From assembly GCA_964057225.1 (NCBI GenBank), contig OZ059895.1, positions 14,818,001 to 14,882,000 on the forward strand: a DNA stretch of 64,000 nt. The letters are read 5' to 3'. A program made the translations under genes and the position numbers. Position 1 is the first letter of the stretch; each line of letters begins with the position of its first letter. Below are positions 1 to 64,000 of this stretch, one piece after another. The DNA is from Auanema rhodensis. Lineage: Eukaryota > Animalia > Nematoda. Under the pieces are notes generated by a model. It was not told where the DNA came from. It worked only from the letters and a program-made list of their open reading frames with translations, and searched no databases.

Positions 1-286
1 TTTAAACTAAAACTAAGCACTTGCCAATCTAATGTTTCTTGTTTAACTCAAGCATCAAAGTTTAAAAAAATTCACAAAACGTTATATGGTTCAATTACAC
101 CTGACTTCTACTCAAATTTCTTGGTTTCGATCTTCTAATATTAAAGAAAAGTGTGAAATTTCCATATTTCTCACATCTTTCAATGTTCTAAATGGTTTTT
201 TTGTTGGTCGTTCTGTTTCCAGGATAGCTTTTGAAGTCACATGAATATTATGTATTTCTCATTTTTTTCCATTCTCTCCTTGTCTC

Positions 287-290
<4 letters not shown>

Positions 291-325
<35 letters not shown>
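291..325. repeat. (CT)n/(GA)n microsatellite
   Basis: Uninterrupted ctctct run of ~35 nt. Confidence 0.95.
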
Positions 326-328
<3 letters not shown>

Positions 329-1099
329 CTATCTTTTAACCTCTCATAAGTACAACTGCTGACTGAAAGAGATGGCTCAGGATATAACTAGAGGGAGAAG
401 ACACCTAAGCTTCCGCTATTTGATATTCCGTCAACAGCTTGACTTTCATTTAATTTCAATAGTTTCATTCAAAGATGATCCAGAGGGTTGGAAGATCCGG
501 AAACATATCTTTCGAAATGTTTGCCATGTGATATACTATTTATATATATAAATTTTTATAGTATTTTGATTTTTAGACTTGAAAAATCGACGGAAAGCCA
601 TACCTGTGGGGTGCTTGGAGCATCAGCAGCTGGAGAAGAACCGTTGGCAGCACAGTCAGACATGTTTTTGAAGATATTCAGAAGAGGACGAGGCACGTAC
701 AAAGAATTGAACTGATGACTACTGAATTGTCGAGAAAGCCCTATGCTCTTGAAGGCGGAGCTTAGATGGCATGTAGGCGGAGTTAGGCTCGAAACAGAAA
801 ATTTTTTGACAGACAGGCATGAGGTTTTCTGTTCTAAATTCGAGAAAAATCGAAAGTACCAAGTTAAGATCTCTGTTTGGTGTATGAATTATGAATGGAA
901 CATAGGTTTCATGAAAGATTTAAGCTATGTAGATATGCTCCCGCTTGTAAATGCTCAAATTTAAAGTTGTAAGCTGTTCAGAGTTGCCAGATACAAATAC
1001 AAATTTGAAAATTATATTCATTAAATTTATGAAACTTTAATATACAAATATAAATAAATAATTATGTGAACATATATACAAAACAATAGTGACTTTTCC

Positions 1100-4034
1100 T
1101 TATTTCTTTCCCAAATATGGCTTAAGTTCACATTCAAATGTTGATGGATTTGGAGTATATGGATGACAGCAGCATCTACAGACGGATCCTTCAGGTCTAA
1201 AAGGGAAATGTTTAAGTTAATTAAAGCTTACAAGATCAAACCAATGAGCTTTGGCTTAAAGAAAGCTTATTAATGCTTAAAATTTTGGGAAATGAGAATG
1301 ATTGTTGTACTATTTGAAAAAAGAAATTTTCATATCATTACTAAGGACAGAAAAATTCATATAATTCTCAAAAGAGAATAAATATTTCCATTTTTGTTAA
1401 CGGAATTACCAAAAGTAGAAGGTCATTGATGCTTCATGCTTAATTAGCTGAGAGAACGAGGGTCTTATGAGGGCAGAAAGAAAGGCAAATGCCCTTAGGC
1501 TTGCGAAAACGAAATTTCATGTGTCTGGTATTGTGTATGATGACCCTTCAGAATTTTTTTTATGGTTTCCTAAGCTAATTTATTAATCAACTAGATGGTA
1601 TTTGTCTTTTGAGAATTACTTGTTACCCCCCTTCCTCCCCACTTTCCCTCTCTATTTCTCTCATATTCTCAAACGCTATTTAATTGGCTGATTATATGGA
1701 GTTGCTGGGACAGAGTAATTTAGTTTTTATAATAGATGAAACGGTTTTTCATTTGTTTTTTAATCTTTGCTTTAGGTTTCATGAACTATTTATTTCCTTT
1801 TCTCTTTATTATTTTTGGATAATTTGTATTCAGTATCAGCAGATGGCCCTTCATCTTTATTGAAAAATCCGGGGGGGGCAAGATAGTCATGAAAACGTCG
1901 TGAATGAAAATAAGAAGCTCGAAAAGACGTATGTGAAGAAGCAAAAACGATAAATGGGCATATTGAAAGAAGAGTACGATGTTTGACAAATCCTTAGCTT
2001 GTTTCTGGAGAATCGTCCGAATGATTTTGAAAGAGGCTGAGAATTGGAATTGGTCCATATACCCAAATGTCTTTTTTGTTCAACAAAATCAATGAGATAT
2101 CGTTTTTTGTCCTTTTTTTCAAGATTGACAAACCAATAAGGCTCTTCGGAAGGACCCATAAGGAGCGATGATCCATAAGGCTGCTAAGTTTGAGGAGAAA
2201 AGAGAAAGGCGTATAGAATGAACAAAAAAAGTCTCTCTCTCTCTCTTGCTCTATCTCTTTTAAGTTCGAGCACGACAAAACCAAACGGAGAAACACAAAT
2301 TAATTGAATGGCCAAACAAGGCTTTACCCTTTGGCTTGTTCCAACAATCCAACTACCAGCTATTCAACACAAACGACTGCAGTTTTCATTTTTTTCAAGA
2401 AAATATAAAGAGAATAGCAGACAGTATAGTGTATTTTCCCTATTTCTTTGAATTCACGAAAGACTGACGATAAAAGAATTTGGACAAACCTATGTTCTGG
2501 AACGCAAGTCAAATAATCTAATCCATCAACAATAGCTTGCATGCTTTCGGTAACATTGGGAAGCTTGATAGCAGCATTTGGCCATAACTTGCAATCTGGC
2601 ATGAATTTAGAAACACAAGCCTAAACATAATAATAGTAGTTTGTGATAAGTGAATTGAAAACTTCTTACTTTGTTCTGATCAACTCCATGACATTTGCGT
2701 TCAGCGACGAACAATGGATTAATCACAGATACATCTCCTCTGAAAATGTAAATCGGTTTATTTACTTCAAGCTTATATAGCTTATTATATTCATTTAGAT
2801 AATAGTACCTGCGATGGCAAGATCTTCCACAACTTTGCTGATAGGAGCACTCTCCACATTGTTCTTCACTAACAGTAACGTCACGAAGATAATTATAGAA
2901 GTTATTAAAAGCCTAAAATATTTATTCTTTTCTTTTATTTAAATTTTTTTTAAATATTCTTTTTAAATGTTTAAAACAATAACCAAATTGTTATCTAATC
3001 AATGAATATGTGCAAAAAATTTTTTTAGCTTTTATTATAATCTTCTTGTCATATCCCGTGAAAATCACGTGACAATAGTTCATCATACCCACGCCAGTGA
3101 TGTGAGAGTTTTCATTTGAAATAATTTTTTTTGTGGACTGGTTGCGTACATGTTTTATTTTCTCATTATGTCTTTTGTAGCATTTCTATTTGTGGTTATT
3201 TTTGTTGTATTCGCGTTGTTTCGGCTAGCTCAATTTCATAAATAGCCAAATGGTTGGAAATGGCTTTTGTTATTCTTGTTATCTTGAGATCAAACAGTTT
3301 GCGATGTCCCGTTTTTTCGTTTAAACCCTTGAATGGTTTAATCTGAATAAGGTCAGAGTACTAGAAGGTGTGTTTCCAGAGATGAAATAAGGTGATAAGA
3401 TGGATCATATCGTAAGTGGCGGAAAATCATTGTTCTAAAGCAACAAGACAAATCCGATTATTGAAAAATCGTTTTGAGAAATCTCACATAGACATTTTTC
3501 ATCTAGCAATCGAAAATGAAAATCCGTTTTGTTTAAAAGTGAGAAAAGAATAAAGGGATACCTACTTTTCTTTTTGACCTTTTTGCTTGCAAAATGTTGA
3601 TTAGTCATTGTGTATTTAAAATTAGAGGGGGTTAAGGCAACCGTTTTTGTAATACTTGTGAATTTAAAAAACTGTAAAAAAATGTTAAGAACACTTACGA
3701 CTCCCCAGCGATCACTTAAGAGTCTGAAGAATACATGTTGCCGACAACCTTTTCTTCCTGGAAGGAGTTGATCGAAGTAGCTTCGTTGCCATCTACAGTT
3801 TAACTTTTGTTTTTATCTTTGAAATATTTTGTGTTACCTGGGCTCCTTTCCCTTCAACCAGACGCAAGGACCCCATTCTGACCAGTTTTCACAGTTTTGT
3901 GCTTGAATTGGATTTCCAAACATTGCACTTATTTGTGCCGCTGAGATATACTTAATATTCTAAAGGCATGTTGAATTATTCGTACCTGCGAAGGTAATAG
4001 AGCCAATTAGACATAAGATAGTGAGAGTCTTCAT
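1100..4034 (-). CDS. Secreted Cys-rich nematode protein, ~215 aa, 7 exons
   Basis: Exons splice in frame to MKTLTILCLIGSITFAAAQ (signal peptide)...CENWSEWGPCVWLKG...QCGECSYQQSCGRSCHRR...MPDCKLWPN...EGSVCRCCCHPYTPNPSTFECELKPYLGKK*. GT-AG boundaries; TSP1-like WSEWGPC motif. Confidence 0.85.
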
Positions 4035-4498
4035 TTTCCTGAAAATATATTTAGTGAAGTTTAATGTAAGATATATTAAGAAAAAGTATAGTAAGCTAAA
4101 AGGACAATCTGGTGAAATTTTAGAACTGTCCATTTGTGGATAAATAAAATAGACAGACTGATGGGATAGGTGAGAGAGGCCCCGATTTGTATCAGGTTAT
4201 GGAAGAAGATCCTGCTGTTCATCATAAAAACTCTGATCCACGATCCGGATCACTAACGTTTCTCTATCACCCCAATCCCGATTGAACACTGAAGCATGAA
4301 GCTGTTTTTTTTAATTTGATCGTAAGAATCTTTACCCTGTTACAAAGATGAAAATCTTAAATATTTCGAAATATTTATTTTTAAATTTTTCAATGTTACC
4401 AATAACAACAACAATAAAAACAATCGCCATTTGCTACATACACGTAGTTGAAATCTTTCTATGATTTTCGTTTTTAAATCTTCCAGTACGATTAAATA

Positions 4499-5557
4499 TC
4501 ACAATTCCACATGAAACACTTTGTAATGGTGATTTATGCTTGGTTCTAAATGTAGCTGCCAATGTCCTTAAGATATGGTAATTACAACGATTAATTCGGA
4601 AGATCATACCTTTAGCTAAAGTCCCACGGGAATTTTCTTTCATAAAAAATACGCGATGAGCTCGTGAATGGACCAAAGCCATTGCACACATGGCACAGGG
4701 CTCACATCTCAAAAACACATCACAGCCTGTAGCCAGATAATCGTTTTCTTTCCTTTCCATTTTAGACAACATTTCAACCATCTTCATAACAGGATGAGAT
4801 AGTAGTTGTTCTCCCAATGATCCACGTGCTAGCTCTTGCTCTTCCTTCAATTTGTATAAAATAATTGCTTCTACTTGTTTATCTATCTTACCTGAATAAC
4901 TATGCAACCTACTTCATCAGCAAGCTGAGCCCATTTTTTCACATAATTTAACTTATCATCTGAGAAATATTCTCCTAGTATTAAATCTTCAATTTCCTTA
5001 ATGACTACAGATAATTCGTTTTCAAGAAAATTGTAAAAATACCTTATTAGGATGAAAAGATGTTGACCAATGTTGTTTAGCCCATTCAAACTGTCTTCGA
5101 GTAATAGGCTTCAATTTGGGTACAGAAGCTATCTTTGATATATTTTGTCTATAGCTTTTAATAATATTTTTCTCACCTCAATTTTTATGCTCGATGATAA
5201 TGCTAAAATTGACTCTCTAAGCTCACTATCTAATTCTTTTGCAGCTGATTTAATCAGAATTCGTCCTGCTTTGTCTACTCGTTTCAAATGGCTAAACGAA
5301 TCCTCGATTTCAGGAACAATCTTTAACACCTTGCCAATATCTCGCTTGTCTCCTAAGCTTACAACATAAAATTGCTCCAAAGGAGTTTCTATTCTCTCCA
5401 AATCATTGTGTAGTATTGGAGTAACTCTAATTATTTTATTTTTGTTTAAATCTTTGGTGATAAGTAATACTAACCTACAAATAACTGAATTATCTAACCG
5501 AGGAACTTTGGCTTTTGGTGATCCTTCGACAACATCGATTGTGGCCAAACGAGTCAT
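4499..5557 (-). CDS. ADAT3: tRNA adenosine-34 deaminase non-catalytic subunit (ADAT3/Tad3)
   Basis: FSHLKRV, HPVMKMV (pseudo-catalytic HxV), YLATGCDVFLRCEPCAMCAMALVHSRAHRVFF, and terminal LHLEPSINHHYKVF. Confidence 0.93.
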
Positions 5558-6152
5558 ATGTCCTTCTTGTATCTAGCTTTTAGAATTCTTTATACGGTGA
5601 TTAATAGTTAGTTCACGTTTGTCCTTAAGCAAGCATTTCAAAATATGCATATAATAGTTTAAATTAACTATACATATACATTAATTTATCATTAATTAAG
5701 TTTAGCCCGCGGTGAGACTATTTTGGGGTTTAAGACTAACTGAGTATTTAACAGAGCGCATTGAGTCAGATACGCAGCCAAAGCTAGTGCGGCAATGACG
5801 TCATTAGAGTTCTTATGTTTTTGATGATTTTTGTTGTTTAAAAAATGGTAAATGATTTCATATATGAAAAAAAAATTATATTCATAGATATTCAAAAAGG
5901 AGAAAAAAATAATCATCAATGTGCTTTATATATGAGACATTTATTCAAAGTTTAAATTTAAATCTCATGATCTTATTCTATGCAATGTTTGTTTCATAAT
6001 ATTTATGCATTTATGAGAGAATCGTAAAAACCCATGTCTTGATTTTTTTATGATTTTCGTATCTTCCGAAATCTACCACCTTGTTAGGATTAACTTTCAT
6101 TTGGAAATTAACTATTTAAACATTATCGTCTAGGTTATATTGGCACCCAGCC

Positions 6153-9100
6153 ATGGGTGATGTTAATGGGGGACTAGATTCTCCTGTCAGTGTTCACGCT
6201 AATGAATCAAACAGCCCACAGCCAAGTTCGAAAGAGGGTGATAGCGAAAAATATGACATCTTCAGGTTTTATTATAACATATAAAAATTAAAACTCTGGG
6301 AATTATTTAGATCTAACACCTCAAGCCCTCTATTGGGAACAGACACCTTACCGCAAGATGACCAAGCACATTGTTCTTATTGTCGCAAGGATTTTCGAAA
6401 GGTTTTGATTGGAAGTTGTGTACAAATAATGCAATTTTGATCGTTTTAGCCACGTGTGCTAGACTGTCTTCATTCTATGTGTGAAGATTGTATTATTGCT
6501 CAGTTAGATGGGAGAAAAGAAGTGCAGAAAGCACAAGAGCTTGCTTCCAGAAAATCTACAGACTGTGAATTAGAAGCTCCAAAAGGTATTACTATTTGTA
6601 TTTCCTATTATATTTTTAAATTAAAGTTCGTGAGAGACCTACTCCTCCGGGTGTTATTCGCTGTCCTATTTGTTTTCAAGAATCGCATGTTGGTAACGAT
6701 GTTCGTTATGTTTATATAATGTTATTAGATTATGTAAGTTTTTTAAAATTATTTTTTTTGAATTATTTCAATAAATCCAGGCTCGAATTAGCGAAAATGA
6801 AGAAGCACATGAAGAAAGAAGATGTCGCACCTGTAAAAATGAACAGGTGGCTGTTGCCTTCTGTAAACAATGTCAAGCCGATCTCTGTTCTAATTGCCTC
6901 CAGGCACATGGTGTGATGAATTTGTTCGATGGACATGAAGCTTTGAGTTATGCTGAACTTGAAAATAAGGGAGAAGGAATGGACGATAGACCAGTGCTTT
7001 GTCCAAGTCATCATATTCCCTTCCAAGTTTTATGCGCAACATGTGAAACGTTGGCCTGTAAAAGCTGCTTAGATATGGAGCATATAAACCACAAGGTAAA
7101 CCACGCAATGTTTACTTCGTTTTATTTTTCTCATTTTCTAATTATATAGGTTATTGAAGTTAACGGGAGAGTAGTAAAAGCAATTCAGCATGAAATTAAA
7201 ATGTTAGCAGCATCTGTAGAATCAAAAGTATGTCTAAGATTTAATATTTGATTTTAATCATTATTTGTATGTAGTTTCAAAAGTCAATGAATGATTGGAG
7301 TTCTCTACCGGATCGATCAGCTACATTAAATGATCAGTTTGAAATTGCGAAGGCTCGTCTGGAACAAACTTTCGATGATTTAGCAAAAGCGCTTGAAGAA
7401 GCGAAGGCTGCAAAGGTAAAGTTTTCTTTTCATTTCTAATTTTCAAAAAAAAAATGTTTAGCTGAATGAGTTAGAAGAAGCTCGTCAGAAACAAGAACAC
7501 AGTATCGAAGATTTATATAGGAAGATCAATCTTAATGAGTCTAGAGTTAATGATGCTTTAAGGTAGTTATTTGACTTTTTTTTTCTTTTTAATTATTCGT
7601 TATAGTTTCACCCATCGTTTGCTGGAAAAGGCTAATGGAATGGAATTGGTTGCCAGTAGAAGAAAAGTTGTGCAACAATTGAGTAATCTTTCGCATACCA
7701 TGCCCGCTTTAGGAATTCAGGTTTGTTTTCCTTTTCTCAAGTTTTTATTGTTTTTGTATCAGGTTGAACTGGAATATCAACCTCTTTCAAAGAAACAAAT
7801 CGAAGCACAAATTGCTGCTTTAAGCGGAGGAGTTGTTGGTAAGATTCAGAAATACAGTTATTGCTCTTATTCTTTTATTATTAGGTATAATGGTTTCAGC
7901 TTCTGTTAAAGAACAGGCACCTGCTCCCGTAGATCGTACACGTTCTGCCCAAGAAGCGTTTTGGCCTCGCTCAGTAGTTGCAAATGGTCAGACTCCCGTT
8001 CCCAACCTTGGAGCTATTGGTACAGAAAGAAAGAAAACGTGAGTTTTTTTTGAGAAATTCAAAATCTAGTTGTTAATTTTAAGAATGCGCAGTTCATCAG
8101 AGGCTTACAGCAATTGGCCTCCCTGCAGCAATCCACCCGATCTTAATGCTCCATCTCCTCCTTCGAGTGCTCAACCGTTGATTCAGAAAGAGTTGCTTAC
8201 CCCAATTCCTTTACCACCTTCTGTTCGTTCTTCTGGAAGTCTCGGTGGAACATCACCATCCGTGAATTCCATATACAATAACTATCAATGGCCTCCTGCT
8301 TCTAATCCTACCTCCGCTTTAGATATGAGCTATAATAACGCTCAGCTTCGTCAGAAGGTTTGATATTATATTTATCAAATAGTTTTTCAACAATGTCTTT
8401 AACAGGTTGCTGCTTTGATAATGCAGATGCCCCAAAATGGAGGCGCTAGTAGTAATAGCAACATTTCGATGCAAGCTCGAATGAATTTCGGAGGTCATCA
8501 CATAGATCCACAGCTTCTAGGAGGACTTACCAATCTTTCTATAGGAAATTTAACTACAGATGGACCAGGAATGGGACAAAGGACTTCACCTCAAGATTCC
8601 GCTCGTGTTCCAGAATTGAAAATCCACAGGTAATTACTGTATGAGTGACCTTTTGATATATTTTATTTCATTTTAGTGTCTTTGGAACAAGCAATCAAGG
8701 AACATCAATTCGTGAATTGCATTGTCCTTCGGGATTCTGTCTCTCAGATACTGACGATATTCTAATTGCGGATACCAATAACCATCGCATTGTTGTGTGC
8801 GGACCGCCATGTCCTTGGAAGATTGGAAGACCTGGAACCGTAAGTTCCAATTTAAAATTCAAGTCATTAACTGAATTCTTGCAGGAGGATGGCATGTTAT
8901 GCTTCCCTCGTAAAGTGGTTGCTTTAAAAGGAGAAAAGCCTCGTTATTGTGTTCTCGATAAAGGTTCTGATGGAAAAACTCGAGCTCAAATTTTTGATGG
9001 AAAGGGTGAATTCATGAAGAGAGTGAGCATGACTGTCTTGGTGCCACGTGGTGGCATTGATGTCTCTGCAGTTACATGTGCTGCAAGCGGAAATTTGATT

Positions 9101-9736
9101 ATAGTTGATACCGGCTGTATAGTTTTTGAAATAGGTCAGTTTTTACTTCTACAAATATTCACTTATTTTATTTTCTAGATATTGATGCTCCTCGTATTGT
9201 TCATTGGTTTGATGCTTCGGCAAATCTGGGCGAAGCTAGTGATGTGGCTTGGTACGAAAACCACATCTACATTACCGACTTCAAACATCATTGTGTTCAA
9301 ATATATGATATGGAAGGTACAATTTATAGTATACACTTCTTTTTCATAACTTCTTGTTCAGGTCGCTTTATTCGAAAACTTGGCGAACCATCTCAAACAC
9401 CTTATCCTATAGGAATCGATATTTCAAAGGTTTGTTTTCTATATTTTTGATCAATTTATAAACTACTATATATTCAGAAAGGAGAAGTGCTCGTAGCTGA
9501 TACTCATGGAAATCATCTCCACGTTGTTGTCTTTAATGCTGAAGGTAGTCTTGTTCAATCATTCACTCACAATGAGTTCCGAGTAAGTTTGAATCTTACT
9601 AATACTATTAAACATTCACTTATTACAGCTTTCTCGATGTGTTGGTCTTCGTGTAGCCGGAAGTGGTCACGTTGTAACTTTATGCAAGCACAACCATACG
9701 CTATTTGTCTTCAAACCCCTATATATAAGTCGCTAA
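6153..9736 (+). CDS. nhl-2: TRIM-NHL protein (RING, B-boxes, coiled coil, NHL repeats), NHL-2 ortholog
   Basis: RING CSYC...LDCLHSMCEDC; B-boxes CKQCQADLCSNCLQAH and CPSHH..CATCETLACKSCLDMEH; NHL repeats ELHCPSGFCLSDTDDILIADTNNHR, FPRKVVAL, YITDFKHHCVQ, VLVADTHGNHLHVVVF, close to remembered C. elegans NHL-2. Confidence 0.92.
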
Positions 9737-11100
9737 GTTTATCATATTCTATATCCGTTCTGTATATCCGGTTTTTTTTAAATTTTTTTACTTACCTTTG
9801 CACTTTCACCATAGATATTCTACGTTTATGCCTCCATTTTATATTGGCACATTTCATATTTTATATCATTTACCTTTGTAGTTAGCTCTTTACGCCCTTT
9901 CCTTCATCTGTCTTCCTTTTTTTCAGTTTAGGACTAGAATTTGCTCAGTCTATATTCGCTAGCGTGTTGATCTCTCATTCACGTGTTGTCCGTGACCGAT
10001 ACGGGTAGGGTTTCGTTCGAGTCTGCTTTTAAGTTCTGCGAACGTTTCCCGTAATTGTAGAGGAGTGATATGCCCTTCGGCAATCTATGCTCTATAGCTT
10101 TACTATGTGTGATTCTGTTCCTCATTTTATGCAAGTTTAACCCCTTTTTTCGAGTTTTTAGTGTTGTATATTAGGTGGGTTCTGGAAACTATCAAATTTG
10201 TTTATCCATACATGACATTTTTTTTTGTCGTCCTGTTTAATTTTTTTTTCATTTTCTAGTTACCTAAACGCGATACTGGTTGCTCATTTTAACGATACGT
10301 GATAGGGGATGTAGAGAGCATCACTTATTCACTTTCGTTCTTATAATCCCTTTTCGACTGGTTAAATTTCTTTCATTGTTATCTATATAATAGGCCCATT
10401 TATTCGGGCATGTTTGAAGCTCCGATTGCTCTTGAAAATATATTTTGAGAACGGAGCAGTAGCTTTTAGCTTTTGTTGGCCATTTATTATGTTTTATTTT
10501 ATCTTTTCCCCATACTTGTTGCCCATGTTTTATTCGTCACCGGTGTATGGGCAAATTTCATTGTTCCCTAAATTGTTGCCTGAAGATAGTGCGCCCCATA
10601 TAGTTTTTTTGCCCCTTAGCCATATTGTATGGTAGGAATTCGAGGATGTTCTTTTTTTTGTTGTTATATTCCCGACACATTCCCCTTATATTTTATCCGA
10701 TGTTTGGTGCTTGTTGTAGTCGTTATAATCCAGTTGTACATCATTTAGAGTATTTTCTTCTCATATATCCACTTATTTCTTTCAAACTTTATATACACAT
10801 ATATATATTTTTTTAAAATATTAGTTTACGAGATTATTCTATAGTTTTTAGTTCTCCGTTTCTTTTGTGAAACATTGAAACATAATTGTATTCAATTTTT
10901 TTTGTTGTTTGCTATGTACTCTACGCTTCGTTTCATATAATACTCTTGTTTCCTTTTTCACGTAATTGTGTTGATTACATTATTATTATTAGTTTACTCA
11001 AACTAACCTGTTCAATTTTCTAGCATTCTTTTTTTTGTAAGATTGTTTTATGTTTCTTATATTCATTTATTGGGTTTTTTTTATATATTCAATAAACTGT
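9737..11100 (+). promoter_or_regulatory. Long U-rich 3'UTR of nhl-2 (~1.36 kb) ending near AATAAA at 11091
   Basis: T-rich, no credible exons, AATAAA ~110 nt before the orc-4 acceptor/ATG. Confidence 0.65.
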
Positions 11101-11201
11101 AGTGGGATTTTATAAAATTTCATTCAATTTCATAGGTTTTTTTAACCGTTCATTACTCGTTCTGTTCTATCCCAGTTTCTTTTTTCTATTCAAATATTAA
11201 G

Positions 11202-12738
11202 ATGGAGATCGATTCATATTATGATTCTATTGATGCTAGTCTTGATCAACTTTATAACAAGATTATTGGCTTAGAATCACAGGAAGAGTTAGTAACCTCT
11301 TCTCGTTTTAGTTGTTCTCTTTAATTTCCAGAGGATTACGAGTTCTTTTCGATAGATGGAGCAAGAGTGGAAAGGGAGAATCATGTATTTTAACCGGGCC
11401 AACTGGGTCTGGACGTAGTTCTCTTGTTAGTAATGTTTTCAAGGATTACATAAGTGAAACGAAGTATTGTAATTATATTTGCGTTGGTTTGTTTGATATT
11501 TGAAGGAAAATTCAAATGAAAACAATTTTAGCTCAGCTAGGTTCAGATGCTACCATTCATGACGCTATAAAAGGAAGCGCGGTTCGTTTTTCAATAGATT
11601 GAAAGCATAGCTATAACCTCTTTTTAGAAAGAGAAAAGAGTAGTAATAATCGAAGATGCTGATGAATTGGCTTCTAGACTCCGGCAAACGCTACTCTTCA
11701 CCATTCTAGATGCAACAAGATCCCATCCTTGGCTTGTCATTTTAATGACAAATCGTCAGGTTTTTGTTGCAAATTTTTGTGCCTTAGATTAAAACTGCTG
11801 TTCAGGATTTCGTTACAGTTTTAGAGAAAAGGGTTCGATCTCGTCTTTCATCAATTAAATTTATTTGTAAAGGACCAAGTACGGCTGAAGCATGTTACAA
11901 GGCTGCTATACAATTTTTAAGCTGCAAGGAAAATTCTGGTTAGCAAATTAGAATCATTTGGAAATATTTAATTTCTGTTTTTCTAGATTGGAACAGTTTT
12001 GTCACGAACATGTTGCAGCAAACTATATATAAGAATGATATTTCTTATTTCTTCCAGGTAATTTTTAGACGATAAACATATTACAATACGAAAATCTATT
12101 TCAGCTTTCGACATCTTACGGAAATTTGAAAAGTTTTATCGCTGTTTTTCTTTCTATTCTCTCAGGAGTTGTAAATATTGAAAAAGAGTTCAAATGGGCT
12201 TGGGATTATGCCTTACAATCAATTTTGCCTCATCGAAATCCTTTATCTAATATTATGAAAGGTTAGTTTCTAATTGATTTATTTCTTAGCTAATTTTCAA
12301 AAACTTTTAAGATCTCTCACTTCGATCTATTTGTGTTTTACTTTGTATTTACCGTAGATTAAAGGTATCACCTAATGGAAGTATCTCATATCGCAAAGTT
12401 TCAACTGGTACAGTTTTAAGCTTTTGAAGCTCCTTTGAATGATGATCATTTCAGATTACAAGCATCTATGTTCAAGCGCTGATCGTAGAATGAGTGTTTC
12501 TAATGACGACATCATCTATAAAGAAATTGACCGTCTCGTACATTTAGGGCTTTGTGATGCTACTAAAAAACATAACAACATATCATTCAGGTATTTATTT
12601 GTTTTTCCGACAACTATAATTCCTATTTTCAGACGTGTATCTCTACACATTGATTTGGAAGCTCTTAACGACAGTCTCAAAGATTTGAGCATTCCATCGT
12701 ATATTCGTGAATGGAGTAAAACAATTGCTGAGCGTTAA
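11202..12738 (+). CDS. orc-4: Origin recognition complex subunit 4
   Basis: AAA+ P-loop ILTGPTGSGRS, SRLRQTLLFTILD, ORC4 arginine-finger signature LEKRVRSRLS, C-terminal winged-helix-like region; multi-exon. Confidence 0.85.
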
Positions 12739-13174
12739 ACAATTACTGTTTTAAAACTTAAATAACTTGACCTTAAACTTTATGTCTTCTGATCTCCTCT
12801 CATATCATGTACATGCAATGTTGAATTCAATTTTTTTATTACTTAAATAAAACTTCGAGATCTCACCTGGATTCTAGCAACAGTTGAAACAGTCATAAAC
12901 TTTCATTTTTAAGTTAAGCCTTCTATAACTCCGCAAGCCTGGATGTCCATGTCTGATAAGACGAATAGTTGATAGGAAGAAGTTTATTAATAACCTAGTG
13001 AAAAGATAAAGTAATAATAATACAATACGATAATTGTATTTTGATGAAAATGAGGAAGAAGACACTAAATTCAAGAACATAGATACATATATGAATCTTT
13101 TGGAAATTAGTTCAGAAAATAATACAAAGTTCATGGCAAACAGGGAAAATAGAATAATCATAAACAAAACTGAA

Positions 13175-14278
13175 TCAACTTGGATATGCAGGGAATCGTA
13201 CTTTGCAGAGCGGAGGGGGATGACTGAATTCCAATCCTTTAAATTCGCAAGAAGAACAGAATTTTTTAGTGCCTAGACGGCATCGAGAACCTTTTAACGG
13301 GTGAACTCTGAGACATTCCACGCATATGTTGAGAGATCTACAACGTCTCATGCGATCAACTGCAGTTTTGTAAGTAGGACAGCTGAACATCAGATGGTCG
13401 TTTTGAAGACAGAATTTGCAGGGTGTTCTCATCAGACGGCCAGTAGACCTGTTCACCAATGGCTCTATTTCGTCCAATAGATCCTCGACCATTCCATACA
13501 GTCTTAGCTCCACACGAGACCGTCTTGTATTTTTTTCATTTTTCAGTCGTCTTCTGAGAAAAATTTTGTCCAATATTCGGGCAAAGATTGGATCACAACT
13601 ATATTGCTCTTGGTCTAATTCAGAGAGACGAGTGATAATGCAATTGGAACGGGTTTTCAATTGAGGCAATAACCTCAAGCGCATATCTTTTGCTATACCA
13701 TCGAGATCAGTGATCATTTTCTGGATTTTCTGAGTGTGCTTGGTCTTTAGAGCTGTCATGGATAGTACATCAGCTAGCTTGCTAATGTCATCCTCTTGAA
13801 TATTGCTAATAGGCATAGTAAGTATTTCAGTTGATTCAACAAGTTCTTTCATTTCACTGCTGACACTAAAAATACTTTGTGAATCGAAAAAGGATGAAGT
13901 ATTACCTGTCGATTCATTCTCCTTGCGATATAAAGCTATGCGAGTGAGGACTTCTTTCAACTCATCGACCTCGTCACTTGCGGGTTTGAAGTCAAACGGA
14001 AAATCATAAGATTGCAGTAGTTTAACAATTCTTTTCATATTTCTAGTTTCATCCATAATCAGTTCTCCACATGGAAATATGTCGATATAAGCACATATGG
14101 CTGCATTACGTTTCACAACAATGAATTGTATCCGATCCTCTCGGTCAGTCGGAAAGTCAAAACGGTGCTCCCATTCTTCTGTCGATTCCAGTACAGAGCA
14201 GCACACAACATAAGCTTCGCGAAGTGCAGAGTGATGATAAAGAATAACATCAGCCAGATAATCAGCAGAAATAGTCAT
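13175..14278 (-). CDS. Intronless 367-aa ORF with three C-terminal CCHC zinc knuckles, BEL/Pao Gag-like
   Basis: CKFCLQNDHLMFSC (CX2CX4HX4C), CVECLRVHPLKGSRC, CSSCEFKGLEFSHPPPLC; longest ORF in the window; no introns; no pol or LTR seen nearby. Confidence 0.7.
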   Translation of the reverse strand: MTISADYLADVILYHHSALREAYVVCCSVLESTEEWEHRFDFPTDREDRIQFIVVKRNAAICAYIDIFPCGELIMDETRNMKRIVKLLQSYDFPFDFKPASDEVDELKEVLTRIALYRKENESTGNTSSFFDSQSIFSVSSEMKELVESTEILTMPISNIQEDDISKLADVLSMTALKTKHTQKIQKMITDLDGIAKDMRLRLLPQLKTRSNCIITRLSELDQEQYSCDPIFARILDKIFLRRRLKNEKNTRRSRVELRLYGMVEDLLDEIEPLVNRSTGRLMRTPCKFCLQNDHLMFSCPTYKTAVDRMRRCRSLNICVECLRVHPLKGSRCRLGTKKFCSSCEFKGLEFSHPPPLCKVRFPAYPS

Positions 14279-15088
14279 TATGTACTTTAGGTAGAAGAAT
14301 AATAGAGGGCCAACAACGAATTTAAGGAGAATAGAAGCTTATTGACAGTGTTATCGCCAACAAAGAAGTTTTAAATTTGTGTATGTTAAGCGGTATTTAA
14401 GTACATTCAGAAAGATGAAAATCGATAAATATTTAATGTTTCAGTTGTTTAAAGTTTGATCTAAGGTTATGTTTAAATTATATAAGAAATATCTGAAATT
14501 TAACGATAAACTGCTTGATAAGACTCAAGCAATGTTTTATTTTGTGTGGGAGTACCAGATTGTATTCTTATAAATATGTTGTCTATTATCTATTTTATAT
14601 AGCTGTCGTGTGATCGGTAATTTTAAAAGAACGAATCATCTTTACAAATAAACTACATGATTTCTCAGAATAAAGAAATTACTGTGTAATCTTGAGCTAA
14701 AACGTTTATGATGAACATCTATTCTTTTACTTTCTTTTAAATTCTTTCCTTTAGATTTTTTTTTTACTTTTCTTTAAATTTTTGTTCAAGCAATATACTT
14801 TTAATATTTTATATTCATTACTGTAGTTTAAAAGCGAGTCATGTTAATTTTCAAATTAATAATTGGCGCCAAATGAACAGCATGTTCATTTTTATTGTTT
14901 CAGAAGAGATGAGCGGTTCTTGTATTTTGTTACTTTTCTTTGGGTTGTTCACAATTCAATGTTGATTTCAATTTGTATTCAACCTGTTGGGAGAGGTATT
15001 CACAAATCTAGGCTGCTTTCTGGTTCAGGCTCATATGCAATAGTCATTGTCTAGTGTTGAGAGGCAATCTCTATGTTGGTTAGAGGAA

Positions 15089-15153
15089 GACACAGCACCC
15101 CAATGGGATACGGCACTTCGATTAACGGCACTGGGAGGTGACACTGCATCTTC
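15089..15153 (+). promoter_or_regulatory. Conserved ~65 bp upstream element of SL1 genes (putative PSE/SNAPc promoter), present before all 10 copies
   Basis: Consensus GACACAGCACCCCAATGGGATACGGCGCCCACATTGAAGGCACTGGGAGGTGACACTGCATCTTC at constant distance from +1 while further-upstream spacers differ; position fits nematode snRNA/SL promoters. Confidence 0.65.
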
Positions 15154-15247
15154 GGTTTAATTACCCAAGTTTGAGGTACTTTCCTGATTCAACCAGAATA
15201 ATTCTGTGTTCGAATTAAATTTTGGAACGCTCTCCATTGGAGAGCAA
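15154..15247 (+). ncRNA. sls-1: SL1 spliced-leader RNA, copy 1
   Basis: Exact 22-nt SL1 GGTTTAATTACCCAAGTTTGAG + GT donor, stem II, Sm site AATTTTGG, terminal hairpin GCTCTCC-ATT-GGAGAGC. Confidence 0.97.
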
Positions 15248-15530
15248 CATGAATCGAAAATCGTTAGATGAATCAAATTCCTTTGGTTTTAAAAATTGAA
15301 AATCAAAGAGGGTGATAATAAGTTTGGGAATTGTAGTTGACATGAGCGGTTGTATTCAGGCTGTATGAAAGGTTGTTCTCAAATCTAAGCTCGATGTAGC
15401 CTACGCGTGTGCATGACCCATGGTGTCAAGTCAAGAGAGACGGTCTTTATCAAGTTTGGGGGAGAGACACAGCACCCCAATGGGATACGGCGCCCACATT
15501 GAAGGCACTGGGAGGTGACACTCCATCTTC

Positions 15531-15624
15531 GGTTTAATTACCCAAGTTTGAGGTACTTTCCTGATTCAACCAGATTAATTCTGTGTTCGAATTAAATTTT
15601 GGAACGCTCTCCACCGGAGAGCAA
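15531..15624 (+). ncRNA. sls-1: SL1 RNA, copy 2
   Basis: Same architecture; terminal loop ACC. Confidence 0.97.
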
Positions 15625-15908
15625 CAAGAATCGAAAATCTTTGAATGAATCAAGTTCTTTGGATTTTTAAAATTGAAAAATCAATGAGAACTATAATCAT
15701 TTTAGGAATTGTAGTTAAGATGAGCGGTTGTATTCCGGCTGTATGAAAGGTTGTTCTCAAATCTAAGCTCGATGTAGCCTACGCGTGTGCATGACCCATG
15801 GTGTCAAGTCAAGAGAGACGGTCTTTATCAAGTTTGGGGGAGAGACACAGCACGTCTATGTGATACGACACGTGCATTGATGCCCCTGGGGGGTGACAGT
15901 GCTTCATC

Positions 15909-16002
15909 GGTTTAATTACCCAAGTTTGAGGTACTTTCCTGATTCAACCAGAAACATTCTGTGTTCGAATTAAATTTTGGAACGCTCTCCACTGGAGAGC
16001 AA
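15909..16002 (+). ncRNA. sls-1: SL1 RNA, copy 3 (variant upstream element)
   Basis: Same architecture; stem II loop ACA, terminal loop ACT. Confidence 0.96.
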
Positions 16003-16398
16003 CATGAATCGAAAATCTTTAACAATATACTTAATTTTTTAAAATTCAAAATTGGCGCCAAATATGCAAAACATTAATTTTTGATGTTTTAAAAGAGGTG
16101 ATCGGTTGTATTCAGGCTGTATGAGAGGTTGTTCACAAACCTAAGTTCTAAGTAGCTCAGGCTCATATAATTTAAGAAGATAGCTGTTTATTCCTAAAAT
16201 TTCAGTAGAAAAGAGCGGTTATACACAGGCTCTATGGGAAATTGTCACAAATCTAGGCTGCTTTCTTGTTCAGGCTCTTACCCAGTACTCATTGTCTCGT
16301 GAAGAAAGGCAATCTCTATGTGGGTTAGAGGAAGACATAGCACCCCAATGGGATACGGCGCCTACATTGACGGCACTGGGAGGTGACACTGCAACTTC

Positions 16399-16492
16399 GG
16401 TTTAATTACCCAAGTTTGAGGTACTTTCCTGATTCAACCAGAATAATTCTGTGTTCGAATTAAATTTTGGAACGCTCTCCACCGGAGAGCAA
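16399..16492 (+). ncRNA. sls-1: SL1 RNA, copy 4
   Basis: Same architecture; terminal loop ACC. Confidence 0.97.
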
Positions 16493-17171
16493 CAAGAATC
16501 GAAAATCTTTAACAGTATACTCAATTTTTCAAAATTCAAAATTGGCGCCAAATATGCAAAACATTCATTTTTGATGTTTTAAAAGAGGTGATCGGTTGTA
16601 TTCAGGCTGTATGAGAGGTTGTTCATAAATCTACGTTGCTTCTTGTTTGTAGTCAGATTGTATGGAAAGTATATAAGATTTTCGCAAATCTGTTTGTTAA
16701 CGTTTGTAAATATGAATTGATATTCCTTGTCAATTCCAAAAATTAAGATTTGTTGCCGGAAGAATATTTTTGTTTCGACAGATTGGTTAGTTTGATTATT
16801 GCAAGTTTTTTTTAATATCCTTATGAAATTGATGTTGTAAAGTCACACAATTTGATAAATTTTCATTAATTCTAAAGTTAATATATTCAAGTAATTCCTA
16901 AGTTAAATATAAAAATAGTTCTATATGAAATTAACAGAGTTCATCTAATTTCAAAAATTAGTTCTGATGGTATTTGCCATGTATAGGTAAATATCTTGAT
17001 AAGCAAAACAACAAGTCTTTGCATTCAACATACCATCATTTTAGTTGTCAACTGTGTCTTCGGTAATAATTCGAACAACTTCTCAGTTGTTGGATAATCC
17101 TTAGCATATCCAAGCATATTCCACTCAACTTGGCATCATTTAAAGTTTAGAAGTATGAGCTGTCGATATTT

Positions 17172-18337
17172 CTAAATATTATAAATTATTTGATTGATTT
17201 TTTTTTTAATACTCGGTTTAGCATTCATGAAGAATCCAAATAGAACTCTTCTATATTCTTTGTGTCCAAACAGTACTGTTGCTATATTAGCTATGCCATG
17301 GCAAGAATATGCTAGCAATCCAATAGATCCAATAAGTTTCGAATCAATAAGTACAGCGGATATGAGTGGAACAGACATTAGCAAGGCTGGAACAGTAATC
17401 TGAAGATACATATCGTATGTTATAAAGTTGAAAATTTTAACCGACTTGAAGAAACAGTGCCCATACTAGAGATTTTTGAAGTTTTCGAGTTCGTGCTGAT
17501 AAGTTAGTGGTAGATGAGTACAGCGTTCGTAAACAAACAGCAAATATAAATATCCATAATGCGAAGAGAGCCGTTACACCTATGATATAACTAACAGCTA
17601 GAAACATTTTTTGATTATTAGTTATTATAATAACATCATTATTCATGAGTAAAGGACCATAATTATGCTTACATATGTTATTTTCCTAGAAATACTATAT
17701 GAGAATGTTCAACAACAGATTAAAACTTTTAATTGAATGTAAATAGTTTGAAAAGCAGTTGAAGTTACCATATAAACATAAGCACAAAATATTAACCAAA
17801 AGCTATGTACAACTGCTACTGTCATATAATGACCAAATTTATTGAAATATAATGGATGTGAGTGTGTGATAATAGCTCTGGTTCGAAATATTAACATATG
17901 AGTATACATACTAACAACTTCTATAATGATTCTTATAACTTAAGAGCAACTTGAGCATATTTCATATACCTAAAGACAAGCTTGTTCCCACATAGAAAAG
18001 ATAAATTATAGGAACTTTCAAGCGAGAAGCTAAACCCATCTGACGAAATCCAGTTATAGCTGGATATACATCTAAAGACAAACAAACTCCAATGACAAAA
18101 TCTTGGAGTATAAAGCTTAAAATCATGATTATATGGATTTTAAAAGGAATAATTTGTATAATAAACTAACCATATGAGATGACAAATTAAAAACTTTTTG
18201 TAAGAAGATAATAGAGATGGTGAATAGTAAATTATTATATATAATGATAACATAGATAAAAGAAAGTTTATGGAAAATATTAAATATTGTAAAAATACAT
18301 ATAGGTTCGCATTTCCCATTTCCAATGATATACACAT
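17172..18337 (-). CDS. Serpentine 7TM chemoreceptor, Srh/Sri-like
   Basis: Hydrophobic exons; SPSLLSSYKKFLICHLIW, NLSARTRKLQKSLVWALFLQ/ITVP and TM7 SCHGIANIATVLFGHKEYRR, typical of the Str superfamily (Srh). Confidence 0.82.
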
Positions 18338-19074
18338 AGTTAACAAAAAATGATGAAATAATCAATCAAAATTTAAAATAAGCAAAAACATATGATTGAT
18401 TTTGAATTTCAAGTATTACAAATTTCATCCTTCACGTATTTTTTTCGTATTCATTTTTTGGGCGGAAAAATCAACATTTATGCAAATGTGAAACTTGACA
18501 TACTATTTTTGTTTTTTTGATAAGCTTCAATTATGAATTACAAAAAAGATAACGGGAATTATCACATAATATATAATGCATTTATCAAATATTTTTGTTT
18601 CAATAACATACTAATCATATTAATATATAAGACTGGTACAAAATTTTTCATAACCTCAACAACAACTCTATAATAATACTAATCGTATGTTAATCTATTT
18701 TTAATGAAACGCGTACATTTAAACTGATTGTACAAGAAGTTAAGAAGATTTCACAATGAGATTCATTGGATTTCCAAATTTCAAATATGTGAATCATTTT
18801 TGCAATATAGTGTTCTAGTGATAGCGAACATCATTATAGTTATTCAAATGATAAATGAAAATATTAAAGAAACAAAATAGAAATAATCGTTTAATTCTCG
18901 AAAATGGAAATTTTAATATTTCTTTTGTGTTTTTTTTTGGATAAAAGAATAACAACTACAGTGCATGTACTTATGTGTGTTACTATTTCTTGTATTTAAG
19001 ACGAATATTTTGCGTTATCGATAGACATATCACATCTTTAATTTGAATTTCATATCAAAAATAATATTTTAGAT

Positions 19075-19432
19075 ATGAAATCTGTTATTCTTACTGTTTT
19101 TCTTATTGGCTATGCTATTGCTATTGATACAACCACCATAGAACCTAAGCGTAAGTTTACGCAGTTTTCAACTTATGAATTTTGGTATTCAAGCTGTTTG
19201 CTCTGGGAAAAACACTGAGTGGAGAGAATGTACCAACCTTTGTGGAAAACAACGTTGTGAAGATCTCAAGAGTGTAAGTTAAAAAAATATATCATTGATA
19301 GTGCGATGACAATAGAATGTCGGTTGTTTCTCCCTTCGTTGTGGCCCACCTGCATGTGTTTGTAAAGATGGATACGTTTTCGCTTCCAATGATGCTTCTG
19401 AAGGATGTGTACCTAGAGAAACATGCTTGTAA
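19075..19432 (+). CDS. TIL-domain (trypsin-inhibitor-like) secreted peptide, copy A, 3 exons
   Basis: MKSVILTVFLIGYAIA signal; CSGKNTEWRECTNLCGKQRCEDLKS/NVGCFSLRCGPPACVCKDGYVFASNDASEGCVPRETCL*, the 10-Cys TIL pattern. Confidence 0.9.
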
Positions 19433-19707
19433 TAATATGCAATATAACTATATTTTAATTTTAATTTTCGGCGATTGGTTAGACAGAAGAACAGAAATCC
19501 TCAATAAAATGCTCACTTCGATTATAAAACAATTTAAAATTAAGAGTTCTGATGTTTATATTTAAAATGTGAAAATAAAGATTTTAACATAGCACTAGCA
19601 CTGTCTGGTAAAGAGACGCAATCTCTATGTGCGTTAGAGGCAACCACAGCACCCCAATGGGATACGGCGCCCACATTGAAGGCACTGGGAGGTGACACTG
19701 CATCTTT

Positions 19708-19801
19708 GGTTTAATTACCCAAGTTTGAGGTACTTTCCTGATTCAACCAGAATAATTCTGTGTTCAATTTAAATTTTGGAACGCTCTCCATTGGAGAGCA
19801 A
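19708..19801 (+). ncRNA. sls-1: SL1 RNA, copy 5
   Basis: Exact SL1 exon, GT donor, Sm site, 3' hairpin. Confidence 0.96.
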
Positions 19802-20084
19802 CATGAATCGAAAATCTATAGATAAAGCAGTTCGTTTGATTTTTAAAATTGAAAAATCAATGAGAACTATAATCATTTTAGGAATTGTAGTTGAGATGAG
19901 CGGTTGTATTCCGGCTGTATGAAAGGTTGTTCTCAAATCTAAGCTCGATGTAGCCTACGCGTGTGCATGACCCATGGTGTCAAGTCAAGAGAGACGGTCT
20001 TTATCAAGTTTGGGGGAGAGACACAGCACCCCAATGGGATACGGCGCCCACATTGAACGCACTGGGAGGTGACACTGCATCTTC

Positions 20085-20178
20085 GGTTTAATTACCCAAG
20101 TTTGAGGTACTTTCCTGATTCAACCAGAATAATTCTGTGTTCGAATTAAATTTTGGAACGCTCTCCATTGGAGAGCAA
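20085..20178 (+). ncRNA. sls-1: SL1 RNA, copy 6
   Basis: Exact SL1 exon, GT donor, Sm site, 3' hairpin. Confidence 0.97.
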
Positions 20179-20569
20179 CATGAATCGAAAATCTATAGAT
20201 AAATCAGTTCGTTTGATTTTTAAAATTGAAAAATCAATGAGAACGATAATCATTTTAGGAATTGTAGTTGAGATGAGCGGTTGTATTCAGGCTGAAAGGT
20301 TGTTCTCAAATTTAAGTTCTAAGTAGCTCAGGCTCATATAATTTAAGAAGATAGCTGTTCATTTCTAAAATTTCAGTAGAAAAAAGCGGTTATACACAGG
20401 CTCTATGGGGAAATTGTCACAAATCTAGGCTGCTTTCTTGTTCAGGCTCTTATGCAGTAGTCATTGTCTGGTGAAGAGAGCAATCTCTATGTGGGTTAGA
20501 GGCAGACACAGCACCCCAATGGGATACGGCGCCCACATTGAAGGCACTGGGAGGTGACACTGCATCTTC

Positions 20570-20663
20570 GGTTTAATTACCCAAGTTTGAGGTACTTTCC
20601 TGATTCAACCAGAATAATTCTGTGTTCGAATTAAATTTTGGAACGCTCTCCACTGGAGAGCAA
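20570..20663 (+). ncRNA. sls-1: SL1 RNA, copy 7
   Basis: Exact SL1 exon, GT donor, Sm site, 3' hairpin. Confidence 0.97.
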
Positions 20664-21053
20664 CATGAATCAAATGTCTTTAGATAAATCAGTTCGTTTG
20701 ATTTTTAAAATTGAAAAATCAATGAGAACTATAATCATTTTAGGAATTGTAGTTGAGATGAGCGGTTGTATTCAGGCTGAAAGGTTGTTCTCAAATTTAA
20801 GTTCTAAGTAGCTCAGGCTCATATAATTTAAGAAGATAGCTGTTTATTTCTAAAATTTCAGTAGAAAAGAGCGGTTATACACAGGCTCTATGGGAAATTG
20901 TCACAAATCTAGGCTGCTTTCTTGTTCAGGCTCTTATGCAGTAGTCATTGTCTGGTGAAGAGAGCAATCTCTATGTGGGTTAGAGGCAGACACAGCACCC
21001 CAATGGGATACGGCGCCCACATTGAAGGCACTGGGAGGTGACACTGCATCTTT

Positions 21054-21147
21054 GGTTTAATTACCCAAGTTTGAGGTACTTTCCTGATTCAACCAGAATA
21101 ATTCTGTGTTCAATTTAAATTTTGGAACGCTCTCCATTGGAGAGCAA
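21054..21147 (+). ncRNA. sls-1: SL1 RNA, copy 8
   Basis: Exact SL1 exon, GT donor, Sm site, 3' hairpin. Confidence 0.96.
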
Positions 21148-21537
21148 CATGAATCGAAAATCTATAGATAAAGCAGTTCGTTTGATTTTTAAAATTGAAA
21201 AATCAATGAGAACTATAATCATTTTAGGAATTGTAGTTGAGATGAGCGGTTGTATTCAGGCTGAAAGGTTGTTCTCAAATTTAAGTTCTAAGTAGCTCAG
21301 GCTCATATAATTTAAGAAGATAGCTGTTTATTTCTAAAATTTCAGTAGAAAAGAGCGGTTATACACAGGCTCTATGGGAAATTGTCACAAATCTAGGCTG
21401 CTTTCTTGTTCAGGCTTTTATGCAGTAGTCATTGTCTGGTGAAGAGAGCAATCTCTATGTGGGTTAGAGGCAGACACAGCACCCCAATGGGATACGGCGC
21501 CCACATTGAAGGCACTGGGAGGTGACACTGCATCTTT

Positions 21538-21631
21538 GGTTTAATTACCCAAGTTTGAGGTACTTTCCTGATTCAACCAGAATAATTCTGTGTTCGAATT
21601 AAATTTTGGAACGCTCTCCATTGGAGAGCAA
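21538..21631 (+). ncRNA. sls-1: SL1 RNA, copy 9
   Basis: Exact SL1 exon, GT donor, Sm site, 3' hairpin. Confidence 0.97.
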
Positions 21632-22368
21632 CTTGAATCGAAAATCTTTAACAATATACTTAATTTTTTAAAATTCAAAATTGGCGCCAAATATGCAAAA
21701 CATTCATTTTTGATGTTTCAAAAGAGGTGATCGGTTGTATTCAGGCTGTATGAGAGGTTGTTCACAAACCTAAGTTCTAAGTAGCTCAGGCTCATATAAT
21801 TTAAGAAGATAGCTGTGGCATCAATGCACCTCCTATTCGTTCCGAAATTTATTCGTTCATAGTGAGGAATATTCAAGATAAACATCTTTCTGATTTGGGC
21901 AATTTCAAATTTTTAAAATGAACTCTGTTAATTTCATATAGAACTATTTCTATATTTAACTTAGGAATTACTTGAATATATTAACTTTAGAATTAATGAA
22001 AATTTATCAAATTATGTGACTTTACAACATCTATTTCATAAGGATATTAAAAAAAACTTGCAATAATCAAACTAACCAATCTGTCGAAACAACATATTCT
22101 TCCGGCAACAAATCTTAATTTTTGGAATTGACAAGGAATATCAATTCATATTTACAAACGTTAACAAACAGATTTGCGAAAATCTTATATACTTTCCATA
22201 CAATCTGACTACAAACAAGAAGCAACGTAGATTTATGAACAACCTCTCATACAGCCTCAATACAACCGATCACCTCTTTTAAAACATCAAAAATGAATGT
22301 TTTGCATATTTGGCGCCAATTTTGAATTTTGAAAAATAAAGTCTACTGTTAAAGAATTTCGATTCATG

Positions 22369-22462
22369 TTGCTCTCCAATGGAGAGCGTTCCAAAATTTA
22401 ATTCGAACACAGAATTATTCTGGTTGAATCAGGAAAGTACCTCAAACTTGGGTAATTAAACC
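22369..22462 (-). ncRNA. sls-1: SL1 RNA, copy 10 (inverted)
   Basis: ctcaaacttgggtaattaaacc at 22441-22462 is the reverse complement of SL1; rest of RNA intact. Confidence 0.97.
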
Positions 22463-22741
22463 GAAGATTCAGTGTCACCTCCCAGTGGCATCAATGCACG
22501 TGTCGTATCCCATTGGGGTGCTGTGTCTGCCTCTAACGCACATAGAGATTGCGTCTCTTTACCAGACAGTGCTAGTGCTATGTTAAAATCTTTATTTTCA
22601 CATTTTAAATATAAACATCAGAACTCTTAATTTTAAATTGTTTTATAATCGAAGTGAGCGTCTGATTGTGGATTTCTGTGCTTCTTTTAATTTATCCAAT
22701 CGTCTAAAATTAAAATTAAAATATAGTTATATTGCATATTA

Positions 22742-23099
22742 TTACAAGCAAGTTTCTCTTCGTACACAACCTTCGGAAGCCTCATTAGAAAGGAAAACGT
22801 GCCCTTCTTTACATACACATGCAGGTGGGCCACAACGAAGGGAGAAACAACCGCCAACCTATTATCATTCAACTATTAACCATATATTTCAATAACTTAC
22901 ATTTTTAAAGTTGTCACAACGTTTTTCTCCACAAAGGTTGCTACATTCTCTCCACTCAGTGTTTTTTCCAGAGCAAACAGCTTGAATACCAAAATTCATA
23001 AGTTGAAAACTGCGTAAACTTACGCTTAGGTTCTATGGTGGTTGTATCAATAGCAATAGCATAGCCAATAAGAAAAACAGTAAGAATAACAGATTTCAT
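22742..23099 (-). CDS. TIL-domain secreted peptide, copy B (inverted paralog)
   Basis: Same exon 1; CSGKNTEWRECSNLCGEKRCDNFKN/VGGCFSLRCGPPACVCKEGHVFLSNEASEGCVREETCL*. Confidence 0.9.
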
Positions 23100-23530
23100 A
23101 TCTAAAATATTATTTTTGATATGAAATTCAAATTAAAGATGTGATATGTCTATCGATAACGCAAAATATTCGTCTTAAATACAAGAAATAGTAACACACT
23201 GCAGTTGTTATTCTTTTCTCAAGCCTAACAACTGTTATAAGAACAAAAGAAATTAATTGAAAATAAACGAAATATCAATGAAAATTTCCATTTTCGAGAA
23301 TTAATCGATTATTCGCTCTTGTTTCTTTAATATGAACAATTATATTAGTTAGTGAAGGATTGTTACACTTTGCATTCGAATGAATGCCGCTTATTTCGGA
23401 AAAAAAAGAAAAAAACTATAACGATAGATATCAATAGGTAAACAACTTTTATTTTTTTATACAACAGTCAATCAATCATATAATCTCAACAAATAGAACA
23501 TAACAAATCTAAACTCTTTTGTACTAATAT

Positions 23531-24218
23531 CTAGAAAATTTTCTTGAACCAGCTTGGCCGTTCCTTATTTAATTCTAAAACTCTTTTTCCTTTCAGTACA
23601 CCATCATCAAGAACATCATCCATGAATCTAACGAATACCTATAAAAATAAGAATAAAGCTAACTTTACTAGAAACTTATTCACCGGTTTATCCTGCTTTT
23701 CTCCTTTGTATGGATTATAGTCCATCATTTTCTGTTTGATTTCGTTAGTTAACTCCCGAACCTAGGTGAATACTTACTATCCATTAGAAAAAAGCTTATG
23801 TATACCTTGTTATAACAAGTTCCACAGATGGTGCCAGTTTGATGGAACCCACCACAAGATTTACAAGTTATCAAGTCTTCAGTAGGAGACAATAATCTTG
23901 TGTATGAGAATTTACGAGTTATTTTCTTTGCTGAAATAGTGAGGAACCATATTCAGAAGTCACCTTCTAAATCTTACGTTTACTAGTTCGGAACTTCGGT
24001 ACACCCCAAAGTATTCTACAGTCATTGATTATATTCTCAAGGGAATATGAGTTAGAAGCAGTGATAGGAACAGATGATGTGGTCAAATTCAATGCTGGTG
24101 CTGAACATATCAATATTGATAGAAATACCCAAAAACTATTTTAACCTAGTGGGGGAACTCTTGGAAAACCCAGCAGCTCATCTACAACATATCTAATTTG
24201 TCTAATTGCACGCAACAT
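23531..24218 (-). CDS. mrpl-32: Mitochondrial ribosomal protein L32
   Basis: ILWGVPKFRTSK.KKITRKF...LITCKSCGGFHQTGTICGTCYNKVRELT...ERPSWFKKIF*: bL32m zinc motif and RPSWF tail. Confidence 0.9.
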
Positions 24219-24433
24219 CTGAAAGCTATGTGTAGACTATGTATATAGCATAATAAAGAAGGTTCATAAATAAGTTTTCTGATTTCAACAGATCTTGAAG
24301 AAACAAAACATAAACCACATTGACACGTATATTTACCAAAATACATTTACATTTTTGAGGAAACATTAAAAAGGTTTACGCCCAACGTTAAACCAGTAAT
24401 GCAATAAAATAAAATAAAAAAGAAATAAATTAT

Positions 24434-26526
24434 TTAGAAATCGTCATCGTCATCCTCGGCCATTTCTTTAGCGAATTCAAGCTCCTGAGAAAGAGTAATA
24501 ACAGATATTTACATCAATTCTAATCAAACCTGTTGCTCTCTCTCTCTTTGAGCTTCGATGCTTTCTACCTCAAGCTTATTCTTTGGTGGGAAACGAAGAG
24601 CTTTAACAGCTTGATTGTGAAGTTCCAAGCAATATCTGAATAAATTAATAAACTTTCTGTTAACCCCGAACACTATTATAATTACCTAATTCTGGAATCG
24701 AAGTGATCTAATGGTTCAGTAGTTCTGTACACATCAGCCGTTTCAGAACTGCGCATGTATCTCTCACCATCTTTAGTATCAGAAGTAATGAAAGCGTCAA
24801 TAGCGCCGGTAGCAATGGCTTTAGCAACCTGTATAGAAACAGATGAGAATAATCATAAGCTTTTTAAAACATACCATGTATTCTGTATCAACTTCACTGT
24901 TGATCTGAAGTTTCTTTCCAATATCCTAAAAACATAAAAACTTGAATGAACAATATAGCAAAAACTCACTTTAATGGCAATCTTAGAATAAGCGAGAGAA
25001 ATTTGCTTAACAGCAGTTTTGATCACATTTTGTCTCAATCTTACAATTAAAGTCAATGTCTCATCTGTCTCGAACTGAAAGATTTCGAGCATTATTTTTT
25101 AAACATAAAGTATTCATACAGTTGTTCCATACTGTTCAAGAACTTTATTGAAATGAACAAGATCACCAATACGAACAGCTGAAATGGAGGGTCAGAATTT
25201 ATAAATTAATTCATATACCTTGGGTGAGCTCAAGATAAGGAGCCAAACACTTTCTGTAAATTGGTTGACGGAAAATAGATCTTTCAGGAATTTCTCCTTG
25301 AAGCAACCCGATTACAACAACCCATTTTTGAGCATTTTGTTTAAAACCAATGGCTGCCTCTTGAGGAGCCTTGCGCATAGCCTGGAATGATATCAGTTAA
25401 GCAATTTATGATAAAATTGAGCAACCTGAAGAAAATATCCAGCAGCAGCAGCGTAGTCAAGTTGAAGAGCCTGGATTCTTCCTTGGTAATAGAGATAACG
25501 AGCGAGATCGTTGTTATTGGCATTATCAGGGAATGACACCTAAATATTATCAATTTCACACTGAAATAAACAACAATAGCTTACTTTAGACACAAGCTTA
25601 GCAGCAGATTGGTATTGTTTATTTAATAAATAGCATCGCAACAAAGTGTAGATTAGAGTTGCTTGAGATTCATTCAAACGACGTAAAGTAGCAGTACGAA
25701 GACGAGCATTAAAGTAACTAAATGTTGACAGACTTAGTAATATATTTAAAACATATCGAATACCTGACAAGCTCGTTAAAACGTCCGAGTCTTTCATGAA
25801 TTAAAGCCAAATAGAAGTAGCCTTTAGCTACAATAGCATCAAGAGATCTCTTCTCATTCTGATCGACTTAAAAAAAAGTTTGAATAATCAAGCGTGCTTT
25901 GTGCATACCTCGGCTAATGAGGAGCTCAGCAGCTTCTTTAGCTTCATTCAATTTATTCTGGTCTATCAAATAAACGATTACAAGCAGATTTACATAGAGA
26001 TCAGACTCCACAGAAGAAAACACTCTCTTAGCGGGTCTAGGAGACCTGAAGAATGATAACATTGTAAGAACAAAAGTAAAAACATACTTTGCTGGTTTTG
26101 GATCGACATCCATTTTTTGCTCAGTAGTAGCAGCCAAAGCAGAAGCAGGAGCAGGTACCCATTGCAGAAGAGTATCACGATGAATTACAGTTTGAGTAGA
26201 GTGAGTAGAGAGGAGTTTGTTAAGAACCTATGAGACGATGACAAATGATACAACAATATAACTCATACTTCATTATTCAATTGTTTTCTGGATTGATGCA
26301 GAACCTGTAGCACTCTTCCCATAAAATGAGATTCTCCACGATCAAGAAGAGAGCAGTGCTCACGAAGATCTAAGATTATAAACTGATTAAAATACGAAAA
26401 TTAGTATAATATCATACTCTCAAGAGCAATTGTGTTCAAATCTTTTGGCTGTTCTTCCTTTTCTTTTTGCTCATCAACTTCCATATTTTCAACATTTTGC
26501 ACTTTAGTATTAGCTATAGGTGCCAT
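24434..26526 (-). CDS. rpn-3: 26S proteasome lid subunit RPN3/PSMD3
   Basis: [70 protein letters not shown]. Confidence 0.96.
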
Positions 26527-26694
26527 GTCCCCTATAATACAAATATATATATAAATATAAAACTTAAATCATAAAATAAATAAAAATGAGAAGACATAGA
26601 AGTTATTTAAAATTGCCGCATATAATTCTGGGCGTGGCTAGCTGATATATAACTGTGCAGCAATTGCTAGTATAAGGTCCCACAAGGAAATATT

Positions 26695-26719
26695 TGAAAT
26701 TTCGAGAAAATACTCGACG
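26695..26719. promoter_or_regulatory. Heat-shock element in the divergent rpn-3/hsp-110 promoter
   Basis: tGAAa-tTTCg-aGAAa (three perfect alternating nGAAn units) followed by two degenerate units aTACt-cGACg; GGGCGTGGC occurs on both sides (~26630, ~26740). Confidence 0.75.
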
Positions 26720-26968
26720 AATGGAAATTTCCTCGTCAGGGGCGTGGCTTTCGGGCACATTCGCACATTCAGATTTCCCTGTTTAAGCAAAGGTAGTGTC
26801 TGCGTATGGTTTAACATATGCAAATATAAATTTAAATCATATCTTTCTAACTATGTTTCATCAATCTTTTTTTTCGAATATCTTTCTCTTTCATACGCCC
26901 TATTATTATTAAACATATACATATATATATTTCGTACTTTAGGTCGTTTCACCGAAGTGCTCGGAATC

Positions 26969-29642
<2,674 letters not shown>

Positions 29643-30096
29643 ATCTTGTGATGGTTAGTGTGAAATCTCCGGTCATTTGTTGTGAGTAGAGTCAAAAGAC
29701 TGTCCATACATCAATCGTTCTTTTTTGTTTTTTTTTCTTAATTATTTCAAGTTTGTTATCATTTTATTATTACATAAATTCTGAATAGAATTGAATGGTT
29801 TTTTGTTAGAGCTTAAAAGTGGCAATAAACTATGAAATAAAGTTATTAAAATATTTATTTACATAAATACCCGTGTGATTTTGTAATCACGTATCAAAAA
29901 ATGTACAAGCTTTGGCAACAACAAGGGCGTAGTGGCTAAGAATATCAGAAAATGGCGGAGCTGTAGATAAAAACGGTCATTATGCTCAAGTTAAGATAAA
30001 CTATGAGATTCAAATCTTCTCAGCTGTTCCTAAACTATCTAGTGGCGTATAATTTTTCTACAAGGCATTTAACAGAATCATATTATTAAGAAAAAC

Positions 30097-31871
30097 TTAA
30101 GCTTCTTTAGATTTCATCTGCCTAATCTTCATGGCTCTTACATGTAACCTTTCCATCTGGCTTTCATCCAGATTAATTTCACAAACCTAAACATAGATAA
30201 CATGGGAATTTTAAAAGAATAAAGAAAGGAGTACCTTTTTCACCAAAAATTCCTCGGTCATAATATGCGGAGGCAGATGTCTAAGACGAGTGACAATAGA
30301 ATGTAAATCTGGGAACTGTTTGCATTGTTCTTTATTTCCTAATCCGAATTTAAACAGAACCAATGCAACTTTGAAGAGTACTTTAACACCTACAAACGGA
30401 AAGTGATTTTAAAAGAAACAGAAAGGAGTGTTTACCTTCACAAAAAAACATATCCCAAACTCGTAAAACGGTTGGCCATGGTAGGGTTCGGCAAAAAACG
30501 CACATAAACCATTCAATCATATACAAGACAGGATCAACATTATTCTTTTTCTAAAAATTCATATGTTAAACATGTATGTGAATCACCATTCGTCTTACTA
30601 AATGTCTATAGCTAACAGGAGATTTTTCCTTCAATAATTGTACGAGAATATCACCGTCTACTTGAACAGCTTCCTGAAATTACAATGAACGATGATTTCA
30701 CATTCCATACATTGCTTTTACCAATCCTGGGCTATAATACTTCGGTAAATATCGAGTGCAAACTTGGACAAAACAATAAAACGCGTCTCTATAAAGCAAA
30801 ACATGATAGGAATCGAATAATAGTTATTATAATGATTACTTAAGAGGCATGTGCATTAGTAGCACAGAAGCTATAGGAGCCTGTCCTTGACAATATCCTT
30901 CTTCGGGAAAGAGAACGGTCCATGTTTTCAGAAGAGTAGCTAAATCTTCACGACTGTAATTAATTAAATGTATAAGAAACACAACATCAAAGACACATAC
31001 CCATTCTTTCCGTAACTACCAGTTGTTGCAAACATTTCATGCTCTGGAAATTGGCGATTTAAATCCTTTTCTATATCATCGGACCATTTTGGATCAACTT
31101 CTTTATTAACACAAATCTAAAGATAAAATGATAAGACAGCAATGATGATAAGAACTCACATCAAAAACTTCTTTGTTTTTGGAATAATCCATATGATAAA
31201 CAGCTCCGCAAAGATATTTCCATGCTTTTCCTCTTAGAGAAGGTGGTATACCTTTACGACAACGTTCACGAACTTTATCAAACCTTAAACTCGTTTTCAT
31301 GTACTTCTACTCTTAATTTAAAGGGTTGCTCACTTATGATCCATATAAAACGTCCAATTCTCAAACATTTCAATCCATTTCATTTCTCTTCGACGTAAAA
31401 CTTTGACATCAACAAACGCCCGGGCACTAGAGAACAAACGAAAGGCTCTAAAGATCAAATATGGAAATTACCTCGGGACAGTACTATCTGTGTTGATAAA
31501 AAACCCATATTCATCTGCTTCGGGAATACTTTGATTGGCGTATTCTTCAGATTCTCGTTCGTCTTCTTCTACTAAAGTATTGCAGTCCCTACTGTCTGAT
31601 CTGCTCATTTGGTCAGAAGCCGTCTAAATAAAGTCATTATTAAAGCCAAGTATAAAATCGAATATACCTCTCCTGGTCTTTCAGGCCGCTCACGTAAGAA
31701 TGGAGTTATTTCCCCATTCAATACACAATCTATATTGCTACTTGCGACCATAGAATTTTGTACTGAAGGTGTTATCTCTCTACTATTGCAATCATCAGAT
31801 GATTCATATGATTCAGGAGGGCAGCTCGCAGCGAGACGGTCGACTATAATATTCTCGTAGGATTGCTCCAT
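30097..31871 (-). CDS. tbc-10: TBC-domain Rab GAP, TBC1D10/EPI64 family
   Basis: [77 protein letters not shown]. Confidence 0.88.
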
Positions 31872-32876
31872 CTGAAATAGGGAATAGTTAGTATAAAATA
31901 GAAAACAAAGCTTTTCAAGAAAGACGAAGTAAGCTACTGATTAAAAAGAAGCGACTCAACAAAACACACCAGAATGCGTACCCAAACAAGGGCAACAAAA
32001 TATTTACCGTATTAAACCCTTTCTAACTTTGTTACTAAACATGATAAAAGAAATAAAAATGATTAATACTTAAAATTATTTTTTGATAAACTTAACTAAC
32101 TATCAGAATGTTTAGATAACTATAATAAAACAAAAAAGTGTGAAGTATGTCAATACGCAGTAACAAATTATTTTGAAATTAAGGCTTCATTCAATAAAAA
32201 AAAAACAAAGTGTTAAAAATGACAGCCGAATATCAACTTCAGTAAACATTAACAATTGCTCATATTATATTTCAATAAATAGGCGTGCGAACTGAACACG
32301 TTGCTGGCGAAACTATAGCTATAGTAAACGAAACATGATGGCTATTGGGACCTTGAAACATTTCAAGTTTGCTTTACCCTTGAAAGCGGGAGATTCTTCC
32401 GTAGCCAAAGATATATATATATATATTTTTTTTTTTTCAGAAGCAGTTTACGAATTTTCAAAACGACTGCGATAAGAAAAATAAAACAAAAAATGATTGC
32501 TACAATACCTTTAACCAAATTGAAATATGAATTGAATAGAGAAATTTTGCATTTACTTGCCCAAAATGATTCAAAAGGGCTACGGACGCAAAAACCAGTC
32601 ACGTAATGTAGCGTGAATGAGCCTCACTTTTGATTATATGGTGAGAGAGGTGATTTCTCATTTTATGGCAGAAAGAAACGAAGAGCGGTTGTATCAGTAA
32701 CTATACCAAGTGAAAAAATAAAATATAAGTAACAGATAGATGGAAACCAATATTTCGTTGAATAAATGTTTTTTTTATAAAATTTCATTGAAAACTAAAT
32801 AATGTGTCTAAATATTAGGAATGAAAATAACAAAATGCTTTGACATAATCTAGTAAACAGCGTTGCAAATGAAAAA

Positions 32877-33825
32877 TTAGAAATCATCAACGGTATCCAA
32901 CTTGACAATGTTATCATCCTTTTTGAATGGTGGCATTCCTAAGTATGGGCAAGTGGCACAACGGAAAGCATCTCCCAAAGAGCACTGCAAAATATTTTGA
33001 AGAAACTTCCTAGAAAAACAGAAGAACTTACACTTCCACAGTTGCTCTTCACTGGCTGTTGGGCTAGCTTCTCTTTTTCTTCAATTTCGGCCAGTCCACA
33101 AACACAATTTTTGCATGCCCTTTTCTTCTTCCCATCAGTTGGTTCCCCACAAGCTTAACAACAAGAAAAGCATATTAGACTTGAAGATCAACAACTACCT
33201 TTCAAGTCGCTTTCAGATGGCTTCTTAAAATCTTCTTCATTTAATAACTCATCTTCATCGATCAAATCATCATCAGCTATCTCGGGCAACTAAAGCCAGT
33301 TATGATACAAATTTATAGTTTTTCATCTTACCTTAAGAGCAAAAGTCTGTCCAGCGAAAGAAGGCTTTTCACAAGTAAGGCTGAATATAGAGTCATTAGA
33401 TGTGGAGGCGAGATTAGAAAATCCAATCAAAGTGATTTTTCGGTGAATATCATCTTGACTAACACCTAAAAAAAAAAATATATATATATATGCGTAAAAC
33501 AATCTTTGCCACCATTAATCACTGCTTCAATCAAAGCTCCTTCTTTGGCTAGGCGATAAGCTTCAGATGCGAGTGAATCAATTTCTTCAGCCGAGTTACA
33601 CAGGAAAGCAACAAATTCATATGAGTTAGCTTTTTTGTCTGAAAAATTAGAATACTTATGAGGTCAGAAATGAAGTAGAAATTTCAAACCTTTAGTAGAA
33701 GCAACATCTAAAACTTCTTTTCTACAGGAGACATTTGGAGTACATAAATCAGCTGATATTCCTGATCCTAGAAGGAACAAAACACTGCTTGTCTCTGATA
33801 ATTTGTTGTTAAAAGCAAAAGGCAT
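32877..33825 (-). CDS. CIAPIN1: Anamorsin/CIAPIN1/Dre2 (cytosolic Fe-S assembly)
   Basis: [53 protein letters not shown]. Confidence 0.95.
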
Positions 33826-33939
33826 CTAGAATCAAGATAACAATCAAGGAAACAAACAATATGAAAATTAGGTAAATATGAAATAATAATCATTCAATTA
33901 ATAATAGAAATAAGAAAAAAATTTATAAATTAACAAAAT

Positions 33940-34978
33940 TTATAAATTATACAACTCTTCAAACCTATCCAGCAAGCCTATATTTTCCATTATTTTTCTA
34001 ATTTCACTTGTATTTACATGTTTGTTATTACATCCAGCAGCATTAACTTCCCTGAATTCAGAAAACTTCAAGTCATCTATCGTCAACTCATCATCTGAAA
34101 TGAAATAATTACAAAAACCACAGATCATTTGACCAAGCCTGTAATTCTCAAAATTAATCGTTGCCAATTCCAAGATTTAATTTCATTATAAAAACTACGA
34201 CAATTTGAAGTTTTTCCTGAAATGATGAAGCTATATACATAGCATTTGAAAAATTAACAACCTTCTACAATAATAATAGCAGGTTTTCCTGGGGTTGAAA
34301 ACCCGTTCAAATTTAAATTTTTGGTTAATCGAACAATGTCACTTCTCTGAATTTAAAAAAATATTCAAAAACAAATATTTTTGTATTACCTTTGTTGAAC
34401 TATAGAGATGATGGCTATATATAAAGTACCGAGAATAAAGTTCAGGTTCGCTTTCAAATGAAGTATCTGTAGCTTCATTACTATGTAGTCTGGGACAATT
34501 AGGGATGAAATCCTAGATTGGATATTACGATAAACGTTTTATTCAAAACTAACATTTAGCCACATAATAATCTCCGCAATCAAGGGCATTCCCTTTTCCA
34601 GGGAACGAAGCCATTCTCTCAATTTCTCATTCAACCTTAAAACTTAAATTCAATTGTCATAGCAAAATTTTAGCTTACAGTCGATCATTCAGAATGCCGT
34701 TGCTGTCAAAGAATACAGTAGGATATTCCTTAATAGGATAGAGGGATGGTAAATTAAAATGAGCTTGTAATTTGACTTCTTCATATGTCTGAACTCAACT
34801 TTAATTTTATAATAACTATTTGAAGTACTTTTTTAAACACGAGGTTAGAACTGAGAGCAGATGAATCAAGAGAAGGCAACAACTGTAATTCTGTTTCTTC
34901 AAACATTGATTGCAAAACTTCAAATTCATCTGCTTTCATCAAGTCACAGTCATTCTGAACTTCTTCATCACATAACAT
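33940..34978 (-). CDS. RWD-domain protein, RWDD2-like
   Basis: DEFEVLQSMF, LPSLYP, RYFIYSHHLYS, NLNGFSTPGKPAIIIVEG (RWDD2/DUF1115-like motifs). Confidence 0.8.
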
Positions 34979-35242
34979 GACAGAGAAGATTTAATTTTCC
35001 GGAAATAAAGTTTTACAGAGAATTGAATATAGTTTGCCATATCAGTATTTTTGGATTAACGTGTATACGCATTACGTACTCTTTCAACACAGTCGAAATA
35101 TTTTCAAATTTTGCGCGCCTTTCGCGGATTACCATTGTATAAGAATGTTACAACGTTTAAGCCTAGTGAATATATGGGCAAATTGTTACTAATATACCAT
35201 TTCAAAAGCTTTTACAGAATTTTTTGAAAATTCATTGTTTAG

Positions 35243-38213
35243 ATGGCTGACGCTGCCTTAGAATTTGGTGATGTCTTCGTGGAAGATATGGGAATATTGG
35301 TCAGTTGTATGATATAATGCATGATGACAAAATTTTTTTAGAACGCAGGGCGTATAAAGTTGGGAAATTCAGCTATTCAATTTAAGAATGAAAAAACTGG
35401 AAAAGTATGTCTTTCACACCTTTTTTTTTGTAAAATTGCTATCAGGTTACCACAGTCGTTCCATCTGATCTCAGCAACATAACCTGGCAAAGATTGGGAA
35501 ACAGACCAGGAATCAACTTCAAACTTCATGATGGATCAAAATTGAGATGTGGAGGTTTCAAAGAAACGGTTCGAATTTTTTTCTCTTTTTTTTTCAATCG
35601 AGCTGTTTTTTAGGATTTCGAAAAAATCAAATCATATGCCAGTAAAAATTGGGAACAGAATGTTGAACAAAAGGAATTAGTTTTGAAAGGTTGGAATTAC
35701 GGAGACTGTCGTGTAGAAGGTACGAGTTAGCTGTTTTTTGACATTTGTAATGGTACCAACTAGGTAAATCCGTTGAGTTCACACTTGATGGTTTACCTGT
35801 TTTTGATGTCCCACTATCAAATGTTTCCAATTGTGTTGGAAACAAGAGTGAAGCTACCATTGAATTCCATCAGGTAATTTTTATTTCAAAAAGTTATCAC
35901 GGTTGTATGGTTTAGAGTGATGATTGTCCTACTTCTTTAATTGAAATGCGTCTTCATATGCCAGCTAACCCAGAAGATGAAGAGTATGATCCAGTCGAGG
36001 TACTTATTTTATATAATATTAAAAGCAATTGATGATATATAGGAATTCCGAAGAACTGTTATGACGTATGCTGGTATTGAGACTGAATCCGGTCAACCAG
36101 TGGCTTCTCTCTCCCAAATTCTCTGTACTACTCCTCGGTAATTACGATATTCTTTTTCATCTTTATTTATGTAATATTCAGTGGACGTTACGATATCAAA
36201 GTTTATCCAAACTTCTTATCCCTTCACGGAAAAACTTACGATTACAAGATCCCAATCAAGACCATTATGCGTCTTTTCCTTGTTCCTCACAAAGATGGTC
36301 GTCATGTATACTTTGTGGTATGTTATATTGGCTTACTATTGTTGTAGTAGGGTATTTTAGATCTCTTTAAATCCTCCTATTCGTCAAGGTCAGACAAGAT
36401 ATCATTATCTTGTTCTTGAATTCTTGAAAGAAGAAGAAATTGAATTGTCACTTGGATTAACAGAGTAAGTTTCTATTTTCCCCACGAACGTTAATTGTTC
36501 CTTTTTAAGGCAACAACTTGCTGAACAGTATGGAGGAAAACTTGAAAAAGAAATGAATGGACCTCTGTATGAAGTAGTTTCAATGATTTTCAGAGTTTTA
36601 ATTAACATGAAAATTACTGTTCCAGGAAATTTTATTGGGTAATTAAGTATCTGCGAGCTTTATAACGTTCTTGATTTCAGTCACTCTGGTACTCCAGCTG
36701 TTATGTGTGCTCACAGACAAGCTTCTGGTTTCCTTTACCCATTGGAAAAAGGATTCTTGTATATTCACAAACCTCCTATGTATATTCGATTTGAAGAGGT
36801 TAGTGGAAATAGATTAGGGGCCCTACATCAATTTTTGTTTTCTCTAGATTTCTTCTGTAAATTTTGCACGTTCTGATGTATCTACTAGATCTTTTGATTT
36901 TGAAATTGAACTTAAAGCCGGACAAACTCTTTTATTCAACAGTGTTGAGAAGTATGTTTTCTTCTTAACTAGACCATGTTTAATCGGTGATTCAGAGATG
37001 AATATAATAAGCTATATGATTACGTTCAAAACAAGCATCTTCGGATCAGAAATGCAAGAAAAATGGTTTGCAACAATCTTATTTAAATTTTATAATATAA
37101 TTTTTCAGGAGAAGAAATATAATGAAGACAGATTTGCTGGAAGTGATGACGAGATTGATCGCTATAAAGAAACTGTTAAAGCAGAAGGAAAGGAACGTGA
37201 TGGTGACAATAGTGATTCTGATTCTGAAGATGGTATAGCTTCCTTTGATTTTGCTTTTGCTATTTTTTACCTTTCTAGACGACTATGATTTGGATGAGGA
37301 TCTGAAGAAAAGACAGCAAGAAAGAGTGAGATTCTTAAAAATATTTGTCATTTATTTGATTTTTGTTTAGCAAGAAAATTCTTCCGAAGGCAGTGGATCA
37401 GAACCCGATGAGGAGTATGATTCTGATGCCGATAGTGCCGACGGAAGTGGAGGAGGTTCAGGTGATGAATCTGGTGGTGAAAAGAAGGCTAAAAAGGCCA
37501 AAAAAGAGAAAAAGACTAAGGCTGCTGTAAGTGAAAGGCTGATTGGATGGTAGATTATTTAGAATTTCAGAAAGAACCAAAGGAACGCAAAAGCAAAGAG
37601 GGTGGTAAGCGTAAGAAGGATCCCAATGCACCAAAGAGACCTCAATCTGCTTACTTCTTATGGTTGAACGAGAATAGAAGCTCCATAAAGAAGGTATGTG
37701 TACGCAGAAAACATAGGTAACCGCATCAAATTGTTTAGAGCGGAGATTCTGTTGCTGATGTAGCCAAGCGAGGTGGTGAGATGTGGAAGACTCTGTCCGC
37801 TGATGACAAGAAGGTAATATAAATATCATTATCATGTAATATTACTATCATTCCAGCCGTATGAAGAGAAGGCAGTTGCCGAAAAAGAACGATATGATAA
37901 GGAAATGGTAGCTTACAAAAAGAAAGAAAAAGAAGAGAGCAAATCTTCTTCATCTTCTGCTGTCCAAAAAAGTCCCAAGAAACAAACAGGACCGTAAGCT
38001 TATTACAGCTTTTGATTGAACATTGACTGTTTTTTGCAGATCACCAATGAAAGAGAAAAAATCAAAGGAGTATATCAGTGATTCCGACGATTCTGATGAT
38101 GATAAACCAAGCAAAAATAAATCTGAGAGCGTAAATATTTGTATATAATACTCAGTTAGTAAACGAGCTTGTTTCAGGATTCTGATGATGGTGATTCCGA
38201 TGACTCCGATTAA
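35243..38213 (+). CDS. SSRP1: FACT subunit SSRP1 (hmg-3/hmg-4 type)
   Basis: [52 protein letters not shown] box [19 protein letters not shown], acidic tail. Confidence 0.96.
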
Positions 38214-38348
38214 ATTTTCAATTATTTTTTGTTATCCAGTGAATATGCGGATCTCTATGTTTCAATATTGTGCAGATTATTTTGGCAGATAAATGTTTTA
38301 ATTTTAATATTCATTTATTTTTTGTTAACATAAACAGAGAAATAACAA

Positions 38349-41300
38349 TTAACAAATTTTGAACACCCTGATTTTACCATCGAAGCCAGCATACGCTAGG
38401 TGATCTACATCTGTACTAGCAGATGAGAATCTAAAATATAAGAGAACTTGGAATAGAAAAGAAAAGAATTAAATTTGAAATATACCGTAGTCTAAGAACA
38501 GCAGAATCAACAGCTACGTGTGGTGTAAGAGTGGTAATTTCTTCAGCTATTTTGTTTTCAACCAATTTTAGAAGAGTTACTGAGCCATCTTGAAGTCCAC
38601 AAGCTATCACGGATCTCTTACTAGCAGCTACAGAGGTTATAGGTTGGCGTAATGTATGAGAAACTATAGGAGTTGCCACATTATTTTCAACTTTCCACAC
38701 AATAAGCTTAAATTTAAAATTTTCAATATATTTCATGACTTCAAAATCTACTTTTTTATCTCTAGATCCCGTGACAAACATGGTAGAATTGGGAATCCAA
38801 CTACATGACCAAATAATTCTGGAATGTTCATTCGTGGACTGCCAGATCTTCTCATAATCAAATCCATTTTCTGAATTAATGAATATGATTAAGCTATTCT
38901 TTGAAAAACAATTTACTGTCTCCATTTTTCTCTTTATATATGATTGCAGTACGATCTCTACTAACACTCAATAGATATTCTCCATCAGAACTCCACTCAA
39001 TCTGTGTAACAGTTAAACCATGGCCTAGAAGATGTAAAACTTGGTGATCTGAACTGCGTATCCTCGTCATACCTATCACTTTATTCTTCAAATTCCAAGT
39101 AGCTGTATCCCATAACAAGATTGCAGCATGATCTGTTTGACTTGCCTGTTGAAATTCAAAAAATGAATGAAAACAAATTATTAAAACTTACTTTGCATGC
39201 TGTTGCAATCACGGTACCTGATGGATTGCTTGCAATAGCATAAACTTCAAAGCCATGTCCATAAAGCTTATGCAACTCGGGCCAAAGGGTGTTCTGTTGT
39301 AAACAATCCTCAGTAGGAACATCTGAAGTTTAAATTGTCGCCATTTTTTGAAAGCTTATTACATACTTTTCAAATCTTGTGGATTAGCAAGGAACTGTTC
39401 TTCTTCCCAATGTGTTTCTTCTGATTCATCAGATTTAGTTTGATCAACTTCTTTATTTGATAAGCCAAGTGCCGGCATACGAGCTCCTGCTTGCGCAAGA
39501 TCAGAAACATCAAAAACCTAAATAGGCAAATCTGATTCTAAACTATCTATAACTAATTTACCTTCTCCTTGTCAATACCAGAAATTTGGGCTAATGAATT
39601 GGCAAAGGTAATAGGAGCTTGAAACGACCGGAAAATCTTTTCTTCTCCTCCGGATACAAATCGAGAACTGAAATCAATTGTTTACACTTGTCCGAATAAA
39701 TGTATTTTCATTTTTAGACAACTATGAAGCGGTTGCTTTCTAATTTTTCTTTAAAAATCAAATTTCTATTTCAGGTAATAACAATTTTCTTATAACAAGC
39801 TATATATGTCACCTTGATAAGGAACAAACACACTGCATTTCATGTCCATGAACTTGAGGTCTAGCTATTTCAGCATAAGAGTTCTGAATCAAAACATTTT
39901 TCACCATGGTTGAATTTTTAGCTAACTCCTTCTTTCTGTATGGCGAATAATCTTGTTGTTTTATCACTTCCAGCGGATAAAATATAATTTCCATTAGGCT
40001 CCCAACATACGTCTCTAGCTTCTCCCACATGTCCACCAACCATTGGAATTGCCACCCATGGTTCATTCTAGCATAAAACTTTTGTTGAATATTCATAAAT
40101 ATCCAATAAAAACCTCATTGATCAATCTCCAAGCATGAAGTCCTCCAAAGTAAGAGCTTGAAACTAAGCCCTTACTATTATTGGTAAAAACGGCAGAGAA
40201 GAACCCAGCAGCTTGACCACCAACAATTCCTACTCTAATCTAGAGAAAACAATTAGACATATTTTTAGAAAACTGTAAAATCTTACTGAATCCGTCCAAA
40301 TTCCTCCAGTTTCTTTCCAAATAATAGCTGTTTTATCACTTGAAGAAGTTACCAAAAGAGATCCATCTTTATTCCATTCAGTTGAATGCACCCAATCTTC
40401 GTGTCCTGACAACACAGCTTCAACATTAATAGCATAACCAATATCTATAATGTACAAATGACGTGACGCACTTCTACCGATCTATGCGTACCTCCATTGG
40501 CAGTAGGAACTATAAACTTATTCTTCGTTACACTCAATTCTTCATCATCTTCGGATTCCGAATTTTCTGATATTCTCCACAATCTAACATAGCTGTCTTG
40601 TCCAGCACTTGCGAGCAATAAGCTTTCATTATTATCTGGACATAGATATGCTTTATCATCAACATTAACAAGTAATAGCCTACTATTGAAACAAACGGAA
40701 TGTATCCAATCGTTATGACCAATAAATGACAGAACTGCTTCGAAATTCTAACAGGAAATCTTTAAATTCAGTGTCTCATTGATTCGACACTTACATTTTT
40801 TTCTTTGTTTTCTACATAGAGATCAATTTTCCTTAGAGATGTACCGGCTGCTATTATCACATTTCCACAAGGTAAAACGACAGTATCAATAGATAATGGA
40901 AAGGCGTTAGAAGCTTGTTTGATATCCTCTTTGCATCTAACTGTCCAATTTTCACCGGATTTAGTGAGCCACCAACACCTTATACCGGTACTCATACCTC
41001 CCTGAACCAGATACCTACATCACAACCTCTGGTGGGCTTAAACTAACCCAAGATGCGGCAATGACTAACTCATCACCTCTAGCTGTTCCAGAGACTGAAG
41101 TGACAGCAATTGGTAATTTATCTGAACAAGCACTATGATCTTGATCTTATTATAAATCTCTGACCAAGTTTTAGGAGGAACGTAAACTTATTGTTCTCAT
41201 AAGCCCAAAAAATCACATCACCGTTATTGCATCCCGAAACGAAATAGTTATCTAGAAATGTGTTCTATTGCACCAAATCAATTCGGTTAATCCATACCAC

Positions 41301-41545
41301 TACATGGTACAACTCTCTTAACAACTGTAATTGCCTTTGAATGACGTCTCTCTGAAACTGTAAGAACTCTCCCCGATTGATCGGAAGTCTAAAATACTAT
41401 GTAGGCCCCCAGACGCTTTATACTTCAACAATGTACCATAGGAACATGTTCTGCTACCAAATGACCATCAGCAGCATACACAATAATATCAGATCCCTCG
41501 CATAGTGCTATACAGTGGGACCGAGAATTCACACCAGCTGAGCAG
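38349..41545 (-). CDS. elpc-2: Elongator subunit ELP2 (WD40)
   Basis: [68 protein letters not shown]. Confidence 0.95.
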
Positions 41546-41697
41546 AAAACTTCTTCAAGATCCATATATAACTCAAAAATACATTTTTTTAGCATTCCCC
41601 TTATTTAGAAATTGAAATCAGTAACAACTGAGAATACAGAACAGTACAAATTCTAGAACGAAATGTATTCATTCATAACATAACAAATAACAACACT

Positions 41698-41941
<244 letters not shown>

Positions 41942-42767
41942 TTTACCTGAATATTTAAAAATTACTTAACGTTAACTGGGATGAGAAATCATGTAAGATA
42001 AGAAGTCTAATTGTATTTAACATAACGGCAAAGGTTGTTACATCAAGATTTATCTAAAGGACTAGAAAATATGGTGTAAAAAAATTAAAGTCATATTGAA
42101 GTTCAGGGAATTGCCACAAAGCAGACATAACAGATATCAAAGAAGAAGCAGATTAGAACTTCTACTTACACTTACTTAGATGAATCAAATAAGAAAAAAT
42201 TCAAACGAAAACAAACATAATTAACAGAAAAATGCATCAAAATCCCAAAATTTTACACAATAAAGGCCTAGTGAAAAAATGTTGTGGCTTTACGATACGC
42301 TTTAGAATCGCGCCAAGAACCTTTAGAGCAGACCTTTAAATATTGCAACATATAACGCTGTGGCTGCTCAAAACTAAAGTTAAAAAAAATGTGGCAATAA
42401 AACAGAACTCAAAATTTATAATTTGTTTGAATAGAAAGTGTAATATACTTATTTTACATTTAAAATTTACATATTCAGATTTCTTTATGTAAGCCTTTAT
42501 AATATTATATTGTTTATGAGATGTATATGTCGGTAATCCTCATAATTATATTATAATATTTTCTATTTATATAATAAAAATATTATATTAACGAATGGGA
42601 ATTTATATGCAACCGTTCGAAATGTCTTTTGTAATAAAAATGGTTATTCACGCCAACATCTCACGTGTGCGTTATCATTTTTCTTTTTAACACAGTTGTT
42701 CACAAAAAAAATTTATTAATGAAAAATATGTAGATAATCATTATATTACACGTATAATTTGGTCATA

Positions 42768-44188
42768 TTACAAAATTACATAGTAAGTTAATAACATTAT
42801 AACCATATAAGAGAATACTGATCTACGGCTATTATTAGGCTGCTTAAGCTCAGAGTTCATTATGTTCTTTCTCATAGACTTCTTAAGTAATAAACTATTT
42901 TCAACATTTGGTATAACAGTAGTTGGTGCTTGAGTAACTATTTTTTCTGTTGAAGTACTAGGTAAACGTTCAGGTTGACTGTTATACGAAGTTGCTACCA
43001 TTTCACTAGGTGCATCTGGTAAAACTGAAGATTCTTCATGAATCTTATCTAATAATTGAAGCTTAGGGGAAGTTCCAGTAAATTGGCAGGCTGGCATCAA
43101 AGTATTGGTGGTATCCTTCAAAACTCTGAAAATCACTTGCCATGCAGACTTCCCACATCGTTCTCGGATATGTGGACGAACACAGCCGGAGAAAAAATTT
43201 AATGCTCTGTAACGAGGTTTTGAATAATATGAGACCATAAGTGGTAAGACATGTAGCATACCCACACATGCGGTCCATTTTAGCATCAATAGCTATGCCA
43301 GTTTGACCATTAGCTGTCTCGATGTCTCGTAATGTTTCATCATGACATAACTTAACTTTGGGCCGACGATCAAGATCCATAAGACAATCAGCCGATTCCA
43401 TGAAGGCTAAAACACGGTTTTAAGAAAAAAAAGATTTTCTCAACAATTTTTTCGTTTAATTCAATTGAACAACAAGAAAATGAAAACAATAGACTTAATG
43501 CCATGGCTTCGCTTCTTCTCATTATATCGTTTGAATGGTATTATTGGATTAAATTAAGTAAAATGCGCAATATTAAGATTAGGAGGGCTAAACACGCAGA
43601 AATTTTTTTTTCTTCTTTCCTGTTGAAAAAGAAAATATGAAAGTTTATAAAAACTTACTGTTATAACCTTCATTACATAGATATCCATACGAGCTGTCAA
43701 TTAAAGATATCGTGACATGTCGGGGACATTTCACTCGTTGCTCTTGGACACATTCATTGAATTTGGCGATTAGTCTGAAAATAAATGAACTTATATTCAT
43801 TCTTTTCATCATTTAAATAAGTATTATTTGTCTCACAGTTTCATACTCACTTGCAAAGATCATTGAAAACGCTTCCGCCCATGTTGGGTAGTGAGAATGG
43901 GGCGGCAATTTCATCTCCACCAGGACCTCGGCCTTCCTGAAATTATTTTCTTAAGTTTTACAAACTTTATACATTCCCAGTCTAATCGTCGTTTCAATTC
44001 TTCTCACATTTTTGTTGATGACTTTAGCATATTCAGCTACAGGAGCAACACACTCTTGAATTCGTGAACTAACATAGTTCGGACAGTAATCAGCTGCACT
44101 GACATAGGTGAACACTGCAAAATGTTTTTAGAATGAAAAACTTTATTCAAAGTTAAAACTTACGAAAAGAATATAACAACAGCTTCAT
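42768..44188 (-). CDS. Secreted/GPI-type Cys-rich protein with DUF19/CPG4-like domain and S/T-rich stalk
   Basis: Signal peptide MKLLLYSF..., CNEGYNTFMESADCLMDLD, MDRMCG/ALNFFSGCVRPHIRERCG, S/T/P-rich region, hydrophobic C-terminus. Confidence 0.75.
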
Positions 44189-47100
44189 AATCGTGGCTCA
44201 GTGTCCATAACTTTATTTTCTTCTTAAAAATAACAGAATCTAAGATTGTTATATGAAATAGGTAACAGAGAGAGAGAGAGAGCTGGAACAAAATGAGGAG
44301 ATGAGAAGAATCAAATACGAACAACTCGAAGAGAATAGACAATATGTGTGATTTCAGAACGAATTACGATAAATATCGTGAGCTATTGAGAATCTCCCAC
44401 GACTCTTTAGCAAGGGAAGGTTAAAAGGTGTTCAAACAACTTTCCAAATAAGGTTATGGCTTTTAGAGTTTTCTCTCTATCTCTCTCCTTCTCTCTCTAT
44501 CTATATGTTTATAGTATAATCTAAATAATAATAATAAATCGCATAATATTTTGGTCAAAACTTCAAACATATATTTTCTTCTAATATTGTAGAATTTAAG
44601 TAAAAATATCACATAAATAATATGTAATGTTCATTGACTCTGACACATATACATAGAGAAGCTGAAGCTATAGGTGAGTGAAGGAGAGAGAGAGAGCACA
44701 AGATGAAGCCGACTGAAAGGCGGAGCAAATTCAAAAAAATAGCCAAATGAAATACATATATATATATATATATATATATTCTTACGCTTCTAATATATAT
44801 ATATATATATACATATATAGTAAAAATATATTTTTTATTTACCGAAAATTAAGTTTTGAGGTCATGCTCGGAAATTAAGTTAGTGTAGTAGTGGCCGTGT
44901 GTTGCCTTCATGACAAGAGGGACTCTACTATCCGAAAAAATCTTTTTTTTTCTCCTTCTTCTTCTCCTTCTTCTTCAGGAATCTGAAGGATTATTTAGTC
45001 ATAAATCAGAATAAACGTATAAAGCATATGGATGGGATTTCCCTCCCCCCCCTGGAGAGAACAAGGAAAAAAAAACGGAAAAACGATCACATACAACGAA
45101 TTAAAAGAAAAAAACGATCAAAATGGAGAGTTTACTAGTAGAGAGCTCGCGCCATTTCCGAATCATTGAGAATTTGGAGTACTTTTCTACTTTAATCTTT
45201 GAAATGTTTCCGAAGTCTGTCGTTTTCAAATCATTTTTCAATAAAATTTTGAGAGGTAATAGAAAAACGAAATGAAAAATAAAAGAATAAACATTGTATT
45301 CTCATGGAAGTCTTTCATAAAGTTTAAAAAAAATAAAAATATTAAGGTTATGAGCTATAAATGAACAGTATTTTGAGAATTTTCAAAGATTTTTCAATCA
45401 AATTTTAAAACAAATAAAATACTGTCCATTAAAAATTTATAGAGGAAGTATGAGAGCAAGTTGACAGGTGTCTTCACGTTCTGTATGAGTTTTTTCTTTT
45501 TTTTTGAATGAAAGGGTCGTCGAATGTTACTTTTTCAGAAGAAATCGCAACGAAGGATTGAAATGACGAAAGAGAGAGAGAGAATGTTGAATCAGGTAAC
45601 AGGATAAATGCTTCTCATTGAGATTAAGAAACTTGAATCCGAACTTGGAAAGATGAAAAGAGCATATTTCTCGCCAATTGTTTGACCGTAACCGAGCAAA
45701 TGCTCTATTGATCTATATAGTGTAGATCGACAGACAGATAGATCTGATCTGTCATCCAATTCCTTTTGACATTTTTGGTGAAGTGGATGCAGAATAGTGA
45801 TTTAATGAACTTAAATTTAAGAAATTTTATACTAATCATCATTTCGATTGTGTTATTATTAAGTCAAAGAAAGTCAACCAGGTGCTCATAATCCTGAGTG
45901 CAATCAGGAAGCACGCTTTAAGCTGATGTCTTATGCTCAAAATTGCATAGTTAGAAAGCAATTTAGCTGAAAATTTTGAATTTTTTGGAATTAACTCTCA
46001 AAACAACTATCTAATATTCGTAATTGAAAGTAATATATAAAAGAAAAAGAAAAAAGTTTCGAAAAGCGTTGAATGCTCGTCCTTCTCTTGGCTAGCTAGG
46101 CTTTTGGGTAGTGCGTAAGCAAAAATTGTCGATTTGATTGATGAGATAGGGAACTAATTATTTGAAAAAAACCTTTTTTTAGGCAAAAAAGTAATGAGAG
46201 AGCCGAAGAAATTGGAACAAATAAAATGATAGATTCAATGCTATAAAAGGTAAAGATACAACATATAACCTATATCGGCCAGGAAGTATTTATGTTCTAA
46301 TGATGTTTGTAACTCTCTCTCTCTCCCCTCGTCCCCTCTCCCTTTTTCTCTCTCTTTCTACCTCCATGTATCTTATATTAAGCATAAAACCTGTGTATTT
46401 CTACTATTCAATGAAATAGGAAGGAAAAAGAGAAGGATAAAAGATCTAAGAGAATAAAAGAGAGCGAGAGAGAGAGAGGGAGAAAGGTACAGAGAGATGG
46501 AGGGAGAGATAAAAGAGGTACAGAAGGAAGAAATACATTTTCAATGTTCTTCTCTCATCCTGGTCATTCAGGTGGAATAAGATATACTAACTTAACGAAT
46601 GAACTTACATCTATATGAGATATAACCCAACATACATCTATAGACTTATGCATATGAATCCCCTCCCCCTCTCTTTCTCTCTCTCTCTCTCTCTCTCTGT
46701 CTCTTTCTGTGTGCTTATATACATTTCTTTAAGAAATCTGAGAGAATTATTTGGTTTAAAAGAAAAAAATTCCTTTTTTTCCCTTGAAATCTATAATTTC
46801 AAGTGTTGAAGTTTCTATTTAAGCTCAAGAAATGTGCCTTGTGAGCATTAGAATTGAGCATATTGAGATCTACAGACTACTAGTACTGCTCTGCAACTGC
46901 TGCTTCAAACGAACTCAATTTCACTCTCTTGAGAATTGGAAATAAAAAAATTTAAAAATTTTTTTCTGGCAAAGTGTTTACCTGATTGAGCAGATATTTC
47001 TGAGTTGAAAACTTGAAGAAGTTTATAGTCGGAGGAGTAGAAATGGAATTTAATGTTATTGAAAGTTACAAATGGAATAGCTGCGTTTGGAAGAGAGAAA

Positions 47101-49418
47101 CAAGACATGAAAAGAAAGCTTTGGATTTGTTTTTACTCATTAAATATCTTCTGTTTTTAGAAAAAAAATAGCAATAAAGGTTCTGAAAAGAGAATTATGA
47201 ATGAAGATGAAGAGCTTCAATCAGAATGCCATTTATAGGATATGATGCGGAATGACATGAATGTGGCAGAATTAGCATATTGCAGAAAACCAGTTAGATA
47301 CCAGCAGCATCAGAATCTTAGCAGCAGAAAGTAGGGACGACGATAGCAGATGAATGTTGAATATGAGCTACATTTGTTCGACGGTGTTTAGAATCGTTTA
47401 TTTGCTCATTCGAAGGAGTGATTATCGAAGTTCGGGGGGGGGGGGGAAGCTGAGGAAAAGGGAGGAGGGAGTTGATGAAATTGGAAGTGAGAAGCAAAGG
47501 ACGTTAAGAGATGAAAAAGGAAAACGATGGTGATGTGAAAAGATGGGTTGATGCTATGTTGTATGTCAAATCTACTTGAAAGCCTCTCATCGCAAGGAAC
47601 TCATTTAACTTGGATCCGCAGTATTTGGGGTCGATGACACGAGTGACCTGCTTGATGTTCAAGTAAGTAAGCTGAAGGCAAATTGGGTGAATTACTCATA
47701 TGGTCTCATATGGGAATAAAATAAATTTTTTTGAGATAAATGTAAAGAAGTTGCGAAAAAAGAAAATTTGCTGCTGTACTAGCTGACAGCCAGGAGAGCA
47801 GATGGAGCAGGAGCACAACGATGGCTAAAACAAGTGAAAGAAACCTACAATTAAGTCTTTAGAAGTAAATAAACTAGGACACAGAAGGTTAAAGTTGTTG
47901 CTTTCTTGCAAAACTTGAATAAACATAAGAAAATGCATGAAATTTGCAAATTATATACATAAAATTAAAGAAAAAATGTTTTTTCGCGCGATAAATCTGG
48001 TGTCATGATGCTCTTGCTCGGCATAATCATGACGATCATCATCATCATCATGCTTTAAGTAATATTACTTAGCAGCCAATTAATTAGTTTACAGCTTTCT
48101 CTCTCTCTCTCTTTTTCTCTCTCTCTCTCTCTTTATTTTCTTTGAAAGGTTTAAAGGACCGTTCTTTTTAGAAATATTCAGCCGGCTGATGCCCATCTGC
48201 AACCATCTAGTATGTGGTCTCTTACAGCTTTTATGACCAAGCTAATGCTGTAAGAAATAGTGAGAATCTTTGGCCAATATTTTTGAAGAAAATGATGAAT
48301 TTGACAAGCAGAATAAGAAAGATATTCACATTGAATGTAAGCAACATTCAGGTAAACAATGATTGAAAATTTAAATTTATGCTCAAGGATGCTATAGAAA
48401 GAATTCTAAGGCCTTTAAGCGATTGTCCTGCTGAAGAAGGTGGGGTAGTATGTTCATTCTCTTACGCTAGATCTCTCTCTATCTATCTCTATCTATCTCT
48501 CTATGCTTTTCTTTCTTTGATTCTAATAAGGAAGACAACGGAAATACATGAACGGATCAGATGTCAGTTGGATACAAACACTCTCAACCTACTGCTGCTG
48601 ACCGCTGTCTCGCAGACTCCGTTGTTGTAGCTTCTTGTGTCCAGCGAGCTTTTCACTGTCTATTCCTACTATCTCTCTTCAATCTCTTTTCTTCTCAGTC
48701 CACCAATACCTCATAACGGATTAAAGACAAACGAAATACTATGCTAGTTCATATCTATACTATATGTAAATATCATATAATTAGTGTCTATAACCTTCTC
48801 TCCTTCTTAATTTCTTAATTCTTTGTCCTCTTTAAATGGAGGAAGATGTAACTGATACACAATAGAAATACAATCTTCGTCTAAATATGGAAAACTGTCT
48901 ATTTTCAGAGAAATGTGATGCAATTCCGCTGCTTGCTCAGCTCAGATATTGCCACCTATGTATGTATAATAATCTCCAAAACAGATCACAACCTTTTATT
49001 TTAAATGGAAATTCGAAAATAAAGGGAAAAATCAATTTAAATTTTATAAAATTTTTGACATTATGTACAACATATGCAATAAATTCAAATATTTACACGT
49101 AAAAAATGACATAGTTAATAATCATATAGTTAAAACTATGCACACGTGATGATGATTCTGGAAAAAATCAAGAAAATCAAGAAAAACAAAAAACTTTTTC
49201 TGCGAACTTAGTCAAATGACAAAACAAATAGCTTCCCTGAGTGGAGAAAGAAAAAAAATGACAAAAAGTAATAAGAGCATTCATGATGATGATGATGATG
49301 ATGTTGACCTTTGCAAGGCTTTGGATATGTAGAATTGAAAGATGAAAAACCACATATGAACTAGAAGGACATACACACATAGACAAAGAAAAGTGTTCAA
49401 CATAAAACGGTAATAAGC

Positions 49419-51275
49419 TTAACCTAAGTTTTTGCCTATATAGTTCCAGCATAAATAAGCTTTATTCACACGTCTGAGATCGCTAGCTGAGAAATCAACA
49501 CTGCGACCCATAATCGGAGTGAATCTTTTATCCTAAACAATGATTATTGATTTTTCTTTTTAAAAATATAAAATATAAAAAAGAAATTTACCTTAGCTTC
49601 GATTGTATTTTTTCCATTTTTACTTCCTTCATTGCTTTCATAATGCATGATGGAGAGATAATCGTAGCTTTCTCCATAGTATGATAATCCGAAGTTAGAA
49701 AGTTTGGCAAAATCGGTATCAGCACCTGTATATTGTCTTTTTTCAAATAAATAAATATATTTTAATAATTAAAATAAAAATGGATTGACGCGAAATTTTT
49801 AAATTTTCACGTGAAATATTCTAATGAAGTCGTTTATTCACGTATATTTTGGTTCATTTTGTAATTAATTGTTGTTGCACGTGGTCGGTTGCTTTTATAG
49901 TTACGTGAAATATATTTTAATACGCATTACGTATAATATTCAAAATTTTAAATTTACGTTCAGGACGGCGTGACCCAACGCTGGGTCACGCCCTCCTGAA
50001 TGTGTTAAATAAAAAATAATTTTGATATACGAACCTGGAATAACGTTCTGCCAAACGATGCTTACAAAGGTATCACGATCATCACGTTGATGTTCATGAA
50101 TAAATCCTTAAACGATGATAAAACAATTAAATATTTCTATTTTTAAATATTTTTGTATATAAATAGGTAAAATATATGATATAACTAACCAATTACATGC
50201 ATAAGTTCATGAATAATTGTTGCATAATCGATACATTCATCAGCTAATGATACTTGTTGACGTCCACCAACTTTAGCAAAGTCAGCATAACATCTGTAAA
50301 ATGGGATATTATATTTGAACTTGATTAAACATAGGCTGGTATTGAATAAAATTAAAAATTATACCCATCCAACTTGGATATGACAACGTAATCCTTGTCT
50401 GTTGTTTGTTTTGGGACAAATCGTATACAAGTCTTCTGATTATAACCATTAATAGCTTTAGCTATAACAGCTCGTTGTTGTTCAGCTAAAATATAAATAT
50501 ATATTCATATAATGCAGGAGTTATATGATTTTGAATTTGAATTTCTTTAAGTTTGAATTGAGAAAACCACAAATTGAATTCAGAATACAAAAGTTTATAT
50601 TTGGTGTTGGCAGTACACGGAGCAGACGATCGTGTGTCTGCTTAACTCAAATGGCAAATAATTCGATTTATAATTGAAATTTGAGAAAAACGGGAAAAAA
50701 TTGAGTTTATTTCACAATAATCAGTTTTTGAGTTCAAAAAATGAAAGTTGAAGTTGTAGTTAATCGGTTGCGAATAATTTCAAGCCAAATACAGTAGTAG
50801 CTTGTTGGGTGGATTGGCTGATCAGACTAACATGTGTGATAGCTATAGGCGAATCTAGTAGGAAATGTGCACCAGGTTTTAAAGTTTTGAATAGAAAATA
50901 TGAATATAAAGCTATCATTGAATAAAAGATTAAAAAAAAGATTAGAAATAAGTACTGTATGCTGATGATAGAATGTATGGAACACGTCCGTTTGGCCATT
51001 TATCCTTACTATCTTGAACTCCAACACCACCTCGACGGAAGCGCTGAAATACGGCTTTTGAGTGTTTTGGAAGGAAAAATCATTGAAAATGGTATTACTC
51101 GTTGACCAAATCTCTGATCATTATGAAGAGGTGTTGATCGAACTCTTCGTTCAATTGGTATTAGAGCAGCATTGGCAAAATCTCGATCAGTTAGGAATGT
51201 GAAATCTTGGGCTAAGGCAATTCCGAAAAATCCAAAAACAAGAAGCCAATGCAAGTTGAGATTACCAATCATCAT
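49419..51275 (-). CDS. nas-3: Astacin metalloprotease, NAS-3-like
   Basis: Signal peptide, RFRR furin site, [32 protein letters not shown] zinc motif, SIMHY Met-turn, [16 protein letters not shown]. Symbol assigned from remembered similarity. Confidence 0.88.
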
Positions 51276-53299
51276 CTGAATGAATTCTAGTGTTATTGTG
51301 AAAGTAATGAGCACAAGTTTGAGCAGACACAAGTCAAATGAACACATTGAAATACGAATTCGGGTTGATTTTGGGTTGGAACGATGAAAAAATGGGTGGA
51401 AGTTATCAATCTAGATGGCAGAACTTCCAGTCACGCAGGCATCTAGAGATGGTTGTGCCGGAAATTCTAAGCTCATCATCAGCTCCTCCCCGGTTTTCGG
51501 GAACAAACATTGGACGACGGCTGAAGACATCGAGAACTTCTGAAACCGGAAGTTGAGGCGAGAGGGGTAATGTTGTGAGAGCAAGTTAAGTTGGTAGATG
51601 AAACGAGGCGAAAATCAGACAAAAAATTATTTGTTATCGAAAACGTCTTAATATTTGAATTCTGTAAAACATCTTTGAATACATTGAACGGCCTCTTGCA
51701 TTTCAAACAGCCAACTTGAAGTTGCGCATGGTTAGCACCTACATGATTGAGAAAAACGTCCAAGCTTTATCTGCTATGCTTAGAAAGTTGAGCAAAAACT
51801 TGAAATATGTTATGAAGGCTATTGTGTTTAGTTCATGAGGTATCAGCACAGGTTTCGGATTGTTAGAGAAACTTTCTAAGATAATGAGCAAACAATTGAG
51901 TGATGATGACAAAAAAAAATGAAGTCTTCATCATCATCATCTTCATGAAATTGCCGATCGTAAGACAAAATATTAGAAAAAAACGGCAAATTAAACTTTT
52001 TATTTGAATTTCTGGACAATCACACACATTGACGACAACGGAGAACAGAGCGAGAAGCGTGAATCATCTGGTATTGACATGAACTTGAACTGAAGTCGAC
52101 AACTTTGTATTTGAAATTTTGAACATGGAGAGTGGAGAAAAGTGAAAAAGTGAATGGAAGGGTTCTTAAGACAAGAAGAACCATCAGCTTTCATACACAG
52201 TGGACTTTGGAACTGAACTGTGTGTTCTATTGTCCTTATTGAGCTTCACGGCCTCAAGTTCACTGAGACTAGAGCAATGAGGGAAGAACCGGAAACATAT
52301 CTAATTGCAGGAGAAGGTAAGCTGGAGGTGGACAAGGGCGAGAAGAAGCAAAACGAATAGAATATTTCGTATTGGTACAACACAAAAAGATAATATTTGC
52401 TGACTTTCAACAGATAGATGGATGAATCCACGAACTTTTTAGCGACGTCAACAACAGAAGGCCATCTCCTTCCGTAGCTTAGATGCCGAATGATAGCTTC
52501 AGTCATCCAAACCGTATATGTAGTGACAGACAGGATGACGGCGGTGGCGATCATGATGATGTTGATGTTGATGATGATGATGAAGACGGCGACGTCCACC
52601 CACTCTTCTAGCTACATCCAGAATTCGGCGATGATAACGATACAAACGGACGAGTTGCCGAAAATCTGAAAACAGTAAAGCCCATCAGTGGCATACGGTA
52701 CATGTTCCAACGTACAAGCTTCATGATGCGCTCATGTTAGTGCTCAAATCACGTCACGTGTGTCTGCTATCAGAGTGTATCAGCCGTTCCCGATATTCAT
52801 CATCATGTACACGAAGTCTGGACCGGATGGATGAAGTGCAGCACGTCGTCAGAACAAGTTCAGAAGACAAACGAGCAGAAAGACAGAAGAATTGACGTAC
52901 AACCTACGGGCTTGATGATCAGTATCATCGTCATTACAGCTTTTTTTTATTTATTTAGTAAATATTGAAATTCGAACGCAAAATTATTAGCATTTAACAT
53001 TTTTTTCTGAATATTTTCATTTTTTTCATTCAGATTTTTGAACTTAGTGAGTTATAATGGGAATGAAACAAACTAGATTCTGCTCATTCTATGCTGGTAA
53101 CTTGTTCTAGCAAATATTTAAAGTAGCGTGAAGGCGAAGAAAGTCATATTTGACCACTTGTTCACTAGTTTCATGTATTTTTAGACGAATTTTCTCAAAT
53201 TTTCATCCTCTTTTCAAGCAAATCAACCAATTCATTGGTTGCTCACAATCATTATCCTTTAAAATCTCTCATCTAGCTGTCTTTTCGTTTCCATTGCTT

Positions 53300-55885
53300 T
53301 CAATCGCTTCGCTCTTCTTGCAGCCACTCCGGCTTTTTTGGCGTGGGTCCTTACGGAAACATATTCCGGACGATGCTAGAACCGGTTGCAAATTCATAAA
53401 AATGCCGTTTAACAGATTGATGATGAGGATGATGTTCCCACTGGAAAGTCATGCAAAGCATGCCAAATACATAGAAATCCTAGTGAAAATATGAATTTCC
53501 TATGAATATACATAGGTGCAAGTCAAATGGAAGTACATTGAATGAGTGTACAAACCAATATTGGCATTATGACTGGGTGATCGTGAGTGAAAGAAAGAGA
53601 AAATAGTATCAATTTTCTTCAAATATAATCCCTTTGAATTAAAAAATTAAAAACAAATTAATTAGATAAATTATTTAATTAAGATTCAGCTAATGAAACA
53701 AATACATGAATTAATGAAAAGAAATCATAACAACTCTTAACAACACTAAGTGCCCATATTTGTAATGGAACTTGAAAACTAAATGAGATAAGTAAGACAC
53801 AATTAACAAATGAAAATCGTTGTTCACCCGGGGAACATAAAGCCCATACTGTAAAAGATAAGAAAATAATATTAACAACAAGAGAGATAAAGCATGAAAT
53901 ATAATGAATGTATACCAGTCTCTGAAATAAATATTTATTAATTTATTAAATATAATTTGTAAATTTTATTAAAAAATAAACTTTTGGATGAAATATAATA
54001 TTGGATTTATAATTAAATGCAACCGCTTGTGTATTAACGTGTTTTTGAAATGAAAATAATATTACGGTAAGACGTGCAAATATACGTGACGTTTACGTGA
54101 GTTTCACGTAAAATATTCAAATTTAAAATATAATAAAATCAATTTTCTTTCTAATTACGAACCTTATTGAAATACAAGATGCCACGTAAAAGAAGAAGTG
54201 ATAATATAGCAAGAATCTATAATGAGATATGAATGATACTGTAATTGACAAGCCAACTAAGAATATACCAAATCATAGGCAGCAATTGCATAGAAAAAGA
54301 TATGATGACCAAACCATCCATTAACTGTTTTTGGAATCTTTTCCCACAAAGTAAAGCCACCTCTGGACATTGCGCTGACAACACATAGGAAGGTACTGAC
54401 AACGAATGCAAGCTGAAATTATGAAAATTAAGACAAATTAATGGACAACTTTCTATTTAATTGCCGTTTTTTCCCTTTATTTTCATATTTTATGCCTAAA
54501 ATATTTTATTTAAGTTTCTCATTCATAAAGACGTGAGCTTTCAACAAGTAGCAGCAGGCATCAGCAAAAGCGACTTCCGGTTCTAGCAGATACAACTCAG
54601 ACTGCGACTCACAATTGATTTTTTTTGTGAAAAGAATATAAAGAAATATACGAAAAGTATTGGAAAAATGTATTTTTTTGTTAAAAATGTAAAGATTTTC
54701 AATGAAAAGCTTCTTGTATTGCAATGTATGTATGTGGCCGTATATCCATCCACCCTCAATACCATATGAGCGTGAATCACACTCGCTGCGAACCCACCTC
54801 AAAGACCACAACTGTCATGCAGCCTCCGCGCACCAGACAGGACGACAAGCAGCATAACGGCTCCATCTCCAAATGCCTAGACTGAACTCTGAAATATTAT
54901 AGATTTCAGTTTATTTAAGTCTGGACTTTGTCACAAACTTTGTATGAATTGGAGCAACTTTATTGGATCTCAGCTTATTATGGAACTGTCGACCCTTGGA
55001 CACAATTTCACAGACATGATCATTAATGGAAACGATTTTCATTCTCAATTTATCTATAGGTGTAGCGTTCTTCGAAACTGAAAAATGAAAAAAATCATAT
55101 ATAATCTGGAGAAGTGAATGAGCTCTAGGACTATGGCATATTATTTTTTTTGAACAAAAAACAAACAAACAAAAATTCAGACACATAATGAGAATTTTAG
55201 GAGTTTTATGAAGAAATTTTAAGACATTTTTGAAGTAATACATATGTGTATGTGAAAAGTCAGTACAGCTTTTGGAGCTATGATAATTTGGCTTCGAACT
55301 CAACGAAGAAATCGTAGGGTCATGTGAGGCGTACCAGAGCTATGGTTGAACGTTTAAAAACATATTTCAGTCAGCTGGAAAATGCTCTGCCAAATGTTAT
55401 ATAAAGCAAAATAGCAAAGCAAAGTTTCTATTCCCTTATAAAAAAAACTTAAAAATATTGAGATTTCTATTGAGAAATGTTTTAAAGTTGAAACTCACGT
55501 TTTGCATCTTTCGGCTCTTTCACTTTCGGTATTTTCAGTTGTTTTTGTGATTTGTTTGAAGCTGTAGAAGCCTGAATTTTGAACTTAAATCATCTTTTTT
55601 AATAGAAAAAAGTTGTTGGGTGTAATCAGATAATATAGAAACATGGTAGAATGAATTTAAGTTGGTTAAAGTTGAACTTACTTTCCATGTTTGCTCCTCA
55701 GGTGGTACCCAATGCTGATCAATCATACTATTGGTCTTACGAATACGTCGTTCGTCCAGATAATCCTACGAAAAATTAAAAATAAAATGAAATTTAGATA
55801 ACTGGAAGTTAAGGAAAATGCTTGTAAATAGAAAAAAATAAAAAGATTTATTCATTGAGCATAGGAAGTTACCTGTTTGTCCATT
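53300..55885 (-). CDS. Putative multi-exon nematode membrane protein (boundaries uncertain)
   Basis: Exon-like pieces with GT-AG ends: MDKQ/DYLDERRIRKTNSMIDQHWVPPEEQTWK, MEPLCCLSSCLVRGGCMTVVVFE, LAFVVSTFLCVVSAMSRGG...FGHHIFFYAIAAYD, ILAILSLLLLRGIL. 3' end not resolved. Confidence 0.5.
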
Positions 55886-56792
55886 TTAAAGGGGAAGTTT
55901 TACAACACAAACTATATGTCGTTAGAAGGTAATGTGATGATAAAGCTGAAGAAGGGCCAATAGAAATAGCTTAAGGCTTTGGTTCAATTGCTAGTCACGA
56001 CTAGAAAAAGTGAAATTCAGGCATCCTTTATGAGCTTAGTCCGATGCTTATGCTGAATGAATGACAGGTTTGGAGGTTGAGAAAAGGCTTGGCATAGGGA
56101 AATGGGAAAAAACGAAAAAGGTATCCAACCTCCAAACTTGAAGATTCAAAAATGATTGATTCGTGAAATTGGAATAACGAAGTAAGTTATAGCTTCGTCG
56201 AAAAAACTTCCTCCTTCGTTGGACAAACGATAAAATGCTAAATTTATTTCATAAAATAGGTTATGTTAACCAGATATTGAGATAAGAGAGAGCGAGAAAG
56301 AGAGAGAGAGAGAGAGAAAAACCTCCGAGGGATGTAACTTCTCTCGAAAACTTAACGACAACGACTAACTACATACCACAGCTCTGCCGTACATCATAAT
56401 TGCGTTTTAAAAAAGCGAAAAGAACATTCAGATTACCTTTTATGAGCAAACTTTATCGTCTCTGTGGGGGCGGCATTGAGTTTTTTCCCTTTTGTTCCGC
56501 GAAAAAGCATTGTCTCAGCTTTTCAATGTTCCGGAAGCAGCATGAAGACGACCACCGAGGTCAACGTTGTAGCCGTTTACGGACCAAGTGCATATTCTTA
56601 ATTCTCTTTGATCTCTTCTCATTACCTTTGTAGTGTAGAGAATGTCATGAAAAGATTCGAAAATGTCGAAATGTAACGAAAGAATTTGAGGAAAATAAGA
56701 AAAATTTATCTTTATAAATTACAAATTTATATTAAAAGAAAATTAAAACGTTGCGAAGAAACGAGGAGTATTGAGAGATGTGTGGGATTCTG

Positions 56793-58078
56793 TTAATGGT
56801 GGCTGAATTCGATGCCAGTGACTTCAACATCTCCTTCGATTCTCAATCCAGCGTAGTCAGATGCTGGGTTTGGAGTACGATGTTGGAATGTTGCAAAGCG
56901 GTTGTTGTCGATGAAAATCTAATGATGGGTTTGGTATAGATAGATGATTTATAGATGAAATCTATTTACCTGAATGGAGAATGGCTCGTTGACGATAGTC
57001 AAGTTGAAGCCCTGATCCTTATGGAATGGGAAGTGTCCTTCTCTTTCTTCGGTATCCCAAAATCCATTGCGGTAGGAGTTGCGAACGATCTGTAAAACAC
57101 TCGAGATAATATTTTGGAAAACAGTACGATCACGAGAACAACCGCTTGACACGCATGCAAATATCAAAATGAATTTGCGTCAAGCTATGCTATCAATCGA
57201 TATTGTGTATATTACCGCCTTCTCCTTCATGCGAGGATTGAAATGGAAGAGGATATCTCCATTAGTTCCAACTAAGTCTAAGTTCCATCTATCTCCCTTT
57301 GGAACACCGTACATGTAGATGCGTTGACCAGATTGAAGAGCACCATGCTGGAATCCAGTGGTCCATGGAAGGTTGTAGAAGCTGAAATTTCTCTTTAAAT
57401 TTCTTAAAAAACCGTGAAGTGCATACCTTCCACCCCAATGAACTCCGACGAGGCTCACATCTCCGCTGACTTGGAAGAATTCCATGGAATTGAATGGCTC
57501 ACGATATTTGAACTCGTGGATTTTCTTGCCATCAGCGCTGATCTCGAAGTGGTGTTCAAGAACTCTAAAATAAGTTCCCAAATTCAGTTTACTAATAGCT
57601 GTGCTCAACAACTTGCCTAATGCGGAAATCGAACTTATCTCCCTTCTTGTAATGAAGAGATTCACGCTCTTCCTTGCCCCATGCACCTTGCTGAAATAAA
57701 ATTCTTCAGTTTTTCAATCAAAATCTTTAGTGAGATTTCTAAAGTTGTTTCAAATACTTGAATGTGATAAGCTATCAGCTGTTACTTTTTTGTATCATAT
57801 CGGAAACTCAGATGACGACATTTGAGACAAAAGGCTTGGCTTATCATTGAAAATTTTTTTGTCTACGTATACATCAAAGGAATTTTTTCTGATATCTCTG
57901 ATATAATCTAGGATCAACGTTTGAGAATATTTTTATCAAACTCGGCTCTTAAAGATAATTATTTTTGAATTTTCAATGAAAAATGAATGTTGTTTGTATT
58001 GGAGGTTTAGATTATTGGAGTCGTATTCCCTCTTTTATGATTATACATGATGCATTTCTTGTTTCAACAAAAGAGAAA

Positions 58079-58134
<56 letters not shown>

Positions 58135-59443
58135 TAGCGGAAATGAAAAACAGATTTTTGATTTAAGCCAAATGCAATCGAAAACCCATATTGTTTGAAC
58201 CTAATCACATAACAACAGACATTTCCTAGTTTTCATGTTTTGCGACAGAGAAGTTTTGCTAAACCTGTGTCTTGTCAACATTCCTCTCGTCCTCATTCGT
58301 TGAGAGACGAGACACAAGCCGTCTACATGTTTGTTCGTCTGTCTATGTCTGGGACGGTCAATCCCTCGGTGTTGTTACAGGTTGATCAGGAAGCTATCAA
58401 CACTGCTTTTCATAAAGCTGAATTGATTGATGTTCATCAGAAATTCAGAAGCAAATATACCAAAACATATGAGCTATTTTAACTGTTTTGTTGTCCTTCA
58501 TCACACAAAAAAACGAGTTATTCGTTTATTTTTGTTCAAAGTTTATAGTTTTTTACCACCACAAACATGCCAAATAAGTAATTCAAAAAGCTCATTAACT
58601 ATGTATTAATTATAATTTGAAAAAAAGCTTTTAGATGAGAGCAGTTAACCTCATCATTACTGATGTAAACAAGCTCATTCTTTAACTTGTTTTGGCCAAA
58701 CGAAATCCAAAGAAAACTTACGGAAAGAGTATTGAAGACGATCTTCTTCTCATCGAAACGGATGTTCATGTGAAGAAGGGCGGTACAGTTTGGAATTTGA
58801 TGTCCACCAGTGAGAAGGTTGATAGAAGCCCTGGAAACAGATTCTGATTACTCGAACAATTATTTGAAAATCTGTACGATTTGGCTTCAGCGTGGAAAGT
58901 TCCGTGAACATTCAATGTCTGTCCAGCTTGAATAGGCTGAACCAAACGAGAAGTGAATGGCACTGGGATTCCGGTAGTATCATTTGAATGATCCTGAAAT
59001 ACAATTTATTAAATTTTTTAATTTGATTTCATATTTTTCAATCATTTTCTAGTAATTCATCGATTTTCAATGCAAGTAGCACAACACGTTTACTTCAGAT
59101 GCTGCCGGTCGATGTTTGTTCTTTCAGTTTTTTTTTTCAAAAAATCAACTTGCTGACAGGGAAATATCATATTTTGGCCGAAAATTTTTACAATGTAGAA
59201 ATGAGTTGAAACTTCAAGAAAAAGCAGTTAGTATTGACTTTACTATACTCAAAAACCAAGCTTAGATCTTTTATTTGAATTAAAGTCAGCAAAATATTGT
59301 TTTATTTACTTGTGCCGTACAAGTTCTAGCACTTTTCGCCTAAAATAAACTAAAGTTTACTGATATTTTGTAGTAAAAGAAAAGGCGTTTTCCTATTCAA
59401 TAACATTACAAGTAAACGAAAGTTGATCATTGATTCATTAGAA

Positions 59444-59485
<42 letters not shown>

Positions 59486-60476
59486 TAAGACAGAATTGTC
59501 TACTACTGAACTATGTATATGGCATTATCATTCTATCGTTTATTGTCTTATTCAAAGAGTGTTTTCATTAGTTTTTTTCAAAAAGATTTATGATTATTGG
59601 TTCTTGTTTTCTCTGATAAATCTTTGAGAGAGAGAGAGAGAGAGAGAGAACTCATCAAGAGATGTGTAACTGATTCAAAAGAAAGATTCAGGTAAACAAG
59701 TGTTTGTGCTATTTGGTTTCAAGCACAACATGACTGAAGTCTAATGACCATTCGTCTAAACAAAGTTTTTATTTTGTTTGGATGATGAGGAAACTCCAGA
59801 AAAATCAATAAAATCAATATTTGATTTTATTTCTTTTAACTTCCAACATTTGTTCTCTTATAAGTAAATATTGAATATAAAAAAATATATTATATAGCTT
59901 AGTCATTCCTCTTTCTCTTCAGCTTTTTTTTTTTTTACTTTTTGAAAAAAAAATTATTTGATTTCAGAAACGGTGTTTGTTCAAATACTCGAAGAAGATG
60001 TACAAACTACATGATATGGATGATTATTGTGGGGTTTTGTTGCCAAATTTTACTGTTTAATTGCATGAAAACCTTCCTTGAACGCAAATTCAACCTTGAA
60101 AGTCATACAACACGCACACAAATGGAAATCAATTTGATGTTACTTCTTAAACTTGTAAATAACATTGTTGTATCACATTCTTCAAACAGCCATTTTTCTT
60201 ATCAAAATGATATTTTGGAAATGCTTTAGTGTTATCATGGCAGACTCACTTGGGAATAAAATCCCGCTTACTATCACAGAAATGATGATATTCCTAATGC
60301 TTATGGAAAATATACAAATGTATTGGATTCTTACAACGTTAAATAGATAAAGCATACGACTTTTATGGCAATTAATGATTTTTTCTGGAAATATATCTCA
60401 GAGTCTAACGAGTATACAACGAAAAATGAAAGAGTTTTATTTATATTTAGAGAAGAAGAGAACAAACACTTACCAT
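56793..60476 (-). CDS. lec-5: Tandem-repeat galectin, LEC-5-like
   Basis: CRD1 LHMNIRFDEKKIVFNT..GAWGKEER; linker VHWGGRFYNLPW; CRD2 LFHFNPR..VRNS..GFWDTEER; ends GDVEVTGIEFSHH*. The start is a tentative ATG|gtaagt at 60474-60476. Confidence 0.88.
58082..58129. repeat. (GA)n microsatellite in galectin intron; others at ~59447-59482, ~59627-59649 and ~48098-48132
   Basis: Perfect AG runs. Confidence 0.95.
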
Positions 60477-61309
60477 GGCTGGAAGATGATCAAGGTTTGG
60501 TCGTTTTCGTCACCGTTGAACTGATTCACAGTCCCCTAATCGTATTGCTCCGCCCTATTCTAGGATCCGCCTCTTTTGCCCTTAGTAACAAAGCAAACAA
60601 CATTATATATTAGGTATTGTAAACATATAGTTTTTCACCTTATACTTGGAATTTCTTTTAAAATTTATGAAGAAAAGGAAGAGCGATTAGATTGATTCAA
60701 ATAGTGATGATGATACATCACATCATAAACACACAAACTGAGAGTGTGTGTGAGGGGGCAGAAGAGGCACACAGCTCAAACTTGATTTCAATGATTATGA
60801 TGTGTCATTCAAACTGAACACTTGTTTTCTGTGCAAAGTATCGTAAATTAATTTTTATTCAAATAGCAAAATCATAAAATAGAACTATTCTTTTGTTTCT
60901 TTTCTTATGTTATGTAATTTTAAAAATAGAGGATTGTTATTTGTAATGAACAAGAACAAGATTTTTATTAAATATTATGTTTTAATTATATTTTTTTTAC
61001 AATTATTCATTTTTTGAGGGAAAAAAAAGAAAAATCTTAATAATAAAACTTTGTTTAGGCTTTTGTCGTCATTCTTATATCAACTAGAAAGTGTGCTCTA
61101 TTGATATAAGTGACAATAGATAGATAAACTTCACGAATCAAAGAGGACAACTATGAGCTAGAGCAGATTTAAGATATATAGATATCTATGGAAAGAGAGC
61201 ATCAAAACAGTATTTTCATCCGGGAATACGTGTATACTCCCGTATATAAAGATCAGAAAATGACAATTTGTTTCAAAAAAAAGCAACAATTGAGAAAATC
61301 CTATGTACA

Positions 61310-63328
61310 TTATCTATTAATGTCTATAAGTTGAGGTAATCTGAAGCTATCGCTTACGACCATAACCAGAACGTATACTCCATTGGGTAGCAGTCTGTAA
61401 ATGTAAATTTTAATTATTTTTATTTTTTTGAAAAGAAAATATTAAAAAAAAAGAAATTATATTGCTAAAATTATTTTTTCTTTCAATTTTCAAAAAAAAA
61501 TTTAATTTGGCGGGCGTTATACTTCAAAATATGGCGCATTGCTGGATTTTCATTTTTTTGTTGCATAACGCGAAATGCGGTTGTAGATGAGGGTCATCAA
61601 AGACTTACTCCATTTCCATAACAGGCGAGTTCTAATAGAACATTTGGATCGGATGGATGAAAGGTTCGGAATCTAAACGCTTTTCAATTATTTTTGTTTT
61701 GTTCTGAATGTGTTATTTGCCTGCAATATGGAATATCTTCCAGATGATGCTCATCAAAAAGATTCATGCGGAATCCTACTGTACGAAATTCACTAATAGT
61801 CACATTTGAGTTAAAAACTATGTTACGAATAATCCAAGGTGTGACAAGAGATCTCCAACCCTGAAGTAAGTTCATTAAAACACTTATGAAGCATTGATTG
61901 ATAAGACTAACCATTACAAATTTACACATATCAATAGCTGTGATGGCAGTTACAATTTGAGGAACATCGTTATAAGCTGAGAATTCGAGCGATCGTTCAT
62001 GACCATCTAATAGAGAATTCAAGATACTTCCTAGAAAAAAAAATGAACAATTTTAGCTATAATCATGAATATGGATTGAAATAGTAGTAAATCTACTAAC
62101 CATCAAGCTCATACCACACAGTATTTTCCAATTCCTGTTTGTGAGTAACATCCATACGCAAATGTAAGTGTCGCATTCGTGATAAATCGATACCTCCCTA
62201 ATATATTAAATGAATAATATACATTTTTATGTTATTTTATTACTAGAACTGGTCCTTCCCCCAGGCAGTCTATCGCTGTCATATTCTCTAATATGAGTGA
62301 GCTTAGTCCATGAAGACCTCTGAAACGCTTTTGTGATTCAGCAGCAAAGCACCACGGGAAATGAGGACTTCGCGATGACAAGTATAGTGATCTTAAAGAA
62401 ACATTTGCGATTTGAAATACTTCGCACATGTCAGACAACTCACTTTGCTTGAACTCGACCGCAGATCTGTTCTAAGAATGCTAAGGCCTGAGCAAAGCGA
62501 TCATCAGTCAGCCGACTAACCAGCTTTCGACCTTGCTTTCTAACTTCAAACCTCAATGCTTCCACTTCAACGTATTTCAGAATCTGAATTCAGCATTATC
62601 AGCTATATTTCGGTAAAGAACTCTTATCACCTTTCTAATTAAATCACTATCAGCTCGTTGAGGCATTTTGTCACTACCTCCCCAAACACATTCTAAGTTT
62701 CCACTTCTATAATTCGAACAATATAGGTTTTTAGATTAAATTCCGTCTATCTATTACCTATGAGCCATGAATAGCTCTCTCTGAGCAAGATTTCCTTCTC
62801 TACATTGACGTAATTTATGTTTATAATCTGAAAGAAAGAGAGAAGATGAAATGAATTCCAAATAAATTTCTTTGAAATACCATCTCGAGATCTATCAAAT
62901 AAAGAAAAATAATATTGAATAAGGGGATTTGTAAAATCATCTGTAACAAAGTTTCCTTCCATATCCATAACTTGTATGAAACAATGAACGGGCATTCTGA
63001 AGAACACATGTTGTTGCTGTTGCAATATGTGAAATCAATCAATTACAGCCTTTTTTAGCTTTTGTGTTCGTTTAGTTCACTTACAGAGGTAATCGCTTAA
63101 GATTTCCAAGAACGATGCGTCTCCATCTTTTGTTGACCATGGCAACGTTTCCATATATATCAGTGGGGGGCACATGTCCAAAAATCTTAAAAGTTCATAT
63201 TTTTGAATTCTGATGTAGAGAGAGAGAAAGAGAGAGAGTTACAAAAAGGTTACCTTGACTAGAATTTCAGCTGGTAAATACGAAAAATAATCGATTTGTT
63301 CAGGCTCTTGTGACATAGAGCATTCCAT
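61310..63328 (-). CDS. F-box protein with LRR-like C-terminal region
   Basis: N-terminal DYFSYLPAEILVK...FLDMCP..DIYGNVAMVNKRWRRIV F-box signature, followed by several GT-AG exons (LHGLSSLILENM). Confidence 0.7.
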
Positions 63329-64000
63329 TTTCAAAGATTTTTCAGTCTCCTTCTAGCATTTACTGAAAAACGAATTTCATCAAAGAAGTAAATGATAATG
63401 AACAAGAGAGGAGAAAAGTAAGCAAAAAAATTAAACAAGTTTTCGAGAACACGGGTAGAGGGGCTTAAAACAAAGTTGGAACTAACATTTGAAAAATCAT
63501 TAATTTTTTAATTAAAATAGAAGAAATTAATTGCTAAGCTAAATTTAAGAAAATGAAAGAAGTAAAAATGGGCAGAGAATCAAAAAAGATTAGTTATAAG
63601 TGCGCGAATGTGAGCTGAATAGAGGAAAACAACATGTAACTGACTGGTTTTCACTATCTTCTTGTTGAATACGGAGTGTTCTTGCCCAGAAAGGACGACG
63701 TACATTGCAATCATTTTTGTTTTTTATTTATCAAAAAAACGCAAAAGGAAAAAGTATTTTTGACATATAATATGAGGAATGTCTCCGAAAGGCTTGCGCT
63801 CCATAAAAGCTTAGACAAACAACATGAAGAAAAGCCGGATGTCCGTTGTAGTGACTGATAGACAAAGCTGAGGTCGACGCAGGCTTTTCAAGAACAGAAA
63901 TTGGAAGAAATAAGAAAAAATGTGAATTCGAGCGGATTGCCACATATGGATGAGAGAGCAATGTTATATTTATCCAGGCTACGACTGAGAAGAGCAGTCT

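What the first reader, a model, noticed from the sequence alone, without database searches (positions are those of the whole stretch)
14860..23333. Compact, 5S-free SL1 RNA gene array embedded among housekeeping genes and carrying protein-coding cargo
Seen: ten complete SL1 RNA genes (nine +, one -) in ~377 and ~485 bp units, with no 5S rRNA in any spacer, interleaved with an Srh-like GPCR and two TIL genes, between orc-4 and mrpl-32. Known: C. elegans keeps SL1 in a ~1 kb repeat together with 5S rRNA (rrs-1), although 5S-unlinked SL1 occurs in some other nematodes. Inference: this is either the main SL1 locus of a lineage that lost 5S linkage or a dispersed SL1 cluster that amplifies by local recombination and drags neighbouring genes with it.
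Basis: partly seen in the sequence, partly recalled or inferred. Interest (0 to 1): 0.8.

Follow-up and report, generated by a model that had tools for sequence, protein, structure and literature searches.

The report
Small 5S-free SL1 spliced-leader gene cluster
Ten intact-looking genes for the nematode SL1 trans-splicing RNA lie here in short tandem repeats with no 5S rRNA gene, but this layout is already known in other nematodes and this is probably a minor cluster beside much larger arrays elsewhere in the same genome.

Summary
There are ten exact 22-nt SL1 leaders (nine +, one -). Each heads a 95-nt SL1 RNA gene with a GU donor, an Sm site and three stem-loops. Units are 377/378/490 and 377/485/484/484 bp. 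Four tests found no 5S, whole or relic. An Srh-type GPCR gene and two TIL genes lie between the sub-arrays.

- **Not the main locus.** Contig word depth over the SL1 gene is a few hundred times that of the unique flanks. Depth over the 485-bp spacer is only about 4-12 times. Abundant SL1 copies also carry an upstream flank that is absent from this window. Unchecked scan notes report giant 281-bp SL arrays on other pieces of this genome (s1-384043, s1-383990). The same stretch was also noted as s1-379039.
- **The TIL gene is not cargo.** The minus-strand TIL next to mrpl-32 is a resident gene. Its order TIL-mrpl-32-rpn-3-hsp-110-RabGAP is collinear with Auanema sp. JU1783. A roughly 1-kb inverted segmental duplication copied TIL together with one SL1 gene.
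- **5S-unlinked SL1 is already published** for Oscheius tipulae and Pristionchus pacificus. About 41 of 56 metagenomic SL1 contigs also lack a full 5S gene.

Verdict: real, a new member of a known kind, of modest interest.

The parts
14848..14918 (+). Left edge of the cluster: a degenerate copy of the 'tail' motif that normally follows an SL1 gene (contains TTGGCGCCAA)
   Evidence: Repeat family D5, 76-79% identical to the copies at 16037, 16527 and 21666
15154..15248 (+). SL1 RNA gene c1 (95 nt)
   Evidence: Exact leader; RF00198 56.7 bits; folds into three stem-loops with an Sm site, z -3.07
15531..15625 (+). SL1 RNA gene c2, preceded by a type-A (377-bp unit) spacer
15909..16003 (+). SL1 RNA gene c3. 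It has the most divergent promoter, and its loop-2 variant (AC) is the one that dominates genome-wide read depth
   Evidence: The variant at 20130-31 holds 125k of 133k depth in X1
16399..16493 (+). SL1 RNA gene c4
16494..16944 (+). 'Tail': the 3' flank of the first sub-array, repeated in inverted orientation at 21918-22367
   Evidence: Inverted repeats I2 and I9, 95-98% complementary
17175..18361 (-). Srh-type serpentine receptor gene of about 5 exons, single-copy in this window
   Evidence: Pfam PF10318 on exon fragments, E 1.5e-9, 6.6e-6 and 0.076; low-depth RNA-run contigs at 17767-17923 and 17970-18121
19075..19432 (+). TIL gene, the derived duplicate (3 exons). It lacks the AG acceptor of the last intron used by its paralogue
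   Evidence: Alignment with the minus copy; inverted repeat I1, 92%
19708..19802 (+). SL1 RNA gene c5, directly 3' of TIL(+)
20085..20179 (+). SL1 RNA gene c6
20570..20664 (+). SL1 RNA gene c7 (485-bp unit)
21054..21148 (+). SL1 RNA gene c8 (484-bp unit)
21538..21632 (+). SL1 RNA gene c9 (484-bp unit), followed by a partial tail
   Evidence: I4
21431..21537 (+). Example of the roughly 107-bp promoter block shared by all ten genes. About the last 70 nt are nearly invariant, and it probably holds the snRNA-type proximal element
   Evidence: Alignment A1: the block is conserved even in c5 and c10, whose sequence further upstream is unrelated
21827..21917 (.). Centre of the inverted duplication. 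It begins with a 13-nt inverted scrap of an SL1 promoter
   Evidence: Read directly from the sequence. Independent contigs of X1 and X9 span 21787-22265 (table 8)
21918..22367 (-). Inverted copy of the tail
   Evidence: I2 and I9
22368..22462 (-). SL1 RNA gene c10, the only minus-strand copy, directly 3' of the resident TIL gene
22609..23107 (-). Resident TIL gene (mRNA; CDS 23099-22643; 4 exons; 109 aa with signal peptide)
   Evidence: Spliced RNA-run contig; translation; Pfam TIL; orthologous position next to mrpl-32 in Auanema
23534..24236 (-). mrpl-32, the right-hand neighbour and start of the block collinear with Auanema (then rpn-3 at 24.5-26.6 kb and hsp-110 at 26.6-29.6 kb)
   Evidence: Weak L32p match; tblastn 66-78% identity, collinear with L001

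Best explanation
This is a genuine secondary cluster of SL1 spliced-leader RNA genes with no 5S rRNA gene in it. Each unit is a small snRNA-type gene. It has a promoter block of about 107 bp and a 95-nt RNA made of the 22-nt leader, a GU donor, stem-loop 2, the Sm site AAUUUUGG and stem-loop 3. A short conserved box lies just downstream of the RNA's 3' end. By analogy with C. elegans SL1, the RNA would be made by RNA polymerase II, bound by Sm proteins, and would donate its leader to pre-mRNAs in trans-splicing (inferred, not shown here). The cluster grew by local recombination. An ancestral unit of about 377 bp diverged into two spacer types. One type gained a partial internal duplication of about 108 bp, giving the 485-bp unit, and was then amplified in tandem (c7-c9 are nearly identical). 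A block of about 1 kb holding the resident TIL gene plus one SL1 gene was duplicated in inverted orientation. Gene conversion then kept the ends of the copies alike. The bulk of the genome's SL1-like genes lies elsewhere, in much larger arrays.
For: - **Gene anatomy.** There are ten exact leaders against 0 expected, all full-length RF00198 matches at E about 1e-7, and the RNA folds into three stem-loops with an Sm site, z -3.07.
- **Constraint.** The 95-nt genes differ at only 0-5 positions, and the first 51 nt are invariant. The promoter blocks differ at up to 36 of 107 positions and the 3' flanks at up to 24 of 55.
- **Repeat map.** Both the tandem and the inverted duplications are mapped.
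- **Assembly junctions.** The junction at 21787-22265 and the TIL(-)/c10 junction are present in independent short-read assemblies from other samples (table 8).
- **Depth.** SL1-gene bins reach 82k-192k word depth in X1 against 200-700 for unique flanks, with the same pattern in X8 and X9. Pure type-B spacer bins reach only 2.2k-2.4k, about the assembled copy number.
- **A foreign flank.** A distinct upstream flank recurs in X1, X8 and X9 contigs and is absent from the window.
- **Synteny.** TIL-mrpl-32-rpn-3-hsp-110-RabGAP is collinear with Auanema sp. JU1783.
- **Gene conversion.** The two TIL copies are mosaic, with identical ends and a middle that is 15-20% diverged.
Against: - No direct evidence of transcription of any copy. 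The poly(A)-type RNA run shows no contig over the SL1 genes, though that is expected for a 95-nt non-polyadenylated RNA.
- The depth figures are summed contig word depths. The tool itself warns that these are not copy numbers.
- The tandem copy number in the assembly could not be checked with long reads.
- The giant arrays elsewhere are known to me only from unchecked notes.
- All ten genes score below Rfam's gathering threshold.
Confidence: 0.78

Rival explanations
1. This is the main SL1 locus of the genome, collapsed to ten copies by the assembler. The lineage keeps its SL1 supply here, unlinked from 5S.
For: SL1-gene word depth far exceeds ten copies. One bin that mixes type-A spacer and promoter (19864-20060) is also very deep in X1.
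Against: Bins made only of type-B spacer sit at about 4-12 times single-copy depth, which matches the assembled copies. The abundant SL1 contigs carry an upstream flank with no match in the window at up to 3 mismatches. Their loop variant matches only c3. Scan notes place giant SL arrays on other pieces of the genome.
Confidence: 0.08
2. The cluster is a silent relic. The copies were seeded from the large arrays, are no longer transcribed, and look intact only because gene conversion from active arrays keeps refreshing them.
For: No transcription evidence was obtained. c3 resembles the abundant genome-wide type, which suggests exchange between loci.
Against: All ten keep leader, donor, Sm site and stems, and the variable positions fall mainly in loops. 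The promoter core is retained in every copy, including c5 and c10, whose distal upstream sequence was replaced. Flanks have diverged by up to 30% without a single disabling change in a gene.
Confidence: 0.1
3. The block is an assembly artefact: a chimeric join of repeats that do not lie together in the genome.
For: Tandem and inverted repeats are hard to assemble, and a low-depth odd joint (19737 to 22434) appears in one run.
Against: Contigs from independent samples and studies cover the unique-to-repeat junctions. These are 21787-22265 in X1 and X9, 22508-22750 in X8, 19047-19468 in X9, and a 21.6-kb X8 contig running out of 23170-23400 (table 8). Runs from three differently labelled organism codes hold 63-79% of the sampled words.
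Confidence: 0.04

Closest known systems
C. elegans 5S-SL1 tandem repeat (about 110 copies of a 1-kb unit on one chromosome)
   Same: The 22-nt leader is the same. The RNA architecture is the same (donor, Sm site, three stem-loops), and the genes are likewise organised in tandem repeats.
   Different: There is no 5S gene or 5S relic in any spacer. Units are 377-490 bp rather than about 1 kb. There are ten copies rather than about 110, and they are interrupted by protein-coding genes with one copy inverted. The C. elegans layout is as cited in PMC4138322 and PMC8022731.
Oscheius tipulae and Pristionchus pacificus SL1 loci (5S-unlinked)
   Same: SL1 genes are not next to 5S genes. In O. tipulae the 5S and SL1 genes are 'not clustered' (PMC8022731). 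In P. pacificus the 187 or more SL1 loci are neither on one chromosome nor near 5S (PMC4138322), and later counts reach at least 619 genes (PMC7986045).
   Different: Here the genes still form short tandem arrays with two defined unit types. According to unchecked notes they coexist with giant compact SL arrays elsewhere in the genome.
SL1-bearing contigs of unidentified nematodes in metagenomes
   Same: Of 56 contigs with the SL1 leader and donor, about 41 have no full 5S gene. These include tandem units of about 990 bp.
   Different: Eleven of those contigs keep the first 25-26 nt of 5S about 100-130 nt upstream of SL1. Others have composite 5S-U2-SL1-U6 units. The window has neither feature.
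C. elegans SL2-type (sls-2) genes
   Same: Both are small groups of spliced-leader RNA genes scattered among ordinary protein-coding genes (from my own knowledge of the C. elegans genome; not tested here).
   Different: The leader here is canonical SL1, not an SL2-type leader.

Membership tests
Nematode SL1 RNA (Rfam RF00198) | 22-nt leader GGUUUAAUUACCCAAGUUUGAG at the 5' end, followed by a GU splice donor | tested here: met
   Ten exact matches, each followed by GTA
Nematode SL1 RNA (Rfam RF00198) | Sm-binding site (AAUUUUGG) between the second and third stem-loops, in a three-stem-loop fold | tested here: met
   Minimum-free-energy and centroid folds, z -3.07; the CM alignment covers model positions 1-103
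Nematode SL1 RNA (Rfam RF00198) | Score at or above the curated gathering threshold (75 bits) | tested here: not met
   54-57 bits at E 5e-8 to 2e-7. The shortfall comes from a shorter, divergent stem-loop 2 and from mismatches in the model's stem 1, not from a missing element
Nematode SL1 RNA (Rfam RF00198) | The RNA is transcribed and its leader is trans-spliced onto mRNAs | tested here: inconclusive
   There is no RNA contig over the genes. The TIL mRNA contig runs 6 nt past the acceptor AG with one mismatch plus 4 loose letters. That is what a canonical ...UUUGAG leader would give, but I could not read the letters
5S-SL1 linked repeat (C. elegans type) | A 5S rRNA gene inside each SL1 repeat unit | tested here: not met
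   No 5S by Rfam, by blastn, or by local alignment against shuffled sequence
5S-unlinked SL1 loci (O. tipulae / P. pacificus type) | SL1 genes with no 5S gene in the neighbourhood | tested here: met
   No 5S anywhere in the 64-kb window
Main (high-copy) SL1 array of a genome | Holds most of the genome's SL1 gene copies | tested here: not met
   The window holds ten copies, while word depth implies on the order of hundreds, and the abundant copies have a flank that is absent here. This is semi-quantitative only

The most novel reading that the evidence does not exclude
The genome keeps two kinds of SL1 gene in separate places. Giant compact arrays would encode a variant leader, and this small cluster would be the only source of the canonical 22-nt SL1. 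The cluster would have been seeded ectopically next to a conserved TIL-mrpl-32 block, at a break in synteny with Auanema. It would still exchange sequence with the big arrays, since c3 carries their loop and promoter variants. That would make the lineage a natural experiment on how spliced-leader arrays move, lose their 5S partner and diversify their leaders.
Probability: 0.12. Interest if true: 0.55.

Novelty: new member of a known kind. Interest (0 to 1): 0.3.

Why it matters
SL1 supplies the 5' end of most nematode mRNAs, so where its genes sit and how their copy number is maintained matters for genome annotation and for understanding concerted evolution of small-RNA genes. This cluster is a clean small example of an SL1 array decoupled from 5S. 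It shows the recombination steps that build such arrays: unit divergence, partial internal duplication, tandem amplification, inverted segmental duplication and gene conversion. It also carries a practical warning. All ten genes fall below Rfam's gathering score, so default annotation pipelines would miss them. The arrangement itself is already documented in other rhabditids, so it is not a surprise to specialists.

Tried and rejected
- **Divergent 5S or 5S relic in the spacers: rejected.** Rfam at E<=10, blastn with word size 9 using three nematode 5S queries, and Smith-Waterman alignment against shuffled sequence all gave nothing. An apparent by-eye resemblance between the promoter and 5S nt 3-30 scored no better than shuffles.
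- **Other small RNAs in the spacers.** Only noise-level Rfam matches appeared (snoZ157 at 21 bits, U2 at 19.5 bits).
- **Organism identity.** Run and organism names are coded. An exact look-up of the Gag-like ORF found nothing. Protein searches place the window nearest to Auanema sp. JU1783, at only 48-66% identity for the two proteins tried.
- **SL1 beside TIL in Auanema.** No SL1 lies in the readable part of L001. However, 5.2 kb of the 8.9 kb beyond TIL are runs of N, so absence is not established.
- **Exact search for this lineage's SL1 intron part in metagenome contigs.** No hits.
- **Which leader sits on the TIL mRNA.** I tried to fetch transcript contigs of the spliced TIL protein. The look-up of encoding contigs turned the look-up away, and I did not try it by another route.
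- **orc-4 by Pfam on single exons.** Nothing beyond generic AAA matches; only a weak ORC4 hit in the PDB.
Full report

Yes. The 22-nt SL1 leader occurs exactly ten times in the 64-kb window, nine times on the + strand and once on the - strand. None is expected by chance.

Each leader heads a 95-nt stretch that aligns end to end (model positions 1-103) with Rfam SL1 (RF00198) at 54-57 bits and E about 1e-7. These scores are below the family's gathering score of 75. A default scan therefore returns nothing for the whole window.

The RNA folds into the expected three stem-loops, with AAUUUUGG single-stranded between the second and third (-26.4 kcal/mol, z -3.07).

Start-to-start spacings are 377, 378 and 490 bp in the first sub-array and 377, 485, 484 and 484 bp in the second.

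**2. Is it 5S-free?**

Yes, by four tests:
- no 5S at Rfam gathering anywhere in the window;
- none at E<=10 within 14000-24500;
- no blastn hit (word size 9, E<=1e-3) with three nematode 5S genes taken from metagenome contigs;
- local alignment of a 5S gene to the 250 nt upstream of four of the copies (c3, c6, c9, c10) scores no better than shuffled sequence.

**3. Anatomy of the units**

The alignment of the ten copies from -200 to +150 shows the following.
- **RNA genes.** They differ at only 0-5 of 95 positions and form six haplotypes. The first 51 nt are invariant. Changes fall in the loops of stem-loops 2 and 3 and at the base of stem 2.
- **Promoter.** A block of about 107 nt upstream is shared by all ten, and its last 70 nt or so are nearly invariant. 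It is kept even in c5 and c10, whose sequence further upstream is the 3' end of a TIL gene. This delimits the promoter. Even so, promoter blocks differ at up to 36 of 107 positions.
- **3' flank.** A short box just downstream of the RNA's 3' end is conserved. Across the 55-nt flank the copies differ at up to 24 positions.
- **Constraint.** The RNA segment is therefore under much stronger constraint, or more frequent conversion, than its surroundings.
- **Spacer types.** Type A belongs to the 377-bp units and type B to the 485-bp units. They are homologous but only about 60-70% alike over -200 to -70. The 485-bp unit carries an extra partial copy, about 108 bp, of the upstream region. Units c7-c9 are nearly identical, which points to recent tandem amplification.

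**4. The protein-coding genes**

Between the sub-arrays lies a minus-strand gene whose exons match Pfam 7TM_GPCR_Srh (E 1.5e-9, 6.6e-6 and 0.076). Two low-depth RNA-run contigs lie over its exons.

There are two TIL genes, at 19075-19432 (+) and 23099-22643 (-) (PF01826, E 6e-6). A 376-nt contig from an RNA run shows the minus copy spliced at three 42-43-bp GT..AG introns.

The two TIL copies are mosaic. Exon 1, intron 1 and the 3' end are identical. The 3' half of exon 2, intron 2 and exon 3 are 15-20% diverged. Because the intron is as diverged as the exons, this points to an old duplication whose ends have been homogenised by gene conversion, not to selection on the protein. The plus copy has CG in place of the AG acceptor of the last intron, so the two proteins should end differently.

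**5. How the block was built**

The repeat map and the sequence itself give this order:

> tail remnant - c1 - c2 - c3 - c4 - full tail - GPCR(-) - TIL(+) - c5 ... c9 - partial tail | 91-bp junction | full tail (inverted) - c10(-) - TIL(-) - mrpl-32(-)

The module TIL-SL1 (about 18860-19820) is inverted at about 23340-22350 (92-94%). The tail 16290-16944 is inverted at 21918-22571 (95-98%). The junction begins with a 13-nt inverted scrap of an SL1 promoter. Another note of the scan described this same permuted inverted duplication (s1-379039), and I confirm it.

**6. Which TIL copy is the original?**

The nearest relative in the protein database is Auanema sp. JU1783 (TIL 48% identical, a galectin from 57 kb of the window 66% identical).

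Its TIL gene lies in a locus (L001) with RabGAP, HSP110 and rpn-3. tblastn shows that window 22.7-32.4 kb is collinear with L001 10.36-0.4 kb, including an uncalled mrpl-32. The minus-strand TIL next to mrpl-32 is therefore an ancestral resident, and the plus copy is the derived one. 'Cargo' is the wrong word.

Nothing from window 1-19 kb (orc-4 side, Gag-like ORF, GPCR) matches the 10 kb beyond TIL in Auanema. No SL1 or other Rfam family is found there either. However, 5.2 kb of that stretch are runs of N. Absence of SL1 beside TIL in Auanema is therefore not established.

**7. Main locus or minor locus?**

I laid Logan contigs of three DNA runs (three organism codes, three studies) and one RNA run on 17500-23400. 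Word depths for the three DNA runs:

| Region | X1 | X8 | X9 |
|---|---|---|---|
| Unique sequence | about 200-700 | 60-200 | 10-26 |
| Bins over SL1 genes | 82,000-192,000 | 4,500-44,000 | up to 20,000 |
| Bins made only of type-B spacer (20849-21045, 21243-21439) | 2,259 and 2,430 | 290-350 | 37-166 |

The spacer bins are roughly 4-12 times the unique depth, in line with the four or five assembled copies. The tool warns that summed word depth is not a copy number, so I take only the order of magnitude. SL1-like genes number in the hundreds, and this cluster's own spacers do not.

Two further points support this:
- Many contigs match the SL1 gene but diverge just upstream into a flank (...TTGCCTTGGGGTATTCA...) that recurs in X1, X8 and X9. 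It has no match in the window at up to 3 mismatches.
- The deepest variants (AC at 20130-31 with 125k of 133k in X1, and the -6/-7 variants at 22468-69) are those of c3, the copy with the most divergent promoter.

I infer that c3 resembles the abundant family elsewhere and may reflect exchange between loci. This is inference only.

Unchecked notes of the scan report a 39-kb array of 281-bp SL units with a variant leader, and a whole 64-kb window of compact SL genes, on other pieces of this genome (s1-384043, s1-384072, s1-383990). They also report 5S arrays linked to U4 or U2 instead (s1-378863, s1-379223). My depth data agree with large arrays elsewhere. I could not test the leader variant.

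**8. Is the assembly sound here?**

Independent contigs cover the diagnostic junctions (table 8):
- 21787-22265 in X1 and X9;
- 22508-22750 (c10 promoter into the TIL 3' end) in X8;
- 19047-19468 in X9;
- a 21.6-kb X8 contig leaving 23170-23400 towards mrpl-32.

The tandem copy number cannot be verified without long reads.

**9. Flanking genes**

- rpn-3/PSMD3 (E 1e-14) and an HSP70-family gene (E 2e-21) are clear.
- mrpl-32 is supported by a weak L32p match plus synteny.
- orc-4 rests on a Walker-A exon whose best PDB matches are ORC4 (E 9e-4). Pfam on the other exons gave nothing.

**10. Comparison with what is known**

The C. elegans arrangement is about 110 SL1 genes in a 1-kb repeat with 5S (cited in PMC4138322). 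C. briggsae SL1 is also 5S-linked (PMC7986045).

[quoted passage not shown] It is also absent in P. pacificus, where 187 SL1 loci are neither clustered on one chromosome nor near 5S (PMC4138322), and a later count reaches at least 619 genes (PMC7986045).

As an independent background I fetched 56 metagenome contigs carrying the leader plus donor. By Rfam and blastn:
- 15 carry a full or contig-truncated 5S;
- 11 carry only the first 25-26 nt of 5S about 100-130 nt upstream of SL1;
- 30 carry none, although most of these contigs are only about 1 kb long.

Four contigs have composite 5S-U2-SL1 units, two of which also carry U6. 5S-free SL1 is therefore common.

**11. Verdict**

The thing is a real, probably functional, secondary SL1 gene cluster built by tandem and inverted duplication around resident genes. 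It is not the main SL1 locus, and its 5S-free state is a known condition in rhabditids. Transcription and leader use remain untested.

Interest is modest (0.3), and the novelty class is a new member of a known kind.

Noticed in passing
window 13175-14278 (-): An intact 367-aa ORF lies immediately left of the cluster. Another note calls it BEL/Pao Gag-like. Pfam gives only sub-threshold hits (zf-CCHC_3 E 0.05), and the exact protein is not on record.
   Followed up: partly
window 19075-19432 (+) versus 23099-22643 (-): The two TIL paralogues are mosaic, with identical ends and a middle (exon 2 to exon 3, intron included) that is 15-20% diverged. The plus copy has lost the AG acceptor of the last intron, so its protein should stop at ...RETCL. 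The minus copy's mRNA splices over that stop and adds 20 more residues.
   Followed up: partly
window 14862, 16051, 16541, 21680 and 22310 (approximate): A palindrome, TTGGCGCCAA, lies about 50 nt downstream of the SL1 3' end, but only in the 'tail'-type flanks (c3, c4, c9, c10 and the left-edge remnant). From memory it resembles an E2F-type site.
   Followed up: no
L013, L014, L020, L021, L032, L034, L039, L042, L044, L047, L051 (metagenome contigs): In these SL1 contigs of unidentified nematodes, some with tandem units of about 990 bp, only the first 25-26 nt of 5S rRNA are present. They lie about 100-130 nt upstream of SL1 on the same strand. Rfam calls no 5S in the four of them that I scanned (L021, L032, L042, L044). 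A 119-nt 5S would just fit in the gap before SL1. This may be a 5S relic reused in the SL1 upstream region.
   Followed up: partly
L007, L009, L024, L031 (metagenome contigs): Composite small-RNA repeat units that hold 5S, U2 and SL1 together; L007 and L009 also carry U6.
   Followed up: no
L001 11298-14075, 15061-17241 and 18130-18376 (Auanema sp. JU1783): Long runs of N lie directly downstream of the TIL orthologue. A repeat that the assembler could not resolve may sit exactly where the window has its SL1 cluster.
   Followed up: no
window 19074-19474: One contig in X1 (depth 255, about one haplotype) and one in X9 join 19074 to 19474, skipping the whole plus-strand TIL gene. They also carry a run of variants at 19508-19551. 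This may be an allele or paralogue without the duplicate TIL, or with a very divergent one.
   Followed up: no
window 15154-22462 (all ten SL1 genes): RF00198's gathering score (75 bits) excludes every SL1 gene of this genome (54-57 bits). Rfam-based annotation at default settings would report no SL1 here.
   Followed up: yes
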